Source: Candidatus Yanofskybacteria bacterium RIFCSPLOWO2_01_FULL_39_28
GTDB lineage: Bacteria; Patescibacteriota; Minisyncoccia; 2-02-FULL-40-12; GWA2-44-9
Reading direction: 5' to 3'
DNA: 64,000 bases
NCBI GenBank assembly: GCA_001794635.1
Contig: MGKE01000014.1
Coordinates: 112,984 to 176,983, forward strand
Below the pieces are notes generated by a model. The model worked only from the letters and a program-made list of their open reading frames with translations, searched no databases and had not been told where the DNA came from. This document shows positions 1 to 64,000 of this stretch, in pieces. Numbering within the stretch: position 1 is the first letter of the stretch; every line of letters starts with the position of its first letter. Position numbers and translations under genes: made by a program.

Positions 1-839
1 CTTACCCACTTCACCGGGATTACCTCTTGAGAGTAAAAACTTAACCCCACCATAAATAATCATTATAACAATCAGTGATCCAGCAATATTAGCCAACCAA
101 TTAATTATAAGAAGTACAGCCTCCAGAACATTTTGAGGGTTGCCAACTAATGGATTAGTAATGCGCCAGCTTAGTGGCTGATCACTACCACCAGTAATCG
201 GAGTAGTACTAGACGACTGTCCGCATCTAGCCCTATCTATCTCCACACAAGTCTTACCAGTGCACGCCGGGGCATCAGCACAAGTGCTTATATTTGACGG
301 GCTACAAGCAAATTTACTGTCATTAGCAACACATCCATATATCATTTGAGTTCCGCCACCAGTCGATCCACCACTAACAGTAACTGGAACATCACTAGAC
401 GTTGATATTATAGAAGGTATGGCTACACCACAATATATTTTGGCCGAAAATGTCCAATTTATTCCAGTAGGAACAGAGAAGAGTGGCTTGGGAAATGACA
501 GGTCTTTAGAAACGTTGTCAATAAATGAATTAAGTGGAACTTCTCCGCTTTGAAATGCACCGAAAGGACCATTTCCAATCTTTCGGCTAATGACCCACCT
601 AAGATTATTCTCAATCGGCCCACAGTCTCTATTAGAAAGGGTCACTCTGAAAATAAATTGGGCCGTCTGACCACCCTGAATAGTTCTTGGTTGAACATCA
701 AAATAAATAGTTCCCTCTGCTGCTTGAGCATTTTCATAGTTTAAAATAAAACCGACAATAAACAGAGTTAATACGACAAAAATAGCCAAGCCAAGATACT
801 TGCCACCAAGATTATTAATTTTGGCTAGGGGGTAGTTCA

Positions 840-840
<1 letters not shown>
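1..840 (-). CDS. secreted/membrane protein with T4SS-pilin-like C-terminal region (C-terminus runs off the window start)
   Basis: ATG at 840-838 (complement) overlaps the TAA of the upstream ORF (TAATG). My translation starts MNYPLAKINNLGGKYLGLAIFVVLTLFIVGF (TM/signal). It ends ...LEAVLLIINWLANIAGSLIVIMIIYGGVKFLLSRGNPGE, the same layout as the pilin-like ORF at 1676-2107. Absent from the ORF track because it is open at the window edge. Confidence 0.6.
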
Positions 841-1628
<788 letters not shown>

Positions 1629-1675
1629 TTTAATTTTTTACTTTACTAATATTATATCACAAAATTAATAGCATC

Positions 1676-2107
<432 letters not shown>

Positions 2108-2129
2108 TTTGACTTTTAAACTTTAACTT

Positions 2130-3458
2130 CTATCGGCTCATTAATGTTGTTACTTTTGCTTCAGCTGATTGAAGCGCGTCTCTAATTTTAAATTTCTTTA
2201 CATTAACATCCTCAATCATATCGGCAAAAATCTGGTCAATAGAATCGTTATCGGCCTGATACCAAGAGCGGGCTGATAAGGCCTGGACGGCAAAAACTCC
2301 TAACATTGGATCATTTCTTTGAAACTCTATCAAATCTCTTCTGGCTGATGGCCGTGAAGTTTTGGTTAAATAGGCCAAGGTCCCATCTTTTGAAGCCATA
2401 TAGCTTAAAAATCTCCAGGCCACACCTTGATTTTTTGATTGAGCTGAAACAGCCACGGCTAGAAAGTTTGCGTAATTCTTAGCATCTATTTCAGAAAATT
2501 GCGGCAAAGGAGCTATGCCAAAATTAAGTCTTTGATACCTCGCGCTAAGAGTTGGTATCTGATGGGAGTAATTAATCATCATTGCCGTATTACCTTCAAC
2601 AAAAGCATCTATTGAATAATGTTGTTCGTCATTCCATGAATAAACTGTTTTGGCCGGATTAGCAAAGTCGGTATAATACTGAAGAGCATTTTCTCCAGTC
2701 CTCTGACCGCTTACGTTCCTAGTAAAAGTTGCGGCAGTGTTGCCAGCATCCGTCATTTGAGTCCCGTTTTGAATCATCAAGGCAGCCAGGATATCGGTTG
2801 AACGATTTATGTTCCTAGCCGTCCCCATAGCTGCTCCTGATTGAGTAATATTACCCCTACCATCAAACTTAGTTAGTAATTCCGCATCTTGATTAAATTC
2901 TTCCCAGTTTTTTGGAGGACGAGTAATACCGGCTGTATTTAGCATGTCTTTATTATAAAAAATTGCCAAAGTATCAACATAAAGAGGCAAAGCATAAATT
3001 TTATTTTCAAAAACAAGATCCTTATAAGCAACGTCTACGAACTGACTCTGAAACTCAACTGGAGTCATGAATTTATAATCCTCTTTGCTTGATATCGTAG
3101 GCATTGGAGCCAATTTATCTCGATGTTTAGCCATCCAAGTGTGATGGATCATGAAAACATCCGGACCCGTCCCAGCGGCAAGAGAGTTAACCAACTCACG
3201 CTCATAGTCCTCAAAGGGAATTTGTTTATAATTAATTCTGACCCCTGGTTCTATTTGTCGGAACCCGTTTATAACATCCACCAAATCCTGCCTAGAGTCA
3301 AAGACGCCCCAAAACTCTAAGGTTGCCTGTTCTTGTTCGCCGCCTATATTACCGACTCTAAACACAATTAAAGCAACCAACGCGATAACAATAATTACCA
3401 CTAGCCCAGTCAGTAGGTAAAAAACCTTATTTGATCCAAATAGTCCAGTTAATGTCAT
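2130..3458 (-). CDS. extracellular solute-binding protein (ABC transporter family-1 type), membrane-anchored
   Basis: 442 aa. N-terminal TM, then LEFWGVFD...GTGPDVFMIHHTWM...YALPLYVDTLAIFYNKDML, typical of sugar-type SBPs. Confidence 0.7.
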   Translation of the reverse strand: MTLTGLFGSNKVFYLLTGLVVIIVIALVALIVFRVGNIGGEQEQATLEFWGVFDSRQDLVDVINGFRQIEPGVRINYKQIPFEDYERELVNSLAAGTGPDVFMIHHTWMAKHRDKLAPMPTISSKEDYKFMTPVEFQSQFVDVAYKDLVFENKIYALPLYVDTLAIFYNKDMLNTAGITRPPKNWEEFNQDAELLTKFDGRGNITQSGAAMGTARNINRSTDILAALMIQNGTQMTDAGNTAATFTRNVSGQRTGENALQYYTDFANPAKTVYSWNDEQHYSIDAFVEGNTAMMINYSHQIPTLSARYQRLNFGIAPLPQFSEIDAKNYANFLAVAVSAQSKNQGVAWRFLSYMASKDGTLAYLTKTSRPSARRDLIEFQRNDPMLGVFAVQALSARSWYQADNDSIDQIFADMIEDVNVKKFKIRDALQSAEAKVTTLMSR

Positions 3459-4039
3459 GATTTGCTGAAAGTTAAGCCAAAATGAAATTGACCAGCATCA
3501 ATTGGATATTCGGAGACAAAACCTTTATTTTTAACTAATTCTTCTATTTCAACAGGGTCTAATCTTTTTTCGTCAGGCGGACCAAACCCACCCGCTCCTT
3601 TTTTCCAGTCTATAAAAATTAATTTGCCCCCGCTTTTCAAAACTCGTTTGGCTTCATCTAAAATATTGTCTCTTTTATTTGACTGAAAAAGTATGTTTAC
3701 CAAAAGAACTATATCTTGAGATTCGCTGGCTAATCCAGAGCTGCCAATCATTTCGAGATTAGCCCTGATGGTTTCTATATTATTTAATCCATTAACCCTG
3801 GCCTTGGCTCTGACACTGTCCAGAGCGCTTTCCACCACATCAAGTCCATAGACTCTCCCTGATGGGCCAGTTCTTTGAGCAATAGAGATAGTGAAGTATC
3901 CTGCCCCACAACCAAAATCAGCTATTTTCATACCTTGAATAATTCCAAAAGTGTCCGCCACTTTGTCAGGATTCATAAAACCGCCAGTCCCAGCAGGTTT
4001 TGCTGGAAAAGTTATCGGCATAGCCATAACATAACTCAC
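3455..4039 (-). CDS. class I SAM-dependent methyltransferase
   Basis: 194 aa. Motif I IADFGCGAGYFT. 4-nt overlap with the downstream gene. Confidence 0.75.
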   Translation of the reverse strand: MSYVMAMPITFPAKPAGTGGFMNPDKVADTFGIIQGMKIADFGCGAGYFTISIAQRTGPSGRVYGLDVVESALDSVRAKARVNGLNNIETIRANLEMIGSSGLASESQDIVLLVNILFQSNKRDNILDEAKRVLKSGGKLIFIDWKKGAGGFGPPDEKRLDPVEIEELVKNKGFVSEYPIDAGQFHFGLTFSKS

Positions 4040-4098
4040 TTTTTAATTCTACCACAAAAGAAAACGGAGTTATCTACAAACAGCCATCAAGTTATAAA

Positions 4099-6540
4099 CT
4101 AGACTACGACGACCAAAGCCAACCCGTCACTGGAGTCAACTCTCATTATTCTGACTCCTTGAGTTGCCCGACCAAGAACAGAAATACTCCCAATATCAGT
4201 CCTGATAACTTGGCCCTTACGGGACACGGCCACAAGTTCTTTGTTTTCTTCGGAAGTAATATGAGCTGAAACGGCTTTGCCTGTTTTTGGAGTAATTTTT
4301 GCAGTCATAATTCCACGACCGCCACGATTCTGAACTTTATAAGCTTTGAGGTCGGTTCGTTTGCCATAACCATTAGCCATCACCACAAGAATATGCAATC
4401 CTTTTTCAATTCCCGAGGGCGCAACATCAGCTCCAATAACTTTTTCATCTTTTTCTATTCTTATTCCTATAACTCCCGAGGCCGCGCGCCCCATTGGCCT
4501 AACATCCTTCTCTTTGAATCTAATAGCATTGCCACCAGAAGTAACAAGAACTATCTGATCATTGCCCGACGTTGTAAATACCCAGCCTAATTCATCATCG
4601 CCTTTTAATTTAATGGCTACCATGCCACTTTTTCTAACCTGCGCAAAAGCATCCATGTCTATTTTTTTAACAACACCCCTAACTGTAATCATAAACAAAT
4701 AGTCGCCCTTGCTGTCTTTTGGAATTGGAACAACGGCAGTAATAATATCTGTCGGAGAAACCTGAAGAAAATTAACAATAGCTTTGCCTTTGGATTGGCG
4801 CGAGGTCTCCGGAACTTCATAACCCTTAGTTTGAAAAACTTTACCTGAATTAGTAAAGAATAGTAGGTTGTCGTGTGTGTTGGCCATGAAAAACTGGGAA
4901 ACCACATCTTCTTCTTTGGTTGCTATACCAACCGAGCCCTTCCCACCTCTTTTTTGGGATCTTATATCTTCCGGTGCCATTCTTTTTATATATCCTCCTC
5001 GGGTGAGCATAAACAAAGAATCTTCTTCTGGAACAAGCTCTTCTTCTCCAATTTCTTTCAAAGCTGACTTAACAACTTTGGTTTTGCGCTCATCTCCGTA
5101 TTTTTCCTTAACTTCTTTTAATTCTTCCTTTATCACGGCCAGAATCTTCTTGGGGCTGGCCAAAAGGTCTTCCAAAAAAGCAATCAGGTCTTTTTTCTCT
5201 TTAAGTTCGTCGTTAATTTTTTTTCTTTCAAGTCCGGCCAAGGCTTGAAGTTTCATTTCCAAAATAGCTGTGGCTTGTTTGTCAGAGAATTTGAATTTTT
5301 TAATTAAATTATTAAAAGCGTCGTCTTTTGAATCAGAGGCTCTGATTATTTTGATAATTTCATCAATATGATCCAAGGCCTTTTTAAGACCTTCAAGAAT
5401 ATGGGCCCGGTCTTTGGCTTTTTGAAGTTCAAACTTTGATCGACGAGTAATTACTTCTTGGCGATGTTCAATGAATTTTTCCAGAAGTTGTTTAAGTCCC
5501 AAAATTTGCGGCTGAATTCCATCCACCAGACCCAACATGTTGAAATGGAAAGATTTCTGAAGTTCAGTATATTTGTAGAGTTGGTTAAGAACTTTGCGAG
5601 GAAAAGCGTCTTGTTTAAGGTCAATGGCAATTCTCAAACCATCCTTGTCTGACTCGTCACGAATGTCTTTAATACCTTCTATTTTTTTATCTTTAACCAA
5701 TTCGGCCATATGGATAATGAGTTCGGCTTTGTTAACTTGATAAGGTATTTCGGTGACAATTATTTGAAACCCCTTCTTTCCTTCTACAATATCGGCTACT
5801 CCCCGCATTATGACCGGACCACGGCCGGTCGCATAAGCATTGAGTATTTCTTTTTCATTATATATTGTCCCGCCAGTAGGAAAATCAGGCCCTTTTATAA
5901 ATTGCATTAATTCATTGACATCTGCGTCTTTGTTTTCAATTAAATACATGGAGGCGTCCAAAACTTCAGTTAGGTTGTGAGGTGGGATATTGGTCGCCAT
6001 ACCAACGGCAATACCCATTGAGCCATTAATAAGCAGGTTGGGTATTTTGGACGGCAAAACCATTGGTTCCTTGGTAGAACCGTCAAAATTTGGAGCAAAA
6101 TTAACTGTATCTTTATCAATATCGGCCAAGAGTGGTTCGGCTATTGGCGCAAGCCGTGCCTCTGTATATCTGTAAGCTGCTGCCGAATCACCATCGATTG
6201 ATCCAAAATTTCCTTGACCATCAACCAAAGGATATCGCAATGAGAAATCTTGAGCCATACGAACCATAGAGTCGTAGGCAGCCGAGTCGCCATGAGGATG
6301 ATACTGACCCAATACATAACCGACGACCTTAGCTGATTTCTGATATTTAGCTCCCGGCCTTAATCCCATTTCGTGCATTGAATAAAGAATCCTCCGATGA
6401 ACCGGTTTTAATCCATCGCGGACATCAGGTAAAGCACGGGCAACAATAACGCTCATAGCGTATTCCAGATAAGACTTGCGCATTTCCTGGGTTATCTCCC
6501 TTTTTTGGATATGATCTTTTTTTGTTTGGTTATCAGTCAT
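4099..6540 (-). CDS. gyrA: DNA gyrase subunit A
   Basis: 813 aa. [20 protein letters not shown], the active-site region [10 protein letters not shown], and C-terminal beta-pinwheel repeats. Confidence 0.97.
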
Positions 6541-6548
6541 AAATAAAA

Positions 6549-6639
6549 TACTACTAATTACAAATCTATCTAATGTACGAATCTACAAATAAGATATTGG
6601 TAGATTAGTATATTCGTAAAAAATTCGTAATTAGTAGTA
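6549..6639. repeat. TACGAAT/TACAAAT hairpin repeat, copy H1
   Basis: tactactaattacaaat...tacgaatctacaaata / tattggtagattagta...attcgtaattagtagta form an imperfect ~40-bp inverted repeat. It lies between ORF 6642-6992 and the gyrA start. Confidence 0.85.
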
Positions 6640-6641
6640 GT

Positions 6642-6992
6642 CTATTTGTCTTCCGAAATCGGCAACTTATAGGCTTTTCCGCTTAAATCACTTTCTATAT
6701 TAATCACCCCTTTGGAACTATAATCATCAATAAAACCAAGGGTGCTATATATTGCCGCTCTCAACTCACCCATTGCTTTTGTCAGGTTGGCATAAATTGG
6801 TGCATTTTTTTCTCTTTCGGCGTAAAACTTAGCCTGAATGTTTTCATCTGTATTCAACATTACGAAAACATTTTCTTCAAAAGATCTAAACCAAATCATA
6901 CCGATAAAAAACACAGTGATAATTACACACAAACCAAACATTATTTCTCTAACGTGACGCGGTTGTTTGCGGATGTCGTTAAGTAAACTCAT
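6642..6992 (-). CDS. hypothetical membrane-anchored protein
   Basis: 116 aa with one N-terminal TM (IMFGLCVIITVFFIGMIWF). Overlaps the upstream gene by 4 nt. Confidence 0.5.
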   Translation of the reverse strand: MSLLNDIRKQPRHVREIMFGLCVIITVFFIGMIWFRSFEENVFVMLNTDENIQAKFYAEREKNAPIYANLTKAMGELRAAIYSTLGFIDDYSSKGVINIESDLSGKAYKLPISEDK

Positions 6993-7621
6993 TGGAACAA
7001 AATTAGTTTAGTTTCCTCTGCTGGTAATGTTTTCTTGTTTATCTTAAGTTTATCAGTTTTTTCAGGGGTTAGTCCAATTTCTTTCAGAAACTTCTCCGGC
7101 CCTTCTAAGTTAATATTGAGATCTTTAATCTTATAGTGCATGGGGATTACGATTTTGGGTTCTATTTGACTGATTACATTGATCGCTTCTTTATAATCAA
7201 TCGTATAAACACCTCCGACTGGAATCATCAAAATGTCTATATCTCCTATATCCTCCAACTGATGCTCTTCAAATTTATCCTGTCCAAAATCACCCAGATG
7301 ACAAACGATCATGTCTTCTACTTTAATTATATAAATTGTGTTAAGGCCCCTTTCTTTTCCACCGGATTTATCGTGAAAAGACTGAATGCCTCTGACTGAT
7401 ATGCCTTGTTTTTCATACTCTCCGGGACCATCAATCAGAAACGCTTCCGGATTTATTTCACCGACATTAGCGTGATCGTAATGATGGTGGCTCACCAAGA
7501 CAAGGTTGTCTTTAATTTTGGGCGGTTTTAAACCTATATCTTTTGAAAACGGATCAATCAAAATACTTCCCTCTTTAGCTTCAATCCTGAAACAGCTTTG
7601 CCCAAACCACGTAATAGTCAT
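6989..7621 (-). CDS. MBL-fold metal-dependent hydrolase (UPF0173-like)
   Basis: 210 aa. LVSHHHYDH metal-binding motif, and ITWFGQSCF at the N-terminus. Confidence 0.8.
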   Translation of the reverse strand: MTITWFGQSCFRIEAKEGSILIDPFSKDIGLKPPKIKDNLVLVSHHHYDHANVGEINPEAFLIDGPGEYEKQGISVRGIQSFHDKSGGKERGLNTIYIIKVEDMIVCHLGDFGQDKFEEHQLEDIGDIDILMIPVGGVYTIDYKEAINVISQIEPKIVIPMHYKIKDLNINLEGPEKFLKEIGLTPEKTDKLKINKKTLPAEETKLILFQ

Positions 7622-7736
7622 GATTAAATAATAACAAAAAAATCTAGTCTAAGCAACAAAAAACAAAAAACTTTACTGCTAATTGTCATCTAGCCAGCAG
7701 GGCAGGTATTTTTCGGACATGTTTTTATAAATTGCT

Positions 7737-7847
7737 ATCGGCAGAGTAAGCATTTTTTCGGGCACGGCGTAAATTCTTGCTAGAATTTCGCCTTTTACTC
7801 AGCTCGTCAGCTTCCGTAAATCCCTTAAAAATACTTACTCTGCCGAT
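7737..7847 (+). repeat. three-way-junction intergenic element, copy A
   Basis: The outer stem atcggcagagtaagcatttttt / aaaaatacttactctgccgat encloses the core ttcgggcac-ggcgtaaattcttgctagaatttcgcc-ttttactc-agctcgtcagct-tccgtaaatccct. Confidence 0.85.
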
Positions 7848-7880
7848 ATATAAGGTAATCCTTTTGTAAAAGTGAGCGAA

Positions 7881-7978
7881 ACCTTGGCCTTATTTGGGGA
7901 TTTGCGCAGGCTGGCTGAGCCGAGCAAAAGACAAAAAGTCAGCAGACTTTTATGGCGTGCCCCAAATAAGGATAAGGT
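7881..7978 (-). repeat. three-way-junction intergenic element, copy B (diverged); a further fragment lies at 7989-8010
   Basis: The outer stem accttggccttatttgggg / ccccaaataaggataaggt encloses gggatttgcgca-ggctggctgagcc-gagcaaaagac-aaaaagtcagcagactttt-atggcgtgcccc. The architecture matches the other copies, but the stem sequences differ. Confidence 0.7.
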
Positions 7979-8069
7979 GAAGCGATATATTTACATCGTG
8001 CCCGAAAAAGATTTGTCTCTGGTTATTTTCTTGCATTTAACTTGGTTATCCAGTATACTTCTAACCACT

Positions 8070-9167
8070 ATGCAAACGATTACTATGGACAATTCACAAA
8101 TAAAGTCAATGAAAGATCTCTTGGCCAAAGAGGATTTTGGTTTGCCAAAAGCTGGCCAACTGCTTCAAGGAGAAATAATCAATATTTCAAAGTCAAATGT
8201 TTTTATTGACCTTGGTCCCATAGGTATCGGCATTGTCTACCCTGGCCAGTTTTATGATAATCCTGACCGAATGAAGGGTCTCAAAAAAGGAGGTCATGTC
8301 TCCGTTATGCTTATTGAACTTGAAAATGATGAGGGTTACCGAGAATTATCTCTAAAAGCCGCTCAACTCACTACTGCTTGGGAAGATATCCGCGAGAAAA
8401 TGGAAAAAGGAGAACTTGTAAATACTACTATTGTAAATATAAACAAGGGTGGATTAATTGTTGAGTTAAGCGGTATTCAGGGTTTTCTTCCATTATCCCA
8501 GCTCTCCGGAGAACATTATCCAAAAGTTGAGGGCGGAGATACAACTAAAATCGTCCAGGCTCTTCAGAAATTCAAAGGTCAGGAGTTTAAGGTCAAGATA
8601 ATTGATTTTAATGAAGCAGAAAACAAACTCATTGTTTCAGAAAGAGCTATTAAGGAAGAGGCGGCCAAAGAAGAATTAGCTAAATTAACCGTCGGCCAAA
8701 TAATTGACGGTGAGATCACCGAAGTTACCGACTTTGGAGCTTTTGTTAGATTAAGCGATACTTTAGATGCTTTAATCCATTCATCCGAAATAGATTGGAA
8801 ATTTGTAGATAACCCGAAAGACATATTAAAAGCCGGCGAAAAAATAAAAGCTAAGATTATAAACTTAGATATGGCTACGGGTCGAGTTTTCCTTTCATTA
8901 AAAGCCCTCAAGGACGACCCTTGGTTAAAAATTGATGACAAATATCAAGCTGGTCAGAAAATAAAAGGCAAGGTTATAAAAATTCGCCAGAATGGAGCAT
9001 TCATTGAATTACCAGGCAACATAATTGGCCTTCTCCCTGCTTCTGAACTCGGTGATAAGTCTCCGGCCGAAATTCTTGAACAAGGCAAAGAGTATGATAT
9101 GGCCATCGTCTCAATAGACGCCAAGGACCACAAACTCTCATTGACTTTGGAAAAAACAACCGAATAA
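8070..9167 (+). CDS. 30S ribosomal protein S1-like protein (four S1 domains)
   Basis: I move the start to ATG 8070 (MQTITMDNSQ) because 7872-8069 of the tracked ORF translates the repeat elements. Four G-x-V/I...GAFV/GLIVEL S1 motifs are present. Confidence 0.8.
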   Translation: MQTITMDNSQIKSMKDLLAKEDFGLPKAGQLLQGEIINISKSNVFIDLGPIGIGIVYPGQFYDNPDRMKGLKKGGHVSVMLIELENDEGYRELSLKAAQLTTAWEDIREKMEKGELVNTTIVNINKGGLIVELSGIQGFLPLSQLSGEHYPKVEGGDTTKIVQALQKFKGQEFKVKIIDFNEAENKLIVSERAIKEEAAKEELAKLTVGQIIDGEITEVTDFGAFVRLSDTLDALIHSSEIDWKFVDNPKDILKAGEKIKAKIINLDMATGRVFLSLKALKDDPWLKIDDKYQAGQKIKGKVIKIRQNGAFIELPGNIIGLLPASELGDKSPAEILEQGKEYDMAIVSIDAKDHKLSLTLEKTTE

Positions 9168-9194
9168 ATTACTCAAAATTAAAAAGCCGGATGC

Positions 9195-10268
9195 TTAGTG
9201 CACCGGCTTATAATCTACCACGCGCTGGTCCTCGGAAAGGTCAAGAAACTCTTCCAACCAGGCAGCGTATTCTCGATCTTCTTGATTTCTCAACTCTTCA
9301 ACACTCGGAATGCCATCAGAGTCTTCAGAGTCTTCAATCTCTTCGGTTACCAGTAAGACTTCTTCCGATTCAACTGTCTCGGGTGTCCCCAACTCCACTT
9401 CTTCTCTCCTTAAAGCGTCATCGAGTTTTCTTCCCAAAAATTTAATCCAAAAATCTCTATCAACATATTCCATTTTTTGCGATACCGAAATATCAAAAAC
9501 ATCATACCATTCCGTAGGAGACGGTCTATATCCTCCGACCGGAAACCTTGGGTCACCGTTGCCAACTGAAAATATGCTCCACCACGAAGAATGAATTTTG
9601 TCGCGAATATCAGGGAGATACGGATCCATGGATCTTAAATGCCTGTAGAGCCTCAGAGTTGAAGCAAGCGTAGATCTGACATGAGACCAATAGGGCCGAT
9701 CGGGGTGAGTAAATCGATTAAAAAACTGCTTCGGCAAGGAAACCGCCAGGTCAAACCAGTCGCTTTTATCAACTTCGTGTTTTTCAATATGAAGATCGGG
9801 ATAAGAGATGAATGAGGTCATCTGTCCCCAGAGTGTTATTTTTCTATGTCCCCCTGGACAAATAATTCCTCTCTTGTTAACACGATCTTTGTATTTGTAA
9901 TCAAACAAAAAAACTCCTGGATAGTTGGTAATTATCTCAATGTCCCGATAACCAGTTTCACAAACAAATTCTCTTATTCCACCGGCAATGATCAACTTTT
10001 GAGTCTCGCTTAGTGAACGATCGGCAAGAATTGGATGATCGGGGCCATAAAGTTCTACTAATCTTTCTCGATCGTCTGCTTCAAGCCCACCGCCACCATT
10101 GCCCCAGCCGGCTTTTTTGGATTCATTATCGTAATACTCAAGATTAGGACTTTCCTGTTCTTCAAGGTTGTGAGCCCACCTAAACATAGTTGGGATATGA
10201 GGATGTCGAGCTAAAACTTGAACGGTTATACCTTTATTGTTGGGATCAACCCAGGATGGCAAGGCCAT
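9195..10268 (-). CDS. island gene 1: hypothetical protein with acidic C-terminal tail
   Basis: 357 aa, no motif I recognise. SD GGAG lies upstream. GC is visibly higher than in the flanks. Confidence 0.6.
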   Translation of the reverse strand: MALPSWVDPNNKGITVQVLARHPHIPTMFRWAHNLEEQESPNLEYYDNESKKAGWGNGGGGLEADDRERLVELYGPDHPILADRSLSETQKLIIAGGIREFVCETGYRDIEIITNYPGVFLFDYKYKDRVNKRGIICPGGHRKITLWGQMTSFISYPDLHIEKHEVDKSDWFDLAVSLPKQFFNRFTHPDRPYWSHVRSTLASTLRLYRHLRSMDPYLPDIRDKIHSSWWSIFSVGNGDPRFPVGGYRPSPTEWYDVFDISVSQKMEYVDRDFWIKFLGRKLDDALRREEVELGTPETVESEEVLLVTEEIEDSEDSDGIPSVEELRNQEDREYAAWLEEFLDLSEDQRVVDYKPVH

Positions 10269-10294
10269 GACAAAGAACTCCTTTCTTGGCTATA

Positions 10295-10323
10295 AGTATA
10301 TATTGAAAATAATATTTAGTCAA
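10295..10323 (-). promoter_or_regulatory. sigma70-like promoter for island gene 1
   Basis: The minus strand reads TTGACT-17 nt-TATACT, followed by GGAG and the ATG at 10268. Confidence 0.5.
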
Positions 10324-10330
10324 GTCAACC

Positions 10331-10364
10331 AAAAAAATTAAAACCCCGTCCTTTTGAGACGGGG
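10331..10364 (-). terminator. rho-independent terminator after island gene 2
   Basis: The minus strand reads ccccgtc-tcaaaag-gacgggg followed by ttttaattttttt. Confidence 0.7.
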
Positions 10365-10374
10365 TGGAACAAAT

Positions 10375-11295
10375 CTATCTTAGACTAACAGCTCTTTGAA
10401 TCATCTTCTCCACACTTCGGCGAAGATTATAATCCCGACGGACATGGGCAATTGTCCCATAGGCCGTTCGGAGTTTGCTTGAATAAGCCATCCAGCGACC
10501 ATATCCATTGCTAATCACGTAGCCAGGAACATGACGCTCGTGTGAAAGACGCAAGGTAATAGAAGATGCAATTACTAAATAGCGCCGGAATAATTCAAAC
10601 TCTTTCTCAATAGTCATATCGTTCTGCAACAACTCTTCATCCAATGATTTAGCCAATTCACTTACAACATCAAGAAAACCATACAAGTAAGCCTGGGTGT
10701 TGCCTTGGAAATTTTTCCAAGAGACTACCGCCGGTACCTGGTCAGTTCTTCCAACAATCACTGGCCAAATCTTGCCGAACAAGTTGGCTTCAAACGCTTC
10801 TTGCCAGATCGTCCGGCTGAAACGGTTACCAGTCTCGGCAATTTCACCGTTAACCGAGGCTTCATTGAGACCTAACGAAAGTCGCTCCATGTCATTTTCA
10901 AGAAAAGCCATTTCTTCTTCAGAATTTGCATCGCCCATCTGCGCTTCATTAATATAAGCCTTGCTCAAATCACTCATCAGGTTCTGGGATGAATAACCTA
11001 CTGTGCCATAATTTCTCCGCAGGCGGTCAAGGTGTTCATGCAAACCGTTCATGGCTTCATCCATTTTTTCATACATATGAAAGTCACCAACTGGATCAGG
11101 AATAACAACCCTCGGTTTTTTGATTCTGCGCAGAAATTCGTCAGCTCTTACATCTCTGGTATCTCTCTGTCTTTCTGCTGTTTGTTCTTTCGGGACTGAA
11201 TTAAGTGCCAAGAGATAACCTTCATCAAGTTGCCTTTTTCTGTCTTTGATTTCAGACAAAAAATCACCGGGTGGCACGCTCTGCCTTTCTTCCAT
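10375..11295 (-). CDS. island gene 2: hypothetical protein, possible translin/TRAX-like helical nuclease fold
   Basis: 306 aa. AYLYGFLDVVSELAKSL resembles the translin/TRAX DYLxGxxDxxGELxR helix, and QEAFEAN gives ExxE upstream. This is a recollection-based similarity only. Confidence 0.55.
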   Translation of the reverse strand: MEERQSVPPGDFLSEIKDRKRQLDEGYLLALNSVPKEQTAERQRDTRDVRADEFLRRIKKPRVVIPDPVGDFHMYEKMDEAMNGLHEHLDRLRRNYGTVGYSSQNLMSDLSKAYINEAQMGDANSEEEMAFLENDMERLSLGLNEASVNGEIAETGNRFSRTIWQEAFEANLFGKIWPVIVGRTDQVPAVVSWKNFQGNTQAYLYGFLDVVSELAKSLDEELLQNDMTIEKEFELFRRYLVIASSITLRLSHERHVPGYVISNGYGRWMAYSSKLRTAYGTIAHVRRDYNLRRSVEKMIQRAVSLR

Positions 11296-11452
11296 TGTCT
11301 GTCTCTCTCCTACCTTCCCGTACTTGTTAAATAGCTGTTAGGCAACAGCTGCTTAGGTTTTTATCGGGTTAAAACCTAAAAAGCTATCGCCTAAAAATAT
11401 AGTTATAAAATACACCATTTCACAAACCTTGTCAATAATTTGAGGGTTGGGG

Positions 11453-11481
11453 TTGACAAAATCAGTGTTTCTTGCTACAAT
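11453..11481 (+). promoter_or_regulatory. near-consensus sigma70 promoter for island gene 3
   Basis: TTGACA (11453-11458), a 17-nt spacer, then TGcTACAAT (-10 at 11476-11481). The -35 is the right half of the inverted repeat TTGTCAA(11429-11435)-N17-TTGACAA(11453-11459). Confidence 0.6.
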
Positions 11482-11589
11482 GTATCCATACGGTGCAGTC
11501 CCGCACCTTGACAACGACAATCACCGATTTGGCTATGAGTTTGAAGGTTTTACCCGATACTCATCCAAGTCAAAACAGGAGAAAAACAG

Positions 11590-13509
11590 ATGGAAACGAT
11601 GCAGCATGCTTTCAAAAATGTTGGCACTGGCAGGGGGCAGAGTGCGACCAAACGGGCCGCGAACGAACTCAAGCCAGTCCCCACCCCGGCCCAGTTCAAG
11701 GCCATGGTGGAGTCGCGGCTGGCCAGGTTACGTCAAAGGACGACCCAACAGGCCGATGAGGAGGTGACGGAATACATAGCCGCCCTCAAGGGCCAGGAAG
11801 AGGAAGTTCTCTCTGCTATCGAGCAGGAGAATGAGCTCAAGGAAACGTTCCGTCAGGGCACGGTTGACCGGACGGACGCCGACCGACGGATCGCCGAGTA
11901 CACCGCCCTCAAGAACGAGATACAGGGTCAACTCCGGCAGTACGCCGGAGATCCTGAATACGCTCAGGCCTATCAGGATGCCTCACAGCTGATGAACACG
12001 CGTCGCCAGGCACAGGCCGCAGCCGATCAGATCGCCGAAGATCATCGTCGGGCCTACGAAGGCACCGAGGATCGTCCCCAGCCGTATGGCAAAGGGACGG
12101 CCGATGTCATCAACGCCGATGTGGAATCGGCGGTGGCTTCCAACTTCGTCGTCAAGACGGAGAAGGGAGAAACGGCGACCTTCACCTGGAAGGGCGTCGG
12201 CTACCGCTCGGTTCGGCCCGCCGACTCGATCGTATCCGCCCCAGCTCTGGAACTCGCCAACTTCATCGGCGAGTCCCAGAAGTTCCGCAACGAGCGGAAC
12301 GATGAGGTGGAGAACCGAGTCAGGTGCGACGGCTTCCTGATCTCGTTCAAGAGCGAACCCGATGGAAAGGGTGGCAAGCTCCCCTCGGAACTGGATCTGA
12401 TCCAGGAAGAGGTGGGGGTTTTCGTCAAGACCCTGACCGCGCTTTGTGCCGGCAAGGGCGAGAAGACTCTCGTCCGCCTGCCAGATCGGCAGGGCGAAGT
12501 GCTTCTGGAGCGAGTTGCTCCGGGATCATCGGATGCGTTCCTGACCCGGGCGACAAACGCCAGGGTGGCGGATCAGCTCTTCTACTGGGATGACCGCAAC
12601 AACCCGGGGGCAAGGGCCAAGAGGAAGATGTACGCCATCAACCTCAACGATCTCACTTTTGAGAACGTTCGTCCGGGCTGGTTCGGCGACGCCATGGCGG
12701 AGCAGATCCGCCGGGAAGCGCAGTCCCAGGAAAACTGGAAGAGGGCCGACGGCTTGCGGGATGTCTCGCAGGTTAAGTACCTCATCCCAGCCAACGGGCT
12801 AGCCTACCTTCGGGAAGTCGGCACGTGCGTCGTGGACGCTCGTCCGACTTTGATGATTGGTGGCCGTGAGCATCAGCATGAGCTGACGCTCCACATCATT
12901 GGTCTGGACAACGACGAATTCCAGGTCACGGAGTTTGTTCCGGGGACGGTTGAAAGACTGGACCCGGCGAAGACCTGGCTGGTACCTGCCATTGAAAAGC
13001 CCCAGCCACGCCGGCTCCTCCGCGAGGTAGCCGAGTGGAAGGAAGTCGTCAAAGCCAACTCGTGGTCAGACCGCGATTGGCAGGTCAATCGGGAAGCGGC
13101 ACAGCGCGGAGCTGTCGCCATAACCCGGGAGAACCAGAACGACTTCTGGGGCATCAATGAGGGCGAAGGCAAGGACGGTTTCTACACCGTCCGCGGCAAC
13201 GCCCGAGGACGGTTCCTCGAAAACGATTCGGTCGGTCGGCCGCAGTTTGAGCAACACGCGGCCGGATTCATCGTCCAGCGGACTAGTTCGGAAACGGACC
13301 AGCCGATGTTAGAGATCGTCTGGCACGTGCCCTACGGCAAATCGGCTGAAATCGCCAAGGGTAACCGTGGCAAGCTCCCGCTTGCCAACATCCCGAACCA
13401 AATCCGAGGAGTCCTCGGAAACGTCTACTACTTGGTCAACCGGACCAAGGGTGGACCTCGGGTGGCCACGCCGGCTCACCTCATTCCCGTCAAGCAGGTC
13501 AAGGAGTAA
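11590..13509 (+). CDS. island gene 3: large GC-rich hypothetical protein
   Basis: 639 aa. AGGAG lies 8 nt upstream of the ATG. N-terminal coiled-coil-like region, no motif recognised. One sampled line (12001-12060) is 39/60 G+C, against 25/60 at 8101-8160. Confidence 0.7.
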   Translation: METMQHAFKNVGTGRGQSATKRAANELKPVPTPAQFKAMVESRLARLRQRTTQQADEEVTEYIAALKGQEEEVLSAIEQENELKETFRQGTVDRTDADRRIAEYTALKNEIQGQLRQYAGDPEYAQAYQDASQLMNTRRQAQAAADQIAEDHRRAYEGTEDRPQPYGKGTADVINADVESAVASNFVVKTEKGETATFTWKGVGYRSVRPADSIVSAPALELANFIGESQKFRNERNDEVENRVRCDGFLISFKSEPDGKGGKLPSELDLIQEEVGVFVKTLTALCAGKGEKTLVRLPDRQGEVLLERVAPGSSDAFLTRATNARVADQLFYWDDRNNPGARAKRKMYAINLNDLTFENVRPGWFGDAMAEQIRREAQSQENWKRADGLRDVSQVKYLIPANGLAYLREVGTCVVDARPTLMIGGREHQHELTLHIIGLDNDEFQVTEFVPGTVERLDPAKTWLVPAIEKPQPRRLLREVAEWKEVVKANSWSDRDWQVNREAAQRGAVAITRENQNDFWGINEGEGKDGFYTVRGNARGRFLENDSVGRPQFEQHAAGFIVQRTSSETDQPMLEIVWHVPYGKSAEIAKGNRGKLPLANIPNQIRGVLGNVYYLVNRTKGGPRVATPAHLIPVKQVKE

Positions 13510-13531
13510 CAACTCCAAGGCCTGAACACCA

Positions 13532-13576
13532 AACCCCTCATCCAGCACACAGCTGGATGAGGGGTTGTTCTTTTTT
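13532..13576 (+). terminator. strong rho-independent terminator after island gene 3
   Basis: aacccctcatccagc-acaca-gctggatgaggggtt followed by gttctttttt. Confidence 0.85.
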
Positions 13577-13584
13577 ATAAAGTA

Positions 13585-13593
13585 TGGTATAAT
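13585..13593 (+). promoter_or_regulatory. extended -10 promoter element for island gene 4
   Basis: TGgTATAAT, embedded in the palindrome ggtataatacc. Confidence 0.45.
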
Positions 13594-13679
13594 ACCACCA
13601 TCTATGAAAGGATTGTATCTTTAACAAAAAAGGCCTAAACGGCCGGACCAAGTAAAACTTGGCCCAAAGGAGAGACGGG

Positions 13680-14729
13680 TTGGAAACAGCACTGGCAGTT
13701 GAGACTGGGACAAAATTCGGTGGCGTTGTAACGCCCCACAATCCTAGAACTGATGAAATTTCTGCCATTGTTCTTTTGGAACGGCTTTCAGGAAATCCTG
13801 TCACTGAAATCAAGTTGTGGGGACATCCAGAATGTTCCTGGACCAAAATTGATGAATTTGTCGCTTCTGGACTTATGCCGATTGAAATTGGCGACCTTGG
13901 TTACCAATCTGTTAATCTTAGTTCGGCAGCAGAGGCGGTAGTAGCAATGCTGGGTTATGAGAAAGAACAACTAAAACCCAGCGAGGTCAATTTATTAGAC
14001 ATGCTGGCTCGACGCAACCGCGACGGCTACATGAACCAGTTTCATATGAGTCTGCCTCGTATCCTGAAAGATCTTTACGATCTGCCGGAATATGATGAGC
14101 TTGACCTCATCTCAAGGTTCAAAGATGTCGTCCACGCTTTTCTGGAAGATGAGGACCTGGAAGATTCGTACGAACAAGATAAAGCAGGTAGTGAGATTAC
14201 CCAGCTTCAAGATCTGGTTACAGCTACTGTTCGCTGCCAATTTACTCCACTAACTCCTGGCCGCTATCTGCGTGACCTGTGGCGCCGAGGCGAACCGGCC
14301 GACCAAATTCGGGTAAAAGTTGAATTCTGGATCAACGCTTGGAACCGCTGGCAGACAGAGTTCCGAAACGCCCAGCACGAGTGGCCGAGAGTGGATAAAC
14401 TCCGCTTCACCTTCAATGGTTTGGACGGAGCGGCGGCAATACAGACTGCCAACCGATTCTTCCCGAAGGTTTGTTTCGGTAAAGACCAGCCGGGAAAGGT
14501 TGACCTGTTGATCATTCAAGGTCCCAGCGGCCACACAGCTATCATGACCAAGAAAAGGAACGTCTCGGCCTTGTTCCAGGAGTTGAACAATCTAGAACCT
14601 GGACGATGGCATCTCCATCAGTCCGCCGGACAACTCATCAACGGCGGACCAATGTTCCCAGAAATTACACCGACGAGCTTGTCTCTTGCCCAGCTTGCCG
14701 GCTTGGTAGCAAAGTTTACGCCGAGATAG
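13680..14729 (+). CDS. island gene 4: degenerate paralog of the MYG1/DHH-like domain of gene 6
   Basis: I place the start at TTG 13680, 6 nt after AAGGAGA (the track starts at TTG 13659). It aligns by eye with the gene-6 C-terminal region: VVTPHNPRTDEISAIVLL vs IILPTRPQPDTIVAIFIL, LLDMLARRNRDG vs LLEYARRDDFFG, and W..LINGGPMFPEITPT vs W..IQNGGLNPKEINPT. It reads IGDLGYQSVN where gene 6 has DLGGGRFDHH. Confidence 0.6.
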   Translation: METALAVETGTKFGGVVTPHNPRTDEISAIVLLERLSGNPVTEIKLWGHPECSWTKIDEFVASGLMPIEIGDLGYQSVNLSSAAEAVVAMLGYEKEQLKPSEVNLLDMLARRNRDGYMNQFHMSLPRILKDLYDLPEYDELDLISRFKDVVHAFLEDEDLEDSYEQDKAGSEITQLQDLVTATVRCQFTPLTPGRYLRDLWRRGEPADQIRVKVEFWINAWNRWQTEFRNAQHEWPRVDKLRFTFNGLDGAAAIQTANRFFPKVCFGKDQPGKVDLLIIQGPSGHTAIMTKKRNVSALFQELNNLEPGRWHLHQSAGQLINGGPMFPEITPTSLSLAQLAGLVAKFTPR

Positions 14730-14738
14730 AACGACGAA

Positions 14739-14781
14739 GCCCCGACAGGTTTACATGAATCTCATGTAAACCTGTCGGGGC
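14739..14781. terminator. bidirectional hairpin terminator between convergent island genes 4 and 5
   Basis: Perfect 20-bp stem gccccgacaggtttacatga / tcatgtaaacctgtcggggc with a 3-nt loop. Confidence 0.75.
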
Positions 14782-14797
14782 ATTTAAATTGGTTCAA

Positions 14798-15946
14798 TCA
14801 CCAAATCTCCAGAAAATTAAGTGACTGAAGTGATTGGAGGTAGCGAACTTGGCAGTCTTTGCGAACCTGATTCATAACCTCATAAGAAAGATGGCGAATG
14901 AAGTTTAAGAAAAATAACAGCAAATTCTGATCGCTGGTCAAATCGTGTAACAATTTGACGTAATAAGTCTCCTCTTGCGGTGTCAGTTCCTTTCTCATTA
15001 AGGGTTTGTCCAAACAACCCTGGAGAGCTGGCCAAAAGCAGGACTCCATCGTTTTTTCAACCCAACTCATCTCACTCTGACTGCTTGCCAGTTTATCCAC
15101 AGCCAAAAGAAAGAGACTAACTTGACGACAAGGTATCCTGCCTTGAAGTTCTAAAAATATTTCGTTAAGTTTTGGTTTCAGCTTATCAATCAGCTTCAGG
15201 ATTAATAGTTCTAGCTTGGTTAATCGGCCTGGTCCAAACTTGGTTTCCGGCCTAAACTCGGGCCAAATCTGTTTTGCAATGAAAAGCGCCTCTTCGTAGC
15301 TAAACTCCAATTCAACCAGTTTCCATCCTTTAGGGATATCGTTCTTAAACCGAGTCGCTTCTCCAAAAGGAACAACAAGCACTCGCTCAAACTCCTCTGG
15401 AACAACCAGTTTTCTTTTCCTGAAAAAGTCGTGGGTCGCCTTGCCTCCTTCAAGATCCTGAGCAAAGTGACGAAGAGCGATTTCTTGACGCCCCGGCTGC
15501 CAGCGCCTCTCTCGAAAGGCTTCGTATGATGTCTTGACTTCGCCTATACCGCGAACGGTAATTCTTCGGCCGACATAGTCCAGCCAAATAAAGTCACTGT
15601 TGGCCTGACCCCCTTCGTGAAGAACAGAAGTAACCAGTTGGCTAGCTACCTCGCCACGATCAGTGTTGTGGGACAGCTTTGAAGAAAAGTGTGCCAACCC
15701 CTCAACCACAAAACCGAAACCCGAGAAGTCAGGTCTAGTAGGATCACAGCCAGTCGACCCAAACCGACTCTGGAGATAAGGAACCTCCTTCTTCCAGAAC
15801 TCCCTCAAAATATCCCATTTTGTCATAATCGGCGCGCTGTTGAAGCTGTAAGCCGATGATAACAAAAGGTCATTAAAACAAGACAATAAATCAGCTGGCA
15901 GTTGAACAGATACGGATCTAGACGCCACCGACGACTTTTCAGACAT
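14798..15946 (-). CDS. island gene 5: PD-(D/E)XK-type nuclease-like N-terminal domain plus unknown helical C-terminal domain
   Basis: 382 aa. FIWLDYVGRRITVRGIGEVKT gives the D...E-x-K spacing typical of restriction-endonuclease-like folds. GGAGGTG SD lies upstream. Confidence 0.6.
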   Translation of the reverse strand: MSEKSSVASRSVSVQLPADLLSCFNDLLLSSAYSFNSAPIMTKWDILREFWKKEVPYLQSRFGSTGCDPTRPDFSGFGFVVEGLAHFSSKLSHNTDRGEVASQLVTSVLHEGGQANSDFIWLDYVGRRITVRGIGEVKTSYEAFRERRWQPGRQEIALRHFAQDLEGGKATHDFFRKRKLVVPEEFERVLVVPFGEATRFKNDIPKGWKLVELEFSYEEALFIAKQIWPEFRPETKFGPGRLTKLELLILKLIDKLKPKLNEIFLELQGRIPCRQVSLFLLAVDKLASSQSEMSWVEKTMESCFWPALQGCLDKPLMRKELTPQEETYYVKLLHDLTSDQNLLLFFLNFIRHLSYEVMNQVRKDCQVRYLQSLQSLNFLEIW

Positions 15947-15974
15947 CTTTGGCCCACCTCCATGGGCTCTAAAA

Positions 15975-16003
15975 TTGACAAATTGCTTACTTTATAGTAT
16001 ACT
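15975..16003 (+). promoter_or_regulatory. near-consensus promoter for gene 6, in a shared divergent control region with gene 5
   Basis: TTGACA-17 nt-TATACT. The 10-bp palindrome TAGTATACTA (15995-16004) overlaps the -10. A TATAAT on the minus strand (16006-11) faces gene 5. Confidence 0.55.
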
Positions 16004-16052
16004 ACATTATACCCGACAAGGCAATAGTGCTATATTTTATAAGAATAAAGCC

Positions 16053-17564
16053 ATGTTTACTGCAAAACCAATTTTTAATCCAGAAAAAAACACCCTTCTT
16101 TTGGAAATAAAGGGAAATTTACCCGACCTTATTCTGGACGGTGATTTGGCGTTAAAAATTGAGCGCAAAGGATTTGAAAAAAGAAAAGAGCTCCACATAA
16201 CCGTTTTGGGGTTCAAAAGCGGAAAAAGGATTAGAGAGGCTTTGGAAAAAATACCGGACAAAGAAACAATAATTGAAGCACTGATCGGTATGGCCGAAAA
16301 CACCGAATGGACTTTTGACGTTAATCCTGAAAGATTCCATATCTCAAAAAATGAAAGGGAATCAATAATTCAGATGGTAAAACTGGATGGCATTGATAAT
16401 TTTTTTGACAGATTAAACGGATTATTAAACACCGACATAGAAACTCCTCCGCCTCACATAACTTTATATACCAAAGGTGTAGATGAAAGAAGTGGGATGA
16501 GCGGTATCGGCATAAATTCCCAAGAAGAATTTGAAAAACTAAATCCAAGGCCAGTCATTGCTCAAAAACCGGATAAGCCAGCCGGGGCAAAAGTTTATAC
16601 CAAAATCATTCTGCCGACTCGTCCGCAACCGGATACCATTGTTGCTATTTTCATATTGAAAAAATTCGGTGAAGAAATATTCCCCGGTATCAAAACAGCG
16701 TCTGTTGATTTCTGGCAAGTGCCGCCAGAAAAAGAAACGGAAGAATCACTGGACAAAAAGGGTATAATTTTGATTGACCTCGGCGGAGGCAGGTTTGACC
16801 ACCACGCCATAAAACCCCAGACAACCGCTTCTGACTTAATATCTTCTCATTTGGGAGTTGCTGATGATTCCGCCTTAGCTAAACTTTTAGAATACGCCCG
16901 CAGGGATGACTTTTTCGGCAAAGGAACTGTTTCCGAAGATCCGATAGATAGGGCTTTTGGCTTATCTTCAATGATAGCCGTCCTAAACAAAAGTTTGGTT
17001 AAAAATCCGGCCAAAGTTGTTGAACTTATCCTTCCTCTTCTGATTGCCCACTACAATGAAGAGGTGAAAAGAACTAAAGAACTGCCGGAAGAATTTGAAA
17101 AAAAACTTTCAAGTGGAGAAGCTGAAACTTTTCCAGTCAGACAGAGAGATAAAAAATTAAAAGTCGTTATTGTTAATTCAGAAAGCGGCAGTCTGGCCGG
17201 TTACCTGCGTTCCCAAAACGGTGGCCGGTTTGACGTCGTCGCCCAATGGCTGCCTTCCAGCCACGTAAACATTTTAACTCGCCCAACTAAAAGAATTGAC
17301 TTGAGGTCTCTTGCTGCTTTGTTGAGATTAGAGGAAGCCACTGCTTCGGGTCTAGATTTAACTTTGAGTGTCCGAAGTTTAGCCGGTTACGGAAGAATAA
17401 AAGAAATCCCTGAATGGTATTATGATCCAGCCACCAACTCTATTCAAAACGGCGGACTAAACCCAAAGGAAATAAACCCGACCAAAATACCCAGAGATAA
17501 ATTTAAAAAAATAATAGAACTTGGGCTTTCCGAACAGCTTTGGAGCCCAAGAGAACAATATTGA
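16053..17564 (+). CDS. gene 6: 2H phosphoesterase (LigT-like) domain fused to a MYG1/UPF0160 (DHH-type)-like domain
   Basis: Start moved to ATG 16053 (MFTAKPIF). It has two H-x-T motifs, LHITVLG and PHITLYT, about 85 aa apart. The later ILIDLGGGRFDHHA and TASDLISSHLG resemble MYG1 DVGGxYDxxxxRYDHHQ...SSAGLIY. Confidence 0.65.
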   Translation: MFTAKPIFNPEKNTLLLEIKGNLPDLILDGDLALKIERKGFEKRKELHITVLGFKSGKRIREALEKIPDKETIIEALIGMAENTEWTFDVNPERFHISKNERESIIQMVKLDGIDNFFDRLNGLLNTDIETPPPHITLYTKGVDERSGMSGIGINSQEEFEKLNPRPVIAQKPDKPAGAKVYTKIILPTRPQPDTIVAIFILKKFGEEIFPGIKTASVDFWQVPPEKETEESLDKKGIILIDLGGGRFDHHAIKPQTTASDLISSHLGVADDSALAKLLEYARRDDFFGKGTVSEDPIDRAFGLSSMIAVLNKSLVKNPAKVVELILPLLIAHYNEEVKRTKELPEEFEKKLSSGEAETFPVRQRDKKLKVVIVNSESGSLAGYLRSQNGGRFDVVAQWLPSSHVNILTRPTKRIDLRSLAALLRLEEATASGLDLTLSVRSLAGYGRIKEIPEWYYDPATNSIQNGGLNPKEINPTKIPRDKFKKIIELGLSEQLWSPREQY

Positions 17565-17598
17565 TTAAAGTTTATTTTTTAATATAATAACTGTCTAT

Positions 17599-19410
17599 AT
17601 GAAAATCTTCGTTAAATATGTTTCAATTGTTTTTCTTATCCTTTTGGCGGCCACATCATTGGTTGTACTTTTTGAATCGTCCCAAAAAGAAAAGGCGGTC
17701 ATTCCCCTTTCCGAACTGGTGGCCAAAATAAATGCAGGTGAAGTTAGGCAGATAGATGTCAAGGGGGAGTCGCTGGAAATAATCTTAAATAACGACGAAA
17801 CTATCCTAGCCAAAAAAGAAGTGGGTGTTTCTGTTTTTGAAACCTTATTAAACGTCGGGGCCGAAAGAGAAAAACTTGCCCAGACCAAAATAGAAATCAA
17901 AGAGCCCTCCGGAACAATGGTTGTATTGTCTAATGTTTTGCCGGCTATTTTGCCTTTTGCTTTAATAATTTTCATCTTCTGGTTCATGTTCCGCCAGGCC
18001 CAAAAAGGTTCAATGCAAGCGTTCAGTTTTGGAAAAACAAAAGCCCGTTTGGCCGGTTTAACCAACGGCAAGAAAACTATGTTCAAAGATGTGGCTGGTT
18101 TGGTTGAAGCCAAAGAAGAAATATCCGAAGTAGTTGAATTCTTGAAAGACCCTAAAAAATTCCACAAACTCGGTGCCCGTATTCCAAGAGGGATACTTCT
18201 CATCGGCACTCCCGGCACCGGCAAAACCATGCTGGCCAAAGCCGTCGCCAACGAAGCCAATGTCCCCTTCTACTTCGTATCCGGTTCGGAATTTGTTGAA
18301 ATGTTCGTCGGTGTCGGCGCCAATCGCGTCCGCGATACTTTTGAAATGGCCAAGAAAACCGCTCCCTCAATTATTTTTATTGACGAGATAGACGCTGTCG
18401 GCCGGCACCGAGGTGCCGGTCTTGGCGGAGGCCACGACGAAAGAGAACAAACCCTCAACCAAATCTTAGTTGAAATGGATGGTTTTGAAACTAATGATGC
18501 TTGTATAGTCATGGCCGCAACTAACCGACCGGATATTCTTGATCCGGCCTTACTAAGGCCTGGGCGTTTTGACCGAAGAGTTATTCTTGACGATCCCTCA
18601 ATGAAAGACCGAGAAGCTATTTTGAAAATACACACCCTTGATAAGCCACTGGCAAAAGATGTAAATCTCAAAGTTGTCGCCGAGCGAACACCGGGATTTT
18701 CTGGAGCTGACTTAGCTAACCTAGTCAATGAAGGCGCCATTCTAGCCGCTCGCAAAAATAGAAACGATATAACCCAGGAGAATATGCTTCAAGCCATAGA
18801 AAAAGTAATGCTTGGCCCCGAAAGACGCTCCCATGTTTTCAGTAAAAAAGAAAAAGAAATCGCCGCCTATCATGAGGCCGGCCATGCTATTGTTGCCACC
18901 TTCCTCCCTCATACTGACCCCGTCCACAAAGTCTCTATTATCTCCCGAGGCCGGGCCGGAGGTTATACTTTAAAACTTCCGACCGAAGACAAGCATCTCC
19001 GCTCTCGTTCCGAATTTGAATCAGAATTGGCTGTTTTACTTGGCGGTTATACGGCTGAAAAATTAGTTTTTAAAGAACTGACCACCGGCGCTTCCAATGA
19101 TCTTAAAGTCGCCTCCGAACTTGCCCGTAAAATGGTTACTCAATATGGCATGTCGGACAAGCTTGGACCGGTAAATTACAAGCAAGGCGAAGAACTTGTT
19201 TTCTTGGGCAAAGAAATGGCCGGTGAAAAACTATATTCCGAAACAATTGCTTTTGAGATTGACAAGGAGATCAAAAGATTAATAGTTGATGGCATGAAAA
19301 AAGCTAAAGAAGTTATTACTAAAAAAATGGATACTCTGACCAAAGTTGCCAAAACACTAATTGAAAAAGAAACTCTGGAACAAAAAGAGTACTTCGCTTT
19401 GGTAAAATAG
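17599..19410 (+). CDS. ftsH: ATP-dependent zinc metalloprotease FtsH
   Basis: 603 aa. Walker A GTPGTGKT, the SRH region, and the HEAGHA zinc motif. Confidence 0.97.
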
Positions 19411-19415
19411 TTACT

Positions 19416-19513
19416 CAGCTTCGCCCGTTCAGGGCACGATGTAAATTTTTGCTAAAATTTCATCTTTTACTCGGCCCAGTCGGCCTCCGTAAATCCCTTC
19501 ACGGGCTGGAAGC
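19416..19513 (+). repeat. three-way-junction intergenic element, copy C
   Basis: cagcttcgcccgt...agggcac-gatgtaaatttttgctaaaatttcatc-ttttactc-ggcccagtcggcc-tccgtaaatccct...acgggctggaagc. Starts 6 nt after the ftsH stop. Confidence 0.85.
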
Positions 19514-19582
19514 CTCGTACTATTTTACATAATTTTTCGTTGACCAGATATAATTTTGGCGGTAAAATAAAGGATGTTTTGA

Positions 19583-19656
19583 GGGTGTGTAGCTCAGCTG
19601 GTTAGAGCATTTCACTTATAATGAAAAGGTCCCTGGTTCAAATCCAGGCACACCCA
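19583..19656 (+). tRNA. tRNA-Ile(UAU)
   Basis: Hand-folded cloverleaf with acceptor gggtgtg/cacaccc, anticodon stem tttca/tgaaa and loop cuUAUaa. No encoded CCA. Confidence 0.85.
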
Positions 19657-19660
19657 CATT

Positions 19661-19733
19661 GGGCGGTTAGCTCAGTTGGTAGAGCGCTTCCTTTACACGG
19701 AAGATGTCGAGGGTTCGAGTCCTTCACCGCCCA
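19661..19733 (+). tRNA. tRNA-Val(UAC)
   Basis: Acceptor gggcggt/accgccc, anticodon stem cttcc/ggaag, loop ttUACac. Confidence 0.9.
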
Positions 19734-19791
19734 CTTTGTTTTTAATAAATTAACCGAGTCCCGCAGTGCGCACTAGAAGTAACTTTTTATA

Positions 19792-20190
19792 ATGATCATT
19801 TTATTAGCTGATGCCCTAACAGCAATTCATACCATTCTAATCTTGTCTGTTTTTATCGGAATATTTCTGAGTATCAGAATAAAAAGGTTCCGACCCATTG
19901 AAGCTCTAGTTTTATTGGTCGCCATAGTTATTTGGTCTCTTTACGAAGAATGTCCACTTACTTCAGCAGAAGTCTACCTAAGAAATTTATCCGGACAAGT
20001 TACTTCATTAGGCGAAGTTGGTTTTATTGCTTATTATTTAAGCATTTGGTTTAATCTATCAATTTATCCAACAACAATAACTTTTCTTACCTATGTAATT
20101 GCTTTTATATTTCTCTTATTAAGCATAGCGTGGGAATTGCCCTATCTTAAGAGACTACGACAACAAATACATAGATCGGAAAAACCATGA
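19792..20190 (+). CDS. integral membrane protein, function unknown
   Basis: 132 aa with four hydrophobic segments. Confidence 0.5.
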   Translation: MIILLADALTAIHTILILSVFIGIFLSIRIKRFRPIEALVLLVAIVIWSLYEECPLTSAEVYLRNLSGQVTSLGEVGFIAYYLSIWFNLSIYPTTITFLTYVIAFIFLLLSIAWELPYLKRLRQQIHRSEKP

Positions 20191-20906
20191 AACCAAATCT
20201 TACTACTATCTACGAAGACTCAAATATTATCGTTATCAACAAACCGGCAGGATTGATTACTCATCAGAAAAACATTGACGACAAACAGCCAAGCGTTGTT
20301 GACTGGGTTATTCAAAATTATACCGAGCTGAAAGATATCGGCGAGCCTTTTATTGCTTCAGGTGCTGAAGTCACGCGAGCCGGCATTGTTCATCGCTTAG
20401 ACAAAGATACTTCCGGTCTAATGATAATCGCCAAAAATAATGAGACTTTTTTTTATTTCAAACACCTATTTCAAACACGAAAAATTAAGAAACATTATCT
20501 TGCTCTCGTTCACGGTCAACCTAAAAATATAACGGGTATAATTTCCTCCCCTCTTGGTCGTATTGGCATGAAAAGAACGACCAAAATAATTGGTAAAAAA
20601 ATGATAGATCAAAAAGAGGCCGAGACTGAATACAAAACAATTAAAAACTATGGGCACTTCGCCCTATTGGAACTGACTCCCAAAACAGGACGAACCCACC
20701 AGCTCCGAGTCCACCTTAACTCAATCGGTCACCCCATTGCCGGAGACCCAGTTTACGGATTCAAAAAACTGCCTCCACCGCCCGGACTTAATCGTCTTTT
20801 CCTTCATGCCTATAAACTAGAGTTTATTACTCCTGACGGCAGAGCTCTAACCCTTGAGACAGACCTGCCGGAGGATTTACAAAAAGTCATAAATAATATA
20901 GAATAG
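20187..20906 (+). CDS. RluA-family pseudouridine synthase
   Basis: 239 aa. HRLDKDTSGLMI catalytic motif and the later GRTHQLRVH. Confidence 0.85.
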   Translation: MKPNLTTIYEDSNIIVINKPAGLITHQKNIDDKQPSVVDWVIQNYTELKDIGEPFIASGAEVTRAGIVHRLDKDTSGLMIIAKNNETFFYFKHLFQTRKIKKHYLALVHGQPKNITGIISSPLGRIGMKRTTKIIGKKMIDQKEAETEYKTIKNYGHFALLELTPKTGRTHQLRVHLNSIGHPIAGDPVYGFKKLPPPPGLNRLFLHAYKLEFITPDGRALTLETDLPEDLQKVINNIE

Positions 20907-20912
20907 AGTGTC

Positions 20913-21050
20913 ATGAATCCCCACACTCAGAAAGCATATTTTCTGAAGTGGCGGGGTATAAAACAAGTAACACAGCGAGTATACGGCACGTTGTAAGTGG
21001 GACACAAGATCCCAAAACATGAAGCCAAATGCTTTCTGAATGTGGGGATG
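20913..21050 (+). promoter_or_regulatory. CCCCACACTCA hairpin element on the rplS start codon (copy 1)
   Basis: ATGAATccccacactcagaaagcat (20913-20937) pairs with atgctttctgaatggggg... precisely atgctttctgaatgtggggATGAAT (21029-21053). An upstream mini-ORF MNPHTQKAYFLKWRGIKQV starts at the first ATG. Confidence 0.7.
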
Positions 21051-21410
21051 AATAAACTAGACCTATTCAATTCAAAACACGCCATAGAAAGCAAGCTAAA
21101 AGACCTGCGAGTTGGTTGGTCCGTTAAGATTCACCAAAAGATTAAAGAAGGAGAGAAGACCAGAACCCAAGCTTTTGAAGGCATAATAATCAGCAAAAAA
21201 CACGGCAATGAAGCCGGTGGAACAATAACTGTCAGGAAAGTATTCGGTGGTTTTGGTGTTGAGAAAACCTTTCCGATTTATTTGCCTTCAATAGAAAAAG
21301 TTCAAATCCTCAAAAAATCAAAAGTTCGCCGAGCTAAACTCTATTATCTCCGCGATAAAACCTCTAGAGAAATCCGGAAAAAGATGAAACAGACAGTTAT
21401 TACTTCTTAG
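21048..21410 (+). CDS. rplS: 50S ribosomal protein L19
   Basis: Start set at ATG 21048 (MNKLDLFN). RTQAFEGIIISKKHGNEAGGTITVRK...VRRAKLYYLR matches L19. Confidence 0.92.
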   Translation: MNKLDLFNSKHAIESKLKDLRVGWSVKIHQKIKEGEKTRTQAFEGIIISKKHGNEAGGTITVRKVFGGFGVEKTFPIYLPSIEKVQILKKSKVRRAKLYYLRDKTSREIRKKMKQTVITS

Positions 21411-21439
21411 TTTTTCTCTGTTTGATATACTTAGAAAAT

Positions 21440-21524
21440 GCGGACGTGGTGGAACTGGTATACACGTGCGTTCGAGGGGCGCATGCCGCAAGGCTTGGGG
21501 GTTCAAATCCCCCCGTCCGCACCA
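21440..21524 (+). tRNA. tRNA-Leu (type II, long variable arm); anticodon loop ambiguous (GAG with C33, or CGA in an alternative fold)
   Basis: gcggacgtggtggaactggtatacac is a Leu-type acceptor and D-arm. A73 and an encoded CCA are present. Anticodon region tgcgt-tcgaggg-gcgca. Confidence 0.75.
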
Positions 21525-21604
21525 AAGTTTCTGAGCGCTGTGCGCTTCGAAGCTTTCCTGGCCTTCGTAGTCGAAGTTATCTCGACGAAGTAGGTAGCGA
21601 AGAA

Positions 21605-21677
21605 GCGCGCTTAGCTCAATTGGTAGAGCATCCCCTTGACGTGGGGAGGGTTGTAGGTTCAAGTCCTGCAGCGCGCA
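21605..21677 (+). tRNA. tRNA-Val(GAC)
   Basis: Acceptor gcgcgct/agcgcgc, anticodon stem tcccc/gggga, loop ttGACgt. Confidence 0.9.
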
Positions 21678-21679
21678 CT

Positions 21680-22036
21680 ATGGAAAAATCTAAAGAAATA
21701 GCAATAGAAACAAACCAGTATAAAAATAACCCTGAAGATTTTGTTGAGGAACAGGATGCCATAGAAGAATCTATTTCAACAATGCATAAACTGGTTTTTG
21801 GTAAACAAACTAAAGTTGAGATTAGACTCAACGCTTTAGGTGACAAAACTGCAATAGTAAGACATGCGGGTAAGATAATTTATTCAACAGATATACCTGA
21901 TGAGGTAGCCGGTTTTGAATTATTCTTGAAAAACCCTGAAGCCGCTATTGAAGAATATATTAAAAATGAAGGGCTTAAAAAAGCTTTGAAAACAATGTAT
22001 GACCCGATGATAGAAACAGGAGAAATAGATAAATAG
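21680..22036 (+). CDS. hypothetical protein
   Basis: 118 aa from ATG 21680 (MEKSKEIAIE). The tracked ORF 21422-22036 reads through two tRNA genes, so I trimmed it. Confidence 0.5.
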   Translation: MEKSKEIAIETNQYKNNPEDFVEEQDAIEESISTMHKLVFGKQTKVEIRLNALGDKTAIVRHAGKIIYSTDIPDEVAGFELFLKNPEAAIEEYIKNEGLKKALKTMYDPMIETGEIDK

Positions 22037-22072
22037 ATAAAATTAAAACTGATAGGATGTCCGATCAGAAAA

Positions 22073-22099
22073 CTAAAAACCCTAATATAGGGTTTTTAG
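22073..22099. terminator. bidirectional hairpin terminator
   Basis: ctaaaaaccc-taatata-gggtttttag lies between the convergent ORF 21680-22036 and tRNA-Phe. Confidence 0.7.
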
Positions 22100-22104
22100 T
22101 TTTC

Positions 22105-22402
22105 TGGTGCCGCGGGAGGGAGTTGAACCCCCGACGCCAGCCTCTTCCAAAGCTGAATTGGACTATATCATCACCCCCTTAGAATTTATATAAAGAGGGG
22201 CTGGGCGCTTATATAGGATTATCGTTGGGACTCACCTATTAGTCTCTACACCTGCCGGAAAATCAAAGCCCCTTCCGGATCGGCTCGGGATTGTTTCTGT
22301 TAAAGAAGTTTCCCCCGAATTCACCCAGTTTTTCTCAGAACTCATTACTAAGTTCGGCCCCAAAGAATTTAGGGCTGCGCTCTACCGCTGAGCTACCGCG
22401 GC
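22105..22402 (-). tRNA. tRNA-Phe(GAA) interrupted by a group I intron
   Basis: 5' exon gccgcggtagctcagcggtagagcgcagccct (22402-22371). 3' exon gaagaggctggcgtcgggggttcaactccctcccgcggcacca (22147-22105). Joined, they give the anticodon loop cuGAAga with A73. Confidence 0.8.
22148..22370 (-). ncRNA. group I intron (IC3-like, tRNA-type), ~223 nt, no internal ORF
   Basis: P1 pairs gcccu with ggggc, with the U.G pair at the 5' splice site. ucuuu next to the guide pairs with the 3' exon gaaga (P10). The terminal residue is G. ggtgaattcgggggaaac and aggtgtagagacta match my memory of the Azoarcus tRNA-Ile intron core (GGUGUAGAGACUA). Confidence 0.75.
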
Positions 22403-22605
22403 ATTAATCTATGCTTATTATATCAAAATCTGAAATATTTTCAATACTTATTCTATCTTCCCCGTTTAGAGGTAAGAAGTTATCGACATTAGCTTATCCA
22501 CAAAAACAAAAAATAATTAATACGTTGTGCGACTATTTAGTTGTACACACCCAGTTATTAACAAATTATATTGAAAAGTGAACTGCTGTGCTATACTTAT
22601 AGGTA

Positions 22606-23301
22606 ATGAGGTCCGATAAATTTAAGGCCTACAAATTACGTCTAGCTGGTCGGAGTTATAATGAAATAACTCGGCTTCTTAAGGTGCCCAAGAGTACCCT
22701 CTCTGGATGGTTCGCTGATTTAGAATTAACCGAAAAAGCAACAAAGAGACTTAAAGATCGGGTACATGTCGCCTCTCTTCGTGGCCTAATCGCAAGAAAT
22801 AAAAACCAAACAGCCCTAGCTGAAACAAGGTCAAGAGAGATGTATGACAGAGGGGAGAAGTTAATCAAAGATATTAGCAAAAGAGATTTATTAATTATCG
22901 GCACAGCTTTATATTGGGCAGAAGGATATAAAAGGCCGGTGGTTATCAGGGGTAAGACTAGAACATCTCACAGGGTATCCTTAACTAATTCAGACCCCGA
23001 CCTTATTTGCATATTCCTTAAGTTTTTAAGAGAGGTGTGTAAAGTTCCTAATGAAAAAATAACCATTTGGATTAGATATTTTGAACACCAAGATCCAACT
23101 TATCTGTTGAACTTTTGGCAAAAAAAGTGTAATATTCCATATAGTAATTTTAGAAATACATTACAGACCGTCAGTATTTCTAGTCAGCGAAAAAAATCCT
23201 ACAACTCTCTTTCATTTGGAGTAGCCCAAATATCTGTGAACAATACTAATTTATATCATGAGATAATGGGTATGATTTCTGGAGTTGCCAAAAATAAATA
23301 A
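22606..23301 (+). CDS. HTH plus LAGLIDADG-like homing-endonuclease-like protein (free-standing)
   Basis: 231 aa. N-terminal SYNEITRLLKVPKSTLSGW (HTH). LLIIGTALYWAEGYK resembles a single LAGLIDADG motif with an acidic residue. Confidence 0.4.
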   Translation: MRSDKFKAYKLRLAGRSYNEITRLLKVPKSTLSGWFADLELTEKATKRLKDRVHVASLRGLIARNKNQTALAETRSREMYDRGEKLIKDISKRDLLIIGTALYWAEGYKRPVVIRGKTRTSHRVSLTNSDPDLICIFLKFLREVCKVPNEKITIWIRYFEHQDPTYLLNFWQKKCNIPYSNFRNTLQTVSISSQRKKSYNSLSFGVAQISVNNTNLYHEIMGMISGVAKNK

Positions 23302-23303
23302 TT

Positions 23304-23377
23304 GCGGGTATCGTATAATGGCATTACGGCCGGTTGCCAATCGGTCGACAGGGGTTCGATTCCCCTTACCCGCTCCA
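23304..23377 (+). tRNA. tRNA-Gly(GCC)
   Basis: Acceptor gcgggta/tacccgc, loop ttGCCaa, encoded CCA. Confidence 0.88.
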
Positions 23378-23404
23378 ATGTTCCCATTTTTTATATTTTC
23401 AAAA

Positions 23405-23863
23405 ATGAAGAGTTCAATCCGATGGCGGGTTATTCACCACGCACACGAACTCTATCTTTATATAATCTTTCCAATTGCAATAGCGTTTCTTTTGACTTTT
23501 ATTGGCTCAAGAATAATTAGTTCCATTGCTCCAAATTTTTATATTCCCTGGACAGACTATAGAGTCCACCATTTTGCTTATGGTTTTTTTGTTCTGGCTG
23601 CTGCCGGATACTTGGCTTTAGTATTTTCCGGACCGAGAGCAAAATATCTTATTGCCCTTCTTAACGGCTTCGGTCTTGGTCTTGCTTTTGATGAATTCGG
23701 AATATGGCTTCACTTAAACGATAATGATCCAGCTCGTTGGAGTTATGATGGCTTTATAATTATCATCGGTATAATTTTTCTAATAATTACAGCTAAATCT
23801 GGATTCAAATTCGTCAAAAATCACTTCTTTTTCTTCCGCTCTCACGGAAAAGACCAATCTTGA
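23405..23863 (+). CDS. integral membrane protein, function unknown
   Basis: Start set at ATG 23405 (MKSSIRW) because the tracked ORF overlaps tRNA-Gly. Four hydrophobic segments. Confidence 0.5.
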   Translation: MKSSIRWRVIHHAHELYLYIIFPIAIAFLLTFIGSRIISSIAPNFYIPWTDYRVHHFAYGFFVLAAAGYLALVFSGPRAKYLIALLNGFGLGLAFDEFGIWLHLNDNDPARWSYDGFIIIIGIIFLIITAKSGFKFVKNHFFFFRSHGKDQS

Positions 23864-24059
23864 CCCCTGGCACCCCCCCCCTTGATTTTTTGACCCAGAT
23901 TTGCTATAATTAATAAGTAGCCTGGAATAAGGGCTAAATAACAAAGGAATGGCTTGATAGGCCGTTTTTTGTTGGAAATAAGGCTTTATTTAGACCAGGG
24001 CTGTGCTACAAACTTGGCAAGCCTCGCAAGGTTAATACCAGTCTAAATGAGCTACAAAA

Positions 24060-24653
24060 ATGGGTAAACGTATAGAAAAGGCCTTAGTCTTTGCTATCGT
24101 TCTTTTATATCCTATGTCTTTGGCCGGTGTAGCTGAGGCCGGATTCTATGATTGGTTAGTAAGTAAAAACCAACCAAACAATCTCCTTGTTAGCTCGCCA
24201 ATTATTGATGGGGGAAATACTTCCTTCAATAAAATATTCTCTTGGGATAATAGGAAACCGGAAAGTATTGATCCGATACCGAGTATTGTAGAGGAACAAA
24301 AAGAAAAACCTAAACCTGAATTTAAAGTTACAAAAACTTACACTGTCAGGGCAACAGCATATTCTTCAACTCCTGACCAAACTGATAATACTCCTTGTCA
24401 CACCGCAACAAACTATAATGTTTGTACTGGAGATAAGAATGTCATCGCAGCTAACTTCTATATAAATGGCTACAGAGTTCCTTTTGGAACCTTAGTCAGA
24501 ATACCGGAAGTTTATGGAGACAAGATATTCGTAGTTGAGGACAGGATGAATTCCAGATATACCAACAATATAGACATTTGGTTTCCGGAAAGATCTCTAG
24601 CTCTAGAATTCGGAGCCAAACATGTAACTATTGAAATTGTTGAAGAGTCTTAA
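24060..24653 (+). CDS. 3D-domain (MltA/RlpA-like double-psi barrel) cell-wall-associated protein
   Basis: 197 aa. Signal peptide, then VRATAYSSTPDQTDNTPCHTA...GTLVRIP...FVVEDRMN...IDIWF. Confidence 0.75.
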   Translation: MGKRIEKALVFAIVLLYPMSLAGVAEAGFYDWLVSKNQPNNLLVSSPIIDGGNTSFNKIFSWDNRKPESIDPIPSIVEEQKEKPKPEFKVTKTYTVRATAYSSTPDQTDNTPCHTATNYNVCTGDKNVIAANFYINGYRVPFGTLVRIPEVYGDKIFVVEDRMNSRYTNNIDIWFPERSLALEFGAKHVTIEIVEES

Positions 24654-24683
24654 AACCAAAGACCCCGTGAGGGGTTTTTGGTT

Positions 24684-25004
24684 TTAACTGTGCCAAAGAA
24701 TCAAGATAATAGAAACCACCCCTAGTGTCATACCCACAAGCTCTATTTTGCCAATACTTTCTTTATAAAATACGACTCCGATAATCATGGCGGCTAACGC
24801 CGAACCGACAGAAAACAAAACTGCTCCCCTACCCAAACCAGAACCCAAACGAATCGCCTTTAACCAAAAAATATTTGCTACTATGTAACCAGAGAGAGCC
24901 AGGGTCCAAAATAAAATACGTCCACTAAGAGACCATTCTTTAGAAAAAACATCCGCTATAATCTCAAACACTATTAAGAGTCCTATAAATATTAACCAGT
25001 GCAT
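24684..25004 (-). CDS. small 4-TM transporter (SMR/EamA-like)
   Basis: About 106 aa from ATG 25004 (MHWLIFIGLL). Four TM segments. The tracked start at 25067 is less plausible. Confidence 0.5.
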   Translation of the reverse strand: MHWLIFIGLLIVFEIIADVFSKEWSLSGRILFWTLALSGYIVANIFWLKAIRLGSGLGRGAVLFSVGSALAAMIIGVVFYKESIGKIELVGMTLGVVSIILILWHS

Positions 25005-25126
25005 ATTGTCCGCCTCGTGTGTGATAATTGGAACCAGCTTATCCAAGAACTGAAAGCTTGGCAACAACTACAAACCGAGGCTTCGTTTAGTTTATCTATG
25101 TAAATTTTACCCCACCCAGTCACTCA

Positions 25127-25765
25127 CTATATATTTTTATGTATCGTTAGTCTGTATTCTTGTTGTCCACCGTCTTCCCATTCTTTTCCTCTTACTAACT
25201 CCGTTTTAAATTCTATTGCTCCAGAAAAATCTTCTAGAACAGCTTTGATTACCCCTGTTTGATCTCCTCGAATTGGATAGAGGTAGGCCGTACCACCTGT
25301 TTTTAGCGTTCTTATTATTTCCTGAAAGCCCTTCTTCAATCCTATTTCAGATTCGGGTATATGAAACGGGAAAGCGAATAAAGAAACTTCGACATCAAAC
25401 ACCCCGTCTTCAAAAGGAAGTTCCTGAACTACACCAGCTACAGATTTTTTCTGCCATTTAAATCTATTAATTAGACCCTTGGTCAACTGTTCTCTAACTT
25501 CTTCTCTGTTAAGATCGGGACTCAGTGATATTACTTCAATATCAAATTTAGCTGCCTGCTTTGAAAATGATTCTTTTTGACCAGATCCAATATCAAGAAC
25601 ACGCTTGCCTCTTAAATTTTCAAGCGGTAAGCCAAGATAACTTTTATATTCTTCTAACGTTCTATCGGTAACTTGAGTGTTGGTATTCTCGTAATAATTT
25701 ATTTCTTTCTCCTCTTCATTATTATTGGCTTGTATATGATATTCAAATTCTAATTTTCCTTTCAT
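25127..25765 (-). CDS. class I SAM-dependent methyltransferase
   Basis: 212 aa. VLDIGSGQ motif I and a later DVEVSLFAF. Confidence 0.7.
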   Translation of the reverse strand: MKGKLEFEYHIQANNNEEEKEINYYENTNTQVTDRTLEEYKSYLGLPLENLRGKRVLDIGSGQKESFSKQAAKFDIEVISLSPDLNREEVREQLTKGLINRFKWQKKSVAGVVQELPFEDGVFDVEVSLFAFPFHIPESEIGLKKGFQEIIRTLKTGGTAYLYPIRGDQTGVIKAVLEDFSGAIEFKTELVRGKEWEDGGQQEYRLTIHKNI

Positions 25766-25896
25766 AAATACTTGGTTCCAAATAGATTAACTTTTACTGA
25801 TATTATCATAATCAAAAATTTAAGGATTTGGAACCGCTAAGTTAGGGCTCGTTTACGAGCTTATTGAGCAATCTCACGGCTCGGAAACACATTTAG

Positions 25897-25969
25897 TCCG
25901 CCCACCAGGACTCGAACCTGGGACCGTTTGCTTAAGAGGCAACTGCTCTACCAGCTGAGCTATGGGCGG
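25897..25969 (-). tRNA. tRNA-Lys(CUU)
   Basis: ccgccca/tgggcgg acceptor (C1:G72), loop ctCTTaa, T-arm ccagg-ttcgagt-cctgg. Confidence 0.85.
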
Positions 25970-25983
25970 ATGTTTAATTTTTG

Positions 25984-26055
25984 TGTCCCTGGAGGGAATC
26001 GAACCCCCATCAACAGCTTCGAAGGCTGCTGCTTTATCCGTTAAGCTACAGGGAC
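25984..26055 (-). tRNA. tRNA-Arg(UCG)
   Basis: gtccctg/cagggac acceptor, anticodon stem gcagc/gctgt, loop ctTCGaa. Confidence 0.88.
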
Positions 26056-26098
26056 AATTTTACCTATTAGCCTAGCAGAAAATTGACACTTTTTCAAT

Positions 26099-27271
26099 TT
26101 ATTTCTTATATCTTTGTTTTAAATTTGCCATTATTTTAGGTAAAACTTCCAATACATAATCTATGTTTTTTTTGGTTGTTTGTCGGCCCAGACTAAACCT
26201 CAAAACCCCGCTTAAATATTCGTTCTTAACACCAATAGCTTTAAGAACATGAGATGGCTCAACTAAATGAGCAGTACAAGCCGAACCGGCGCTAGCATAT
26301 ACGCCGTACTTATCTAATTCTAAAAGTATATTTTCACTGTCCAAACCTGGAACTGAAATGTTTATATTATTAGCTAGCCTCGCACCACCCCTAGGTCCGT
26401 TTATTTTAACAGGTAAAATTTGAGTAACTTTATCTAAAAAATAATCTCTCAACTTCATGACTTTTAACCCCTCGTTTTTATCTATTAAAAATACTGCCTT
26501 AGCCAAACCGGCTACAGCTGGCAAGTTCTCCGTTCCAGCCCTTAAGCCATATTCTTGGTCTCCGCCGTGGATCAAAGGGTTAAGCTTAACCACCCTTTTT
26601 TTACATAAGACACCGACACCTTTTGGTCCATAAATTTTGGCGCCATTAAAAGTCATCAAATCAACGCCCAAATTGTTTACATTCATATCCAAATAACCAG
26701 CGGCCTGACAAGCATCAATGTGAAAAATTGGTTGTAGGTTGTAGGTGGTAGGTGGTAGGTTTTTTTTGAAGTCATTAATTATTTTAGAAATCTTAACAAT
26801 TGGTTGGATTGTGCCTATTTCATTATTAGCATAAATAATGGATACCAAAACAACTCTTGGATTCAGCTTCTGTTTAAGATCCTCCAAATCAACTAGACCA
26901 CCATGATTGACCTTAAGGTAGGTAATCTTCCAACCCAAATTTTCTAATTTTTTAAGAGGTCCTAGAACTGATGGGTGCTCAATAGGTGTTGAGATTATTT
27001 CTCCTTTTTTTGAACTCAAGCTAGCCAAACCAAAGATGGCTAAATTATTAGCTTCCGAGCCCGATGAGGTAAATATAGCTTCCTCCGTCCTTACTCCAAT
27101 AAACCGAGCGATGGTTAATCGGCACTCTTCTAATTTATTCCTTGCTTCCCTACCGGCGTTATTAAAAGACGATGGGTTGCCGTAAAGCTTAGATGTTTCA
27201 ACCATTTCTTTTAAAACTTCTGGGTCAATTGGCGTAGAGGCAGAATTATCTAAATACACCCCCACACTCAT
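26099..27271 (-). CDS. cysteine desulfurase (NifS/IscS family)
   Basis: MSVGVYLDNSASTP is the canonical N-terminus, so I prefer ATG 27271 over the tracked 27355. FHIDACQAAG and SAGSACT motifs are present. Confidence 0.88.
   Translation of the reverse strand: MSVGVYLDNSASTPIDPEVLKEMVETSKLYGNPSSFNNAGREARNKLEECRLTIARFIGVRTEEAIFTSSGSEANNLAIFGLASLSSKKGEIISTPIEHPSVLGPLKKLENLGWKITYLKVNHGGLVDLEDLKQKLNPRVVLVSIIYANNEIGTIQPIVKISKIINDFKKNLPPTTYNLQPIFHIDACQAAGYLDMNVNNLGVDLMTFNGAKIYGPKGVGVLCKKRVVKLNPLIHGGDQEYGLRAGTENLPAVAGLAKAVFLIDKNEGLKVMKLRDYFLDKVTQILPVKINGPRGGARLANNINISVPGLDSENILLELDKYGVYASAGSACTAHLVEPSHVLKAIGVKNEYLSGVLRFSLGRQTTKKNIDYVLEVLPKIMANLKQRYKK
26731..26760. repeat. heptanucleotide array GTTGTAG x2 + GTGGTAG x2 inside the cysteine desulfurase CDS
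   Basis: gttgtag gttgtag gtggtag gtggtag gt. Encodes LPPTTYNLQP just upstream of the conserved FHIDACQ segment. Confidence 0.85.
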
Positions 27272-27327
27272 TTTAGATTTTTTAAACTTTAAACCTTTTG
27301 GTTTATATCCAAAATGAGTGTGGGGGT
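27258..27327 (-). promoter_or_regulatory. CCCCACACTCA hairpin element on the cysteine desulfurase start codon (copy 2, short form)
   Basis: The minus strand reads acccccacactcatttt-36 nt-aaaATGagtgtgggggt. The start codon lies inside the 3' arm. Confidence 0.7.
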
Positions 27328-27581
27328 AAATTGTCTTTTTTAATACTCTTGACATTTGTATTTAACTATGATATCATATAAATATAGTGTTACTCCTGAT
27401 TTCGTAGGTTCGCGTTTACAAACCGAGCACTCAATTTATTGAGTGCTCGGCCAACCTTTTCCTTATTATACAAGGAATTTCAGTAACCGCAACCCTCACG
27501 GGTTAATTGCCTATCGGATCGGGGGTTTCGCCCGCCTTGACTGAACTATTAGTTTGGTCGGGTAAAATCAGACAGTAAAAC

Positions 27582-27611
27582 AAAACCCCGCCTTCTATAG
27601 GGCGGGGTTTT
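27582..27611. terminator. hairpin terminator after tig (T-runs on both strands)
   Basis: aaaaccccgcc-ttctatag-ggcggggtttt. Confidence 0.8.
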
Positions 27612-27626
27612 GTTTTGTACAGAGAA

Positions 27627-28907
27627 TTATACAGAATATCTTTTCTCCAAAAACTCAAATACTTTTTCATTAGTGAGTTCGGCCAGTGCCGCTTCTCTTG
27701 TGTTCGCCAAATTAATATTTTCTGGATTAACCTCGCCTTTTGATGTCATTGCTTGAATTAAATTATTGGCCATTTCTTCAATCTCTTCTGGGGTTGGTTT
27801 TATATTATTATCCTTGGCTATCTTTTTTAGAATTAAGGCGAAAGCAACTTGTTTTTCAGCTTCCGGCCGCCAGTCTTTTCTGAGGTCATCTTCGGTTTTA
27901 TTTAAATGAGCTAGATGTATTGATAATTCCATTCCTTTCAAGTGGAGATCGTTATCAAATTTAACAACCATCTCATTTAGCCGTTCATTGATCATGTCTT
28001 TCGGCAAATCAATTTTGGATTTAGCTAAAATACCTGAAAGAATTTCTATCCTCAATCTTTGCTGTTCTTTGTTTTTTTTCTCATCCAAAATACCCTCGCT
28101 TACATTCCGCTCCAAATCATGCAGTCCTTCAAATTGGCCTAGACTCCTGGCAAATTCATCACTCAAAGCCGGTTTTTGGATTTCTTCAACTTTAATCACT
28201 TTGACCTCAAAGTCCAATTCTTTACCGGCAACGGCTTTGTGGAAATAATCTTTGGGAGCAATGAGTGAGAACTTTTTTTCCTCCCCTTCTTTCATCCCCA
28301 AAAGTTGGTCTTCAAATCCTGGAATAAATTTGTTATCCCCAACCACAACGGGGTGGTTTTTACTAACTCCGCCTTCAATCGGCAAGCCGTTTTGGGTTAC
28401 TTCAAAATCAACCTCAGCCCTATCACCCTTCTCTATTGATTTATGCTTACGAATAAACTTAGAACGTGATATTCTTATAAACTCCAAAGCGTCATCTATT
28501 TCTTTTTTATCTACCGAAACTTCTTTTTTCTTTACTTTAAAACCGATTAAGTTACCGAACGTAACTGGTGGGAAAATCAAAAGATTGACGATATATAATA
28601 GTTTGGAAGCTGAGTTTTCTTTAATTTTTAAATCTGAAACTTTTAATACCTCCAAGCCCTCTTTTTCCAGAGTTTTAGCTAGACTATCTTGAAGAGCTAT
28701 ATTCAATCCTTCTTCAAGAATACCCTCATTTCCAACTTCCTGCCGAACCTTATCCCGGGGGACTTTGCCTTGGCGAAAACCATCAACTTTAATTTCTTTG
28801 GCAAACTTGTCTTCAGCAGCTTGAACATAACGCTTTAAGTCGTCGTGGCCGACTTCCACTGTGAGTTCATATCTGTTTTGTTCTAATTTCTTTAGAGTAG
28901 ATTCCAC
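27627..28907 (-). CDS. tig: trigger factor
   Basis: 426 aa with a GTG start after AAGGAG. GFRQGKVPR motif and a central FKBP-type region (FIPGFEDQLLGMKEGE). Confidence 0.9.
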   Translation of the reverse strand: MESTLKKLEQNRYELTVEVGHDDLKRYVQAAEDKFAKEIKVDGFRQGKVPRDKVRQEVGNEGILEEGLNIALQDSLAKTLEKEGLEVLKVSDLKIKENSASKLLYIVNLLIFPPVTFGNLIGFKVKKKEVSVDKKEIDDALEFIRISRSKFIRKHKSIEKGDRAEVDFEVTQNGLPIEGGVSKNHPVVVGDNKFIPGFEDQLLGMKEGEEKKFSLIAPKDYFHKAVAGKELDFEVKVIKVEEIQKPALSDEFARSLGQFEGLHDLERNVSEGILDEKKNKEQQRLRIEILSGILAKSKIDLPKDMINERLNEMVVKFDNDLHLKGMELSIHLAHLNKTEDDLRKDWRPEAEKQVAFALILKKIAKDNNIKPTPEEIEEMANNLIQAMTSKGEVNPENINLANTREAALAELTNEKVFEFLEKRYSV

Positions 28908-29004
28908 TTCTTCGCTCCTTGCGGAGCTTCAAAGTGCAGGCATTTCTTCATTAGAGCGAAGAAGTGCCCTTCCGAAGCTTTAGCGAAGGAGGGCTATATT
29001 AATT

Positions 29005-30267
29005 CTATATCGTTTTATTTTCTTCTGTCTTTTCTTCTGCTTCAACCTCTTTTTCAACTTCTTTATATTCTAAATTCTCTTTCGGTGATCTGACATCTAT
29101 TTTCCAAGCAGTAAGTTTAGCTGCCAAACGAACATTTTGGCCTCTTTTTCCGATAGCCAAAGAGAATTGGTCGTCAGAGACCTCAACCAGAGCATGTTTT
29201 CTTTTTTCATCAACAATCTTAACGTCAATAACTTTAGCTGGTGAAAGAGAGTTGGTTATAAAATCTTTAGGTTTTTCACTCCATAGTATAATATCTATTT
29301 TTTCACCCGACAACTCATTGATAACCGTCTGAACACGAACACCCTTCTGGCCAACCAGTGAACCAATTGGGTCAACCCCTTCTTCGCTTGAAGTAACAGC
29401 TATTTTGGTTCTTGAACCTGCTTCACGGGCAATTGCTTTAACTTGGACTGTTCCAGTATCAATTTCCGGAACCTCCATTCTAAAAAGTTCTAAGACCAAT
29501 TTAGGATGAGCTCTGGATAAAAGAACCACTGGTCCCCTGGATGTTTCATCAACTTTAAAAATAATCATCCTGAAGCGCTGACCAATCCGATAATTATCGC
29601 CGTAAACTTGTTCAACCGGAGTTAAAAGTCCGTTAGTTTTACCTAGATCAATAAAAACTAATGGGCCTTCTTTGCGCTGAACCACGCCACTAACAATCTC
29701 ACCTTCCCGTTTTTTGAACTCAGCAAATATAGCTTCCCTTTCGGCTTCTCTAAGGCGTTGGATAACTACTTGTTTAGCTGTTTGGGCAGCAATTCGTCCA
29801 AAATCAGTGTGGCTCTCCAAAGGAACCACTAATTCATCGCCGACTTTAATTTTTTTATTTTTCTTTTTTGCATCTGCTAAGAGTATGTGTTTTTCTGGGT
29901 TAAATTTTACTTTCAACTCTCCCTCATCTTCTTTTTTTAACCCACTTTCTTCGGGAACAGGTTCTCCTTTTCTCCTTGGTTTTTCTGTTTCCAAGTCTTG
30001 TTTGTCTTCAGCCACCTTGAGAGGCAGTGATCCGGTTATATTTTCCTCTTCATCAACCCCCTCAACTACATAAAAAATCTGGGTCATATCAAGACCACCT
30101 GATTCCGTATCAAGTTTTGATTTAATTATTTGTCCCTTTTTGCCATAGTCCCTTTTGTAAGCCGCGGCAATGGCCGCTTCAATTGTTTCTATAACGCTTT
30201 GTTCGGCTATGCCTTTTTCTTCTGAAATCTGCTTGATGGCAGATAAAAATTGCTTGGTATCTAACAT
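29005..30267 (-). CDS. nusA: transcription termination/antitermination factor NusA
   Basis: Start set at MLDTKQFLSAIKQISEEKGI. S1 domain GEIVSGVVQR and KH domains (AIGKRGQNVRLA). An acidic insertion lies in the N-terminal domain. Confidence 0.9.
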   Translation of the reverse strand: MLDTKQFLSAIKQISEEKGIAEQSVIETIEAAIAAAYKRDYGKKGQIIKSKLDTESGGLDMTQIFYVVEGVDEEENITGSLPLKVAEDKQDLETEKPRRKGEPVPEESGLKKEDEGELKVKFNPEKHILLADAKKKNKKIKVGDELVVPLESHTDFGRIAAQTAKQVVIQRLREAEREAIFAEFKKREGEIVSGVVQRKEGPLVFIDLGKTNGLLTPVEQVYGDNYRIGQRFRMIIFKVDETSRGPVVLLSRAHPKLVLELFRMEVPEIDTGTVQVKAIAREAGSRTKIAVTSSEEGVDPIGSLVGQKGVRVQTVINELSGEKIDIILWSEKPKDFITNSLSPAKVIDVKIVDEKRKHALVEVSDDQFSLAIGKRGQNVRLAAKLTAWKIDVRSPKENLEYKEVEKEVEAEEKTEENKTI

Positions 30268-30518
30268 TATAAAAGAGACGAGCAACAAGCTACCAAGGAA
30301 CAAGAAAGAAAAATTAGACTTGATCGCATGGCCTCTTGTTTCTTGTCGCTATTTAAAATTTAAGGCCCGCTCCAGCGGACCTTGAACAGAAATACTTAAC
30401 CCTATCATCTTATCAAATTATACAAAACGAGTCAAGGGGTAAACGCTTTGTGGTATAATTTATTATAGATATCCACAAATTTTATTTACAAAACCAGCAC
30501 ATTCGCTAATACAAATAC

Positions 30519-31925
30519 ATGCCTTCACAATCACCTGCTCAAAAACACGAAGAAGTGTTAGAAAAAAAATTAAGTGAGATCAGAAAATCTAACCAACCCA
30601 AACCAGCTCAGAAACCAGCTGTTCCCTCTTCATCTGCTCCAAAAACTTTTCAAATTGGCGCTATAGAAATAAATGAAGACGAATTAAACCATCTTGGGAA
30701 CCAGATTAAAGATATTAGCGACATCAAAAACAAACTCCAGACAGTATCAGCTACTAAGCTTCTGGAAATATTGGTTGCTGGAGCTTTAAAAACTAAATGC
30801 TCTGATATTCACCTTGAACCGGAAGCCGATAAAACTCGCGTCCGGTATCGTTTAGATGGTGTTCTGCACGATATTTCGTTTTTTGAAAAAAGTTCTTATA
30901 ACAAAGTTTTGAACAGGATAAAGATTCTGTCCAAAATGAAAATAAACATCCACGATTCTCCCCAAGATGGAAGATTTACCATTAAACAGAAAAGTGTGGA
31001 TATAGAAGTCAGGGTATCAATAATACCAAGTGAGTTTGGTGAAACAATTGTAATGCGGCTCCTTGATCCGAGAACTATCAAGGGAACATTGGAAGATTTG
31101 GGTCTGCGTCAAGATCTCTTACTAATTATTCGCGAAGAATTAAAAAACAAAACCGGAGCTATCTTAACCAGTGGTCCGACCGGTTCCGGTAAAACCACCA
31201 CTCTTTACGCCTTTGTTAACACTCTAAACGAATCGGGGACCAAAATAATTACCATTGAAGACCCTATTGAATATCATATTCCCGGCATATCTCAAACCCA
31301 AGTAGACCAAAAGAAAAAATATACCTTTACCAACGGACTTAAAGCTATTATCAGACAAGATCCTGATATTATTCTGGTTGGCGAAATCAGGGATAAAGAA
31401 ACAGCTGAAATTGCTTTAAATGCCGCTTTAACCGGACATCTGGTTTTATCAACTATTCACACCAATAATGCTGCTGGGATAATACCTCGTCTTATTGATT
31501 TGGGGGTTAAGCCACAAATTATCGCCCCGGCAATTAACTTATCTATAGCCCAAAGATTATTGAGAAAACTCTGTCCAGCTTGTAAAAAACAAGTCCAAGC
31601 AACAGATAAAGAGTTAGAAAAAATTAAAAAAGTCCTTGAGCCGATAAGTAAAAAGGTTGATTTTCCAAAACTTACTTCTTCCTTGAAATTATATACCGCC
31701 GGCCAGTGTCATAAGTGTAACTCTTCAGGGTATCTGGGCCGAACTGGTATCTTTGAGTTATTCCAAATTTCAGAAAATATTGAGAGATTAATACTGACAT
31801 CGCCATCAATTTTAGACATTGAAGAAACAGCTTTAAAAGAAGGGCTAACGACAATGCTGCAAGATGCTTACCTTAAACTTTTAGAGGGTATCACATCAAT
31901 AGAAGAAATAGAAAGTGTGCTTTAG
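30519..31925 (+). CDS. type II/IV secretion ATPase (GspE/PilB family)
   Basis: 468 aa. Walker A SGPTGSGKTTT, DPDIILVGEIRD, a His box, and a tetracysteine CPAC...CHKC. Confidence 0.88.
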   Translation: MPSQSPAQKHEEVLEKKLSEIRKSNQPKPAQKPAVPSSSAPKTFQIGAIEINEDELNHLGNQIKDISDIKNKLQTVSATKLLEILVAGALKTKCSDIHLEPEADKTRVRYRLDGVLHDISFFEKSSYNKVLNRIKILSKMKINIHDSPQDGRFTIKQKSVDIEVRVSIIPSEFGETIVMRLLDPRTIKGTLEDLGLRQDLLLIIREELKNKTGAILTSGPTGSGKTTTLYAFVNTLNESGTKIITIEDPIEYHIPGISQTQVDQKKKYTFTNGLKAIIRQDPDIILVGEIRDKETAEIALNAALTGHLVLSTIHTNNAAGIIPRLIDLGVKPQIIAPAINLSIAQRLLRKLCPACKKQVQATDKELEKIKKVLEPISKKVDFPKLTSSLKLYTAGQCHKCNSSGYLGRTGIFELFQISENIERLILTSPSILDIEETALKEGLTTMLQDAYLKLLEGITSIEEIESVL

Positions 31926-31940
31926 ACCTGTTATTTAATA

Positions 31941-32116
31941 AATAAGTGGTTCTCTTTAATCTGTAGGCAAATCCATCTACCAAAGGCGGACGGGGCAGGA
32001 TAGTTCCGAGGAGTAGTCCAGTCGAAACCGAGCTATCCAACTAAGATTATATCCCAATTAGGCCAACAAGATAAATCCCTGGCCTAATTGCCTACAGATT
32101 AAAGGTAACCACTTAT
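31941..32116 (+). repeat. 176-nt element closed by a ~29-bp near-perfect terminal helix (candidate structured ncRNA or MITE)
   Basis: aataagtggttctctttaatctgtaggcaa pairs with ttgcctacagattaaaggtaaccacttat. Internal hairpins ggatag...ctatcc and aattaggcc...ggcctaatt. Confidence 0.6.
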
Positions 32117-32161
32117 CTAAAGTTCCACACAAAAAGCTCCTATATTTTAAGCTAAAACAAT

Positions 32162-33172
32162 ATGAATGTCAACCCAAAATTAACGCCTCAAACAACCGCT
32201 GATGATCAAGTTCTTGATCAAGCTTTGCGTCCAAAAACATTTACCGAGTATGTCGGCCAAATCAAAATCAAAGAAAATCTGAAAATACTCATCGGGGCCG
32301 CCAAAAAAAGAAACGAACCCATAGAACATATTCTGCTTCACGGCCCTTCCGGACTAGGTAAGACCACTTTGGCCTATTTGATCGCCAAAGAGTTGGGTTC
32401 TAGTTTAAAGGTTACTTCGGGCACCGCTCTTGAGAAAGCTGGTGATGTCGGCTCAATTCTGACGGGTTTAAACGACGGTGATGTTTTGTTTATTGACGAA
32501 GTTCATCGTTTAAACAAAGCCGTAGAAGAAGTTATTTATCCGGCCATGGAGGGTTTTAAGCTGGATATTATTATCGGCAAAGGCAACTCGGCTAAAACCT
32601 TGCAAATAGACCTGCCTAAATTCACTCTTATTGCCGCCACTACAAAAATATCAATGCTTTCCAGCCCCTTTCGTTCACGATTTGGCATGAACTTTCGCCT
32701 TGATTTTTACAATCAAGAAGATATAGAAAAAATAATTGCCCGTTCGGCCAAACTTTTAAATGTATCCATCCAGTCCCAAGCAATTAAACTAGTAGCCCAA
32801 GCTTCCCGCTTTACTCCTCGCATTGCCAACAGACTCCTCAAAAGAGTCCGTGATTACGCTCAAATGGCCGACCAAGACATTATTAACCCAGAAACAGCGC
32901 AAAGTACCTTAAAAATGCTTGAAGTTGATGACAAGGGTCTTGAGGACACGGATCGCAAAATACTCTCAACCATCGCTGAAACTTTTGACGGCGGACCGGT
33001 TGGCTTAAAAGCTGTCGCCGCCGCCATCTCCGAAGAAGAAAACACCATAGAAGATGTCTATGAACCCTATCTCATCCGAGCCGGCCTTATAGCCAGAACC
33101 TCCAAAGGCCGGATAATCACCCAACAAGGTTTAAAACATTTAGGGCTCAAGAAATCTCTGTTGGATTTTTAA
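32162..33172 (+). CDS. ruvB: Holliday junction branch-migration helicase RuvB
   Basis: 336 aa. LRPKTFTEYVGQ, GPSGLGKTT, and Walker B VLFIDEVHRL. Confidence 0.95.
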   Translation: MNVNPKLTPQTTADDQVLDQALRPKTFTEYVGQIKIKENLKILIGAAKKRNEPIEHILLHGPSGLGKTTLAYLIAKELGSSLKVTSGTALEKAGDVGSILTGLNDGDVLFIDEVHRLNKAVEEVIYPAMEGFKLDIIIGKGNSAKTLQIDLPKFTLIAATTKISMLSSPFRSRFGMNFRLDFYNQEDIEKIIARSAKLLNVSIQSQAIKLVAQASRFTPRIANRLLKRVRDYAQMADQDIINPETAQSTLKMLEVDDKGLEDTDRKILSTIAETFDGGPVGLKAVAAAISEEENTIEDVYEPYLIRAGLIARTSKGRIITQQGLKHLGLKKSLLDF

Positions 33173-33173
33173 A

Positions 33174-33286
33174 AAGCCAGAGAGCGGTTATTCTTCGGGC
33201 ACGACGTAAATTTTTGCTAAAATTTCGTCTTTTACTCGCACCGGACCGTGCTCCGTAAATCCCTCAGAATAACCGCTCTCTGGCTT
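33174..33286 (+). repeat. three-way-junction intergenic element, copy D
   Basis: The 21-bp outer stem aagccagagagcggttattct / agaataaccgctctctggctt encloses the conserved core. Starts 2 nt after the ruvB stop. Confidence 0.9.
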
Positions 33287-33294
33287 AAAATCAT

Positions 33295-33801
33295 ATGTCC
33301 GGTCATTCGCGCTGGTCGCAGATAAAACACAAGAAAGGAGCAAATGACAAAAAGAGGGCCCAGTTGTTTTCTAAACTTTCAAAACTAATTTCCTTAGCCG
33401 CCAGAAAAGGCGCCAATCCGGAAACAAATATGGAATTGAAAAATGCTATTGAGCAAGCCCGTTCTTTTGATGTACCTAATGATAATATTGAAAGAGCTAT
33501 AAAAAAAGCCTCCGATAAGTCAGCCACCCAACTTGAAGAGTTGTCTATTGAAGCAATCGGACCAGGTGGTATCGCTTTAAAAATTAAGGCCATTACCGAT
33601 AATCGTAATCGGACTATTGTTGAAGTTAAACATATTTTGAGCGAAAACAATTCTAAACTAGTCCCGCCTGGGACTATTTCCTGGATGTTTAACCAAAAGG
33701 TTTCCATTACTGACCTAGAAACACAAAACCGGATAGACAAACTTTTTGAAGCATTAGATGATCAGAATGATGTGGAAAATGTTGAATCTAATTTAAAGTA
33801 A
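33295..33801 (+). CDS. YebC/PmpR-family protein, short form
   Basis: 168 aa. MSGHSRWSQIKHKKG...DNRNRT matches YebC, but about 75 aa of the usual middle/C-terminal domain is missing relative to the ~245-aa proteins I remember. Confidence 0.8.
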   Translation: MSGHSRWSQIKHKKGANDKKRAQLFSKLSKLISLAARKGANPETNMELKNAIEQARSFDVPNDNIERAIKKASDKSATQLEELSIEAIGPGGIALKIKAITDNRNRTIVEVKHILSENNSKLVPPGTISWMFNQKVSITDLETQNRIDKLFEALDDQNDVENVESNLK

Positions 33802-33907
33802 CAAGAAGTAGGGTCTTTTGAGGGATTTACGGAGCGCGACTGGCGCGAGTAAAAGACGAAATTTCAGTAGAAATTTACGTCGTGCCCGAAAAAGACTTAC
33901 TTCTTGT
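33801..33907 (-). repeat. three-way-junction intergenic element, copy E (inverted relative to D)
   Basis: The outer stem acaagaagtagggtctttt / aaaagacttacttcttgt begins at the last base of the yebC stop codon. Confidence 0.9.
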
Positions 33908-33914
33908 TATGTAA

Positions 33915-34370
33915 ATGATAATCCTAGGAATTGACCCGGGTACAACTAGAATCGGTATCGGTGTTATCAAAAAAGATAGAAACAAACTATCTTGCCTTTA
34001 TTACGGCCTGATTAAGCAACCCTCCCCCGCTTTAATAACTTCGGAAATTTCTGAATTAATTAGGAAGTATAGGCCAGAAGTAGCCGCTGTAGAAAAAATA
34101 TTTTTCTTTAAAAACCAAAAAACCATAATATTGGTCAGTGAGATGAGGGGGGTAATTTTGGCAGCTCTGGCTGTTAATGGTATCCCAACTAGAGAATTTA
34201 CCCCCCTTCAAGTTAAACAAGCCGTATCCGGTTATGGTCGCTCTGGGAAGCATCAGGTTGAACTTATGGTTAGGATGATCTTAGGGCTAAATCAAGAAAT
34301 TAAACCAGATGATGCTGCTGATGGTTTAGCTATTGCAATTTGTTGCGCAAATACTATTATACGAGAATAA
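33915..34370 (+). CDS. ruvC: crossover junction endodeoxyribonuclease RuvC
   Basis: 151 aa. ILGIDPGTTRIGIGVI and a C-terminal DAADGLAIAIC. Confidence 0.9.
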   Translation: MIILGIDPGTTRIGIGVIKKDRNKLSCLYYGLIKQPSPALITSEISELIRKYRPEVAAVEKIFFFKNQKTIILVSEMRGVILAALAVNGIPTREFTPLQVKQAVSGYGRSGKHQVELMVRMILGLNQEIKPDDAADGLAIAICCANTIIRE

Positions 34371-34635
34371 AATAGGACTTACGCGTGAGTCCTATAAAAT
34401 TTAACCTAAAGTTCCCGTTTGTATCTATTAAGGTAGCTTATGAATACCTTAGTAATCCGAACCGGAAAGAATCGGTATAATGATTGAGGAAAAAGAAATA
34501 TTTTCTCTTCACGCCGAAGAAGACGACAGCGAAATAGAAAAAACCAAAGAAGAAGAAATGGCTGAAGAAGATACTGAGGAAGATGACAAGGATGAAGAAG
34601 ATGATACTGAGGGTGATGATTTTGAGAGCTAACTT

Positions 34636-35820
34636 TTATTTAACTTTATAAAATTTCCGAGGACCGATTTGGACTATATCCCCGCTTTGTGTTGGGTGAT
34701 CCCATTTTTCAATCACCACGTCGTTAATTTTCACAGCTTTCTGGTCTACTAATCTTTTCATCTCAGAATTTGATTCAACCAGACCAGCTGAAACAGATGT
34801 TTGAATAATATTTCCCTTGTTCTCAACCTCCATAATCTCTTCAGGTTTTTCACCTTTAGAAAAAACTCTCTCAAATTCTTTCCTAGCTTTTTGGGCCTCT
34901 TTTTCTCCATAAAATCTCTTAACAATATCTTGGGCAACAACTATTTTAGCGTCTCTTGGCCCCATTTTAAGAATCTTCTCTTTATCCGATAAAGGAATTC
35001 TCGTAACATTAACAAGTAACACTTCTGTCATTTCGTCTGGTTGAGCCATAATTGCTCCGAACATTTCTTTTGGCGAAAAAGATAGGAAGACGCCTGTTCC
35101 ACGACTCTTAGACATTAACTCGCCTGTTTTAGGATTTTCCATTAAATTCACGGCAACTATAAATTTTTCTTTGTTTTTTAACTTTTTCAATAAAGTACGG
35201 CCAACAAGAGCATTAAATATCTGGTCTGTTCCACACAATTCTACATCAACATCCATAGCAACACTGTCATATCCTTGCATTAATGGATACTGAAATTCAT
35301 GGGAATAAATAGGAATATTACTCTTAAGTCTCTTCTGAAACATATCTCTCTCTTGAAGTTGTTGGACAGTTATGTTGGCTGCCAGTTCAATCTCATCTTC
35401 CCAGGTCATTTTTGAAAGCCAGGCGCTGTTATACAAAACATGGGGTGGATTATCTTTATCATCAAAATCCATTAAAGGTTTTATCTGGGAAATCCAACTC
35501 TTAACATTATTGTCTACTTGTTCTTTTGAGAGTTTGACTCTGGTGGCAGTCTTATCTGACGGATCACCGATTCTAGCAGTAAAATCACCCATCAGAATAA
35601 TAACTTCATGGCCGAGTTGTCTAAACTCTTCCAACAACATGTAGTTTTTAGCATGGCTAAGGTGAAGTGAGTTTGAGGTTGGGTCTACTCCAATATAAAT
35701 TTTTAATCTATTCCCGGCAGTCATTCTTTCAATTAACCGTTCTTTGGTTGGCAAAATTTCAACGACAACACCTCGGTTAATAATTTCTTCTATCCTCTTT
35801 TTATCGGTAATAACTTTCAT
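34636..35820 (-). CDS. tyrS: tyrosine--tRNA ligase
   Basis: 394 aa. HIGH-type motif SLHLSH, KMSKS-type LMSKSRG, and a C-terminal S4-like domain. Confidence 0.85.
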   Translation of the reverse strand: MKVITDKKRIEEIINRGVVVEILPTKERLIERMTAGNRLKIYIGVDPTSNSLHLSHAKNYMLLEEFRQLGHEVIILMGDFTARIGDPSDKTATRVKLSKEQVDNNVKSWISQIKPLMDFDDKDNPPHVLYNSAWLSKMTWEDEIELAANITVQQLQERDMFQKRLKSNIPIYSHEFQYPLMQGYDSVAMDVDVELCGTDQIFNALVGRTLLKKLKNKEKFIVAVNLMENPKTGELMSKSRGTGVFLSFSPKEMFGAIMAQPDEMTEVLLVNVTRIPLSDKEKILKMGPRDAKIVVAQDIVKRFYGEKEAQKARKEFERVFSKGEKPEEIMEVENKGNIIQTSVSAGLVESNSEMKRLVDQKAVKINDVVIEKWDHPTQSGDIVQIGPRKFYKVK

Positions 35821-35876
35821 AAATTAAAAGCTTATACTACAGCTTATAATTTATGCCGCATCTTTTCAACTTATCG

Positions 35877-35992
35877 TTAGTAGCTGGGGTGGGTGTCTTA
35901 AGGGATTTACGGACCGCGACCGGCGGGAGTAAAAGACAAAATTCTAGCAAGAATTTATGTCGTGCCCGAAAAACACCCACCCCAGCTACTAA
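35877..35992 (-). repeat. three-way-junction intergenic element, copy F
   Basis: The outer stem ttagtagctggggtgggtgt / acacccaccccagctactaa encloses the core. It lies between the divergent tyrS and PBP genes. Confidence 0.9.
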
Positions 35993-36032
35993 TCTTGAAA
36001 AAAACTAAGGTTGTGTTAAGATTTAAACTACT

Positions 36033-38186
36033 TTGATACCGCAATTTACAGTAGAAAAATTGAAGAATAGGAAGAAAAAAGTTAAGAAGGTTATTAAATC
36101 CTTAGTCACACTGGCCGTGTGGTTTTTTGTAGTTGGTATAATTGTTTTCTTGTCTTACTTTATCTACCTTCAAAGAACTATCCCCGATCCGGAAACTCTT
36201 ATTTCAAGAAAGGTGGGGGAATCAACTAAAATATACGACTCTACCGGCACAGTTTTGCTTTATGACATCCACGGCGAAGAAAAAAGAACCATCATTCCTT
36301 GGGAAGATATCACCAGTTATGTTAAGTGGGCCACTTTGGCTTCAGAGGATAGTGATTTTTATAAGCATCGCGGAGTTGATTTTAATGGTATCGCCCGAGC
36401 TTTTTTAAAAAACCTAATGGAGGGTGGTATATCTCAGGGCGGATCAACGATTACTCAACAACTGGTTAAAAAAGCTCTCTTGGGTGATGAGCGAGCTTCC
36501 ACTTTTCGTCTGGTTACCAGAAAAATAAAAGAGATTATTCTAACAGTTGAAATTGAGAGAAAATATAGCAAAGATGAATTATTTTGGATGTATTTAAACC
36601 AAATACCTTATGGTTCTAGCGCTTATGGTATTGAGGCGGCTAGTAAAACATTTTTTGATAAACCAACCAAGGATCTTACTTTAAACGAAGCGGTTGTTCT
36701 TGCTTCTCTGCCCAAGGCTCCGACTTTTTATTCTCCTTATGGCAGTCATGTTGAAGAGTTAGTGGTTAGAAAAAATCACACCTTATCCAGAATGCTTGAT
36801 CTGGGGCATATAACCCAAGAAGAATATGATCAAGCAAAAAAAGAAGAGGTTGTCTTTCAGCCAAGCGTTGACAAAATTACCGCTCCTCATTTTGTTATTA
36901 TGGTCAGGGAATATTTGGTTTCTAAATACGGCGAAGACGCTGTTGAAAAAAATGGTCTTAAGGTGATAACCACCTTAGACACCGAGCTCCAAAAAATAGC
37001 TGAGGAGGCTGTTACAAAATATTCTGAAATAAACAAAGAAAAATATAAAGCCACCAATGCCGCTTTGGTGGCCATAAACCCCAAAAACGGAGAAGTTGTA
37101 GCTATGGTCGGCTCAAGTAATTATTTTGATATTGAAAACGAAGGTAATTTCAACGTAACAACTGCTAAAAGGCAACCTGGTTCGGCTTTTAAACCCTTTG
37201 CTTACGCTGTTGCTTTTCAAAAAGGATATCCCGATGGAACTATTGTCTTTGACACGAAAACAGAGTTTAATCCAAACTGTAAACCTAACGCTTTGGAGGA
37301 AAAAGATGAGTTTGGTTTAGACTGTTATCATCCCGAAAATTATGACGGCCGTTTCCGCGGACCGGTTACTCTAAGAAATGCTTTGGCTCAATCATTAAAC
37401 GTCCCTTCTGTTAAAACACTTTATTTGGCTGGAGTTGAGGATACTATAAAACTGGCTGAATCTATGGGCATAAGCACCCTCCAAGACCGGTCCAGATTTG
37501 GCTTATCTCTTGTTCTTGGTGGTGCAGAAGTAAGGCCGATTGACCTTGTCTCAGCTTATGGAGTTTTTGCTAATGATGGAATTAGGAATCCTTGGAATTT
37601 TATTAGAAAAATTGAATCTGGTAGCGGTGAAATTCTTGAGGAACAAAAACTAAAGCCCGAAAGAGTTATTGATTCTTCTGCGACTCGGCTTGTAACTGAT
37701 GTATTGTCGGATAACAATGCCCGCTCCTCTGTCTTTGGTTATTCAAGCTCTCTTTATATTCCCTCCAGAGAAGTTGCTGCAAAAACAGGAACGACCCAAG
37801 AAAACAGAGACGCTTGGGTTGTTGGTTATTCTCCAAATATTGCTGTTGGCGTTTGGACAGGTAACAATAAAAATGAATCTATGACAAGAGAAGGTGCTGG
37901 TATCAGCGCTTCTGGGCCTATGTGGAAAGAGTTTATGGTTAAGGCGTTAGAAAAATATCCTTTTGAGGGCTTCCAAAGACCTGATCCTGTTTTCTCAAAC
38001 AAAATAATGCTAAGTGGCCAATATTTTGATCCAGACCACGAAGTTCACAACATTCTCCACTATATTAACCGCTCCCAACCCGCTGGATCAATTCCATCAA
38101 ATCCGTTAGAAGATACTCAATATATAAACTGGGAATGGTCAGTTAGAAATTATTTCGGTTTGTCTTTGCCTAATTTACCTAATTAG
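36033..38186 (+). CDS. bifunctional penicillin-binding protein 1A-type (glycosyltransferase + transpeptidase)
   Basis: 717 aa with a TTG start. GT51 motifs EDSDFYKHRGVD and GGSTITQQL, plus SAFKP (SxxK), SLN and KTGTT. Confidence 0.9.
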   Translation: MIPQFTVEKLKNRKKKVKKVIKSLVTLAVWFFVVGIIVFLSYFIYLQRTIPDPETLISRKVGESTKIYDSTGTVLLYDIHGEEKRTIIPWEDITSYVKWATLASEDSDFYKHRGVDFNGIARAFLKNLMEGGISQGGSTITQQLVKKALLGDERASTFRLVTRKIKEIILTVEIERKYSKDELFWMYLNQIPYGSSAYGIEAASKTFFDKPTKDLTLNEAVVLASLPKAPTFYSPYGSHVEELVVRKNHTLSRMLDLGHITQEEYDQAKKEEVVFQPSVDKITAPHFVIMVREYLVSKYGEDAVEKNGLKVITTLDTELQKIAEEAVTKYSEINKEKYKATNAALVAINPKNGEVVAMVGSSNYFDIENEGNFNVTTAKRQPGSAFKPFAYAVAFQKGYPDGTIVFDTKTEFNPNCKPNALEEKDEFGLDCYHPENYDGRFRGPVTLRNALAQSLNVPSVKTLYLAGVEDTIKLAESMGISTLQDRSRFGLSLVLGGAEVRPIDLVSAYGVFANDGIRNPWNFIRKIESGSGEILEEQKLKPERVIDSSATRLVTDVLSDNNARSSVFGYSSSLYIPSREVAAKTGTTQENRDAWVVGYSPNIAVGVWTGNNKNESMTREGAGISASGPMWKEFMVKALEKYPFEGFQRPDPVFSNKIMLSGQYFDPDHEVHNILHYINRSQPAGSIPSNPLEDTQYINWEWSVRNYFGLSLPNLPN

Positions 38187-38462
38187 TATCTTGTTCAGTT
38201 TAATCTTGTTTTCTTTAAAAAACGAGTTGATACTTAATAGCTGAAGGGTTAGCTCGTTGGCTATAACTTTATTGTCTGTGTTTATTGTTAAGCTGTTCTC
38301 TTTGGCGTCATAGTTTAAAACAAAAGAAAAACCCATAATATCGTCTCCGAATTTGTTTTTTAAAAAAGAATAGAAGCTGGTTTTTATAATAGCTAATTTA
38401 TCTTGTGATTTGCTGAGATAATTTTTTCTTTTTTCAAAAAGATTATTAATACTTTTCAGCAT
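38175..38462 (-). CDS. DUF721/DciA-like small protein
   Basis: 95 aa immediately downstream of dnaN. SLTINTDNKVIANELTLQ resembles the DUF721 'GTLTV...AWAQEL' segment. Confidence 0.5.
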   Translation of the reverse strand: MLKSINNLFEKRKNYLSKSQDKLAIIKTSFYSFLKNKFGDDIMGFSFVLNYDAKENSLTINTDNKVIANELTLQLLSINSFFKENKIKLNKILIR

Positions 38463-38466
38463 GTTT

Positions 38467-39558
38467 TTACCTTCTAAGTGGCATTATAAGATAGGTGAGG
38501 TCTTTGGATTCATGTTCTGGTCTTAAAACTAAGGGGCTTCCTTGGCCGGTATATTCTATAATTACATGCTCGGTCGGTATTATTTTTAAACCGTCCAATA
38601 AGTAGTGGTGGTTTAAAGAGATATCAAACGGCTCGTTTTTAAGCAGAGCTTCCGTATTTATTTGAATCTCTCCTTTGTCTGCATTCTTAGCTGTAATTGT
38701 AAGTTGTTTTTCATTACAACTTAATTTAATATCGGCAATATTAGATGAGAAAATACCAGCTAAACGCACATTTTTGTCTAAGTCTTCTTTTTTAACCAAC
38801 ATTCTTGAAATATATTTATCTGGAATTACTTTCTTATAGTCGGGGTAATTACCGTTAACCAATCTAGAAACAAGCTCTATTGCGTCAGTAGAAAAAGAGA
38901 CCTGATTATCATCGTATCTGACAATAACATCTTCGTTAATATCCCCTAAAAATCTTATTAACTCCAAAACAGTTGATCTTGGTAAAATAAAAGAATTATT
39001 ATTTTTATTTTTTAAATCAATAATTCTTTCGGATAATCTAAAACTATCCGTTGAAGAAAATATCAATTGTTTATCGTTAAACTGAATAAATACCCCGGCT
39101 AATTCTGGTCTTGTTTCAGAAACAGCAACAGAATCAAAGACAGAATTTAATCCTGATTTTAATATTTTTGAAGGAATTGTAGAAAATATCTCTTTTTTAA
39201 TTTTTGGTATAATCGGAAAGTCTTTAGTGTCAAAACCTAATATTTGAGTCTTATATTTTTCGGTATTTATTGTTAAAATATTGTTTTTAGTAGTTAGGGT
39301 TATTTTTTCTTCCCCGGTGTTATTTACAAAATCGGAAAATATTTTTGCCGGAACAGCTATTTCACCTGTTTCTTCTACTTTAGCTCCTAATAAACCACTG
39401 ATTCCTATCTCTAAATTAGTAGCTATTAATTTAAGCCGTCCATTTTCTGTTTTCAGTAAAATATTATTTAAAATAGGCAAAGAAGGGTTTCTTGAGATAA
39501 CCCTTTCAATTACAGAAATAATTTTAGTTAAATTTTTATGATTAGTAGTAATCTTCAT
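38467..39558 (-). CDS. dnaN: DNA polymerase III beta sliding clamp
   Basis: 363 aa. PILNNILLK, the three-domain length, and position after dnaA. Confidence 0.9.
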   Translation of the reverse strand: MKITTNHKNLTKIISVIERVISRNPSLPILNNILLKTENGRLKLIATNLEIGISGLLGAKVEETGEIAVPAKIFSDFVNNTGEEKITLTTKNNILTINTEKYKTQILGFDTKDFPIIPKIKKEIFSTIPSKILKSGLNSVFDSVAVSETRPELAGVFIQFNDKQLIFSSTDSFRLSERIIDLKNKNNNSFILPRSTVLELIRFLGDINEDVIVRYDDNQVSFSTDAIELVSRLVNGNYPDYKKVIPDKYISRMLVKKEDLDKNVRLAGIFSSNIADIKLSCNEKQLTITAKNADKGEIQINTEALLKNEPFDISLNHHYLLDGLKIIPTEHVIIEYTGQGSPLVLRPEHESKDLTYLIMPLRR

Positions 39559-39789
39559 TAGATATATAAATACTTATTATTACTATTATTAAGGAAGTAT
39601 ATTTTGTTTATAAGTTTTTAAAATGAATTTATGAATGACGTATTACTTGGAGTATTTTAAAAAATACTGGTTTAACATCTTGTTTATAATTTTATATATA
39701 ACTCTGGATAAGTAGCGGACAACTTTTTAATAAAATACTAATAACTAATGAATAATTATAATTAAATCATCATCAAAACAATTAATCCA

Positions 39790-41160
39790 CTACTTATCAA
39801 AAGAATTATAAACACGTTCTCTAATCATAACCAACTCTTGTTTTACAGACTCATCATTATTCTCTTCCCTTTTGATTTTTTCACAAGCATGAATCACTGT
39901 TGAGTGATCGCGACCACCCAACTTTTGCCCTATTTCAGGAAAAGATAATTTAGTCTCTTCTCTTAATAAGAACATGGCCATTTGTCTCGGTCTGACTATT
40001 TCTTTTTTCCTACTTCTTTTGATTAGATCACTTGGGGAAATATTATAGAAATCAGCAATATTTTTTAAAACAACCTGGGACGATGCTTTTTTGTAAGGAT
40101 TGTTCAAATAGGTAGCTAGAATATTTTTGACCTCTTTTGTGCCAGGAGGTTTGTTGTATATTTGGCTAAAAGCAATAACCCTATTTAAAGCACCCTCAAG
40201 TTCCCTAACATTTTTCTGGATATTTGTGGCTATATAAGTCACGGTTTCATTGTCCAACTCCTGATTTTTTTCCAGCATTTTTAATTTTAGTATAGCCAGC
40301 CGTGTTTCAAAGTCAGGAATACCAATATCGGCTATCATGCCGCCCTCAAAACGTGATTTGAGCCGTTCTTCTAAAGCAGGAATAGCTTTTGGGGGACGGT
40401 CAGAAGACAGGACGACTTGTTTGTTTTTCCCATGAAGCTCGTTAAATATTTGAAAGACCACTTCTTGGGTCCTTTCTTTTCCGGCAATAAATTGAATATC
40501 ATCAATAATCAGAAGATCTAGTTTTGAATAGGTGTTTTTTAGGTCCTCTATTGTTCTGTTGCGGATAGATTCAATCAGGTCAGCTGTAAGTTTTTCAGCA
40601 GATATGTATAAAACATGACTGTCTTTATATTCTGCAGATATTTTATTGCCGATTGATTGGAGAAGGTGGGTTTTACCTAAGCCTACTCCACCATAAATAA
40701 ATAAGGGATTATAAAGTTTGCCTAAATTTTTAACTATTGCTAACGAAGCCGCGTGAGCTAGTTCATTATTGGATCCAACAACAAACGATTCAAAAGAGTA
40801 CTTTTTATTAAGGTTGGTATATTTATCTATATCTTTTAAAGAATCAGGTATTACCTTTTCCTCTAAGTCACGATCTAAGAAAGGTTTAGGAGTTGTTTTT
40901 AGCTCAATTTTGGGTGTTCCCACCACATACCTGACCTCCCTTACTTCAGGAGAAAACCCCCTAATTGAGTCCAGAATGCGTTTATTAAATTTATTCTGTA
41001 ACCATTCTCTAATAAAACCATTAGGAACACTCACCACTATTGATTGACCGTCCTTAGACAAAATCAAAGTATTCTTAAACCAGGTCGTAAAATTCGCCTT
41101 AGTTAATGAAAGCTCCATCTCACCCAATACTGCTTTCCATAATTCTTCATTGGTCATCAT
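39790..41160 (-). CDS. dnaA: chromosomal replication initiator DnaA
   Basis: ATG 41160 preferred (MMTNEELW). Walker A GGVGLGKTHL, Walker B LLIIDDIQF, and the C-terminal DNA-binding GGRDHSTVIHA. Confidence 0.95.
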   Translation of the reverse strand: MMTNEELWKAVLGEMELSLTKANFTTWFKNTLILSKDGQSIVVSVPNGFIREWLQNKFNKRILDSIRGFSPEVREVRYVVGTPKIELKTTPKPFLDRDLEEKVIPDSLKDIDKYTNLNKKYSFESFVVGSNNELAHAASLAIVKNLGKLYNPLFIYGGVGLGKTHLLQSIGNKISAEYKDSHVLYISAEKLTADLIESIRNRTIEDLKNTYSKLDLLIIDDIQFIAGKERTQEVVFQIFNELHGKNKQVVLSSDRPPKAIPALEERLKSRFEGGMIADIGIPDFETRLAILKLKMLEKNQELDNETVTYIATNIQKNVRELEGALNRVIAFSQIYNKPPGTKEVKNILATYLNNPYKKASSQVVLKNIADFYNISPSDLIKRSRKKEIVRPRQMAMFLLREETKLSFPEIGQKLGGRDHSTVIHACEKIKREENNDESVKQELVMIRERVYNSFDK

Positions 41161-41287
41161 GGGTTTAATTATAACCAACGTAATAAAAATAACATAAGCA
41201 CTGAAAGTTTATATGATGTTTATAACAAGTGGATAAATGTTTACAATATTGACTATGGCATAAAACATGTATATACTACAAATTAAT

Positions 41288-41426
41288 ATGAATCCCCACA
41301 CTCAGTTAGGATTTGCGACCTAGTGTTTTATGGGTTTGTGGGAAAAACATGTGTATAAATTTAATTTTGGTTAGAATATTATTCCAAAATCGCAATGGAA
41401 ACATATCCTAACTGAGTGTGGGGATG
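41288..41426 (+). promoter_or_regulatory. CCCCACACTCA hairpin element on the rpmH start codon (copy 3), directly after a TTGACT-17-TATACT promoter
   Basis: ATGAATccccacactcagttaggat (41288-41312) pairs with atcctaactgagtgtggggATGAAG (41405-41429). Mini-ORF MNPHTQLGFAT. The promoter is at about 41250-41278. Confidence 0.7.
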
Positions 41427-41561
41427 AAGATTACCTTATATCGTCCAAAAAAGAAGAAAAGAAAAAGAAAACACGGCTTTTTTAAACGATCACAATCCAG
41501 ATATGGCAGAAGAGTTTTAACGCGCCGAAGAAGAAAAGGGAGACGTAAACTAACAGTTTAG
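41424..41561 (+). CDS. rpmH: 50S ribosomal protein L34
   Basis: My translation is [45 protein letters not shown] (45 aa). It is below the ORF-track length cutoff. Confidence 0.9.
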
Positions 41562-41563
41562 AT

Positions 41564-41914
41564 ATGCCCCTCCCCAGAAAGAATCGCCTAACTGATAAAA
41601 AGGACTTTGATATGGTTTTTAAGGAAGGAAATGCTGTAAAAGGCAATTTTTTGTTTATAAAATACAAAAAAAACACTTTAACTAATTCGCGAGTTGCCTT
41701 TATTGTTCCCATTAAAGTTGCTGGTAATGCTGCCAATAGAAACAGGATAAAAAGAATATTTTCCGAACAAATTCGTAAAAAAATTACCGACTTTAAAAGT
41801 AAGTATGACATTGTAATCACACTTAAACGTAAAGAAAAAGAAGATAGTCTAAAACATGAATTAATGGATTTATTAAATCGAACTAGAATACTAAATGAAA
41901 AAAACAGTAATTAA
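41564..41914 (+). CDS. rnpA: ribonuclease P protein component
   Basis: 116 aa. [17 protein letters not shown] and NRNRIKR, positioned after rpmH. Confidence 0.9.
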
Positions 41915-42119
41915 ATTTATTAAAGGCTACCAATATTTTTCCCACACCTTGCTTAGGCACAATGCCTTACCTTTATTTTTCCCCTCTGTTTGTAGATTTT
42001 ACCCAAGCTGTTCAGAGTATACCATTGAGATGATTGATAAGTGCGGCCTTTGGAAAGGCTTGCTTAAAGGTTTAAACAGAATATTGAAATGTAACCCCCT
42101 TACTACTAATTACAAATAG
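41895..42119 (+). CDS. yidD: membrane protein insertion efficiency factor YidD
   Basis: 74 aa. [11 protein letters not shown] motif. The last codons (TTNYK) are supplied by hairpin repeat H2. Confidence 0.88.
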
Positions 42120-42192
42120 ACCCAAATATACAAATTTACGAATTAAATTTATTTGTAGATTTGTACATTAGATAAAATTAGTAATTAGTAGA
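42101..42192. repeat. TACGAAT/TACAAAT hairpin repeat, copy H2
   Basis: tactactaattacaaat...tacaaatttacgaatt / atttgtagatttgtac...gtaattagtagat. It overlaps the yidD 3' end and ends 6 nt before the yidC ATG. Confidence 0.8.
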
Positions 42193-42197
42193 TAAAA

Positions 42198-42902
42198 ATG
42201 ATGGAATTATATAATACAATTTTATACGAACCACTTCTTAATGCTGTCGTTTTTTTGTATAATATTTTGCCTGGCAACGATTTTGGTTTAGCCGTGATTG
42301 CCCTTACTATTATTATCCGATTAATATTCTTCCCCCTTACTGTTAAAACCATTCTTTCCCAAAGAGCTCTTAGTAGAATCAACCCGCAAATGAAGGCCAT
42401 CAAGGACAAATTCAAAAATGACGTCCAAGCCCAGTCAGCTGCAATAATGAAGTTGTACAAAGAAAATAATGTTAACCCATTATCGGGTTGCTTACCCTTG
42501 TTGATACAACTACCGATACTCATAGCCTTGTATCAAGCTTTTGGGGCTGGATTTAAACCGGACAACCTCGGACTTATCTATAATTTCATAACTAAACCGG
42601 AAAATATTAATCCTATTTCTTTTGGTTTTTTGAATATTACTTCAAGGAGTGTTATTTTAGCTATAATAACTGGCGCCTTTCAATTTATCCAACTTCGTCA
42701 AAACCAAAATTTAATGCAAAACAACTCCGACGGTGTCCAGAAAGAAATGCAGGCACTTAATAAGCAAATGTTGTATATTTTCCCGGTAATGATTATAATT
42801 ATTGGTTGGAACTTGCCGGCCGGTTTACTGCTTTATTGGGTGACTACGACCTTGTTCTCAATGGGAGAACAGACGTATATTAGAATGAGATATAAAAACT
42901 AG
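42198..42902 (+). CDS. yidC: membrane protein insertase YidC (short Gram-positive-type)
   Basis: 234 aa. GLAVIALTIIIRLIFFPLT, NPLSGCLPLLIQLPI, and GLLLYW. Confidence 0.9.
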   Translation: MMELYNTILYEPLLNAVVFLYNILPGNDFGLAVIALTIIIRLIFFPLTVKTILSQRALSRINPQMKAIKDKFKNDVQAQSAAIMKLYKENNVNPLSGCLPLLIQLPILIALYQAFGAGFKPDNLGLIYNFITKPENINPISFGFLNITSRSVILAIITGAFQFIQLRQNQNLMQNNSDGVQKEMQALNKQMLYIFPVMIIIIGWNLPAGLLLYWVTTTLFSMGEQTYIRMRYKN

Positions 42903-42938
42903 AAATTTAAAATTCAGCTTGGATATAAGAATTAAAAC

Positions 42939-43421
42939 ATGGAAAATGAAAATAGTAACAATATAAAAGAAAGAGTTATGGAAACCGTTCAAGGGATGGC
43001 TGGCTTTATGAACTTAGAATGCCAAGTTAACCTAAAAGAAGAAATAGACGATCGTAACAACAAATCCCTACTCGTGTCTGTCTACACACCCGAAAACGCC
43101 AGTCTTCTTATAGGCAAAAATGGTCAAAACTTAAAGGCCCTAGAACAGATTTTAAGAAGTATTTTTTTGAAAAAAATCACTGATATTAATAATATCGTTG
43201 TTGATGTAAATGATTATCGCAAATCTCAAACTAACCATCTGGTTGATTTGGCCAAACAGACCGTAACTCGAGTCCGCAGTACCCAAAAAGCCGAAGCCAT
43301 GTTTCCTATGTCGCCTTATGAAAGGAGAATTGTTCATATGGAACTTGCTTCTTGCCCAGATATTACCACAGAGAGTATCGGTGCAGAACCAAATCGTAGA
43401 ATAGTAGTAAAACCACTTTAA
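42939..43421 (+). CDS. Jag/KhpB-type KH + R3H RNA-binding protein
   Basis: 160 aa. GKNGQNLKALEQIL (KH) and ERRIVHMEL (R3H), positioned after yidC. Confidence 0.8.
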   Translation: MENENSNNIKERVMETVQGMAGFMNLECQVNLKEEIDDRNNKSLLVSVYTPENASLLIGKNGQNLKALEQILRSIFLKKITDINNIVVDVNDYRKSQTNHLVDLAKQTVTRVRSTQKAEAMFPMSPYERRIVHMELASCPDITTESIGAEPNRRIVVKPL

Positions 43422-43885
43422 TCATTACTTCTCTTCAGGATTACAGGTTTTTTAAGTTGGTCAATTTCAATAATAACCTCATCCTCCTTTGTCCAGCTAA
43501 TACTTAAATTTACAACCCTGGTTTTAAAGACAGATTTTTGATTTGAACCGTCAAGATTAGAAACAAAGACACCCCCCTCCCTGCCCTTTTTAGGAGGAAT
43601 AAAATAAGCAATTTTCTTGTTGTCTGGCGAGATTGCATAGATACTGATATTGGGACTTAAGTTTAAAAACATCCTCGTTGTTATTTCTGGCAAGGATGGC
43701 CTTTGTTGGGTAGATATTTCTTTGGTGGAATCAACAACCCTTTCTTCAAAACGATCTAAAAGTGTTCCAGTTTTTTGTTTGGCATTAGCTTTTACTTCGT
43801 GTCCAACTAAAATATAACCTCCCAAAAAAGAAGTCAAAGCGAGAGACGCCATTAAAAACAAAAAGAATACCTTATTACTGACCAT
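43418..43885 (-). CDS. hypothetical membrane-anchored protein (last gene of the T4SS-like cluster)
   Basis: 155 aa with an N-terminal TM. Confidence 0.5.
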   Translation of the reverse strand: MVSNKVFFLFLMASLALTSFLGGYILVGHEVKANAKQKTGTLLDRFEERVVDSTKEISTQQRPSLPEITTRMFLNLSPNISIYAISPDNKKIAYFIPPKKGREGGVFVSNLDGSNQKSVFKTRVVNLSISWTKEDEVIIEIDQLKKPVILKRSND

Positions 43886-43893
43886 TAGTTTAT

Positions 43894-44616
43894 TTAAACT
43901 TCGGTCAAAACAGCCGAAGCAGATTCTTCTGACGATTGGCGAGCCTCTTTAAATGTTTTTCTTTCGTCCAGATAGGCTAGAAGTATAGACAGACTGGCCC
44001 AGGGAAAGATTGATAAAAAAGGAATAAACTCGGCTACTGCCCCTGCCACAACTTTCATGGTCGGATTTTTTCTGAAAAATCGGGCTATTCTAAAAGCCGT
44101 TTTGGTGGTGCGTATGGCTGTTCTTCTATACTCCTCAACTTGTTTCATAAAACCCTCGGCTCTTTTTTGCTCCTGATCGGTAAACCACATAATCAAAACG
44201 GTTGATATTGAAAGAAAAAAAGATACAAACCAAGCTACTATAGCCAAAAATCCGGTAAGTTCAATTGCATCTACCAAATCATTCGGGACCGCTAAAACAA
44301 AAAATAATAAAAAGTATTTTATAAAAGACGGGCGACCAAACGATCGGCCTTCTTTTTGAATTGAATCAGCTGTTTGCGCTCCTTGTTCCTGTTGTTCTCG
44401 CTCTAAAACCAGTCGGTTGGCGTAGTCAATTTCTTTAGCTTGTTGTTCTGGAGCAGGAAATTTTTCTTTTATTTGCCTATTGATTTGTCCAACCACCCTG
44501 TTTTTATAGCCGGGAACATAACCTTTCCAGCCCAAATTTATTTTTTGGACCTTATTTTCTAGTTTTATTGGTCCCCATTCTTTTATTTGTTCTAGTTCCT
44601 GTTTTTTTTCGGCCAT
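43894..44616 (-). CDS. hypothetical polytopic membrane protein (T4SS-like cluster)
   Basis: 240 aa with three to four TM segments. Starts 1 nt after the VirB4-like stop. Confidence 0.5.
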   Translation of the reverse strand: MAEKKQELEQIKEWGPIKLENKVQKINLGWKGYVPGYKNRVVGQINRQIKEKFPAPEQQAKEIDYANRLVLEREQQEQGAQTADSIQKEGRSFGRPSFIKYFLLFFVLAVPNDLVDAIELTGFLAIVAWFVSFFLSISTVLIMWFTDQEQKRAEGFMKQVEEYRRTAIRTTKTAFRIARFFRKNPTMKVVAGAVAEFIPFLSIFPWASLSILLAYLDERKTFKEARQSSEESASAVLTEV

Positions 44617-44617
44617 A

Positions 44618-46375
44618 TTATTGGTTAGCTTTAGCCCACTCCTCTTTTGCCTTCTCTACTTCAAGAATTTGCCTTGGATCAGAGGTGATAATTTGATCTT
44701 CAGCGTAAGAAGCCACAACCCGGATACCGATATGGTTTTGACCAAGGAAAAATAAGCCAAAACCAACCCTTGCTTCAAGGAGATAGTATTTTTCGGCGTC
44801 AGTCAGGTTAAACGTTTCTTTTACAACCTCAATTGCTGCTGGTGATTGTTTCATTAAAATCTGCATTGAGGAGTTGGTGACGATGGATTTGCCTTGCGGC
44901 GTAGCCATAAAATCAGGAATATCCTGGGTTATAGTGGTTAGGCCCAGATAATATTTCCTCGCTCTTTTGGCAATATTAAACAAAAACTCAGCTCCCAGAG
45001 GATATTTCATTAGCCACCAGGCCTCGTCAACCACCATGATTCTTTTCTTCAGGTTTCGGCGAACTTGGGTCCATATATGATTTAAAACTAGATACATAGC
45101 AATCGGTCGTAACTCATCTTCCATATCACGGATACTGAAAACAACAAACCTAGCATCAAGAGCAACATTAGTTGGATTGTTTAAAAACCCGGCAAAAGTT
45201 CCTTGAGTGAATTTTTTCATCCTGACAGCCATTGATTCAGCGCCAGTCAGTCCTTCCAAAACATTCTGGAAGTCTGATAAAATCGGCGGTTCAGATTTAG
45301 TAAAGTCGCTTTCCGGAGCTATGTCTTTAATGGCATAAGTCTGAATTATGGCCTCATCAAGAATGTTTGACTCTTCCGGAGTTAGATCGCCCATCATTAA
45401 TCTAAACAAACCGGTAAGACTTAAGGTGTGAGATTTGAAAACATCAGCCGGAGACTCATCCTCTTTAGGGATAGGTAAGTCAAAAGGATTTATGTGATTA
45501 GGAGAGTTGACTGATATTTTGACATTGGAACCGCCAACAGTTTCAGCCAGGTATTTATACTCATCCTCCGGGTCAATAACAAGAACTTGCGTACCAAAAA
45601 CAAGACTACGCAATATCTCCAGTTTAACCGTATAACTTTTACCACCACCACTTTTTCCAAAAACAACTGAATTTGCATTTTCAAGGTCAAACCGGTCAAA
45701 AAGAACTAAAGAATTATTATGGGTGTTAATTCCATAAAGTATGCCCGAGTCCGAAGTCAGGTCAAAAGATACAAAAGGGAAAATTGAAGACAAAGGCTCT
45801 GTATTTAGGGATGTATAGACATTTAATTTGTCACTGCCTAGGGGCAAGGTAGACATGAAGCCCTCGGACATTCTAAAAGTTGCCGGCCGAGAAAATATAA
45901 GCTGATACTCAAGCAGGCCTTTCAGTTTATTCTCTGTTTCATCCAGAGTTTGCAAGGAACCTTCGTAAAAGGTTATATAAACTCCCAGTTCAAAAAAACG
46001 ATCTGTCCCCTGCTGGAGCCTATCCCTTAGACTTTCAATGTCTTGTATGGCTGTCTCAAGAAGAGGATTTCTTACTTTGCCGGCCGCTGACTCTTCCATA
46101 ACCTGGGCTTCCAAGCGAGCCAATTGGTCGCGGAGCTGTTTTAATATTTGAGCGGTGTTTTTGGGGTTAGTGTAAATTGAAATATCAAAAACCCGATCCA
46201 GATTGATTATCGGAGAAAACCAGCTAGTATGCAAAAATCTAGGATAAGTGGCCAAGAAGATCGTTCGGGCATACTGACTGCCGATTCTTATGTGATTTGG
46301 CGCCACACTAAAAGCCGACGGAGCCAAGAAGGCGTCAATCTCGGTTGACTTAATTGTATCGGCCGATTTTGACAT
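44618..46375 (-). CDS. VirB4/TraC-type T4SS ATPase, ATPase portion
   Basis: 585 aa. Walker A GKSGGGKSY and Walker B IMVVDEAW. Confidence 0.8.
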   Translation of the reverse strand: MSKSADTIKSTEIDAFLAPSAFSVAPNHIRIGSQYARTIFLATYPRFLHTSWFSPIINLDRVFDISIYTNPKNTAQILKQLRDQLARLEAQVMEESAAGKVRNPLLETAIQDIESLRDRLQQGTDRFFELGVYITFYEGSLQTLDETENKLKGLLEYQLIFSRPATFRMSEGFMSTLPLGSDKLNVYTSLNTEPLSSIFPFVSFDLTSDSGILYGINTHNNSLVLFDRFDLENANSVVFGKSGGGKSYTVKLEILRSLVFGTQVLVIDPEDEYKYLAETVGGSNVKISVNSPNHINPFDLPIPKEDESPADVFKSHTLSLTGLFRLMMGDLTPEESNILDEAIIQTYAIKDIAPESDFTKSEPPILSDFQNVLEGLTGAESMAVRMKKFTQGTFAGFLNNPTNVALDARFVVFSIRDMEDELRPIAMYLVLNHIWTQVRRNLKKRIMVVDEAWWLMKYPLGAEFLFNIAKRARKYYLGLTTITQDIPDFMATPQGKSIVTNSSMQILMKQSPAAIEVVKETFNLTDAEKYYLLEARVGFGLFFLGQNHIGIRVVASYAEDQIITSDPRQILEVEKAKEEWAKANQ

Positions 46376-46378
46376 AAA

Positions 46379-47023
46379 TTATGTTTTCTTTTCTTCTACA
46401 CTTTTTGTTTCGGGGTTGTAGAAATTATAAAATATTTTTTTAAGCTCTTCCTCTTCAAGTAATTTGGATTTTAAGCTGAGTCCGGCCAATCCCCCAAAAA
46501 CAAGCTCCACCCTCTGCATGAGCTGGTTTTTATATGTTTCAAACTTTTCAGGAGTTAAGTCCTTGGCGGCCGTTGTCGGAGTAACTGTGCTTTTGAAACT
46601 TTGGAGTAAACCGGTTTTTAAAGGCGATTCAAAAATATAAAAAGGAACAATTGTATAAAACTTTTTGGACATTATGTTGCTTAACACCGACAACTCTTGA
46701 ACAAATTTCAAATATTCATTGGCCTGGATTCTTAGAAGTTCGTTGTCTAGTTGACCAGTTGCTTCACTGGCGTATTTTAAATAGTCTTCAATAAACAATC
46801 GGCGTGAAACGACTGAAATTTGCAGAGGAAAATCAACGGAGTTTATAAAATTCTGGAAATTTTGAGTGATGGCTATTTGCTCATCTTCTGATCTCAGCTC
46901 AAAATTAATTGCCGAGGTTTCAATAACCGCCCTCATTGACCCATCTTTAAGAAGGAGAATACCGTCTCTTATTTCTTGAATATTGACTAAGTTTTGGGTT
47001 GAAGGGGTAACGGGTGTAGCCAC
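46379..47023 (-). CDS. VirB4-type N-terminal domain encoded as a separate ORF
   Basis: 214 aa. NIQEIRDGILLLKDGSMRAVIETSAINFELRSEDEQ is the usual VirB4/TrbE N-terminal pattern. It is in the same frame as 44618-46375, separated only by TAA TTT ATG. Confidence 0.65.
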   Translation of the reverse strand: MATPVTPSTQNLVNIQEIRDGILLLKDGSMRAVIETSAINFELRSEDEQIAITQNFQNFINSVDFPLQISVVSRRLFIEDYLKYASEATGQLDNELLRIQANEYLKFVQELSVLSNIMSKKFYTIVPFYIFESPLKTGLLQSFKSTVTPTTAAKDLTPEKFETYKNQLMQRVELVFGGLAGLSLKSKLLEEEELKKIFYNFYNPETKSVEEKKT

Positions 47024-47026
47024 GGG

Positions 47027-47124
47027 AATTACTACGAATTACTAATTAAACAAATATACGAATCTACTAATAAAGAATCTGGATTTGTAGATTAGTACAT
47101 TTGAACGGTTTGTAATTAGTAGTT
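47027..47124. repeat. TACGAAT/TACAAAT hairpin repeat, copy H3
   Basis: aattactacgaattactaatt...tacgaatctactaat / atttgtagattagtac...tttgtaattagtagtt. Confidence 0.85.
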
Positions 47125-47127
47125 ATA

Positions 47128-47448
47128 TTATTTATCTGACACGATTACCTCATTTAATTTTAAGCCATCCCCCTCTTTTTTAAAAATATATTGTTTCGGC
47201 CCTATAAAGTAATTGAGCCCGTACATAATGTAATTTACTAAAGGGGTTTCGTTGATTTTGACGAAAGCTAAAGAAACAGCTATTCCCCCGATAGGGATGG
47301 CTAAAACAAAAAACGCATAACTTGGCAGAATCATATACATCAAAAACAAAATCGCTCCACCCGAAGCCAGCCACAAAAACTGCTTTAGCGTGAACGGACC
47401 GATTAATTTAGTCTCGGTTTCAATGAATTGGGGGACTTGGAATTTCAT
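47128..47448 (-). CDS. PrgI/VirB3-like small two-TM T4SS protein
   Basis: 106 aa. MKFQVPQFIETETKLIGPFTLKQFLWL, then two TM segments. Confidence 0.6.
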   Translation of the reverse strand: MKFQVPQFIETETKLIGPFTLKQFLWLASGGAILFLMYMILPSYAFFVLAIPIGGIAVSLAFVKINETPLVNYIMYGLNYFIGPKQYIFKKEGDGLKLNEVIVSDK

Positions 47449-47450
47449 TA

Positions 47451-47556
47451 AATCTACGAATTACGAATCTAAACGAATGTACGAATCTACAAATCCAGAG
47501 TCTTTATTTTCTTTATTCGTAGATTTGTATATTTGAATAATTTGTAATTAGTAGTT
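47451..47556. repeat. TACGAAT/TACAAAT hairpin repeat, copy H4
   Basis: aaatctacgaattacgaatctaaacgaatgtacgaatctacaaat / attcgtagatttgtatatttgaataatttgtaattagtagtt. Confidence 0.85.
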
Positions 47557-48169
47557 AGGGTTTATTGCGAAGATCAATAATACTGGCAACTTTTTCCAAC
47601 TCCTCTTCTAATGGTCTGTTACCAGGTTTTTGGACAGGTGGGGGCGGTGTTTGAGGAGGCATTACAGGTCTTGGCTGGATTGGAGTTTGAGTGGGTTGCG
47701 GTGGAGGGTCGGTTTTCATTTGGCTTATCCTTTCTGGGAACTTTGCTCTCTGGACGGCTTTAACTGATTCAAGAGCCGGCGATAATAACTCCCCCACTAT
47801 CATTGAGGCGATATCTTTGGATTTACCTTCATCTAAATTTAATTTTTCCTGAATGGACTTGGTGAAATCGCCGATAAAAATATTTCCCAACAAAACCTCT
47901 CGAATTAAATTGGCGATTTCTTTTTTCTGTATCTCATCTAACCCGAACTTGGTTCCCAGTTTCTCTTCAATAAATTCTGCTGTGGAGAAATCAAAAATAA
48001 CTTTTCTTACGGGGACGGAAATGAAATTAAACTTGGTATTATAGTTTATAAAATCATTTTTATCTCTAAATTCAACTATCCCAGCTCTGTAAGGAGTAAA
48101 ATAATCTCCGCCAGTATAGTTAGTGTCTTCTAGGGTCAAATCTTGTGTTGGGTTGATGGCTTCATCCAT
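47555..48169 (-). CDS. hypothetical protein with Pro-rich C-terminal region (T4SS-like cluster)
   Basis: 204-aa ORF. DPPPQPTQTPIQPRPVMPPQTPPPPVQKP. Confidence 0.5.
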   Translation of the reverse strand: MDEAINPTQDLTLEDTNYTGGDYFTPYRAGIVEFRDKNDFINYNTKFNFISVPVRKVIFDFSTAEFIEEKLGTKFGLDEIQKKEIANLIREVLLGNIFIGDFTKSIQEKLNLDEGKSKDIASMIVGELLSPALESVKAVQRAKFPERISQMKTDPPPQPTQTPIQPRPVMPPQTPPPPVQKPGNRPLEEELEKVASIIDLRNKP

Positions 48170-48180
48170 GGGGGGTTTAT

Positions 48181-50328
48181 TTAAATGTTGTTTTGAATAC
48201 TCTCGAATATAGTCTGTTTTTCAGCTCTTTCTGTCGGATTTTTGACATTATTTATCTCTTTGTCCAGGTCAGCAATATAGGTCGTGTAAGCTTTTTTGTT
48301 TTTTCTGGTTTTTAGACCCCTAAGATGGTTAGTCAAAGCAGTCTGAAATTCTGGCCTATTCCATACTTTAGGAGGTTTGGTTGGATCAGTCTCGGCTGGC
48401 ATTTGTGCCAATTTCTGGGCACCAACCGTAACGGCTCCGGCGTAGTGTCTTTCTCTGATTTCAGCGTCAATCTGAGCATCTGTTTTACCAGCTGTTTGGA
48501 TACTAAATCCTTGTATGGTCTTGTTTCTTATCTCTTCGTGGGCGTAGGTGCCATCAGGTTTCTTAACAAAGTTATATTCAACAGCCAGATCCGGCCTACT
48601 GTCACCAACATCTTTAATGAAACTTTTACCGTCAGCATTGGTAGCCGAACCCAGTATATCAATGGATCGGTTGAATTGTTCTTGAGTTAAACCAGAACGA
48701 ATCCTCTCGTCTTGTTGGACAAATTTAACCATTTCCTTTTTTGCTGGGTTAAGATTGTTAGCCCTTAGATTTGTATATTTATCATTACCATCTTTGTCTA
48801 TACTGGTGGACATTTCTATAAGCTGGGAACCGCTCATGTTTGAGTATTTGGCTTCTTTTCCGGCTTGAACGAAATCTTTAGCAGCTAGAGGATTGTCCGA
48901 AAGTTCTTCAAGTGTTTTAGCAAAGACATCGCCATTTGGATCAAGTTCACCGAGTTTGGCCATCATTTTGCGATAAGCGTAAATCTTGGGATCAGTAGCT
49001 ATGCCCTTCTCTGCTCCTAGTTTTATTTGATCAGCAGTAATTGCTCGAACATCAAATTTATCCTGAATATCCTTGTATTCTTTCTCTGTCTTGGTTAAAA
49101 ACTCTCTTTGTTGCTGGAGTTCCATTCCCCTAACTCCCAACATAGCTCCAATTCTGGCTGATCTTTCCCTGTGGCCTTGTTCACCACTGGTAACCTTGAA
49201 CCCGCCCAGACTAAGACCCTCTTCTCTTATTTGTTTTCTCTTTGCCTCTACTCCGGTACCTATATCTCTGGCACTATAGCCACCAAATATTGGCACTCTT
49301 GATCCGGCGAACTTTGCCGCAGTTCGGCCCCTGGCCCAGACTCCCATTGCCACTCCGCCGGCGCCGGCGGCCATACCGGCTGACATAGCCATTTTAGCCC
49401 CGCCAATTAGAACAATGCCGATCAAGATAAAGAAAAATAAGCTCTGAAAAGTAATTCCAAGGCCGGAACTCGTCCCGCTGTTTATTCCAGTTAAAATAGC
49501 ATCTTTTCTTTGTAAAAACAGGGTGCCAAAATAAATAAAGAACAAATAAAAGGGCATAAACACATTCCAACCGATAAAATATTTCCACCAATCCTGATTT
49601 ATTTTTTTTGTTGAGGGAAGGATATAAGTAATCCAAGCAACCGGTGAAAAGATTAGCAACGCCCACAAAACAGGAACACGAAGCATGGAAAAGAAAAACA
49701 AAACGGCCATGCTAAAAAATACTATAGACAGCAGTATTATGGTGGCAAAGAAAGAGATTGTTTTCTGCCATAAATTTGCATCAACTGTAGCTACTGCCGA
49801 AGTAGATAGATCTCCCACCACCGAGTCAGCTATTTGTGTTCCTTGGGCTATTCGGTGTCCAATATCGCCGATAGAGTTAATAAAGACATTACTCAATGTC
49901 TGGCTTATATCAATAATATATTCACCTATGACCAAACTGAAGTTTATAAGCAAAGCGGCAACAATAAATCTGCCGATCAGAGATTTGAAATCGTAGCCTC
50001 CGATGTCAAATATTGTGTAAAAAGCCATGATAACCAAAATGACAATGAAGAACATGTTGGCGAACTGTCTTACCAGATTCCAACTCTCTTGGACCACCGG
50101 AACGTTAGTGGCGCTTAAGGCGAGAATAGAAGTTGTGCCGTCGGCTAAAAGAGCAATTAGGGCTACCAAAATAGCCTTTATAATAACCAGAAGACCACCG
50201 ACTATGGCTAAAATAGAAACCCCAGCGATAGCTTCAAAAATAAATGCATTAGCAAAATGAAAAGGAGCTGAGATTAAAATCAGGGTTATGATAGCGAAAG
50301 TTACAAACTTTTTATTAAATCGTTTCAT
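48181..50328 (-). CDS. VirB6/TrbL-like polytopic membrane protein with a large soluble C-terminal domain
   Basis: 715 aa. About 8 TM segments in the first ~330 aa, as in TrbL/VirB6. The C-terminal half is hydrophilic. Confidence 0.55.
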   Translation of the reverse strand: MKRFNKKFVTFAIITLILISAPFHFANAFIFEAIAGVSILAIVGGLLVIIKAILVALIALLADGTTSILALSATNVPVVQESWNLVRQFANMFFIVILVIMAFYTIFDIGGYDFKSLIGRFIVAALLINFSLVIGEYIIDISQTLSNVFINSIGDIGHRIAQGTQIADSVVGDLSTSAVATVDANLWQKTISFFATIILLSIVFFSMAVLFFFSMLRVPVLWALLIFSPVAWITYILPSTKKINQDWWKYFIGWNVFMPFYLFFIYFGTLFLQRKDAILTGINSGTSSGLGITFQSLFFFILIGIVLIGGAKMAMSAGMAAGAGGVAMGVWARGRTAAKFAGSRVPIFGGYSARDIGTGVEAKRKQIREEGLSLGGFKVTSGEQGHRERSARIGAMLGVRGMELQQQREFLTKTEKEYKDIQDKFDVRAITADQIKLGAEKGIATDPKIYAYRKMMAKLGELDPNGDVFAKTLEELSDNPLAAKDFVQAGKEAKYSNMSGSQLIEMSTSIDKDGNDKYTNLRANNLNPAKKEMVKFVQQDERIRSGLTQEQFNRSIDILGSATNADGKSFIKDVGDSRPDLAVEYNFVKKPDGTYAHEEIRNKTIQGFSIQTAGKTDAQIDAEIRERHYAGAVTVGAQKLAQMPAETDPTKPPKVWNRPEFQTALTNHLRGLKTRKNKKAYTTYIADLDKEINNVKNPTERAEKQTIFESIQNNI

Positions 50329-50345
50329 TCAGTTGATAAGAATAA

Positions 50346-51638
50346 TTATGGACAAGGAAAAGCTTCGGCTAAGCGGCCTTCATCACCCGGATTGGCTTCA
50401 AGAAATGCTGCAATTTCTTCTGCTGTTGCGTTTGGAGGGGTGCAACTACCACCACCATCGTCTCCACCTCCGCCATCATCACCACCATCGCCAGGGACAT
50501 ACCAGTCAGGCGCTCCTGGATCAAGAGAACCAGGATCACCCGGGATCGTACCCCCACCGCTGTTGTAACAGCTATTAATACAGGATTGATAAGTGCTTCC
50601 GTTTTGTCCTCGGCAATTATTTAAACAAGCTTGGACACTTGAACCTGTGTCAGTAGCTGGAGCTGGTGTTGGTTCTGAACCACCAAAATTAGTTAACCTA
50701 CCAACAAGTCCGGTAACCAAGTTAAAAATTACCTCGGTCAGTTCGTCAGATGTTACCATCCAACCCAAGTTCTTATCTACATAATTTGCTGCTGATTCAC
50801 CTAATACATCAGCTGGAGTGGTAACATTGCCAAGAAAGGTGCAGCGAGCTTGAGCGTTTAGAACTGCACATTCTGAGGTTGCTACACAGGTTTGTCCGTT
50901 AAGTGGTCCGCCCACACAGCGATTATTTGTACAAATACCACCGGACCCTAAACTTTGACACCCCCCGGCTCTGATACCGGTATAACCTCTCCTGGCTTCG
51001 TTTTGATCGGCCGCAATATCAACAGCTCTTTGAGCGCTTAATTCACCCAGTGACATTAGAGTGGCGCCATAGAAATTGTTTTGAGGCTCAGAAAGGCGCA
51101 CCAAAGCATCCCAGCCGCCATTGCCGGCAAAATCTTGTTTGTAATTCACAGAATTCCATCCAGCTGGCATAGTGCATCTAGCTCTTCTGGAAAATGGGTC
51201 AAGATTGTTGACTCTGGTGTTTTGAGGAATTGTTTGACCAGGAGGGGGCGCACCAAATTGGGCTCTCAGGCCGTTTCTGAAATCAAGGCACGTTTCTGTG
51301 TTGCCAAGTTGAACTCTGAATACATCCTCACCTCGGTAGGTGGCATCAAGGAGGAAATTTCTCCAATTTTGGACATAAGCCGGTTGATTTCCTCTACCTC
51401 CAGCAGGACCACTAACTCGTTGAACAATGGAATCAAGATATTGAGAAAGAATCCTTCTAGCTAAAAGACGAGCCAAGGGATCTAGGACAAACTCTTTTAA
51501 ATTATATTGAAAAAATTGGGCCCAACTACCCCCCCCATCAAGAGCTTTGGCTGGCGAAGCTTGGTAAACATAAAGAAAGGCAAATAAAATACCTAGAATT
51601 ATAAAAAGACTGACGGCCTTTTTGAATTTTAAAAACAT
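50346..51638 (-). CDS. secreted Cys-rich hypothetical protein with Gly/Asp-rich C-terminus
   Basis: 430 aa. Signal peptide ending AKA, many Cys, and a C-terminal GDGGDDGGGGDDGGG. Confidence 0.55.
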   Translation of the reverse strand: MFLKFKKAVSLFIILGILFAFLYVYQASPAKALDGGGSWAQFFQYNLKEFVLDPLARLLARRILSQYLDSIVQRVSGPAGGRGNQPAYVQNWRNFLLDATYRGEDVFRVQLGNTETCLDFRNGLRAQFGAPPPGQTIPQNTRVNNLDPFSRRARCTMPAGWNSVNYKQDFAGNGGWDALVRLSEPQNNFYGATLMSLGELSAQRAVDIAADQNEARRGYTGIRAGGCQSLGSGGICTNNRCVGGPLNGQTCVATSECAVLNAQARCTFLGNVTTPADVLGESAANYVDKNLGWMVTSDELTEVIFNLVTGLVGRLTNFGGSEPTPAPATDTGSSVQACLNNCRGQNGSTYQSCINSCYNSGGGTIPGDPGSLDPGAPDWYVPGDGGDDGGGGDDGGGSCTPPNATAEEIAAFLEANPGDEGRLAEAFPCP

Positions 51639-52589
51639 TTAATCTTTGTAAAGAAGATCTAAAATTTGGTAAAAACTACTGTCTAAAACTAAGTTTTCCG
51701 AAGAAATTTTTGTTTGAACAGATTTGATTAATGATTTTGTTTCCAGACTTAAAGTACCAATTTCGTTTAACGCCACGATGGCTTTAAGGGCATCGGTTTG
51801 ATAATTTGCTATTTGGTGATAGGTCAAAGAAAGGCGGCCAAGAAGATTTAAAATGTTTTTATGGACATCAACCCAATTGGCCGGAACTTTTAAAGTTGTT
51901 GTTTTTTCCAAAGAAGATTTAAACTTTTCTGATTTGGCTGAGAAATAAGGAGTTTGTTGTTCTATAGTTGATCCAAGATTTGGTTGCTGGTCAAAACTTA
52001 GAAGATCGTCTTGAATTATCTGAGCCAAGCTGATTAAATATTCAATCTGATTTGTTTTGGAAGTTTCCACGGTAATTATGGTCGGTAAAGGAACTGAATC
52101 CTGTATTTTGTAAAAGTCGTCTATTATTGAGTAAGAAAGAGCGGCCAAGGCGTTATCTTTTGTGTTATCCGAAGCCTCACGTGTTAAATCTCCGGAACCG
52201 ATTGCTCCGGCGACGAGGGCTAGTGTCTTATCGGTTAAATTGAGCGAAGCTAAATCCGGCTCGGCAATTGGCGGAGGTGTATTGAAAGCGGTATCAAGCC
52301 GGTCGTCACCTGATGAAGAAACTCTCGGATCATGACCAGAGGCCACCTCTTCCCCATCAAGAAAACCATCACCATCAGTGTCGGGGTTTAAAAAATCAGT
52401 ATTCCAGTAGGATTCTTCAGAGTCAGTTAAACCATCTCCGTCGACGTCGTCTTTTAGTGGAGGTAATGATTTAGCCGATTCAAATAAGGAGGCCGAGCGG
52501 ACACCATGAAAAACATCAAAGAAAGAAAAAACTGAAAATATAGCCAAAACAGCCAATAGGGATATAAAAGTTTTAATATTGTTTGACAA
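51639..52589 (-). CDS. secreted protein with thrombospondin-type-3-like calcium-binding repeats
   Basis: 316 aa. DVDGDGLTDSEE and DTDGDGFLDGEE repeats after the signal/TM segment. Confidence 0.6.
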   Translation of the reverse strand: MSNNIKTFISLLAVLAIFSVFSFFDVFHGVRSASLFESAKSLPPLKDDVDGDGLTDSEESYWNTDFLNPDTDGDGFLDGEEVASGHDPRVSSSGDDRLDTAFNTPPPIAEPDLASLNLTDKTLALVAGAIGSGDLTREASDNTKDNALAALSYSIIDDFYKIQDSVPLPTIITVETSKTNQIEYLISLAQIIQDDLLSFDQQPNLGSTIEQQTPYFSAKSEKFKSSLEKTTTLKVPANWVDVHKNILNLLGRLSLTYHQIANYQTDALKAIVALNEIGTLSLETKSLIKSVQTKISSENLVLDSSFYQILDLLYKD

Positions 52590-52590
52590 A

Positions 52591-52693
52591 CAATTACTAC
52601 GAATTACTAATCAAACTAATTTACAAATCTACGAATAAATAATTTGTAGATACGTATATTGGTAAAATACGTAATTTGTAGTTGTATAATTCC
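52591..52693. repeat. TACGAAT/TACAAAT hairpin repeat, copy H5 (supplies the C-terminal codons and stop of lnt)
   Basis: caattactacgaattactaat...tttacaaatctacgaat / atttgtagatacgtat...acgtaatttgtagttg. The lnt tail ...ITYFTNIRIYKLFIRRFVN is a translation of the repeat. Confidence 0.75.
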
Positions 52694-54151
52694 TAAGCCG
52701 AAAAAGGCCAACGATATCAATAAAATCGGCCAATCACCTACATAATTATACCACGTTCTATTTTTGTTGGGGACAATAACGCCTGTTAATAACTCGTAGC
52801 TTTTAAAATCAGTCATTTTTTCTATTTTTCCATGTCGGTTTATGACATATGATTTGCCCCCATTTGAGGCAAAAGCCAAGTATTTATCGTTTTCAATTGC
52901 CCGGAAACGAAGTATCGGCTCAGCTTGCTGGACAACCCATCGTCCACCACCCCAAACAGAGAAACTTCCTAGAGATAAAATAAAATCAGACTGTCCTCGG
53001 TTTGATTTGGTTGGAGAAATGAAGTCAGAGCAAACCAGGGTTTTTATTTGATTATTTTTGTAGGAAATAATATTTGTTTTTTCTCCAGCCGAATACTCTC
53101 TATAAGATTTGAATTTTTCTCCTAGCGATGGATTCAGTAGGATTAAAGGAAACTTTATTAAATAAGGCAAAAACTCTCCGCCTGGAACAAGAACCTCCTT
53201 ATCATAAAAGTCAATAACTCCGGCTTGGGAACTTATAAAAGTTGCTTTGGACTTATAATGACCATCTTCTAATGATCTGATACTGTCTACTATGAGCAAC
53301 TCTTTGTCTGAAAGACTATTGAAATACTGACCAATGCTGGTAACGTCAAGAATTTTACCTAGAGATGTCGAAAATCCTATCCCCTCTGGTAAAAGTATTA
53401 TTCCACTCTCGGGCCTAAGTATATTCGCCCCCTCTTGTATGAGGTTCAATTTATTTTTTAAGTCTTCAAGCAAGGCAACATTATTTGCAAATCCAACAAA
53501 AGGTGAATTGGTCTGTATGATCGCTATTGGAACGGAAACGGACTCACTCGGGTTCTTGTTGCTGGTTATAGAGTTGGCAGTAGAAACCAAGATCGCAATA
53601 ATGATCAAATTTATCAGAAAAAGTTTCTTATTAATTGTTTTAACAAACAATAATAAAACAGATGAGAAAAACGAAACCAAAACAAAATCAATTCCATAGA
53701 TTCCCCAAATGGAAGCGGTTGTGGCCAGAAAATCAAAATCAATAAACCAATAAGCAATATTTCCCATTGTCCAATGAGGCCCGATTTTACCTCCATCTCC
53801 GTAAAGAACAACAGAGAAAAGTATCGCTCTAGAATATTCAGCCAAAGTAAATATGCTGGCGATTAAAAATGGAACCAGGTTTCTTGAGCGGATTTTCTTA
53901 ATAAATTTCACTAGGATCAAACTAGAAATTCCCCAGGGCAAAGCCATAGTCGCAACATAAAGAATGAAGGCAATTATTAAAATTATGCCAGCAATCAACT
54001 TGCTCTCTAGGCCAAATTCATCAAGTGGATATAAATCCCAAAACCACCAAAAAATAAAGCCGAAATAAAAAAAACCGGCCGAAAAGCCGGGCCAGAATCC
54101 TTGAGGTTTAAAGTTAGTTATTTTAACAAATAAGTATTTAACATTTCCCAT
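52616..54151 (-). CDS. lnt: apolipoprotein N-acyltransferase
   Basis: 511 aa. N-terminal polytopic region plus a CN-hydrolase domain with a candidate E/K/C triad (LLPEG, YDKEVLVPGGEFLP, LVCSD). Confidence 0.8.
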   Translation of the reverse strand: MGNVKYLFVKITNFKPQGFWPGFSAGFFYFGFIFWWFWDLYPLDEFGLESKLIAGIILIIAFILYVATMALPWGISSLILVKFIKKIRSRNLVPFLIASIFTLAEYSRAILFSVVLYGDGGKIGPHWTMGNIAYWFIDFDFLATTASIWGIYGIDFVLVSFFSSVLLLFVKTINKKLFLINLIIIAILVSTANSITSNKNPSESVSVPIAIIQTNSPFVGFANNVALLEDLKNKLNLIQEGANILRPESGIILLPEGIGFSTSLGKILDVTSIGQYFNSLSDKELLIVDSIRSLEDGHYKSKATFISSQAGVIDFYDKEVLVPGGEFLPYLIKFPLILLNPSLGEKFKSYREYSAGEKTNIISYKNNQIKTLVCSDFISPTKSNRGQSDFILSLGSFSVWGGGRWVVQQAEPILRFRAIENDKYLAFASNGGKSYVINRHGKIEKMTDFKSYELLTGVIVPNKNRTWYNYVGDWPILLISLAFFGLGIIQLQITYFTNIRIYKLFIRRFVN

Positions 54152-54918
54152 TGTTCAAGCGATAAGTTCTCTGCCCTTATTATAGGATTAAGATTCAATT
54201 TTTCAAAGATTTCAACTATTTTTTCTTTGCGAGTTTTGAGTTGTTTAGCTAAATTACTGGCCAACTGTTTTCTTTTACCACCAAATCCAGCTTTAATTAA
54301 TCTGAATAAGTCTTCTGTTTCTTGTTTGGTCGCTTGTTGCTTGTCTCTTGTCGCTAACTTTATTATTGCCGAATCAACTTTTGGGATTGGACGGAAGTTG
54401 TTTTTGGAAACATAACTGATTATTTCTGGCTCAGTATAGTATTGCACCGAAAGGGCAAGCAGATTCGTATGAGGAGGTTTAGCCATTATTCTTTGAGCGA
54501 CTTCTTTTTGAATTGTAAGAACAATAAGTTGTGGTTGGGCCATCCGCCAGCTGGCGGACTCGAATATTGTTCTCAATAAGTTGGAAGTAATGTAGTAAGG
54601 AATATTGCCAATTACTTTGTAGCGACCAGCAACAAGAGACAAGCGACAAGGATCGAATTCTAATATATCAGCCTCAATTATTTTGACGTTGGCTTGGTTT
54701 TTGAACTTTTCATTTAGATAGTCAATGAGGCGGCGGTCTTTCTCAATTCCAATAACAGTCCCGGCTTTTTGGACAAGTTTTATGGTTAAATTACCAGTGC
54801 CAGGGCCAATCTCAACGACAATATCGTTACTGTTTAATTCAGCGGCAGAAATAATCTCGTCTAATATTCGTGGGTTAATTAGCCAATTCTGGCCAAGTGA
54901 TTTTTTGGGAGTAAACAT
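54118..54918 (-). CDS. rsmA: 16S rRNA (adenine1518/1519-N6)-dimethyltransferase
   Basis: 266 aa. KKSLGQNWLINPRILDEI and EIGPGTGNLT. Confidence 0.92.
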   Translation of the reverse strand: MFTPKKSLGQNWLINPRILDEIISAAELNSNDIVVEIGPGTGNLTIKLVQKAGTVIGIEKDRRLIDYLNEKFKNQANVKIIEADILEFDPCRLSLVAGRYKVIGNIPYYITSNLLRTIFESASWRMAQPQLIVLTIQKEVAQRIMAKPPHTNLLALSVQYYTEPEIISYVSKNNFRPIPKVDSAIIKLATRDKQQATKQETEDLFRLIKAGFGGKRKQLASNLAKQLKTRKEKIVEIFEKLNLNPIIRAENLSLEQWEMLNTYLLK

Positions 54919-55372
54919 ACTACGAATTACTAATTTTACGAATTTACAAATCTACGAATTAAGATTTAAAATTCTTTTGAATTTGATTCCATCAGAAGTA
55001 AAATTGGCTAGAATTCCCAATTTTAAATTTGATGACCTTAAGTAACTAAAGATTTGATCAATATTTCTTTTAGGAAATCTATCCCCTACTTTAATCTCCA
55101 AAACCACCTTGTTATCAATCAAAAAGTCTATAAAATAGTGACCCACTTTCTTTTCTTTATAATACAAGGGAATAAAAAGTTATTTTTGAAAGTTAATACT
55201 AGCATCAGACAGGGAGTTGTTTATAGCATTACAATAATACTTTTCTTTATGTCCTGAACCAAGGTTATTATATACGTCAAATAATATTCCGACCAACTTG
55301 TAACTTAATTCAGGGTAAACAAGTTCTTTATTTGTAGATTTGTACATTTGATAGATTTGTAATTAGTAGTAA
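54917..55372. mobile_element. hairpin-repeat element carrying a GxxExxY ORF in its loop (arms 54917-54960 and 55329-55372)
   Basis: The left arm atactacgaattactaattttacgaatttacaaatctacgaatt matches the reverse complement of the right arm (actactaattacaaatctatcaaatgtacaaatctacaaat) at most positions. The arms are the same family as H1-H5. Confidence 0.6.
54952..55347 (-). pseudogene. GxxExxY (PD-(D/E)XK superfamily) protein gene interrupted by an in-frame TAA
   Basis: My translation is MYKSTNKELVYPELSYKLVGILFDVYNNLGSGHKEKYYCNAINNSLSDASINFQK*LFIPLYYKEKKVGHYFIDFLIDNKVVLEIKV...GILANF. The stop is at 55182-55180. Confidence 0.7.
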
Positions 55373-57396
55373 ATTTTGTCGTCTGCGTCAAAATCGTCAA
55401 TCATTTGCCAATCGGCGCAAGCTACGGGTATTTCACCGATAAACCTGGAAGGTAAAGTTGCCGAAGATGAGCCGAAAATTCTGCGATATTTTGTATAAGT
55501 TAGGATAAGGTGGTCCTTTGCTCTGGTTATAGCAACATAACAAAGGCGGCGTTCTTCTTCTAGTTCGTGAGGATTATAAGTGGTTCGGCTATGAGGAAAC
55601 AGCCCTTCTTCCATACCGATAATAAATACAACAGGAAATTCTAACCCCTTTGAAGCGTGGATTGTCATCAGGGTTATTCTATCAGGATCATTTCTTAATT
55701 TGTCCGTGTGTTGCAGGAGAGCCACTTCTTCCAAAAATTTCTCCACCCCCTCTTTACCCGAAAGATCATCATATTTGGAAGCAACAGTTTGCAGTTCTTT
55801 TAAATTTTCCATTCTGTCTTCCAGGTTTTCATAGTCGCCTGTTTTTGAAAGACTGAACTCTCTTAGATAGTCTTCGTAATTTATCTTCTTAATTATGTAT
55901 TTTATTATTTCTCGGAGATTTTTCTTTTCTGATATCTCGCCAATATCGGTCAAAAGTTTATGAAAATCAGTTACGGCTGTGAGTTGTCGCGGCGGCAAGT
56001 TTTTTGATTCCAAAGAAACAGCCAAAGCAGCTACAATATTTTTTTCGCTATTATTTCTGACTTTTTCAATTATGCTTTTACCGATTCCCCGCGTTGGAAC
56101 ATTGTATATTCTCTCCAGGGCAAGTGAGTCTGTTGGATTAACAACTAACTTAAGATAGGCCAAGATGTCTTTTATCTCCTTTCTCTCATAGAATTTAAGA
56201 CCGCCGATAATTTGATAAGGGAAACCACTCATAATCAGAGCTTCTTCTATGGCTCGGGACTGTGCATGGGTCCGATAAAGAACGGCAAAATCTTTTGCGC
56301 CCAGACCGCTCTTCATCAAATCTTCCATCCTTGATATTACAAAACCAGCCTCGTGGCGTTCGTTAATAGTTTCGGCAACTAATATTTTTTCTCCGTGGTT
56401 ATTTTCAGTCCAGAGTGATTTCTGGATCTGGTTTTTGTTTTTTGAAATTATTTCCTGGGCGGCGGTGATAATGTTTTTGGTTGAACGATAATTTTGTTCA
56501 AGCATAACTACTTTTGCCTCCGGATAGTCTTTTTGGAAGTTGAGAATATTTCTGATATCAGCTCGACGGAACTGATAGATTGACTGGGCGTCATCGCCGA
56601 TACAGAACAAGTTTCTGTATTTTTGGGCCAGCAAACTTATTAAAACATACTGGTCATGACTAGTGTCTTGATATTCATCAACAAGGATATATTTCCACAT
56701 CTCCTGGTATTTAGTCAGTGTTTCGCTGTTTTGTTTGAATATTTTAACCGGCAAAACTATAAGATCGTCAAAATCAACGGCGTTTAAATCTTTTAGTTCC
56801 TGTTGGTACTTTTTGTAGATTTTAGCAAGGATTTCGGAATAGTAATCTTTGGGCTCATGGTTTTCTGGAAAAATAAGCTGGGTTTTTAACTCTGATATTT
56901 TGTACAAAATTATTTTAGGATTGAAGCTTTTCGCATCTATTTCTAAATCACCCATCACCCTTTTTAATAATCCCAACTGATCATCCTCATCAAAGACTGT
57001 GAAATTTCGGCGGTAACCAAGTTGAGGTGCTTCATTGCGTAATATTTTAAGGCCAATTGAATGAAAAGTTCCAATTTGCGGCGTAGTCATAAATCGTCCT
57101 GAGCTTGCTTGCTCTGAGCTTGTCGAAGATGCCGAAGGACTACCTAAAAGTTTTTCTACTCTTTCTCTCATCTCCCCCGATGCTTTATTTGTGAAAGTTA
57201 CGGCCAGAATATTCTCCGGCAGAATGCCTTGATAAATTAGGTAAGCAACTCGGTGGGTCAAACACCTTGTTTTACCTGAACCCGGGCCGGAAATAACCAA
57301 AACCGGTCCGTCAGTAATTTTGACAGCTTCAATTTGTTTTTCGTTTAAACCCTTGATTATTTCTTTCACATTAATTAAGGTATCAGAATCGTTCAT
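55363..57396 (-). CDS. pcrA: UvrD/PcrA-type ATP-dependent DNA helicase
   Basis: 677 aa. GPGSGKT, DEYQDTS, and the later helicase motifs. The last codons and stop (tactactaa) come from the hairpin repeat. Confidence 0.92.
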   Translation of the reverse strand: MNDSDTLINVKEIIKGLNEKQIEAVKITDGPVLVISGPGSGKTRCLTHRVAYLIYQGILPENILAVTFTNKASGEMRERVEKLLGSPSASSTSSEQASSGRFMTTPQIGTFHSIGLKILRNEAPQLGYRRNFTVFDEDDQLGLLKRVMGDLEIDAKSFNPKIILYKISELKTQLIFPENHEPKDYYSEILAKIYKKYQQELKDLNAVDFDDLIVLPVKIFKQNSETLTKYQEMWKYILVDEYQDTSHDQYVLISLLAQKYRNLFCIGDDAQSIYQFRRADIRNILNFQKDYPEAKVVMLEQNYRSTKNIITAAQEIISKNKNQIQKSLWTENNHGEKILVAETINERHEAGFVISRMEDLMKSGLGAKDFAVLYRTHAQSRAIEEALIMSGFPYQIIGGLKFYERKEIKDILAYLKLVVNPTDSLALERIYNVPTRGIGKSIIEKVRNNSEKNIVAALAVSLESKNLPPRQLTAVTDFHKLLTDIGEISEKKNLREIIKYIIKKINYEDYLREFSLSKTGDYENLEDRMENLKELQTVASKYDDLSGKEGVEKFLEEVALLQHTDKLRNDPDRITLMTIHASKGLEFPVVFIIGMEEGLFPHSRTTYNPHELEEERRLCYVAITRAKDHLILTYTKYRRIFGSSSATLPSRFIGEIPVACADWQMIDDFDADDKIYY

Positions 57397-57412
57397 TGAA
57401 AGGAAGAAGATT

Positions 57413-57850
57413 GTGGAGCAGTCCAGGAAAATAGAGAAGGAACCGACCGACTTAATAATTCAGGAGACTTCTTTAAGAGCTAAGAAAAGCAATTTTGGTA
57501 ACGCAAATACTGACGTGATTCAATGTTTGTACTTTAGACTTCAGAGTTTGGTTAAAGCAGAGCTACCCGACTCATCAGAAGAAATGACATTGTTTATGAA
57601 GCAATATGTCACTCTTGATATTATTTCCCTTGGCTCTGGAGCTATTTTCAACATGCAAGGTTTTCTTGAAAACAAAAATGTCCCAGATGAGATTAAGGAT
57701 TTGATAAACAGAATTTTTGCCAAACTTGACCCACGAGATCTTAATTATAGATTTGGTCCATGCCCTTGTGTATCTTGCGCGAATCCAGCGTTAGCTCTCG
57801 CAATGCATATATTTCTAGAAGATCAAGATTATTCTAAAACCGTTCACTAA
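57413..57850 (+). CDS. hypothetical protein
   Basis: GTG 57413 lies 6 nt after AGGAAG. The tracked start at 57320 overlaps the pcrA 5' end. 145 aa with no recognised motif. Confidence 0.4.
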   Translation: MEQSRKIEKEPTDLIIQETSLRAKKSNFGNANTDVIQCLYFRLQSLVKAELPDSSEEMTLFMKQYVTLDIISLGSGAIFNMQGFLENKNVPDEIKDLINRIFAKLDPRDLNYRFGPCPCVSCANPALALAMHIFLEDQDYSKTVH

Positions 57851-57873
57851 CCGCTTTGGCGGTTTTTTCAATA

Positions 57874-58116
57874 CTACTCATTATAAAAATGAGACATAAG
57901 TTCTGATTCGGAAATATATTTTGATGCTTGATTAAAAATAGCCCGAAGAGTTCCTTTATCCAATTCTTTATGATTTGGAATAGTAAGTGTTTGATTATTT
58001 TTCTTTATAGTTCTGCGAAGTTTAACATGACTTCCCCTTTGGGAAATTATGGCAAAATTAAAAGACTCAAGAATCTTTATCACATTTTCACCTGATAAGA
58101 CCTTGAGTCTAGGCAT
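57874..58116 (-). CDS. hicA: HicA-family mRNA interferase toxin
   Basis: 80 aa. KILESFNFAIISQRGSHVKLRR...TIPNHKELDKGTL. Confidence 0.8.
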   Translation of the reverse strand: MPRLKVLSGENVIKILESFNFAIISQRGSHVKLRRTIKKNNQTLTIPNHKELDKGTLRAIFNQASKYISESELMSHFYNE

Positions 58117-58333
58117 GAATCTGAGGGAGTTCGAAATTCATTAAAACAGAGGGATTTGGAGCAATATCAAAATCGGCAGGATTTTCTCCTTCTAAATGTA
58201 GGTCAACCGCCTCTTGAATATTTACCGCTAATTCATCTAGGGTCTTACCTTGAGTAACCACAGGTAAATCTACCCCCTCAGCGGTATAGTATTTATCACC
58301 TTTAGAAATACGGAACTGTATGATTCTTTTCAT
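58109..58333 (-). CDS. hicB: HicB-family antitoxin (UPF0150-like)
   Basis: 74 aa. YYTAEGVDLPVVTQGKTLDELAVNIQEAVDLHLE. 8-nt overlap with hicA. Confidence 0.75.
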   Translation of the reverse strand: MKRIIQFRISKGDKYYTAEGVDLPVVTQGKTLDELAVNIQEAVDLHLEGENPADFDIAPNPSVLMNFELPQIHA

Positions 58334-58613
58334 AAGGCAATCATAGCAAATTAAACTCGGATTTACAATGTTGTTGTAGGTTCTTACCCTACCTCGTAAT
58401 TCACAACCTATTAAGGGGTCTGCTCTCTAAAGCTTTTTTTGAACGGATAACGATTAGTAATGGCCAAATTGTTTCAGCAAAACTCAATGCGCCATTAGAT
58501 TTTATCTGTAAAAATCGTGTTAAAAACAGTCCTCCGTTCAAGCTTAACTATCAGGGTGGACCTGGCGGTAATCTAAACCGCGTTCCGGCAACTCGCCCCG
58601 TTAGACATTTGTG

Positions 58614-58684
58614 TGGACCTAGGCGGAATCGAACCGCCGTCTCGTCAATGCGAATGACGTGTTCTGCCACTAGACCATAGGCCC
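58614..58684 (-). tRNA. tRNA-Ala(CGC)
   Basis: Acceptor gggccta/taggtcc with G3:U70, anticodon stem cgtca/tgacg, loop ttCGCat, and a weak D-stem. Confidence 0.75.
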
Positions 58685-58750
58685 ATGCCCATGTCTAACG
58701 GGGTGAAAATGCCGTATATTACCACTATACGACGGACCCATTTTGAATTG

Positions 58751-58822
58751 TCGGGCTGGTGGGAGTTGGACCCACTATTTCTTGGACCCGAACCAAGCGT
58801 GTTACCGGTACACTACAGCCCG
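58751..58822 (-). tRNA. tRNA-Pro(CGG)
   Basis: C1:G72 acceptor cgggctg/cagcccg (Pro-typical), loop ttCGGgt, and an unusual T-loop tccaact. Confidence 0.8.
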
Positions 58823-58828
58823 CCTAAC

Positions 58829-59227
58829 CTATTTTTTACCAGTACTCCCAAATCCTCCCCTAGTCTTGCTTTTCATTCTTGAAACTTCATGCCAGGTAGC
58901 TTTTACAAATTTAACAAATAATCCCTGCGCGATTCTTGTTCCGCGCTCAACTCTAACAGAATTTTTGGTGAAATTTAATAATGGTATTTTGTACTCATCT
59001 TTATTTCCCCTGAAATCTGAATCCCCTATTCCTATACCATGTGCCGGCATTAAACCTAACTTGTGGGTTGAGCTCCGAGAGGCTAGAAGAAAAAAATAAT
59101 CTTTTGGTGTTTCAACCGCAACATTTAACGGGACATAGCCAATTGTTTGAGGATTAATAACCATGGTCTCTCTGGCTACTAAGTCAAAACCAGCTGCCCC
59201 AATGGTCTTATATTCTGGCAGAGGCAA
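58829..59227 (-). CDS. dut: dUTP diphosphatase
   Basis: AAGFDL, RSS, GIGDSDFRG, RIAQ and RGGFGSTG motifs. The tracked start is TTG. The frame stays open upstream (IKKIKIKRFDKS), so the true start may be a non-ATG codon near 59260. Confidence 0.85.
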   Translation of the reverse strand: MPLPEYKTIGAAGFDLVARETMVINPQTIGYVPLNVAVETPKDYFFLLASRSSTHKLGLMPAHGIGIGDSDFRGNKDEYKIPLLNFTKNSVRVERGTRIAQGLFVKFVKATWHEVSRMKSKTRGGFGSTGKK

Positions 59228-59321
59228 ACTTTTATCAAATCGTTTTATTTTAATCTTTTTAATATGGGTTTATTATAACTTTCTGCGTTTGCGCTAAGAT
59301 TGAGGCAAAATTGAGCATTGG

Positions 59322-60761
59322 TTATACATAATATTTTTTCATACGGTCTTTTTCTTCTTCTTCAAGAGCTTTTTCTATTTTTTCAAGAGATTGTTTGAGT
59401 TCTTCGGGAGACTTTTTGTCTAGTTCGTGGATGCGTTGTTTCAAATATTCTTTTTTATTTCTTGCTGGATCGTCTAGAACTTCAGCCAGAAGAGAGTTTA
59501 GAATAAGTCCAATTTTTGGTCCTGGTTTTATACCGAGTTCGTTCATAAGCTCATTGCCGTTTACTTTAAGCATTTTAACCGATATTGGATCATTGGAAAC
59601 TTTATCAACAATATATTTGAGATGTCTTAATTTATACGGCACCGCTTTGGGGCGGCCGGATCCAATTCTGTCTGCTTCCCTGACCTTGATTAAGTCTTCA
59701 ATGTTTTCTAGACCAATGTTTGCTAAAAGTCGTCTTACTGACGATTCAGTAACCTCTTCGGGATTATAGTAAAACATGTGATATCGGACGAGTCTAATAA
59801 TTTTATCCGATTTTTCTTTAGGAAATTTTAATCGTTCAAGAATTTGGGCCACCATTTTTGCGCCGACAACTTCATGGCCATAGAAAGTAGATGTTTCATG
59901 GGATTGCCCTCTCTTTGTTCTGGGTTTACCAATATCATGGAACAAAGATGCCAAACGAACTTCTAACGAGTATTCTTTTTCCACGGTATATTTTAAGGCT
60001 CGAGTCAAATGTTCCCAGACTGTATATATATGATGAAGATTCTGATCCACCCCCATACCCTCTCGTAATTCAGGGACTATATATTGCAGAAGACCAGTTT
60101 CTTCAAGAAGCAGAACCCCGTCATAAGCGTTATCTGATTCTACTATTTTTATAAATTCATCTCTTATTCGTTCTTTGGAGATGTTTTTTAGCCAACCCGA
60201 ACGCTCTTTCATATAATACAGAGTTTTTTCCTCTATCTTAAATCCTAAAACAGTTGCAAACCTCACTGCCCTAAGAAGTCTAAGTGCATCATCCGAGAAA
60301 CATGTATTAGGATTTTCAACTGTTTTGATTATCTTGTTTTTTATATCATGCTCTCCTCCCCAGGGATCAATCCGCTGTTCACTATTTGGTGATAGGGCAA
60401 TAGCATTGATAGTAAAATCTCGACGCCCCAAATCATCGACTATATTATTTACAAATGTTACTTCTTCCGGATGTCGAGAATCCGTGTACTTGCCCTCTAC
60501 TCTGTATGGAGTGATCTGAACTTCTTTTAGACTTGATTCTTCTGAGCCAGTCTTCACAGTTACGGTACCGAAAGTATTAGTATAGAAATTTTCGGGAAAT
60601 ATTTTTTGTATTTCTTCTGGTTTGGCGTTGGTAGTAATATCCCAGTCTTTGGGAGTTTTTTTCATCAGCAAATCCCTAACGCAACCGCCCACAATATAGC
60701 CCTCATAACCGGCTTTTTGTAACTTTTCTAATATATTTTTTATTTCTTGAGGCAGTTGCAT
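59322..60761 (-). CDS. cca: CCA-adding tRNA nucleotidyltransferase with HD domain
   Basis: 479 aa. GGCVRDLL, RRDFTINA, and HDIGK. Confidence 0.88.
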   Translation of the reverse strand: MQLPQEIKNILEKLQKAGYEGYIVGGCVRDLLMKKTPKDWDITTNAKPEEIQKIFPENFYTNTFGTVTVKTGSEESSLKEVQITPYRVEGKYTDSRHPEEVTFVNNIVDDLGRRDFTINAIALSPNSEQRIDPWGGEHDIKNKIIKTVENPNTCFSDDALRLLRAVRFATVLGFKIEEKTLYYMKERSGWLKNISKERIRDEFIKIVESDNAYDGVLLLEETGLLQYIVPELREGMGVDQNLHHIYTVWEHLTRALKYTVEKEYSLEVRLASLFHDIGKPRTKRGQSHETSTFYGHEVVGAKMVAQILERLKFPKEKSDKIIRLVRYHMFYYNPEEVTESSVRRLLANIGLENIEDLIKVREADRIGSGRPKAVPYKLRHLKYIVDKVSNDPISVKMLKVNGNELMNELGIKPGPKIGLILNSLLAEVLDDPARNKKEYLKQRIHELDKKSPEELKQSLEKIEKALEEEEKDRMKKYYV

Positions 60762-60779
60762 TTTGTTTTTGCTTGCATT

Positions 60780-61283
60780 TCGTAGTTTTAGCGAACAAGT
60801 TACTACTGGTGCCCAAAGGGGAATTGAATTGGAACGGAATACTCCGAAATATCCGAGAGATTAAAGACCTTTTGGAGCTCGTCCTGCCGGAGGCAGGCAT
60901 AATTCCGGACTTTTCAACGCTTTATGCCTAAACACATGGAACTCACCTTTTACAACCGTAATTTTATCAGAAAAATCTGGATCATTCCAGACCACATCGG
61001 CTCCCAATTAAACGCCCCGATTGTTGCCACGTGTGTGCCCTTGTGGCGAGCTTTGTGCCGAGAGTAAGAGCTTTGACCAATTGCGATACTGACGAGCCGT
61101 AAAACCAAATTTGAGAGCGTGGGACGATTTGCTTAACTTTTCAAAGATTAAGCAAATATGACTCACTTCTCCGACTTACCCTTTTGCTTAACAGAATCCG
61201 GATCGGGTAAGGCAACCAGCAAATCCCAAAGTTGGCGTACTCGGTCTTTCTTGTCCGGCACGTCTTTATAAATCACTTCAACC
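60780..61283 (-). pseudogene. decayed coding remnants (frameshifted fragments), GC-richer than the flanks
   Basis: Minus-strand fragments lie in different frames: VEVIYKDVPDKKDRVRQLWDLLVALPDPDSVKQKGKSEK*, KVKQIVPRSQIWFYGSSVSQLVKALTLGTKLATRAHTWQQSGRLIGS, and VVWNDPDFSDKITVVKGEFHVFRHKALKSPEL. There is no intact ORF of 60 aa or more with a plausible start. Confidence 0.4.
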
Positions 61284-61466
61284 TTAAATTTTGGGTTCCT
61301 CTTTTTTCTCATTGTTTTTAGCTTTGAGCTTTTGCTCGTGTTGGTAATCTAAATCCATGACGATAAGATTGGCTAAACGATCGAGGAAGATTTCCTCCAT
61401 TTGCGCCAAGGTCATACCCTCTGGCAATTTGCGTGGTTCCCAATTCTTTTTAGTTGTTTTTGCCAT
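61284..61466 (-). CDS. small hypothetical protein (last gene of the ATPase operon)
   Basis: 60-aa ORF starting 2 nt after the upstream stop. Confidence 0.4.
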   Translation of the reverse strand: MAKTTKKNWEPRKLPEGMTLAQMEEIFLDRLANLIVMDLDYQHEQKLKAKNNEKKEEPKI

Positions 61467-61468
61467 GT

Positions 61469-61894
61469 TTATTTTTCAGCGTGGGCGGTTATTTCCAAAT
61501 TACAACTGTGGTGTTCTTTACACCATGCTTCGCAGGCTTTTGCCCACTTCTTTTCTCGATACTTCAGTTTGCACTCCGGACATTCATACAAAGGCGATTG
61601 AGATTGATGTTCCAGCAATTTCTCGGCCGGGGAGATACCGCCAAGCATCTTGTGGGGAAAATAATTCCAGGCGTCGGTTACTAGCTCAAGCACATTGCTC
61701 AATTCTGAAGCGTCTCCGCCACGATCAAACATGGCTACCACTTTCATCATGTCGTCGTTGTCTTCCTCGTTATAAATGGCATCCCGAACATGATCCAAAG
61801 TAAAATCGCTCTCGGTTTCCTTGAACATATCGGTAAGCTCCTGCTCGATCTCTTTTCGCCGTTCAAGAATTTCTTGTTTTGATTCGATTTCCAT
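61469..61894 (-). CDS. hypothetical protein with a C-terminal Cys/His zinc-ribbon-like motif
   Basis: 141 aa. YECPECKLKYREKKWAKACEAWCKEHHSCN. Confidence 0.5.
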   Translation of the reverse strand: MEIESKQEILERRKEIEQELTDMFKETESDFTLDHVRDAIYNEEDNDDMMKVVAMFDRGGDASELSNVLELVTDAWNYFPHKMLGGISPAEKLLEHQSQSPLYECPECKLKYREKKWAKACEAWCKEHHSCNLEITAHAEK

Positions 61895-61896
61895 AA

Positions 61897-62271
61897 TTAA
61901 AATGGGATGTCTTCTGGGTTTACTTCTTCTTCGTCATTACTACTTTCTAAAGCATCATTATCATCAAGATTTTCACCCTGAACATCAGCAGAATATTTAC
62001 CTATTGCCTCATTGTACAAGTTAGCAACCTCCGTATTGAATTGGTCTTTGTCGGTTAAAAATTGTCCAAACTTTGTATGAACATTCTCGTAAATTACTTG
62101 ATGAGCTTTATTCCCTAAAAGATTTTCATCGTAAGCATCTAACTCAAAGCTATCTGTTTCCGCCGCATTCAACAATGCAAGTAATCCATTCTTATCAATT
62201 TTGTCTATCTCTTGGTATTCTTTTCCATCCCAATAGAAACCTTTATTATTTTCAATCTTTAAATATTTCAT
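61897..62271 (-). CDS. acidic hypothetical protein
   Basis: 124 aa. ATGA overlap with the ATPase gene. Acidic C-terminal tail. Confidence 0.5.
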   Translation of the reverse strand: MKYLKIENNKGFYWDGKEYQEIDKIDKNGLLALLNAAETDSFELDAYDENLLGNKAHQVIYENVHTKFGQFLTDKDQFNTEVANLYNEAIGKYSADVQGENLDDNDALESSNDEEEVNPEDIPF

Positions 62272-64000
62272 ATTATTTTTTTGAAGCTGTCATATAATCC
62301 TTTTCGAGTGCTATATGCCTCTTGACCAGCTTCCAATGTGTCCAAAAGGGTATCATAGCTACCTATTGATTCGGTTCCATTTGCAGTTTTAAACTCTTTT
62401 TCTCCTGGTGAACCAGAAAATATTCTATATTCATCTTTGCCGTTAACTATTTTTCTTTGCGTATAGAGCACATAATCAGGCTCCATAAGCATACCTACTG
62501 TATTATTGTGAGTTACAACGATGACAGGCATTTCTTTTGAGATATCTTTTATCTCTTTGTTTACATTTTTCTTTAAGAACAAGTTGTCAAAAGAAGATTC
62601 AGGCTCATCTATTAACAACATCTCGTATTGACGAGCATCCTGTAAAACTCTAAGCAAATTAAATTCCGCCATTTCACCCCCAGACACTTTCTTGTCGTAC
62701 TCATTCAGAACCTGATAGGTTACTTTGCAAAAATATCGATATAATTCAGTTTTTTCGAGACTTTCAATAATTTTTAATTCCTCAAGAAAAGCAATTGGTA
62801 AGTTGTATTTTACGAATGCGTTAGTGAAGGATACTTGTTTTCCAGATTCGTCGTGTAGTCCCTGTGCCCCCACATAGGGGCTCGCGATTGCTCTGATTTT
62901 GAATTTTCCGAACGACTCCGTTTTCTTAATCTCAGTTTCTTTCTTTATCGAATTTGCAACAGCATTAAATCTTCTTATCCGTTCTCTCTCTAGTTTAATG
63001 CGATAAAAATCTATGTCGTCATCATCAATCTTGGGACTGGAGGTCTTACTCTCAAGTTGTTGTCTTATCTCACTAACAAGTTCATTTATCCATTCTTTCT
63101 TTAGGCGTGCCTCTAATAACTTTTTATACTGCTTTGCCAGATCATTAGATAAATTTTTTAGATTATCATCAGAAATATACTTACTGATCGTGCTTTTATA
63201 AGTATGATTATTTAGCAACAACATTACCGCTTTTAACAAGCGTTTCAATTCTTCCTCTTGGGTTTTTCGTACCTGGTATTTTGTTTCTTTGAACAGTTTT
63301 GCTTTAGAAAATTCATCCTGAAGTTTCTCACTGGAAGCAAAATCTAACAATGTCTCGATATACTTTTCCAATTGGTGATTCGTTGCTCTACGATCTATCT
63401 CGATGACGTCCTCTACGACCTTACGAAATTCTTTCAAGTGCTCTTCTCTTATTGCACTTTTGTCCTTTTCCACCCTTTCATTAAATTTCTTCTCGTCATC
63501 TCTTACCAAATCAAATTGTTTTATGTATTTAATGGATTTTTCTTCGGTTTCGTAAATATCCTTTAATTTATCAAGAAAATAGGTTTTCCCCGATGATCTT
63601 CCACCAATAATAATATTTAACCCGCTTGATAACTCCTGTCCGTCACTAAAGACTTGAAAGAATCCGTGCCTACCGGTATTTGATAAGAAAACTTTGTTTT
63701 TATCTCTTAGAGCTGTCTTAATAGCGCTAAGTGTTAGCGGATTGGAATTTGTGTTAATAAAAGTGTGCTTACCTTGGTGCCTTTCAGCATCCAGGTCGAC
63801 ACTGATCCGTGCATCACTAAATACAACAGGCGTTAGAGAGTTTGTTTCTTTTATAATTCGGTAAAATTTTTTTGGACTTTGAACTTCGCCGGCAAAGATA
63901 CAGTCTGAGAGTGAATCGATCGCACTTTGGCGAACTTTTGGCCTTTTGTCGTAATGGGGAATCAGTAGATATCCGCCCAAATCAACAAAGATTTCTTTTA
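62268..64000 (-). CDS. SMC/ABC-type ATPase with a coiled-coil insertion (N-terminus beyond the window end)
   Basis: Walker A GGRSSGKT, about 300 aa of charged helical sequence, signature VSGGEMAEF, Walker B MLLIDEPESSFD, and H-loop VVTHN. The frame stays open from 63980 to 64000 (..KEIFVDLGGYLLIPHYDK). Confidence 0.75.
   Translation of the reverse strand, partial: KEIFVDLGGYLLIPHYDKRPKVRQSAIDSLSDCIFAGEVQSPKKFYRIIKETNSLTPVVFSDARISVDLDAERHQGKHTFINTNSNPLTLSAIKTALRDKNKVFLSNTGRHGFFQVFSDGQELSSGLNIIIGGRSSGKTYFLDKLKDIYETEEKSIKYIKQFDLVRDDEKKFNERVEKDKSAIREEHLKEFRKVVEDVIEIDRRATNHQLEKYIETLLDFASSEKLQDEFSKAKLFKETKYQVRKTQEEELKRLLKAVMLLLNNHTYKSTISKYISDDNLKNLSNDLAKQYKKLLEARLKKEWINELVSEIRQQLESKTSSPKIDDDDIDFYRIKLERERIRRFNAVANSIKKETEIKKTESFGKFKIRAIASPYVGAQGLHDESGKQVSFTNAFVKYNLPIAFLEELKIIESLEKTELYRYFCKVTYQVLNEYDKKVSGGEMAEFNLLRVLQDARQYEMLLIDEPESSFDNLFLKKNVNKEIKDISKEMPVIVVTHNNTVGMLMEPDYVLYTQRKIVNGKDEYRIFSGSPGEKEFKTANGTESIGSYDTLLDTLEAGQEAYSTRKGLYDSFKKII

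Follow-up and report, generated by a model that had tools for sequence, protein, structure and literature searches.

The window, by which we refer to the entire analysed stretch of 64,000 nucleotides from a Candidatus Yanofskybacteria genome, contains the genes of the ribosomal proteins L19 (rplS) and L34 (rpmH), which are both preceded by a long hairpin that carries their start codon at its foot. All parts of these hairpins that had been described in an initial annotation were found in place, including the promoter-like sequence upstream of rpmH. The features of the two loci, in window coordinates, are as follows.

20876 to 20904, plus strand: promoter-like TTTACA-17-TAGAAT within the 3' end of rluA, candidate for the native rplS promoter
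20913 to 20917, plus strand: old rplS start, composed of an A and the left TGAA of a 4-bp target duplication
20913 to 20996, plus strand: rplS mini-ORF of 27 codons and a TAA stop, a by-product of the old ATGAA, a T and the left arm
20918 to 21048, plus strand: element copy 1, 131 nt, T-CCCCACACTCAGAAAGCAT ... ATGCTTTCTGAATGTGGGG-A
21049 to 21052, plus strand: right TGAA copy of the duplication at rplS, with the rebuilt start codon at 21048-21050
21048 to 21410, plus strand: rplS (L19, 120 aa; Pfam PF01245, E = 2.9e-34)
41249 to 41277, plus strand: promoter-like TTGACT-17-TATACT, ending 10 nt 5' of the old rpmH ATG
41288 to 41292, plus strand: old rpmH start, composed of an A and the left TGAA, which also opens a mini-ORF
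41288 to 41323, plus strand: rpmH mini-ORF of 11 codons, MNPHTQLGFAT and stop
41293 to 41424, plus strand: element copy 2, 132 nt, of a subfamily with the inner stem TTAGGAT
41425 to 41428, plus strand: right TGAA copy of the duplication at rpmH
41424 to 41561, plus strand: rpmH (L34, 45 aa; Pfam PF00468, E = 3.5e-14)

The copy at rplS reads ATGAA-T-CCCCACACTCAG-AAAGCAT ... ATGCTTT-CTGAATGTGGGG-A-TGAA and the copy at rpmH ATGAA-T-CCCCACACTCAG-TTAGGAT ... ATCCTAA-CTGAGTGTGGGG-A-TGAA. As initially reported, the 18 nucleotides ATGAATCCCCACACTCAG do not differ between the two, the seven inner base pairs are changed with their complementarity kept, and the AU preceding CCCC pairs with the AU of the genuine AUG, thus extending the stems to 21 bp. 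The stem at rplS contains a single C-A mismatch, and copy 2 is organized into a 20-bp helix (P1), a one-sided bulge (TGGAAACAT) and a second helix (P2, TTGCGA/TCGCAA). Calculated folding energies amount to -50 kcal/mol for the rplS and -53.4 kcal/mol for the rpmH copy, with z-scores of -4.8 and -5.9 relative to shuffled sequences, and the two-arm pattern, which occurs twice in the window, was found in none of 100 shuffles. The loops, which had been described as unrelated, are not wholly so, since both copies align to one family. At either gene, the terminal base of the element (A 21048 and A 41424, respectively) constitutes the A of the rebuilt ATG, and the mini-ORF at rplS translates into MNPHTQKAYFLKWRGIKQVTQRVYGTL followed by a stop. 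The promoter-like sequence within rluA is separated by 8 nt from the old rplS ATG, in a leaderless-type layout that is matched by TTTACA...TACAAT, 8 nt and ATG in a relative with an empty site (L134).

The origin of this arrangement becomes evident in orthologous loci lacking the element, whose comparison had been proposed in the initial annotation. The old rplS start is located 6 nt past the rluA stop codon, and the L19 start of relatives is spaced identically: where the L19 protein is 80-88% identical, 6 nt separate the rluA stop from ATGAATAAG. The element is absent from orthologous rplS leaders in relatives, with two close ones (L133 and L134) showing an empty rluA-rplS junction (...ctctctATGAATAAG), relative to which the window contains 135 extra nucleotides exactly at this point, and two further relative contigs displaying the same 6-nt gap by gene coordinates. 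The empty site demonstrates the mobility of the element. This comparison covers rplS; for the rpmH protein, there is no exact match on record. Since the exact L19 protein is found on at least 24 contigs (29 index blocks in all) and the 141-nt gap between rluA and rplS is identical in 10 of the 10 loci displayed among those carrying it, the insertion is no assembly artefact.

Both hairpins are members of a repeat family with the unit Y-CCCCACACTCA ... TGAGTGTGGGG-R and the ends YCCCCACACTCA ... TGAGTGTGGGGR, whose copies usually measure 118-142 nt, with arm-only (26 nt) and short (66 nt) forms occurring as well (range 26-226 nt). For their identification, we used a search pattern consisting of the two arms only, which ignores the flanks. 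In species-representative genomes, this pattern returned 19 loci, 18 of which belong to several classes of Patescibacteria (including Paceibacterota, Yanofskybacteria, Sungbacteria, Azambacteria, Saccharibacteria and others), the remaining hit being a GC-rich palindrome of Acidovorax that we treated as a chance match. In metagenomes, the pattern returned 103 stretches, with many of these loci carrying no taxonomic label. The collection scans required exact arms at a distance of 90-120 nt and thus under-sample short and diverged copies. In the collected loci, we distinguished 111 copies when allowing for one mismatch per arm, whereas no copy of either the long or the short form was found in viral contigs. 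A profile search identified no copies in the window beyond a total of three, the last of which is described below, and two MAGs contain at least four copies each, a third at least six.

These small, non-coding sequences thus occur in multiple copies per genome at unrelated loci. Copies that are 94-95% identical reside at unrelated genes with unrelated flanks, and at one start codon, related strains carry two distinct variants, which reflects either repeated insertion or conversion from copy to copy. An autonomous element with the same termini was not found in about 780 kb of collected loci, and there were no arm pairs at a distance of 200-4000 nt that could enclose a gene, with the single far pair being 215 nt apart. 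The family displays the defining features of a MITE apart from a parent element. We thus consider it very probable that the hairpins represent a family of non-autonomous palindromic (foldback, MITE-like) elements, widespread in Patescibacteria, which in the subfamilies with T...A ends have almost always entered between the A and the TGAA of a gene start and thereby generated the mini-ORF as a by-product.

The mode of insertion is reflected in the flanking sequences. A duplication of at least 4 bp (rarely 5) is present in 49 of the 111 copies, for which we estimate a chance expectation of about 0.4, with no recognisable duplication in the remaining 62. The duplicated sequences are TGAA, TGAG, TGGA, TGAT, TGTA, TTGA, TAAA, TTAA and CACA. 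Since left and right flanks change together, as in ATGAG...ATGAG or TTGA...TTGA, they constitute a true target duplication and not sequence borne by the element. These counts are based on a model, in agreement with all informative copies, where the base outside each arm forms a complementary pair belonging to the element, which is T:A in 46 and C:G in 37 copies. As alternatives, a model of the type 'TSD5 + Y' and one with a duplication of 6 bp both provide a poorer fit to the non-start copies than 4 bp combined with a Y:R pair. The initial annotation had offered a MITE-like insertion that duplicated ATGAA as one of two readings. Whereas the insertion itself is supported by our data, the duplicated unit has to be refined to the 4 bp TGAA, with the A being the last base of the element. 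The source of this base is apparent in one copy (L098_65), which reads GTGAAT[E]ATGAAT with the upstream G being kept and where the A of the rebuilt ATG thus comes from the element.

On this basis, an element inserting into a start codon enters between A and TGAA and leaves the native ATGAA upstream, where the native promoter or a leaderless 5' end continues to serve it. The native ATGAA then reads into the left arm, giving ATG AAT CCC CAC ACT CAG and hence MNPHTQ, and the terminal A of the element forms a new ATGAA with the duplicated TGAA. The gene thus retains a start codon, which is now located where the helix between the arms has its foot. Duplicated ATGAAT, 'conserved' mini-ORF and buried start codon are consequently geometric outcomes of a single insertion and not the designed parts of a regulator of ribosomal protein genes.

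The location of the copies reveals a pronounced preference. Those flanked by TGAA or TGAG coincide exactly with the beginning of an ORF (40 codons or more) in 33 out of 36 cases, and the reconstruction of the empty sites of all start-codon copies yields 32 distinct sites. Copies with T:A ends are located at starts in 40 of 46 cases, compared to 3 of 37 for copies with C:G ends. Among the TGAA sites of the window where an insertion would be tolerable (either non-coding or in start register), starts account for about 18% in a rough estimate. With this expectation compared to the 33 out of 36 observed, a preference for TGAA in combination with the purge of disruptive insertions is insufficient as an explanation. 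The reconstructed sites contain no target motif beyond ATGAA, and their upstream region is AT-rich. Pfam searches with ten downstream proteins identified L19, L34 (in two distant lineages), FtsH, a PBP transpeptidase, an HtrA-like protease, a beta-CASP/MBL-fold (RNase J-like) protein, a cupin and a CAP-domain protein. Besides gene starts, copies are located at two different positions inside RNase P RNA (L013, L115), within an intervening sequence of 23S rRNA (L042, L076; one overlapping a weak match to a group I intron), one nucleotide off the 3' end of a tRNA (L012) and in -35-like TTGAC hexamers, which the duplication restores (L015, L105, L064). Other copies are intergenic, and some of them are embedded in larger repeats. 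Several copies lacking a recognisable duplication also lie inside larger repeats, where the true mobile unit may differ.

The initial annotation had alternatively considered an adaptor for the translational coupling or leaderless initiation of ribosomal protein genes and proposed a search for arm pairs and the genes that they precede. In this search, most copies were found to precede non-ribosomal genes, and an adaptor of this kind, in its stated form, finds no support in view of 32 unrelated gene starts and of insertions in RNase P RNA, the 23S intervening sequence, at the edge of a tRNA and in frame in iscS. A related proposal, a dedicated and vertically inherited cis-regulator, for instance a leader to which L19 or L34 would bind for autoregulation, would account for the fact that two of the three window copies precede ribosomal protein genes and that a copy at rpmH is found in genomes of both Yanofskybacteria and Saccharibacteria. 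It is refuted by the empty rplS site of close relatives and by the range of genes, the majority of which are non-ribosomal. Moreover, at both the rplS and the rpmH site, the element passed neither the gathering nor the E-value threshold for any Rfam family, with the only matches being spurious ones to microRNA hairpins below threshold.

A -10-like hexamer is located 6-11 nt upstream of the ATG in 22 of 36 target sites, including both window genes. This leaderless-type layout is found in 61% of the targets compared to 40% of controls with ATGAR starts (p = 0.026, based on crude start calls) and 25% of all crude gene calls. With its marginal enrichment over the ATGAR-start controls, a targeting of leaderless genes can be regarded as a lead only.

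The copies also share a fixed orientation relative to the gene, with agreement in 27 out of 27 informative pairs. When scored with a profile built from six genome copies, 14 out of 14 independent metagenome copies are 20-50 bits higher on the gene strand. For copies of the TTGA type, scoring gave no information on the orientation relative to the duplication. Start-codon copies aligned in gene orientation have internal features in common, which define a consensus consisting of a 20-bp P1, a one-sided 9-nt bulge on the 3' strand (AGAAATAT-like), a 6-bp P2 and a variable tip. The terminal inverted repeats comprise 12 invariant base pairs followed by 7-8 that are variable but complementary. Across 14 copies, pairing amounts to 98.6% in P1 and 81% in P2, with compensatory changes in nine pairs, a value that was reached in none of 500 shuffles, demonstrating that pairing is kept by selection or homogenisation. 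As a different fold, we considered a 5' hairpin between the left arm and an internal arm-like motif, which is only 61% paired, shows no covariation and is indistinguishable from shuffled sequences. A simple promoter scan detected no outward promoter inside the window copies, and the conserved AGAAATAT bulge, inspected by eye, is not accompanied by a usable -35.

A symmetric cut-and-paste transposase alone cannot explain the single orientation and the restriction to starts, which thus require either orientation-specific integration or selection. The former would be provided by a site-specific insertion acting on the folded hairpin, in which the 4 bp would constitute a crossover core and not the duplication resulting from the staggered cut of a DDE enzyme. 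Candidates would be recombinases of the tyrosine or serine type and single-strand enzymes of the HUH type, comparable to systems such as integron attC and REP/RAYT. Such a mechanism would be consistent with the absolute orientation and register relative to the asymmetric TGAA, with the faithful propagation of TGAA among copies of the T:A subfamilies and with the occupation of one start codon by two variants. It would also agree with an architecture that, with its conserved stem base, unpaired bases on one side, second short stem and variable apex in an imperfect hairpin of similar size (26-226 nt), is reminiscent of attC sites. The insertion of attC sites is orientation-specific. However, this resemblance does not extend beyond shape: no match to the R boxes of attC is found in the termini (R''/R' core sites RYYYAAC ... 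GTTRRRY), there is neither an integrase nor a cassette array, and core housekeeping genes are targeted. The many different flanking-repeat sequences would be difficult to reconcile with a homology-dependent crossover. Elements derived from IS200/IS605, for their part, have no inverted ends and a fixed tetra- or pentanucleotide on their 5' side, and their insertion leaves no duplication, whereas the present family has long inverted ends and flanks that co-vary. Finally, no recombinase gene was noticed beside the copies in the gene lists of the rplS and iscS loci. Taken together, we regard a site-specific mechanism of this kind as possible but on the unlikely side.

The third copy of the window, which had escaped the initial annotation, is shorter and located inside a gene on the opposite strand.

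27259 to 27326, minus strand: element copy 3, short form, 68 nt, C-CCCCACACTCAT...ATGAGTGTGGGG-G
27327 to 27330, minus strand: copy TTTA of the target duplication, upstream on the gene strand
26099 to 27355, minus strand: cysteine desulfurase (IscS/NifS-like) with its true start ATG at 27355

This copy (folding energy -42.4 kcal/mol, z = -7.0) follows codon 10 of iscS in frame and, together with the 4-bp duplication, adds 72 nt corresponding to 24 codons free of stops. The downstream copy of the duplication (27255-27258) now reads TGTA due to a synonymous change of GTT to GTG, and in an ortholog (L135) TTTA is intact on both sides. This ortholog, with 66% protein identity and shared NusA-trigger factor-IscS synteny, contains a homologous insert at the same codon, with the compensatory changes CAT/ATG to CAC/GTG and GGAT/ATCT to CGAT/ATCG in its stem, and a third ortholog also carries an insert at this codon on a contig whose rplS site is empty. 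Since orthologs share the insert in iscS, one of them in conjunction with an empty rplS site, the iscS copy is older than the copy at rplS. The ATG at 27355 is assigned as the start of iscS since the N-termini of relatives read MSxxSKKxIYLDN, compared to MSRVLKKTIY-[PHTHFGYKPKGLKFKKSKMSVGVY]-LDN in the window. The same N-termini rule out that copy 3 would be a start-codon copy with a GTG start. Copy 3 is the only one in the window that is read through in frame, with the rplS and rpmH copies containing stops in their loop, and in this respect it behaves like a Rickettsia palindromic element.

With respect to the start-codon copies, the consequences for the expression of the downstream gene deserve consideration. 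The mini-ORF, initially regarded as conserved, varies in length between 6 and 27 codons, and its conservation is confined to the overlap with the arm. Its upstream ATG has decayed to ATA in L083_4654 (the same locus as L108) and to ATT in L128_2622 and is absent in L055 and L030_2249, with the downstream ORFs of these four copies staying open for 334 to more than 749 codons. Given this variable length, and with the genes remaining intact in the four copies whose upstream ATG is lost or absent, gene expression probably does not depend on the mini-ORF. The arrangement of a short uORF leading into a start-masking helix is shared with coupling systems such as erm leaders and the long-distance pairing in MS2, but the present uORF is a by-product of insertion, unconserved and dispensable in several copies, and the conserved upstream start or ORF of a uORF-dependent coupling device thus appears to be missing.

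A perfect RNA helix of 20-21 bp is a classical substrate of RNase III. The gene rnc is, together with rnj and ychF, kept in at least 90% of CPR genomes (PMC12641178), and in Neisseria mRNAs the hairpins of Correia elements are cut by RNase III (PMC10969869). The combination of a suitable substrate, the retention of rnc and the Correia precedent favours a process where the 20-21-bp helix would be cleaved by RNase III or otherwise opened, and the rebuilt AUG might become usable without the mini-ORF, to which we assign somewhat less than an even chance. As an alternative to cleavage, the helix could be melted by ribosomes translating the mini-ORF.

The strict position at starts and the fixed orientation leave room for an effect on expression after insertion. 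The element could thus be, or have become, a functional mobile 5' leader controlling translation or mRNA stability, either by coupling, with the mini-ORF unzipping the helix, or as a 5'-terminal hairpin that would shield near-leaderless mRNAs from RNase J. Position (33/36) and orientation (14/14) both exceed simple tolerance, compensatory changes maintain the stem, and the -10-like hexamers found 6-11 nt upstream in 22 of 36 targets would place the old AUG at or near the 5' end of the transcript. CPR genomes also keep RNase J and YchF (PMC12641178), and a precedent is found in the Neisseria REP2 repeat, which delivers a promoter, an RBS and an ATG to many genes (PMC3184786). We nevertheless consider a role as leader rather doubtful: the mini-ORFs of 6-27 codons are unconserved past the arm, the genes of four copies remain intact despite a decayed or absent upstream ATG, the element also resides in RNA genes, introns and intergenic DNA, the rplS gene of relatives works in its absence and the enrichment of the leaderless layout (61% vs 40%, p = 0.026) is marginal.

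As a tentative scenario, which we find conceivable although improbable, the element would home to gene starts, often leaderless ones, in a single orientation and subsequently act as a portable 5' hairpin leader that would alter the translation of these genes or the stability of their mRNAs. In this case its target could equally be the transcription start, and bacteria would possess an equivalent of elements that target start sites, such as Ty3. In an extreme and highly improbable variant, ribosomes starting at the old AUG-AAU would skip the hairpin and resume at the rebuilt AUG-AAN.

The family can be compared to several known systems. Rickettsia palindromic elements (RPE), which also occur in RNA genes, are similarly described as palindromic repeats of about 100-150 nt in reduced genomes. 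They are found in intergenic regions and in frame within protein genes, where they are read through (PMC10969869). Host phylum and sequence differ from the present family, in which in-frame coding insertions are exceptional (1 of 111 copies in the census and two orthologs) and whose dominant site, a start codon with a rebuilt ATG, is undescribed for RPE. Correia elements (NEMIS) of Neisseria are MITEs of 100-155 nt with long terminal inverted repeats, which also place hairpins in mRNAs. RNase III cleaves these hairpins, which also change how adjacent genes are expressed (PMC10969869, PMC3184786). Correia elements are characterized by a TA duplication, an IHF site and promoters and have no specificity for start codons, whereas the present element does not duplicate TA but 4 bp (mostly TGAA), has no detected promoter and is positioned with codon precision. 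The Neisseria REP2 and Borrelia IR repeats (120-150 nt) are located directly 5' of many unrelated genes, to which they supply the ATG (PMC3184786). REP2 lacks terminal inverted repeats and contains its own promoter and RBS, in contrast to the present element, which has inverted ends of 12-21 bp and contributes no more than the A to the ATG, with the native start remaining on its 5' side. We found no published description of the element in the literature, including a search with its arm sequences. Whereas small palindromic mobile elements are well known, the start-exact, orientation-fixed and ATG-rebuilding behaviour is apparently undescribed and does not feature in the reviews consulted.

By its insertion, the element places a helix of -45 to -55 kcal/mol on the starts of essential genes, such as rplS, rpmH, ftsH and a PBP gene. 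Since these genes still need to be expressed, CPR hosts must either initiate at or process such sites, through which translation initiation in CPR becomes experimentally approachable. The copies in RNase P RNA, the 23S rRNA intervening sequence and, in frame, iscS illustrate the tolerance of reduced genomes for hairpin insertions. The element further generates false 'conserved' mini-ORFs in CPR genomes, and gene callers disagree where it is located, as in iscS, for which lengths of both 418 and 390 aa are called in public records.

Copies of the hairpin element, a small palindromic and MITE-like mobile element, occupy RNA genes in loci from public genomes and metagenomes:

L013, 323-450: copy in a bacterial RNase P RNA gene
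L115, 7480-7591: copy in a bacterial RNase P RNA gene
L042, 525-659: related copy in a 23S rRNA gene with large insertions
L076, 2852-2986: related copy in a 23S rRNA gene with large insertions

The insertion points in the two RNase P RNA genes differ, with one copy located 3' of GAGGAAAGUCCGAACACAGC and the other immediately 5' of GAGGAAAGUCC, at the expected place of P3. Just upstream of 23S position 2653, the L042 copy and a weak group I intron match overlap.

Further loci display unusual forms, flanks or targets:

L015, 1588-1729; L105, 578-716; L064, 8279-8402: C:G-ended copies (classed by the outermost base pair) within -35-like TTGAC hexamers
L052, 4656-4779 and L057, 1074-1198; also L089, L051 and L030: variants on the start codon of one 82-aa gene in related strains
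L055, 2074-2202; L030, 2249-2474: copies flanked by inverted instead of direct start-codon fragments
L049, 4212-4237; L122, 6558-6584; L070, 3287-3312: minimal forms of 26-27 nt

At the three C:G-ended copies, the target duplication restores TTGA, and in L015 the regenerated TTGAT is followed downstream by TATAAT. The two variants at the 82-aa gene (L052 versus L057) are 76-78% identical, while each shares 90-95% identity with copies at unrelated genes. This start codon has therefore undergone either repeated insertion or copy-to-copy conversion. The inverted flanks, TTCAT[E]ATGAA with [E] denoting the element, show the pattern that would be expected from recombination between oppositely oriented copies. 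Between their two arms, the minimal forms have only a loop of 3-4 nt, and one of them adjoins an ORF with a GTG start.

At ordinary genes of the CPR (Patescibacteria) loci, the frequency of TANNNT hexamers is highest 6-8 nt before the ATG (579 crudely called gene starts in the window and loci L011-L132), a position suggesting that these organisms commonly produce leaderless or near-leaderless transcripts.

The window harbors additional repeats, a group I intron match and a predicted tRNA gene:

7754-7800, 7886-7971, 19426-19499, 33186-33244, 33811-33896, 35891-35978: second palindromic repeat family, ~50-86 nt
6541-6624, 42103-42193, 47027-47123, 47450-47563, 52588-52691, 54913-54983, 55307-55377: third repeat family, AT-rich
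1531-1584, 2025-2078: arrays of the heptamer GTAGAAA
22138-22380, minus strand: group I intron match (Rfam, 65.4 bits)
19583-19657: tRNA-Ile, anticodon TAT (ARAGORN)

The second family, with the core GGGCACGACGTAAATTTTTGCTAAAATTTCGTCTTTTACTC, is unrelated to the hairpin element and is intergenic in both orientations. Inverted pairs of the third, containing …TACGAATTACTAAT…/…ATTTGTAGATTTGTA…, often bracket genes. The heptamer arrays are separated by ~470 nt, each being followed by T-rich repeats. Adjoining the intron match, a sequence at 22101-22135 resembles the 3' half of a tRNA and, although ARAGORN did not call a tRNA gene at these positions, both parts probably constitute a tRNA gene interrupted by an intron. 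The reading of AUA by a tRNA-Ile with the anticodon TAT, as encoded in the window, is uncommon in bacteria.

Follow-up and report, generated by a model that had tools for sequence, protein, structure and literature searches.

The 64-kb window (the whole stretch of Ca. Yanofskybacteria DNA that was analysed) carries a tRNA-Phe(GAA) gene that a group I intron splits at the 33/34 site. This intron is almost certainly an ordinary member of the published Phe.2Ug class, which is found in tRNA-Phe(GAA) genes of the Patescibacteria/CPR. The features of the class were all found here, including a Phe(GAA) host after splicing, the 33/34 site, a U as the last base of the 5' exon (U-1), a G at the end of the intron (omega-G), and homology to the published members.

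The bacterial tRNA intron classes have been raised from 4 to 21, the seed alignment of that study includes Mba55.Phe.2Ug, and the classical tRNA-fMet intron is named fMet.2Ug there, the 2 marking the loop nucleotide (U33) that precedes it (Williams 2020, bioRxiv 10.1101/2020.01.27.920355). The 33/34 position was also described as a well-characterised site, and Table 1 of the same report includes the Doudnabacteria genome GCA_016699995.1 with an intron at 33/34 of tRNA-Phe(GAA) (Nakagawa et al. 2026, mSystems, PMC13011429). The original prediction had held that the known bacterial tRNA introns are located only after U34 or U36; however, the classical tRNA-fMet intron lies at 33/34 (Williams 2020, PMC13011429). 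It had also been expected that a tRNA-Phe host and insertion at 33/34 would be unusual, and this expectation is contradicted by the two published Phe introns, as well as by the survey of CPR genomes that had been proposed: among the matches listed, 71 of 120 were tRNA-Phe(GAA) introns inserted after U33. The Phe.2Ug class is already known, from publications of 2020 and 2026, and these counts show it to be common. As a discovery, the window intron matters little, because dozens of CPR species carry the same class.

The split gene and its splice junction

The features of the locus and of the intron are summarized in Table 1. When introns were allowed, ARAGORN reported a tRNA-Phe(gaa) with i(33,223), and the group I identity of the insert was supported by the Rfam model RF00028; the coordinates and the intron length of about 223 nt given in the original prediction were right to the base. 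The 5' exon provides the acceptor strand, the D arm and the 5' strand of the anticodon stem, and the 3' exon (22147-22105, minus strand) reads GAAGAGGCTGGCGTCGGGGGTTCAACTCCCTCCCGCGGCACCA (GAAGAGGCTG...CGCGGCACCA). The intron begins with AAAUUCUUUGGGGC and ends with the omega-G at 22148. The ligated exons were folded by ARAGORN into a canonical cloverleaf with the discriminator A73 present, which is the canonical tRNA-Phe that had been predicted.

Table 1. Coordinates of the split tRNA-Phe(GAA) gene, the structural elements of its intron, and the neighbouring features in the window.
Feature	Coordinates	Strand	Description and basis
Interrupted tRNA-Phe(GAA) gene	22105..22402	-	298 nt; mature tRNA 75 nt, CCA encoded; ARAGORN -i
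5' exon	22371..22402	-	32 nt, GCCGCGGTAGCTCAGCGGTAGAGCGCAGCCCT, 3'-terminal C32 U33
P1 5' strand	22375-22371	-	GCCCU, final 5 nt of the 5' exon; U.G pair invariant in 31/31 homologs
Group I intron	22148..22370	-	exactly 223 nt, no ORF; Rfam RF00028 and covariation in 31 homologs
Internal guide sequence	22357..22367	-	UUCUUUGGGGC; GGGGC forms P1 with the 5' exon, UUCUUU forms P10 with GAAGAG
P2 hairpin	22338..22355	-	7 bp, GUAA tetraloop; both-side changes at all 7 pairs across homologs
P3 5' strand	22322..22328	-	CUGGGUG; partner 22207-22201; 100% paired, 2 compensatory pairs
P4-P5-P6-P6a domain	22250..22318	-	P4 UCGGGG/UCCCGA; J4/5 GAAA
P7 5' strand	22240..22246	-	G-A-GACUA; partner 22165-22160; invariant in 31/31 homologs; Rfam alignment
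P7.1-type hairpin between P7 and P3'	22213..22239	-	27 nt: 5-bp stem AUAGG/CCUAU, conserved 17-nt loop UGAGUCCCAACGAUAAU
P3 3' strand	22201..22207	-	CGCCCAG; structure alignment of homologs
P8 hairpin	22172..22200	-	4/5 pairs compensatory, 86% paired across homologs; window copy has one C x U mismatch
P7 3' strand	22160..22165	-	UAGUCC; preceded by J8/7 (UG)AUGAUA; Rfam alignment and homologs
Intron tail	22151..22155	-	CAGCU; copies anticodon-stem 5' strand CAGCC; can pair with 3'-exon GGCUG 22142-22138
3' exon	22105..22147	-	43 nt; starts G34 A35 A36 G37 A38; CCA at 22107-22105
Promoter-like site	22417..22444	-	TTGAAA-16 nt-(TG)TATAAT, its end 15 nt before the 5' end of the tRNA; consensus match alone
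Perfect 19-bp inverted repeat	22066..22106	.	starts within the encoded CCA of tRNA-Phe
HTH ORF	22606-23301	+	231 aa; NCBI hypothetical protein A3B86_04410

The predicted ligated junction joins ...GCAGCCCU to GAAGAGGCUG... (...CCCU to GAAGA...). Because the first base of the intron is A, this junction cannot slide to an equivalent position and is unambiguous. Moreover, the intronless tRNA-Phe genes at related loci have the anticodon loop CUGAAGA, which is identical to the loop obtained by joining the window exons, G37 included. Alternative splice junctions were rejected: ARAGORN calls some tRNA at many offsets, and only the 33/34 junction combines U-1 and omega-G with the anticodon of the intronless alleles and a loop of 7 nt that includes U33. 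The 34/35 "G/G" calls of ARAGORN in 32 homologs were also set aside, as they reflect the ambiguous junction of introns whose first base is G; every one of them comes out at 33/34, with a U-1 and an omega-G.

Neither ARAGORN at default settings nor the tRNA model of Rfam found a tRNA-Phe in the window or anything at 22105-22402; they revealed nine other tRNAs, none of them Phe. This agrees with the earlier claim that the split gene is the sole tRNA-Phe gene in the window. Since default finders miss the split gene, such genomes appear to be without tRNA-Phe, and tRNA detection that allows for introns is needed in pipelines that annotate CPR genomes.

The gene is located in a dense tRNA cluster (19583-23377, and 25896-26055) with small genes between the tRNAs. 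The order is Ile(UAU), Val(UAC), Leu(GAG), Val(GAC), the split Phe(GAA) and Gly(GCC), followed by Lys(CUU) and Arg(UCG). The window also encodes an FtsH protein, and an identical sequence was found on contig MGIY01000012.1 of the Candidatus Yanofskybacteria MAG GCA_001793985.1. The promoter-like site upstream agrees with the consensus at 11 of 12 positions, and also has the extended -10 TG. At the other end, the inverted repeat has a minimum free energy of -27 kcal/mol (z = -8.0; 0/200 shuffles equally stable), and is found 30 nt past the stop codon of a convergent ORF ending at 22036. The repeat is likely to act as a terminator, shared by the two genes and possibly bidirectional, or in 3' processing.

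Core structure and homologs of the intron

The search with RF00028, which had been suggested as a check, matched positions 22380..22138 (minus strand) with 65.4 bits and E = 2e-14 for the whole window, and the match covered every model position (1-253 of 253); the gathering score of the model is 50. As predicted, P1 is composed of GCCCU/GGGGC with the U33.G wobble at the splice site. The predicted P10 guide, pairing UCUUU with the first five 3'-exon bases GAAGA, could be extended to 6 pairs between the intron UUCUUU and the 3'-exon GAAGAG; the guide UUCUUU has an alternative pairing with the intron AAA as an extension of P1. P7 forms part of the guanosine-binding helix. P6a has a stem of 7 bp, in which 7/7 pairs are compensatory, and its loop contains an invariant GGG. 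In the alignment with the Rfam consensus, the P7.1-type hairpin shows up as an insertion of 30 nt; its stem is 100% paired across homologs, with compensatory changes at 4/5 pairs. There is an invariant CCC in the P7.1 loop (22213-22239), and the invariant GGG of the P6a loop lies at 22269-22271 (intron positions 100-102). These two segments could form a loop-loop tertiary contact, which covariation cannot probe because both are invariant.

Homologs were searched in one genome per species, using a motif that spans P7 and the next hairpin, AGAGACTANNNNGTGAGN{0,1}CCNAACRATAAT. The motif loci listed come from at least 120 species genomes, nearly all of them MAGs of the CPR/Patescibacteria. The 71 tRNA-Phe(GAA) introns include 65 loci that were normalised automatically, and 6 loci that were mis-set by ARAGORN and assigned by inspection. 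The U-1 and the omega-G are present in 65/65 of the auto-normalised homologs, and the intron-terminal G of the original prediction is thus shared by the window and all of these loci. The nearest relatives among the matches listed have about 80% identity over the whole precursor.

The proposed structure, comprising the tRNA arms, P1-P8 and the P3/P7 pseudoknot, was evaluated on an alignment of 31 members of the window's subfamily. In these homologs, 95.9% of the proposed-pair cells form, whereas only 34-48% form when the partners are slid by 1-3 columns. Changes on both sides were observed at 41 pairs, and 0/500 shuffles reached the observed covariation score. Compensatory changes abound in helices P2, P5, P6a, P7.1 and P8; in 31/31 homologs, P7 and the U.G pair at the splice site are invariant. 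P10 is 97% paired across the homologs, and the subfamilies shift in step (GAAGA/UCUUY vs GAAAAUC/GRUUUUC).

Two further groups of loci carry the motif. Fourteen MAGs with the CPR-type motif, most of them with it within tRNA-Phe, are labelled as Gammaproteobacteria, Bdellovibrionales, Flavobacterium or Pseudomonadota (loci L016, L022, L025, L028, L057, L064, L072, L075, L085, L089, L097, L115, L131 and L133). Most likely, the taxonomic labels are wrong or CPR contigs were mis-binned in these cases, and the motif does not truly occur beyond the CPR. Group I introns with the same P7-P7.1 motif were also found in 13 viral contigs of IMG/VR (L001-L013), none of them in a tRNA gene; some of these contigs contain 3-4 introns in about 3 kb, for example at 911-3711 of L004 and 10252-11902 of L007. 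This suggests that the lineage of the window intron has phage relatives. Since the viral introns are not in tRNA genes, they are uninformative on the tRNA-Phe locus.

The interrupted gene might instead be a decaying or non-functional copy, with an intact tRNA-Phe elsewhere in the genome and splicing dispensable. Such a gene could lie outside the 64 kb of the genome that the view covers; however, all elements of the catalytic core are intact and invariant across the homologs, the exons give a flawless tRNA, and a strong promoter-like site, judged by its consensus match, is present upstream. Moreover, in the entries of the supplementary table that were considered, there is one tRNA-Phe per Patescibacteria genome, including the Doudnabacteria genome with the interrupted Phe gene (PMC13011429). 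A decaying copy is the least probable of the readings considered here, and the gene is regarded as functional. Splicing would be essential if this is the single tRNA-Phe gene of the genome, of which the 64-kb window was covered. All phenylalanine decoding would then depend on a ribozyme; such a dependence is neat, and it has already been noted for reduced genomes.

Predicted splicing, the intron tail and the neighbouring HTH ORF

The split gene would be transcribed from its own promoter into a precursor of about 300 nt. The guide sequence would pair with the last five bases of the 5' exon (tRNA positions 29-33) to form P1, with the U33.G wobble at the cleavage site, and P1 would thereby occupy part of the 5' strand of the anticodon stem. 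Because P1 uses positions 29-33, three pairs of the anticodon stem would be taken over. The freed 3' strand of the stem might be held by the look-alike segment at the 3' terminus of the intron, which would replace the missing P9. A free guanosine bound in P7 would attack after U33, the P10 pairing (UUCUUU/GAAGAG) and the terminal G would align the 3' splice site, and exon joining would give the CUGAAGA anticodon loop. The intact conserved core, and the in-vitro splicing of related Patescibacteria introns, suggest that the window intron may be self-splicing. No in-vitro splicing test of a tRNA-Phe intron of the Phe.2Ug class was found in the literature.

An internal P9 is missing from the window intron, in which P7 is followed by only 12 nt. 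The tail CAGCU sits before the UUG-3' end, and the helix between the tail and the 3' exon is 90% paired across the 31 homologs. In 66 short-tail relatives, the tail pairs better with the 3' exon of the same locus than with foreign 3' exons (on average 4.44 vs 3.56 of 5 pairs). The stem differs from the majority in 31 short-tail relatives, and 11/31 of these are perfectly compensated, compared with 5% in foreign combinations; for example, AUGCC occurs with AUGCU, GACGC with GACGC, and CGCGC with CACGC. In several lineages with divergent stems the tail is uncompensated. Since the compensation is partial (11/31, with several lineages lacking it), the tail pairing is plausible rather than proven, and it is plausible from these sequence comparisons that the tail CAGCU stands in for the missing P9.

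The ORF near the tRNA-Phe gene encodes a weak N-terminal HTH and an uncharacterised α/β domain, and over 600 relatives of it are present in public data. The tRNA-Gly gene starts 3 nt after its stop codon, and this gap is 6-16 nt in close relatives. In a survey that started from the protein, 80 metagenome loci were fetched, and 68 of them had enough flank; the tRNA-Phe(GAA) gene adjoins the ORF in 68/68, with the intron in 59 and without it in 9. In the genome sample, an ORF homolog was present at 36 of the 71 tRNA-Phe intron loci among the matches listed. The gap between the ORF and the tRNA was 11-204 nt in all but one of 33 arrangements (32 loci and the window). The ORF was downstream on the same strand in 18 of these, upstream on the same strand in 7, and upstream and divergent in 7; in the remaining 1 it was on the opposite strand, 2.9 kb downstream.

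An association of the ORF family with the intron itself was rejected: since 9/68 informative ORF loci adjoin an intronless tRNA-Phe, the linkage is to the tRNA-Phe gene and not strictly to the intron. Intronless tRNA-Phe(GAA) genes beside homologs of the HTH ORF were seen at loci L139, L156, L158, L176, L204, L212 and L213. The ORF protein of L139 is 86% identical to that of the window; default megablast of this intronless locus against the window gave no match. As intronless alleles are located beside ORF homologs, the presence of the intron varies among fairly close relatives, by gain or loss.

A LAGLIDADG homing endonuclease had been suspected from "LIIGTALYWAEGYK" and the predicted topology of the HTH ORF protein, and this identity was unsupported by the profile and fold searches. 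Comparison with Pfam, NCBIfam, PHROGs and PADLOC revealed no endonuclease match and only the weak N-terminal HTH, and the profile and sequence search of the PDB gave no match. Foldseek searches of the PDB and BFVD with AlphaFold models, both full-length (pLDDT 86.7) and domain-only (84.2), also found no endonuclease; the best matches were generic α/β domains with E above 0.01 and TM of about 0.35-0.39.

Proteins assist many group I introns in vivo, and the window intron might likewise need a protein helper in the cell, for which the product of the neighbouring HTH ORF is one candidate. The adjacency to tRNA-Phe(GAA) in every informative locus, 59 of them with the intron, and the lack of an internal P9 are consistent with such a role. 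However, where the flanks of a tRNA-Phe intron locus are good, the ORF is absent in about half of the cases, and 9 ORF copies adjoin intronless tRNA-Phe genes; the sole recognised domain is a DNA-type HTH, and the searches revealed neither a maturase fold nor one that binds RNA; and related introns splice protein-free in vitro (PMC13011429). A requirement for this helper is thus very improbable, and an intron of the Phe.2Ug class that would splice by its own core is preferred.

It is also conceivable, if rather unlikely, that the HTH ORF is an independent element, mobile or DNA-targeting, which lands at tRNA-Phe and moves with the intron (collaborative homing), or is a dedicated regulator or processing factor of tRNA-Phe; and, separately, that the stem mimic is a possibly undescribed presentation of the 3' splice site without P9. 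To our knowledge, neither the intron-tail mimic nor the linkage of the HTH ORF to tRNA-Phe has been described earlier.

Subgroup and relationships with published introns

The original prediction had also assigned the intron to the IC3 introns of the Azoarcus/Anabaena type. The segments recognised there belong to the universal group I core, and the P7.1-type hairpin of the window intron is absent from the IC3 introns compared. IC3 introns carry an internal P9, and their P3' strand comes right after P7; whereas in the window intron a 27-nt hairpin intervenes, and only 12 nt separate P7 from the 3' splice site. The IC3-like label is therefore probably wrong, as judged from these sequence features. 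The extra helix between P7 and P3' (P7.1/P7.2), which marks subgroup IA, is represented by the hairpin at 22239-22213. In global alignments to the window intron, the published Phe intron was the best, the tRNA-Asn intron was the second (169), and the IC3 introns were the lowest (114-122). The window intron is likely a member of subgroup IA, by the hairpin and the alignment rather than by subgroup covariance models. Nearly all tRNA introns of the Patescibacteria were classified as IA, including 25/28 introns at 35/36, and none was assigned to subgroup IC; moreover, a Patescibacteria tRNA-Asn intron self-splices in vitro (PMC13011429).

Comparison with the IC3 introns showed that they share the universal core with the window intron, including J3/4-P4 AAUUCGGGG, J6/7-P7 GGUGUAGAGACU and J8/7-P7 GAUAUAGUCC. 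The cyanobacterial tRNA-fMet intron, which is also IC3, even has the same 33/34 site. However, in the IC3 introns of Anabaena tRNA-Leu (34/35) and Acidobacteriota tRNA-Ile2, the P3' strand follows 1-3 nt after P7, and there is no P7.1 hairpin.

The IA introns of the Patescibacteria come from the same phylum as the window intron, and have a similar core and a P2 capped by GUAA. The IA tRNA-Asn intron also contains the same P7-P7.1 motif (AGAGACUA-NNNN-GUGAGCCCAACAAUAAU); whereas the tRNA-Asp intron is without the long P7.1 loop motif of these two introns. The IA introns are inserted at 35/36 in other host tRNAs and have a normal internal P9; whereas the window intron ends 12 nt after P7.

The closest similarity is to the Phe.2Ug class, which has the same host tRNA, anticodon, 33/34 site, U-1 and omega-G. 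The core motifs, the P7.1 hairpin, and the short 3' tail mimicking the anticodon stem are all as in the window intron. For example, Mba55.Phe.2Ug has the same P1 (GCCCU/GGGGC) and core, and the Phe intron of the Doudnabacteria genome GCA_016699995.1 shows 83% identity to the window intron over 195 aligned positions. The published introns are from other organisms than the window (Ca. Yanofskybacteria), and differ in length (211 vs 223 nt in the window) and in the peripheral loops of P5, P6a and P8.
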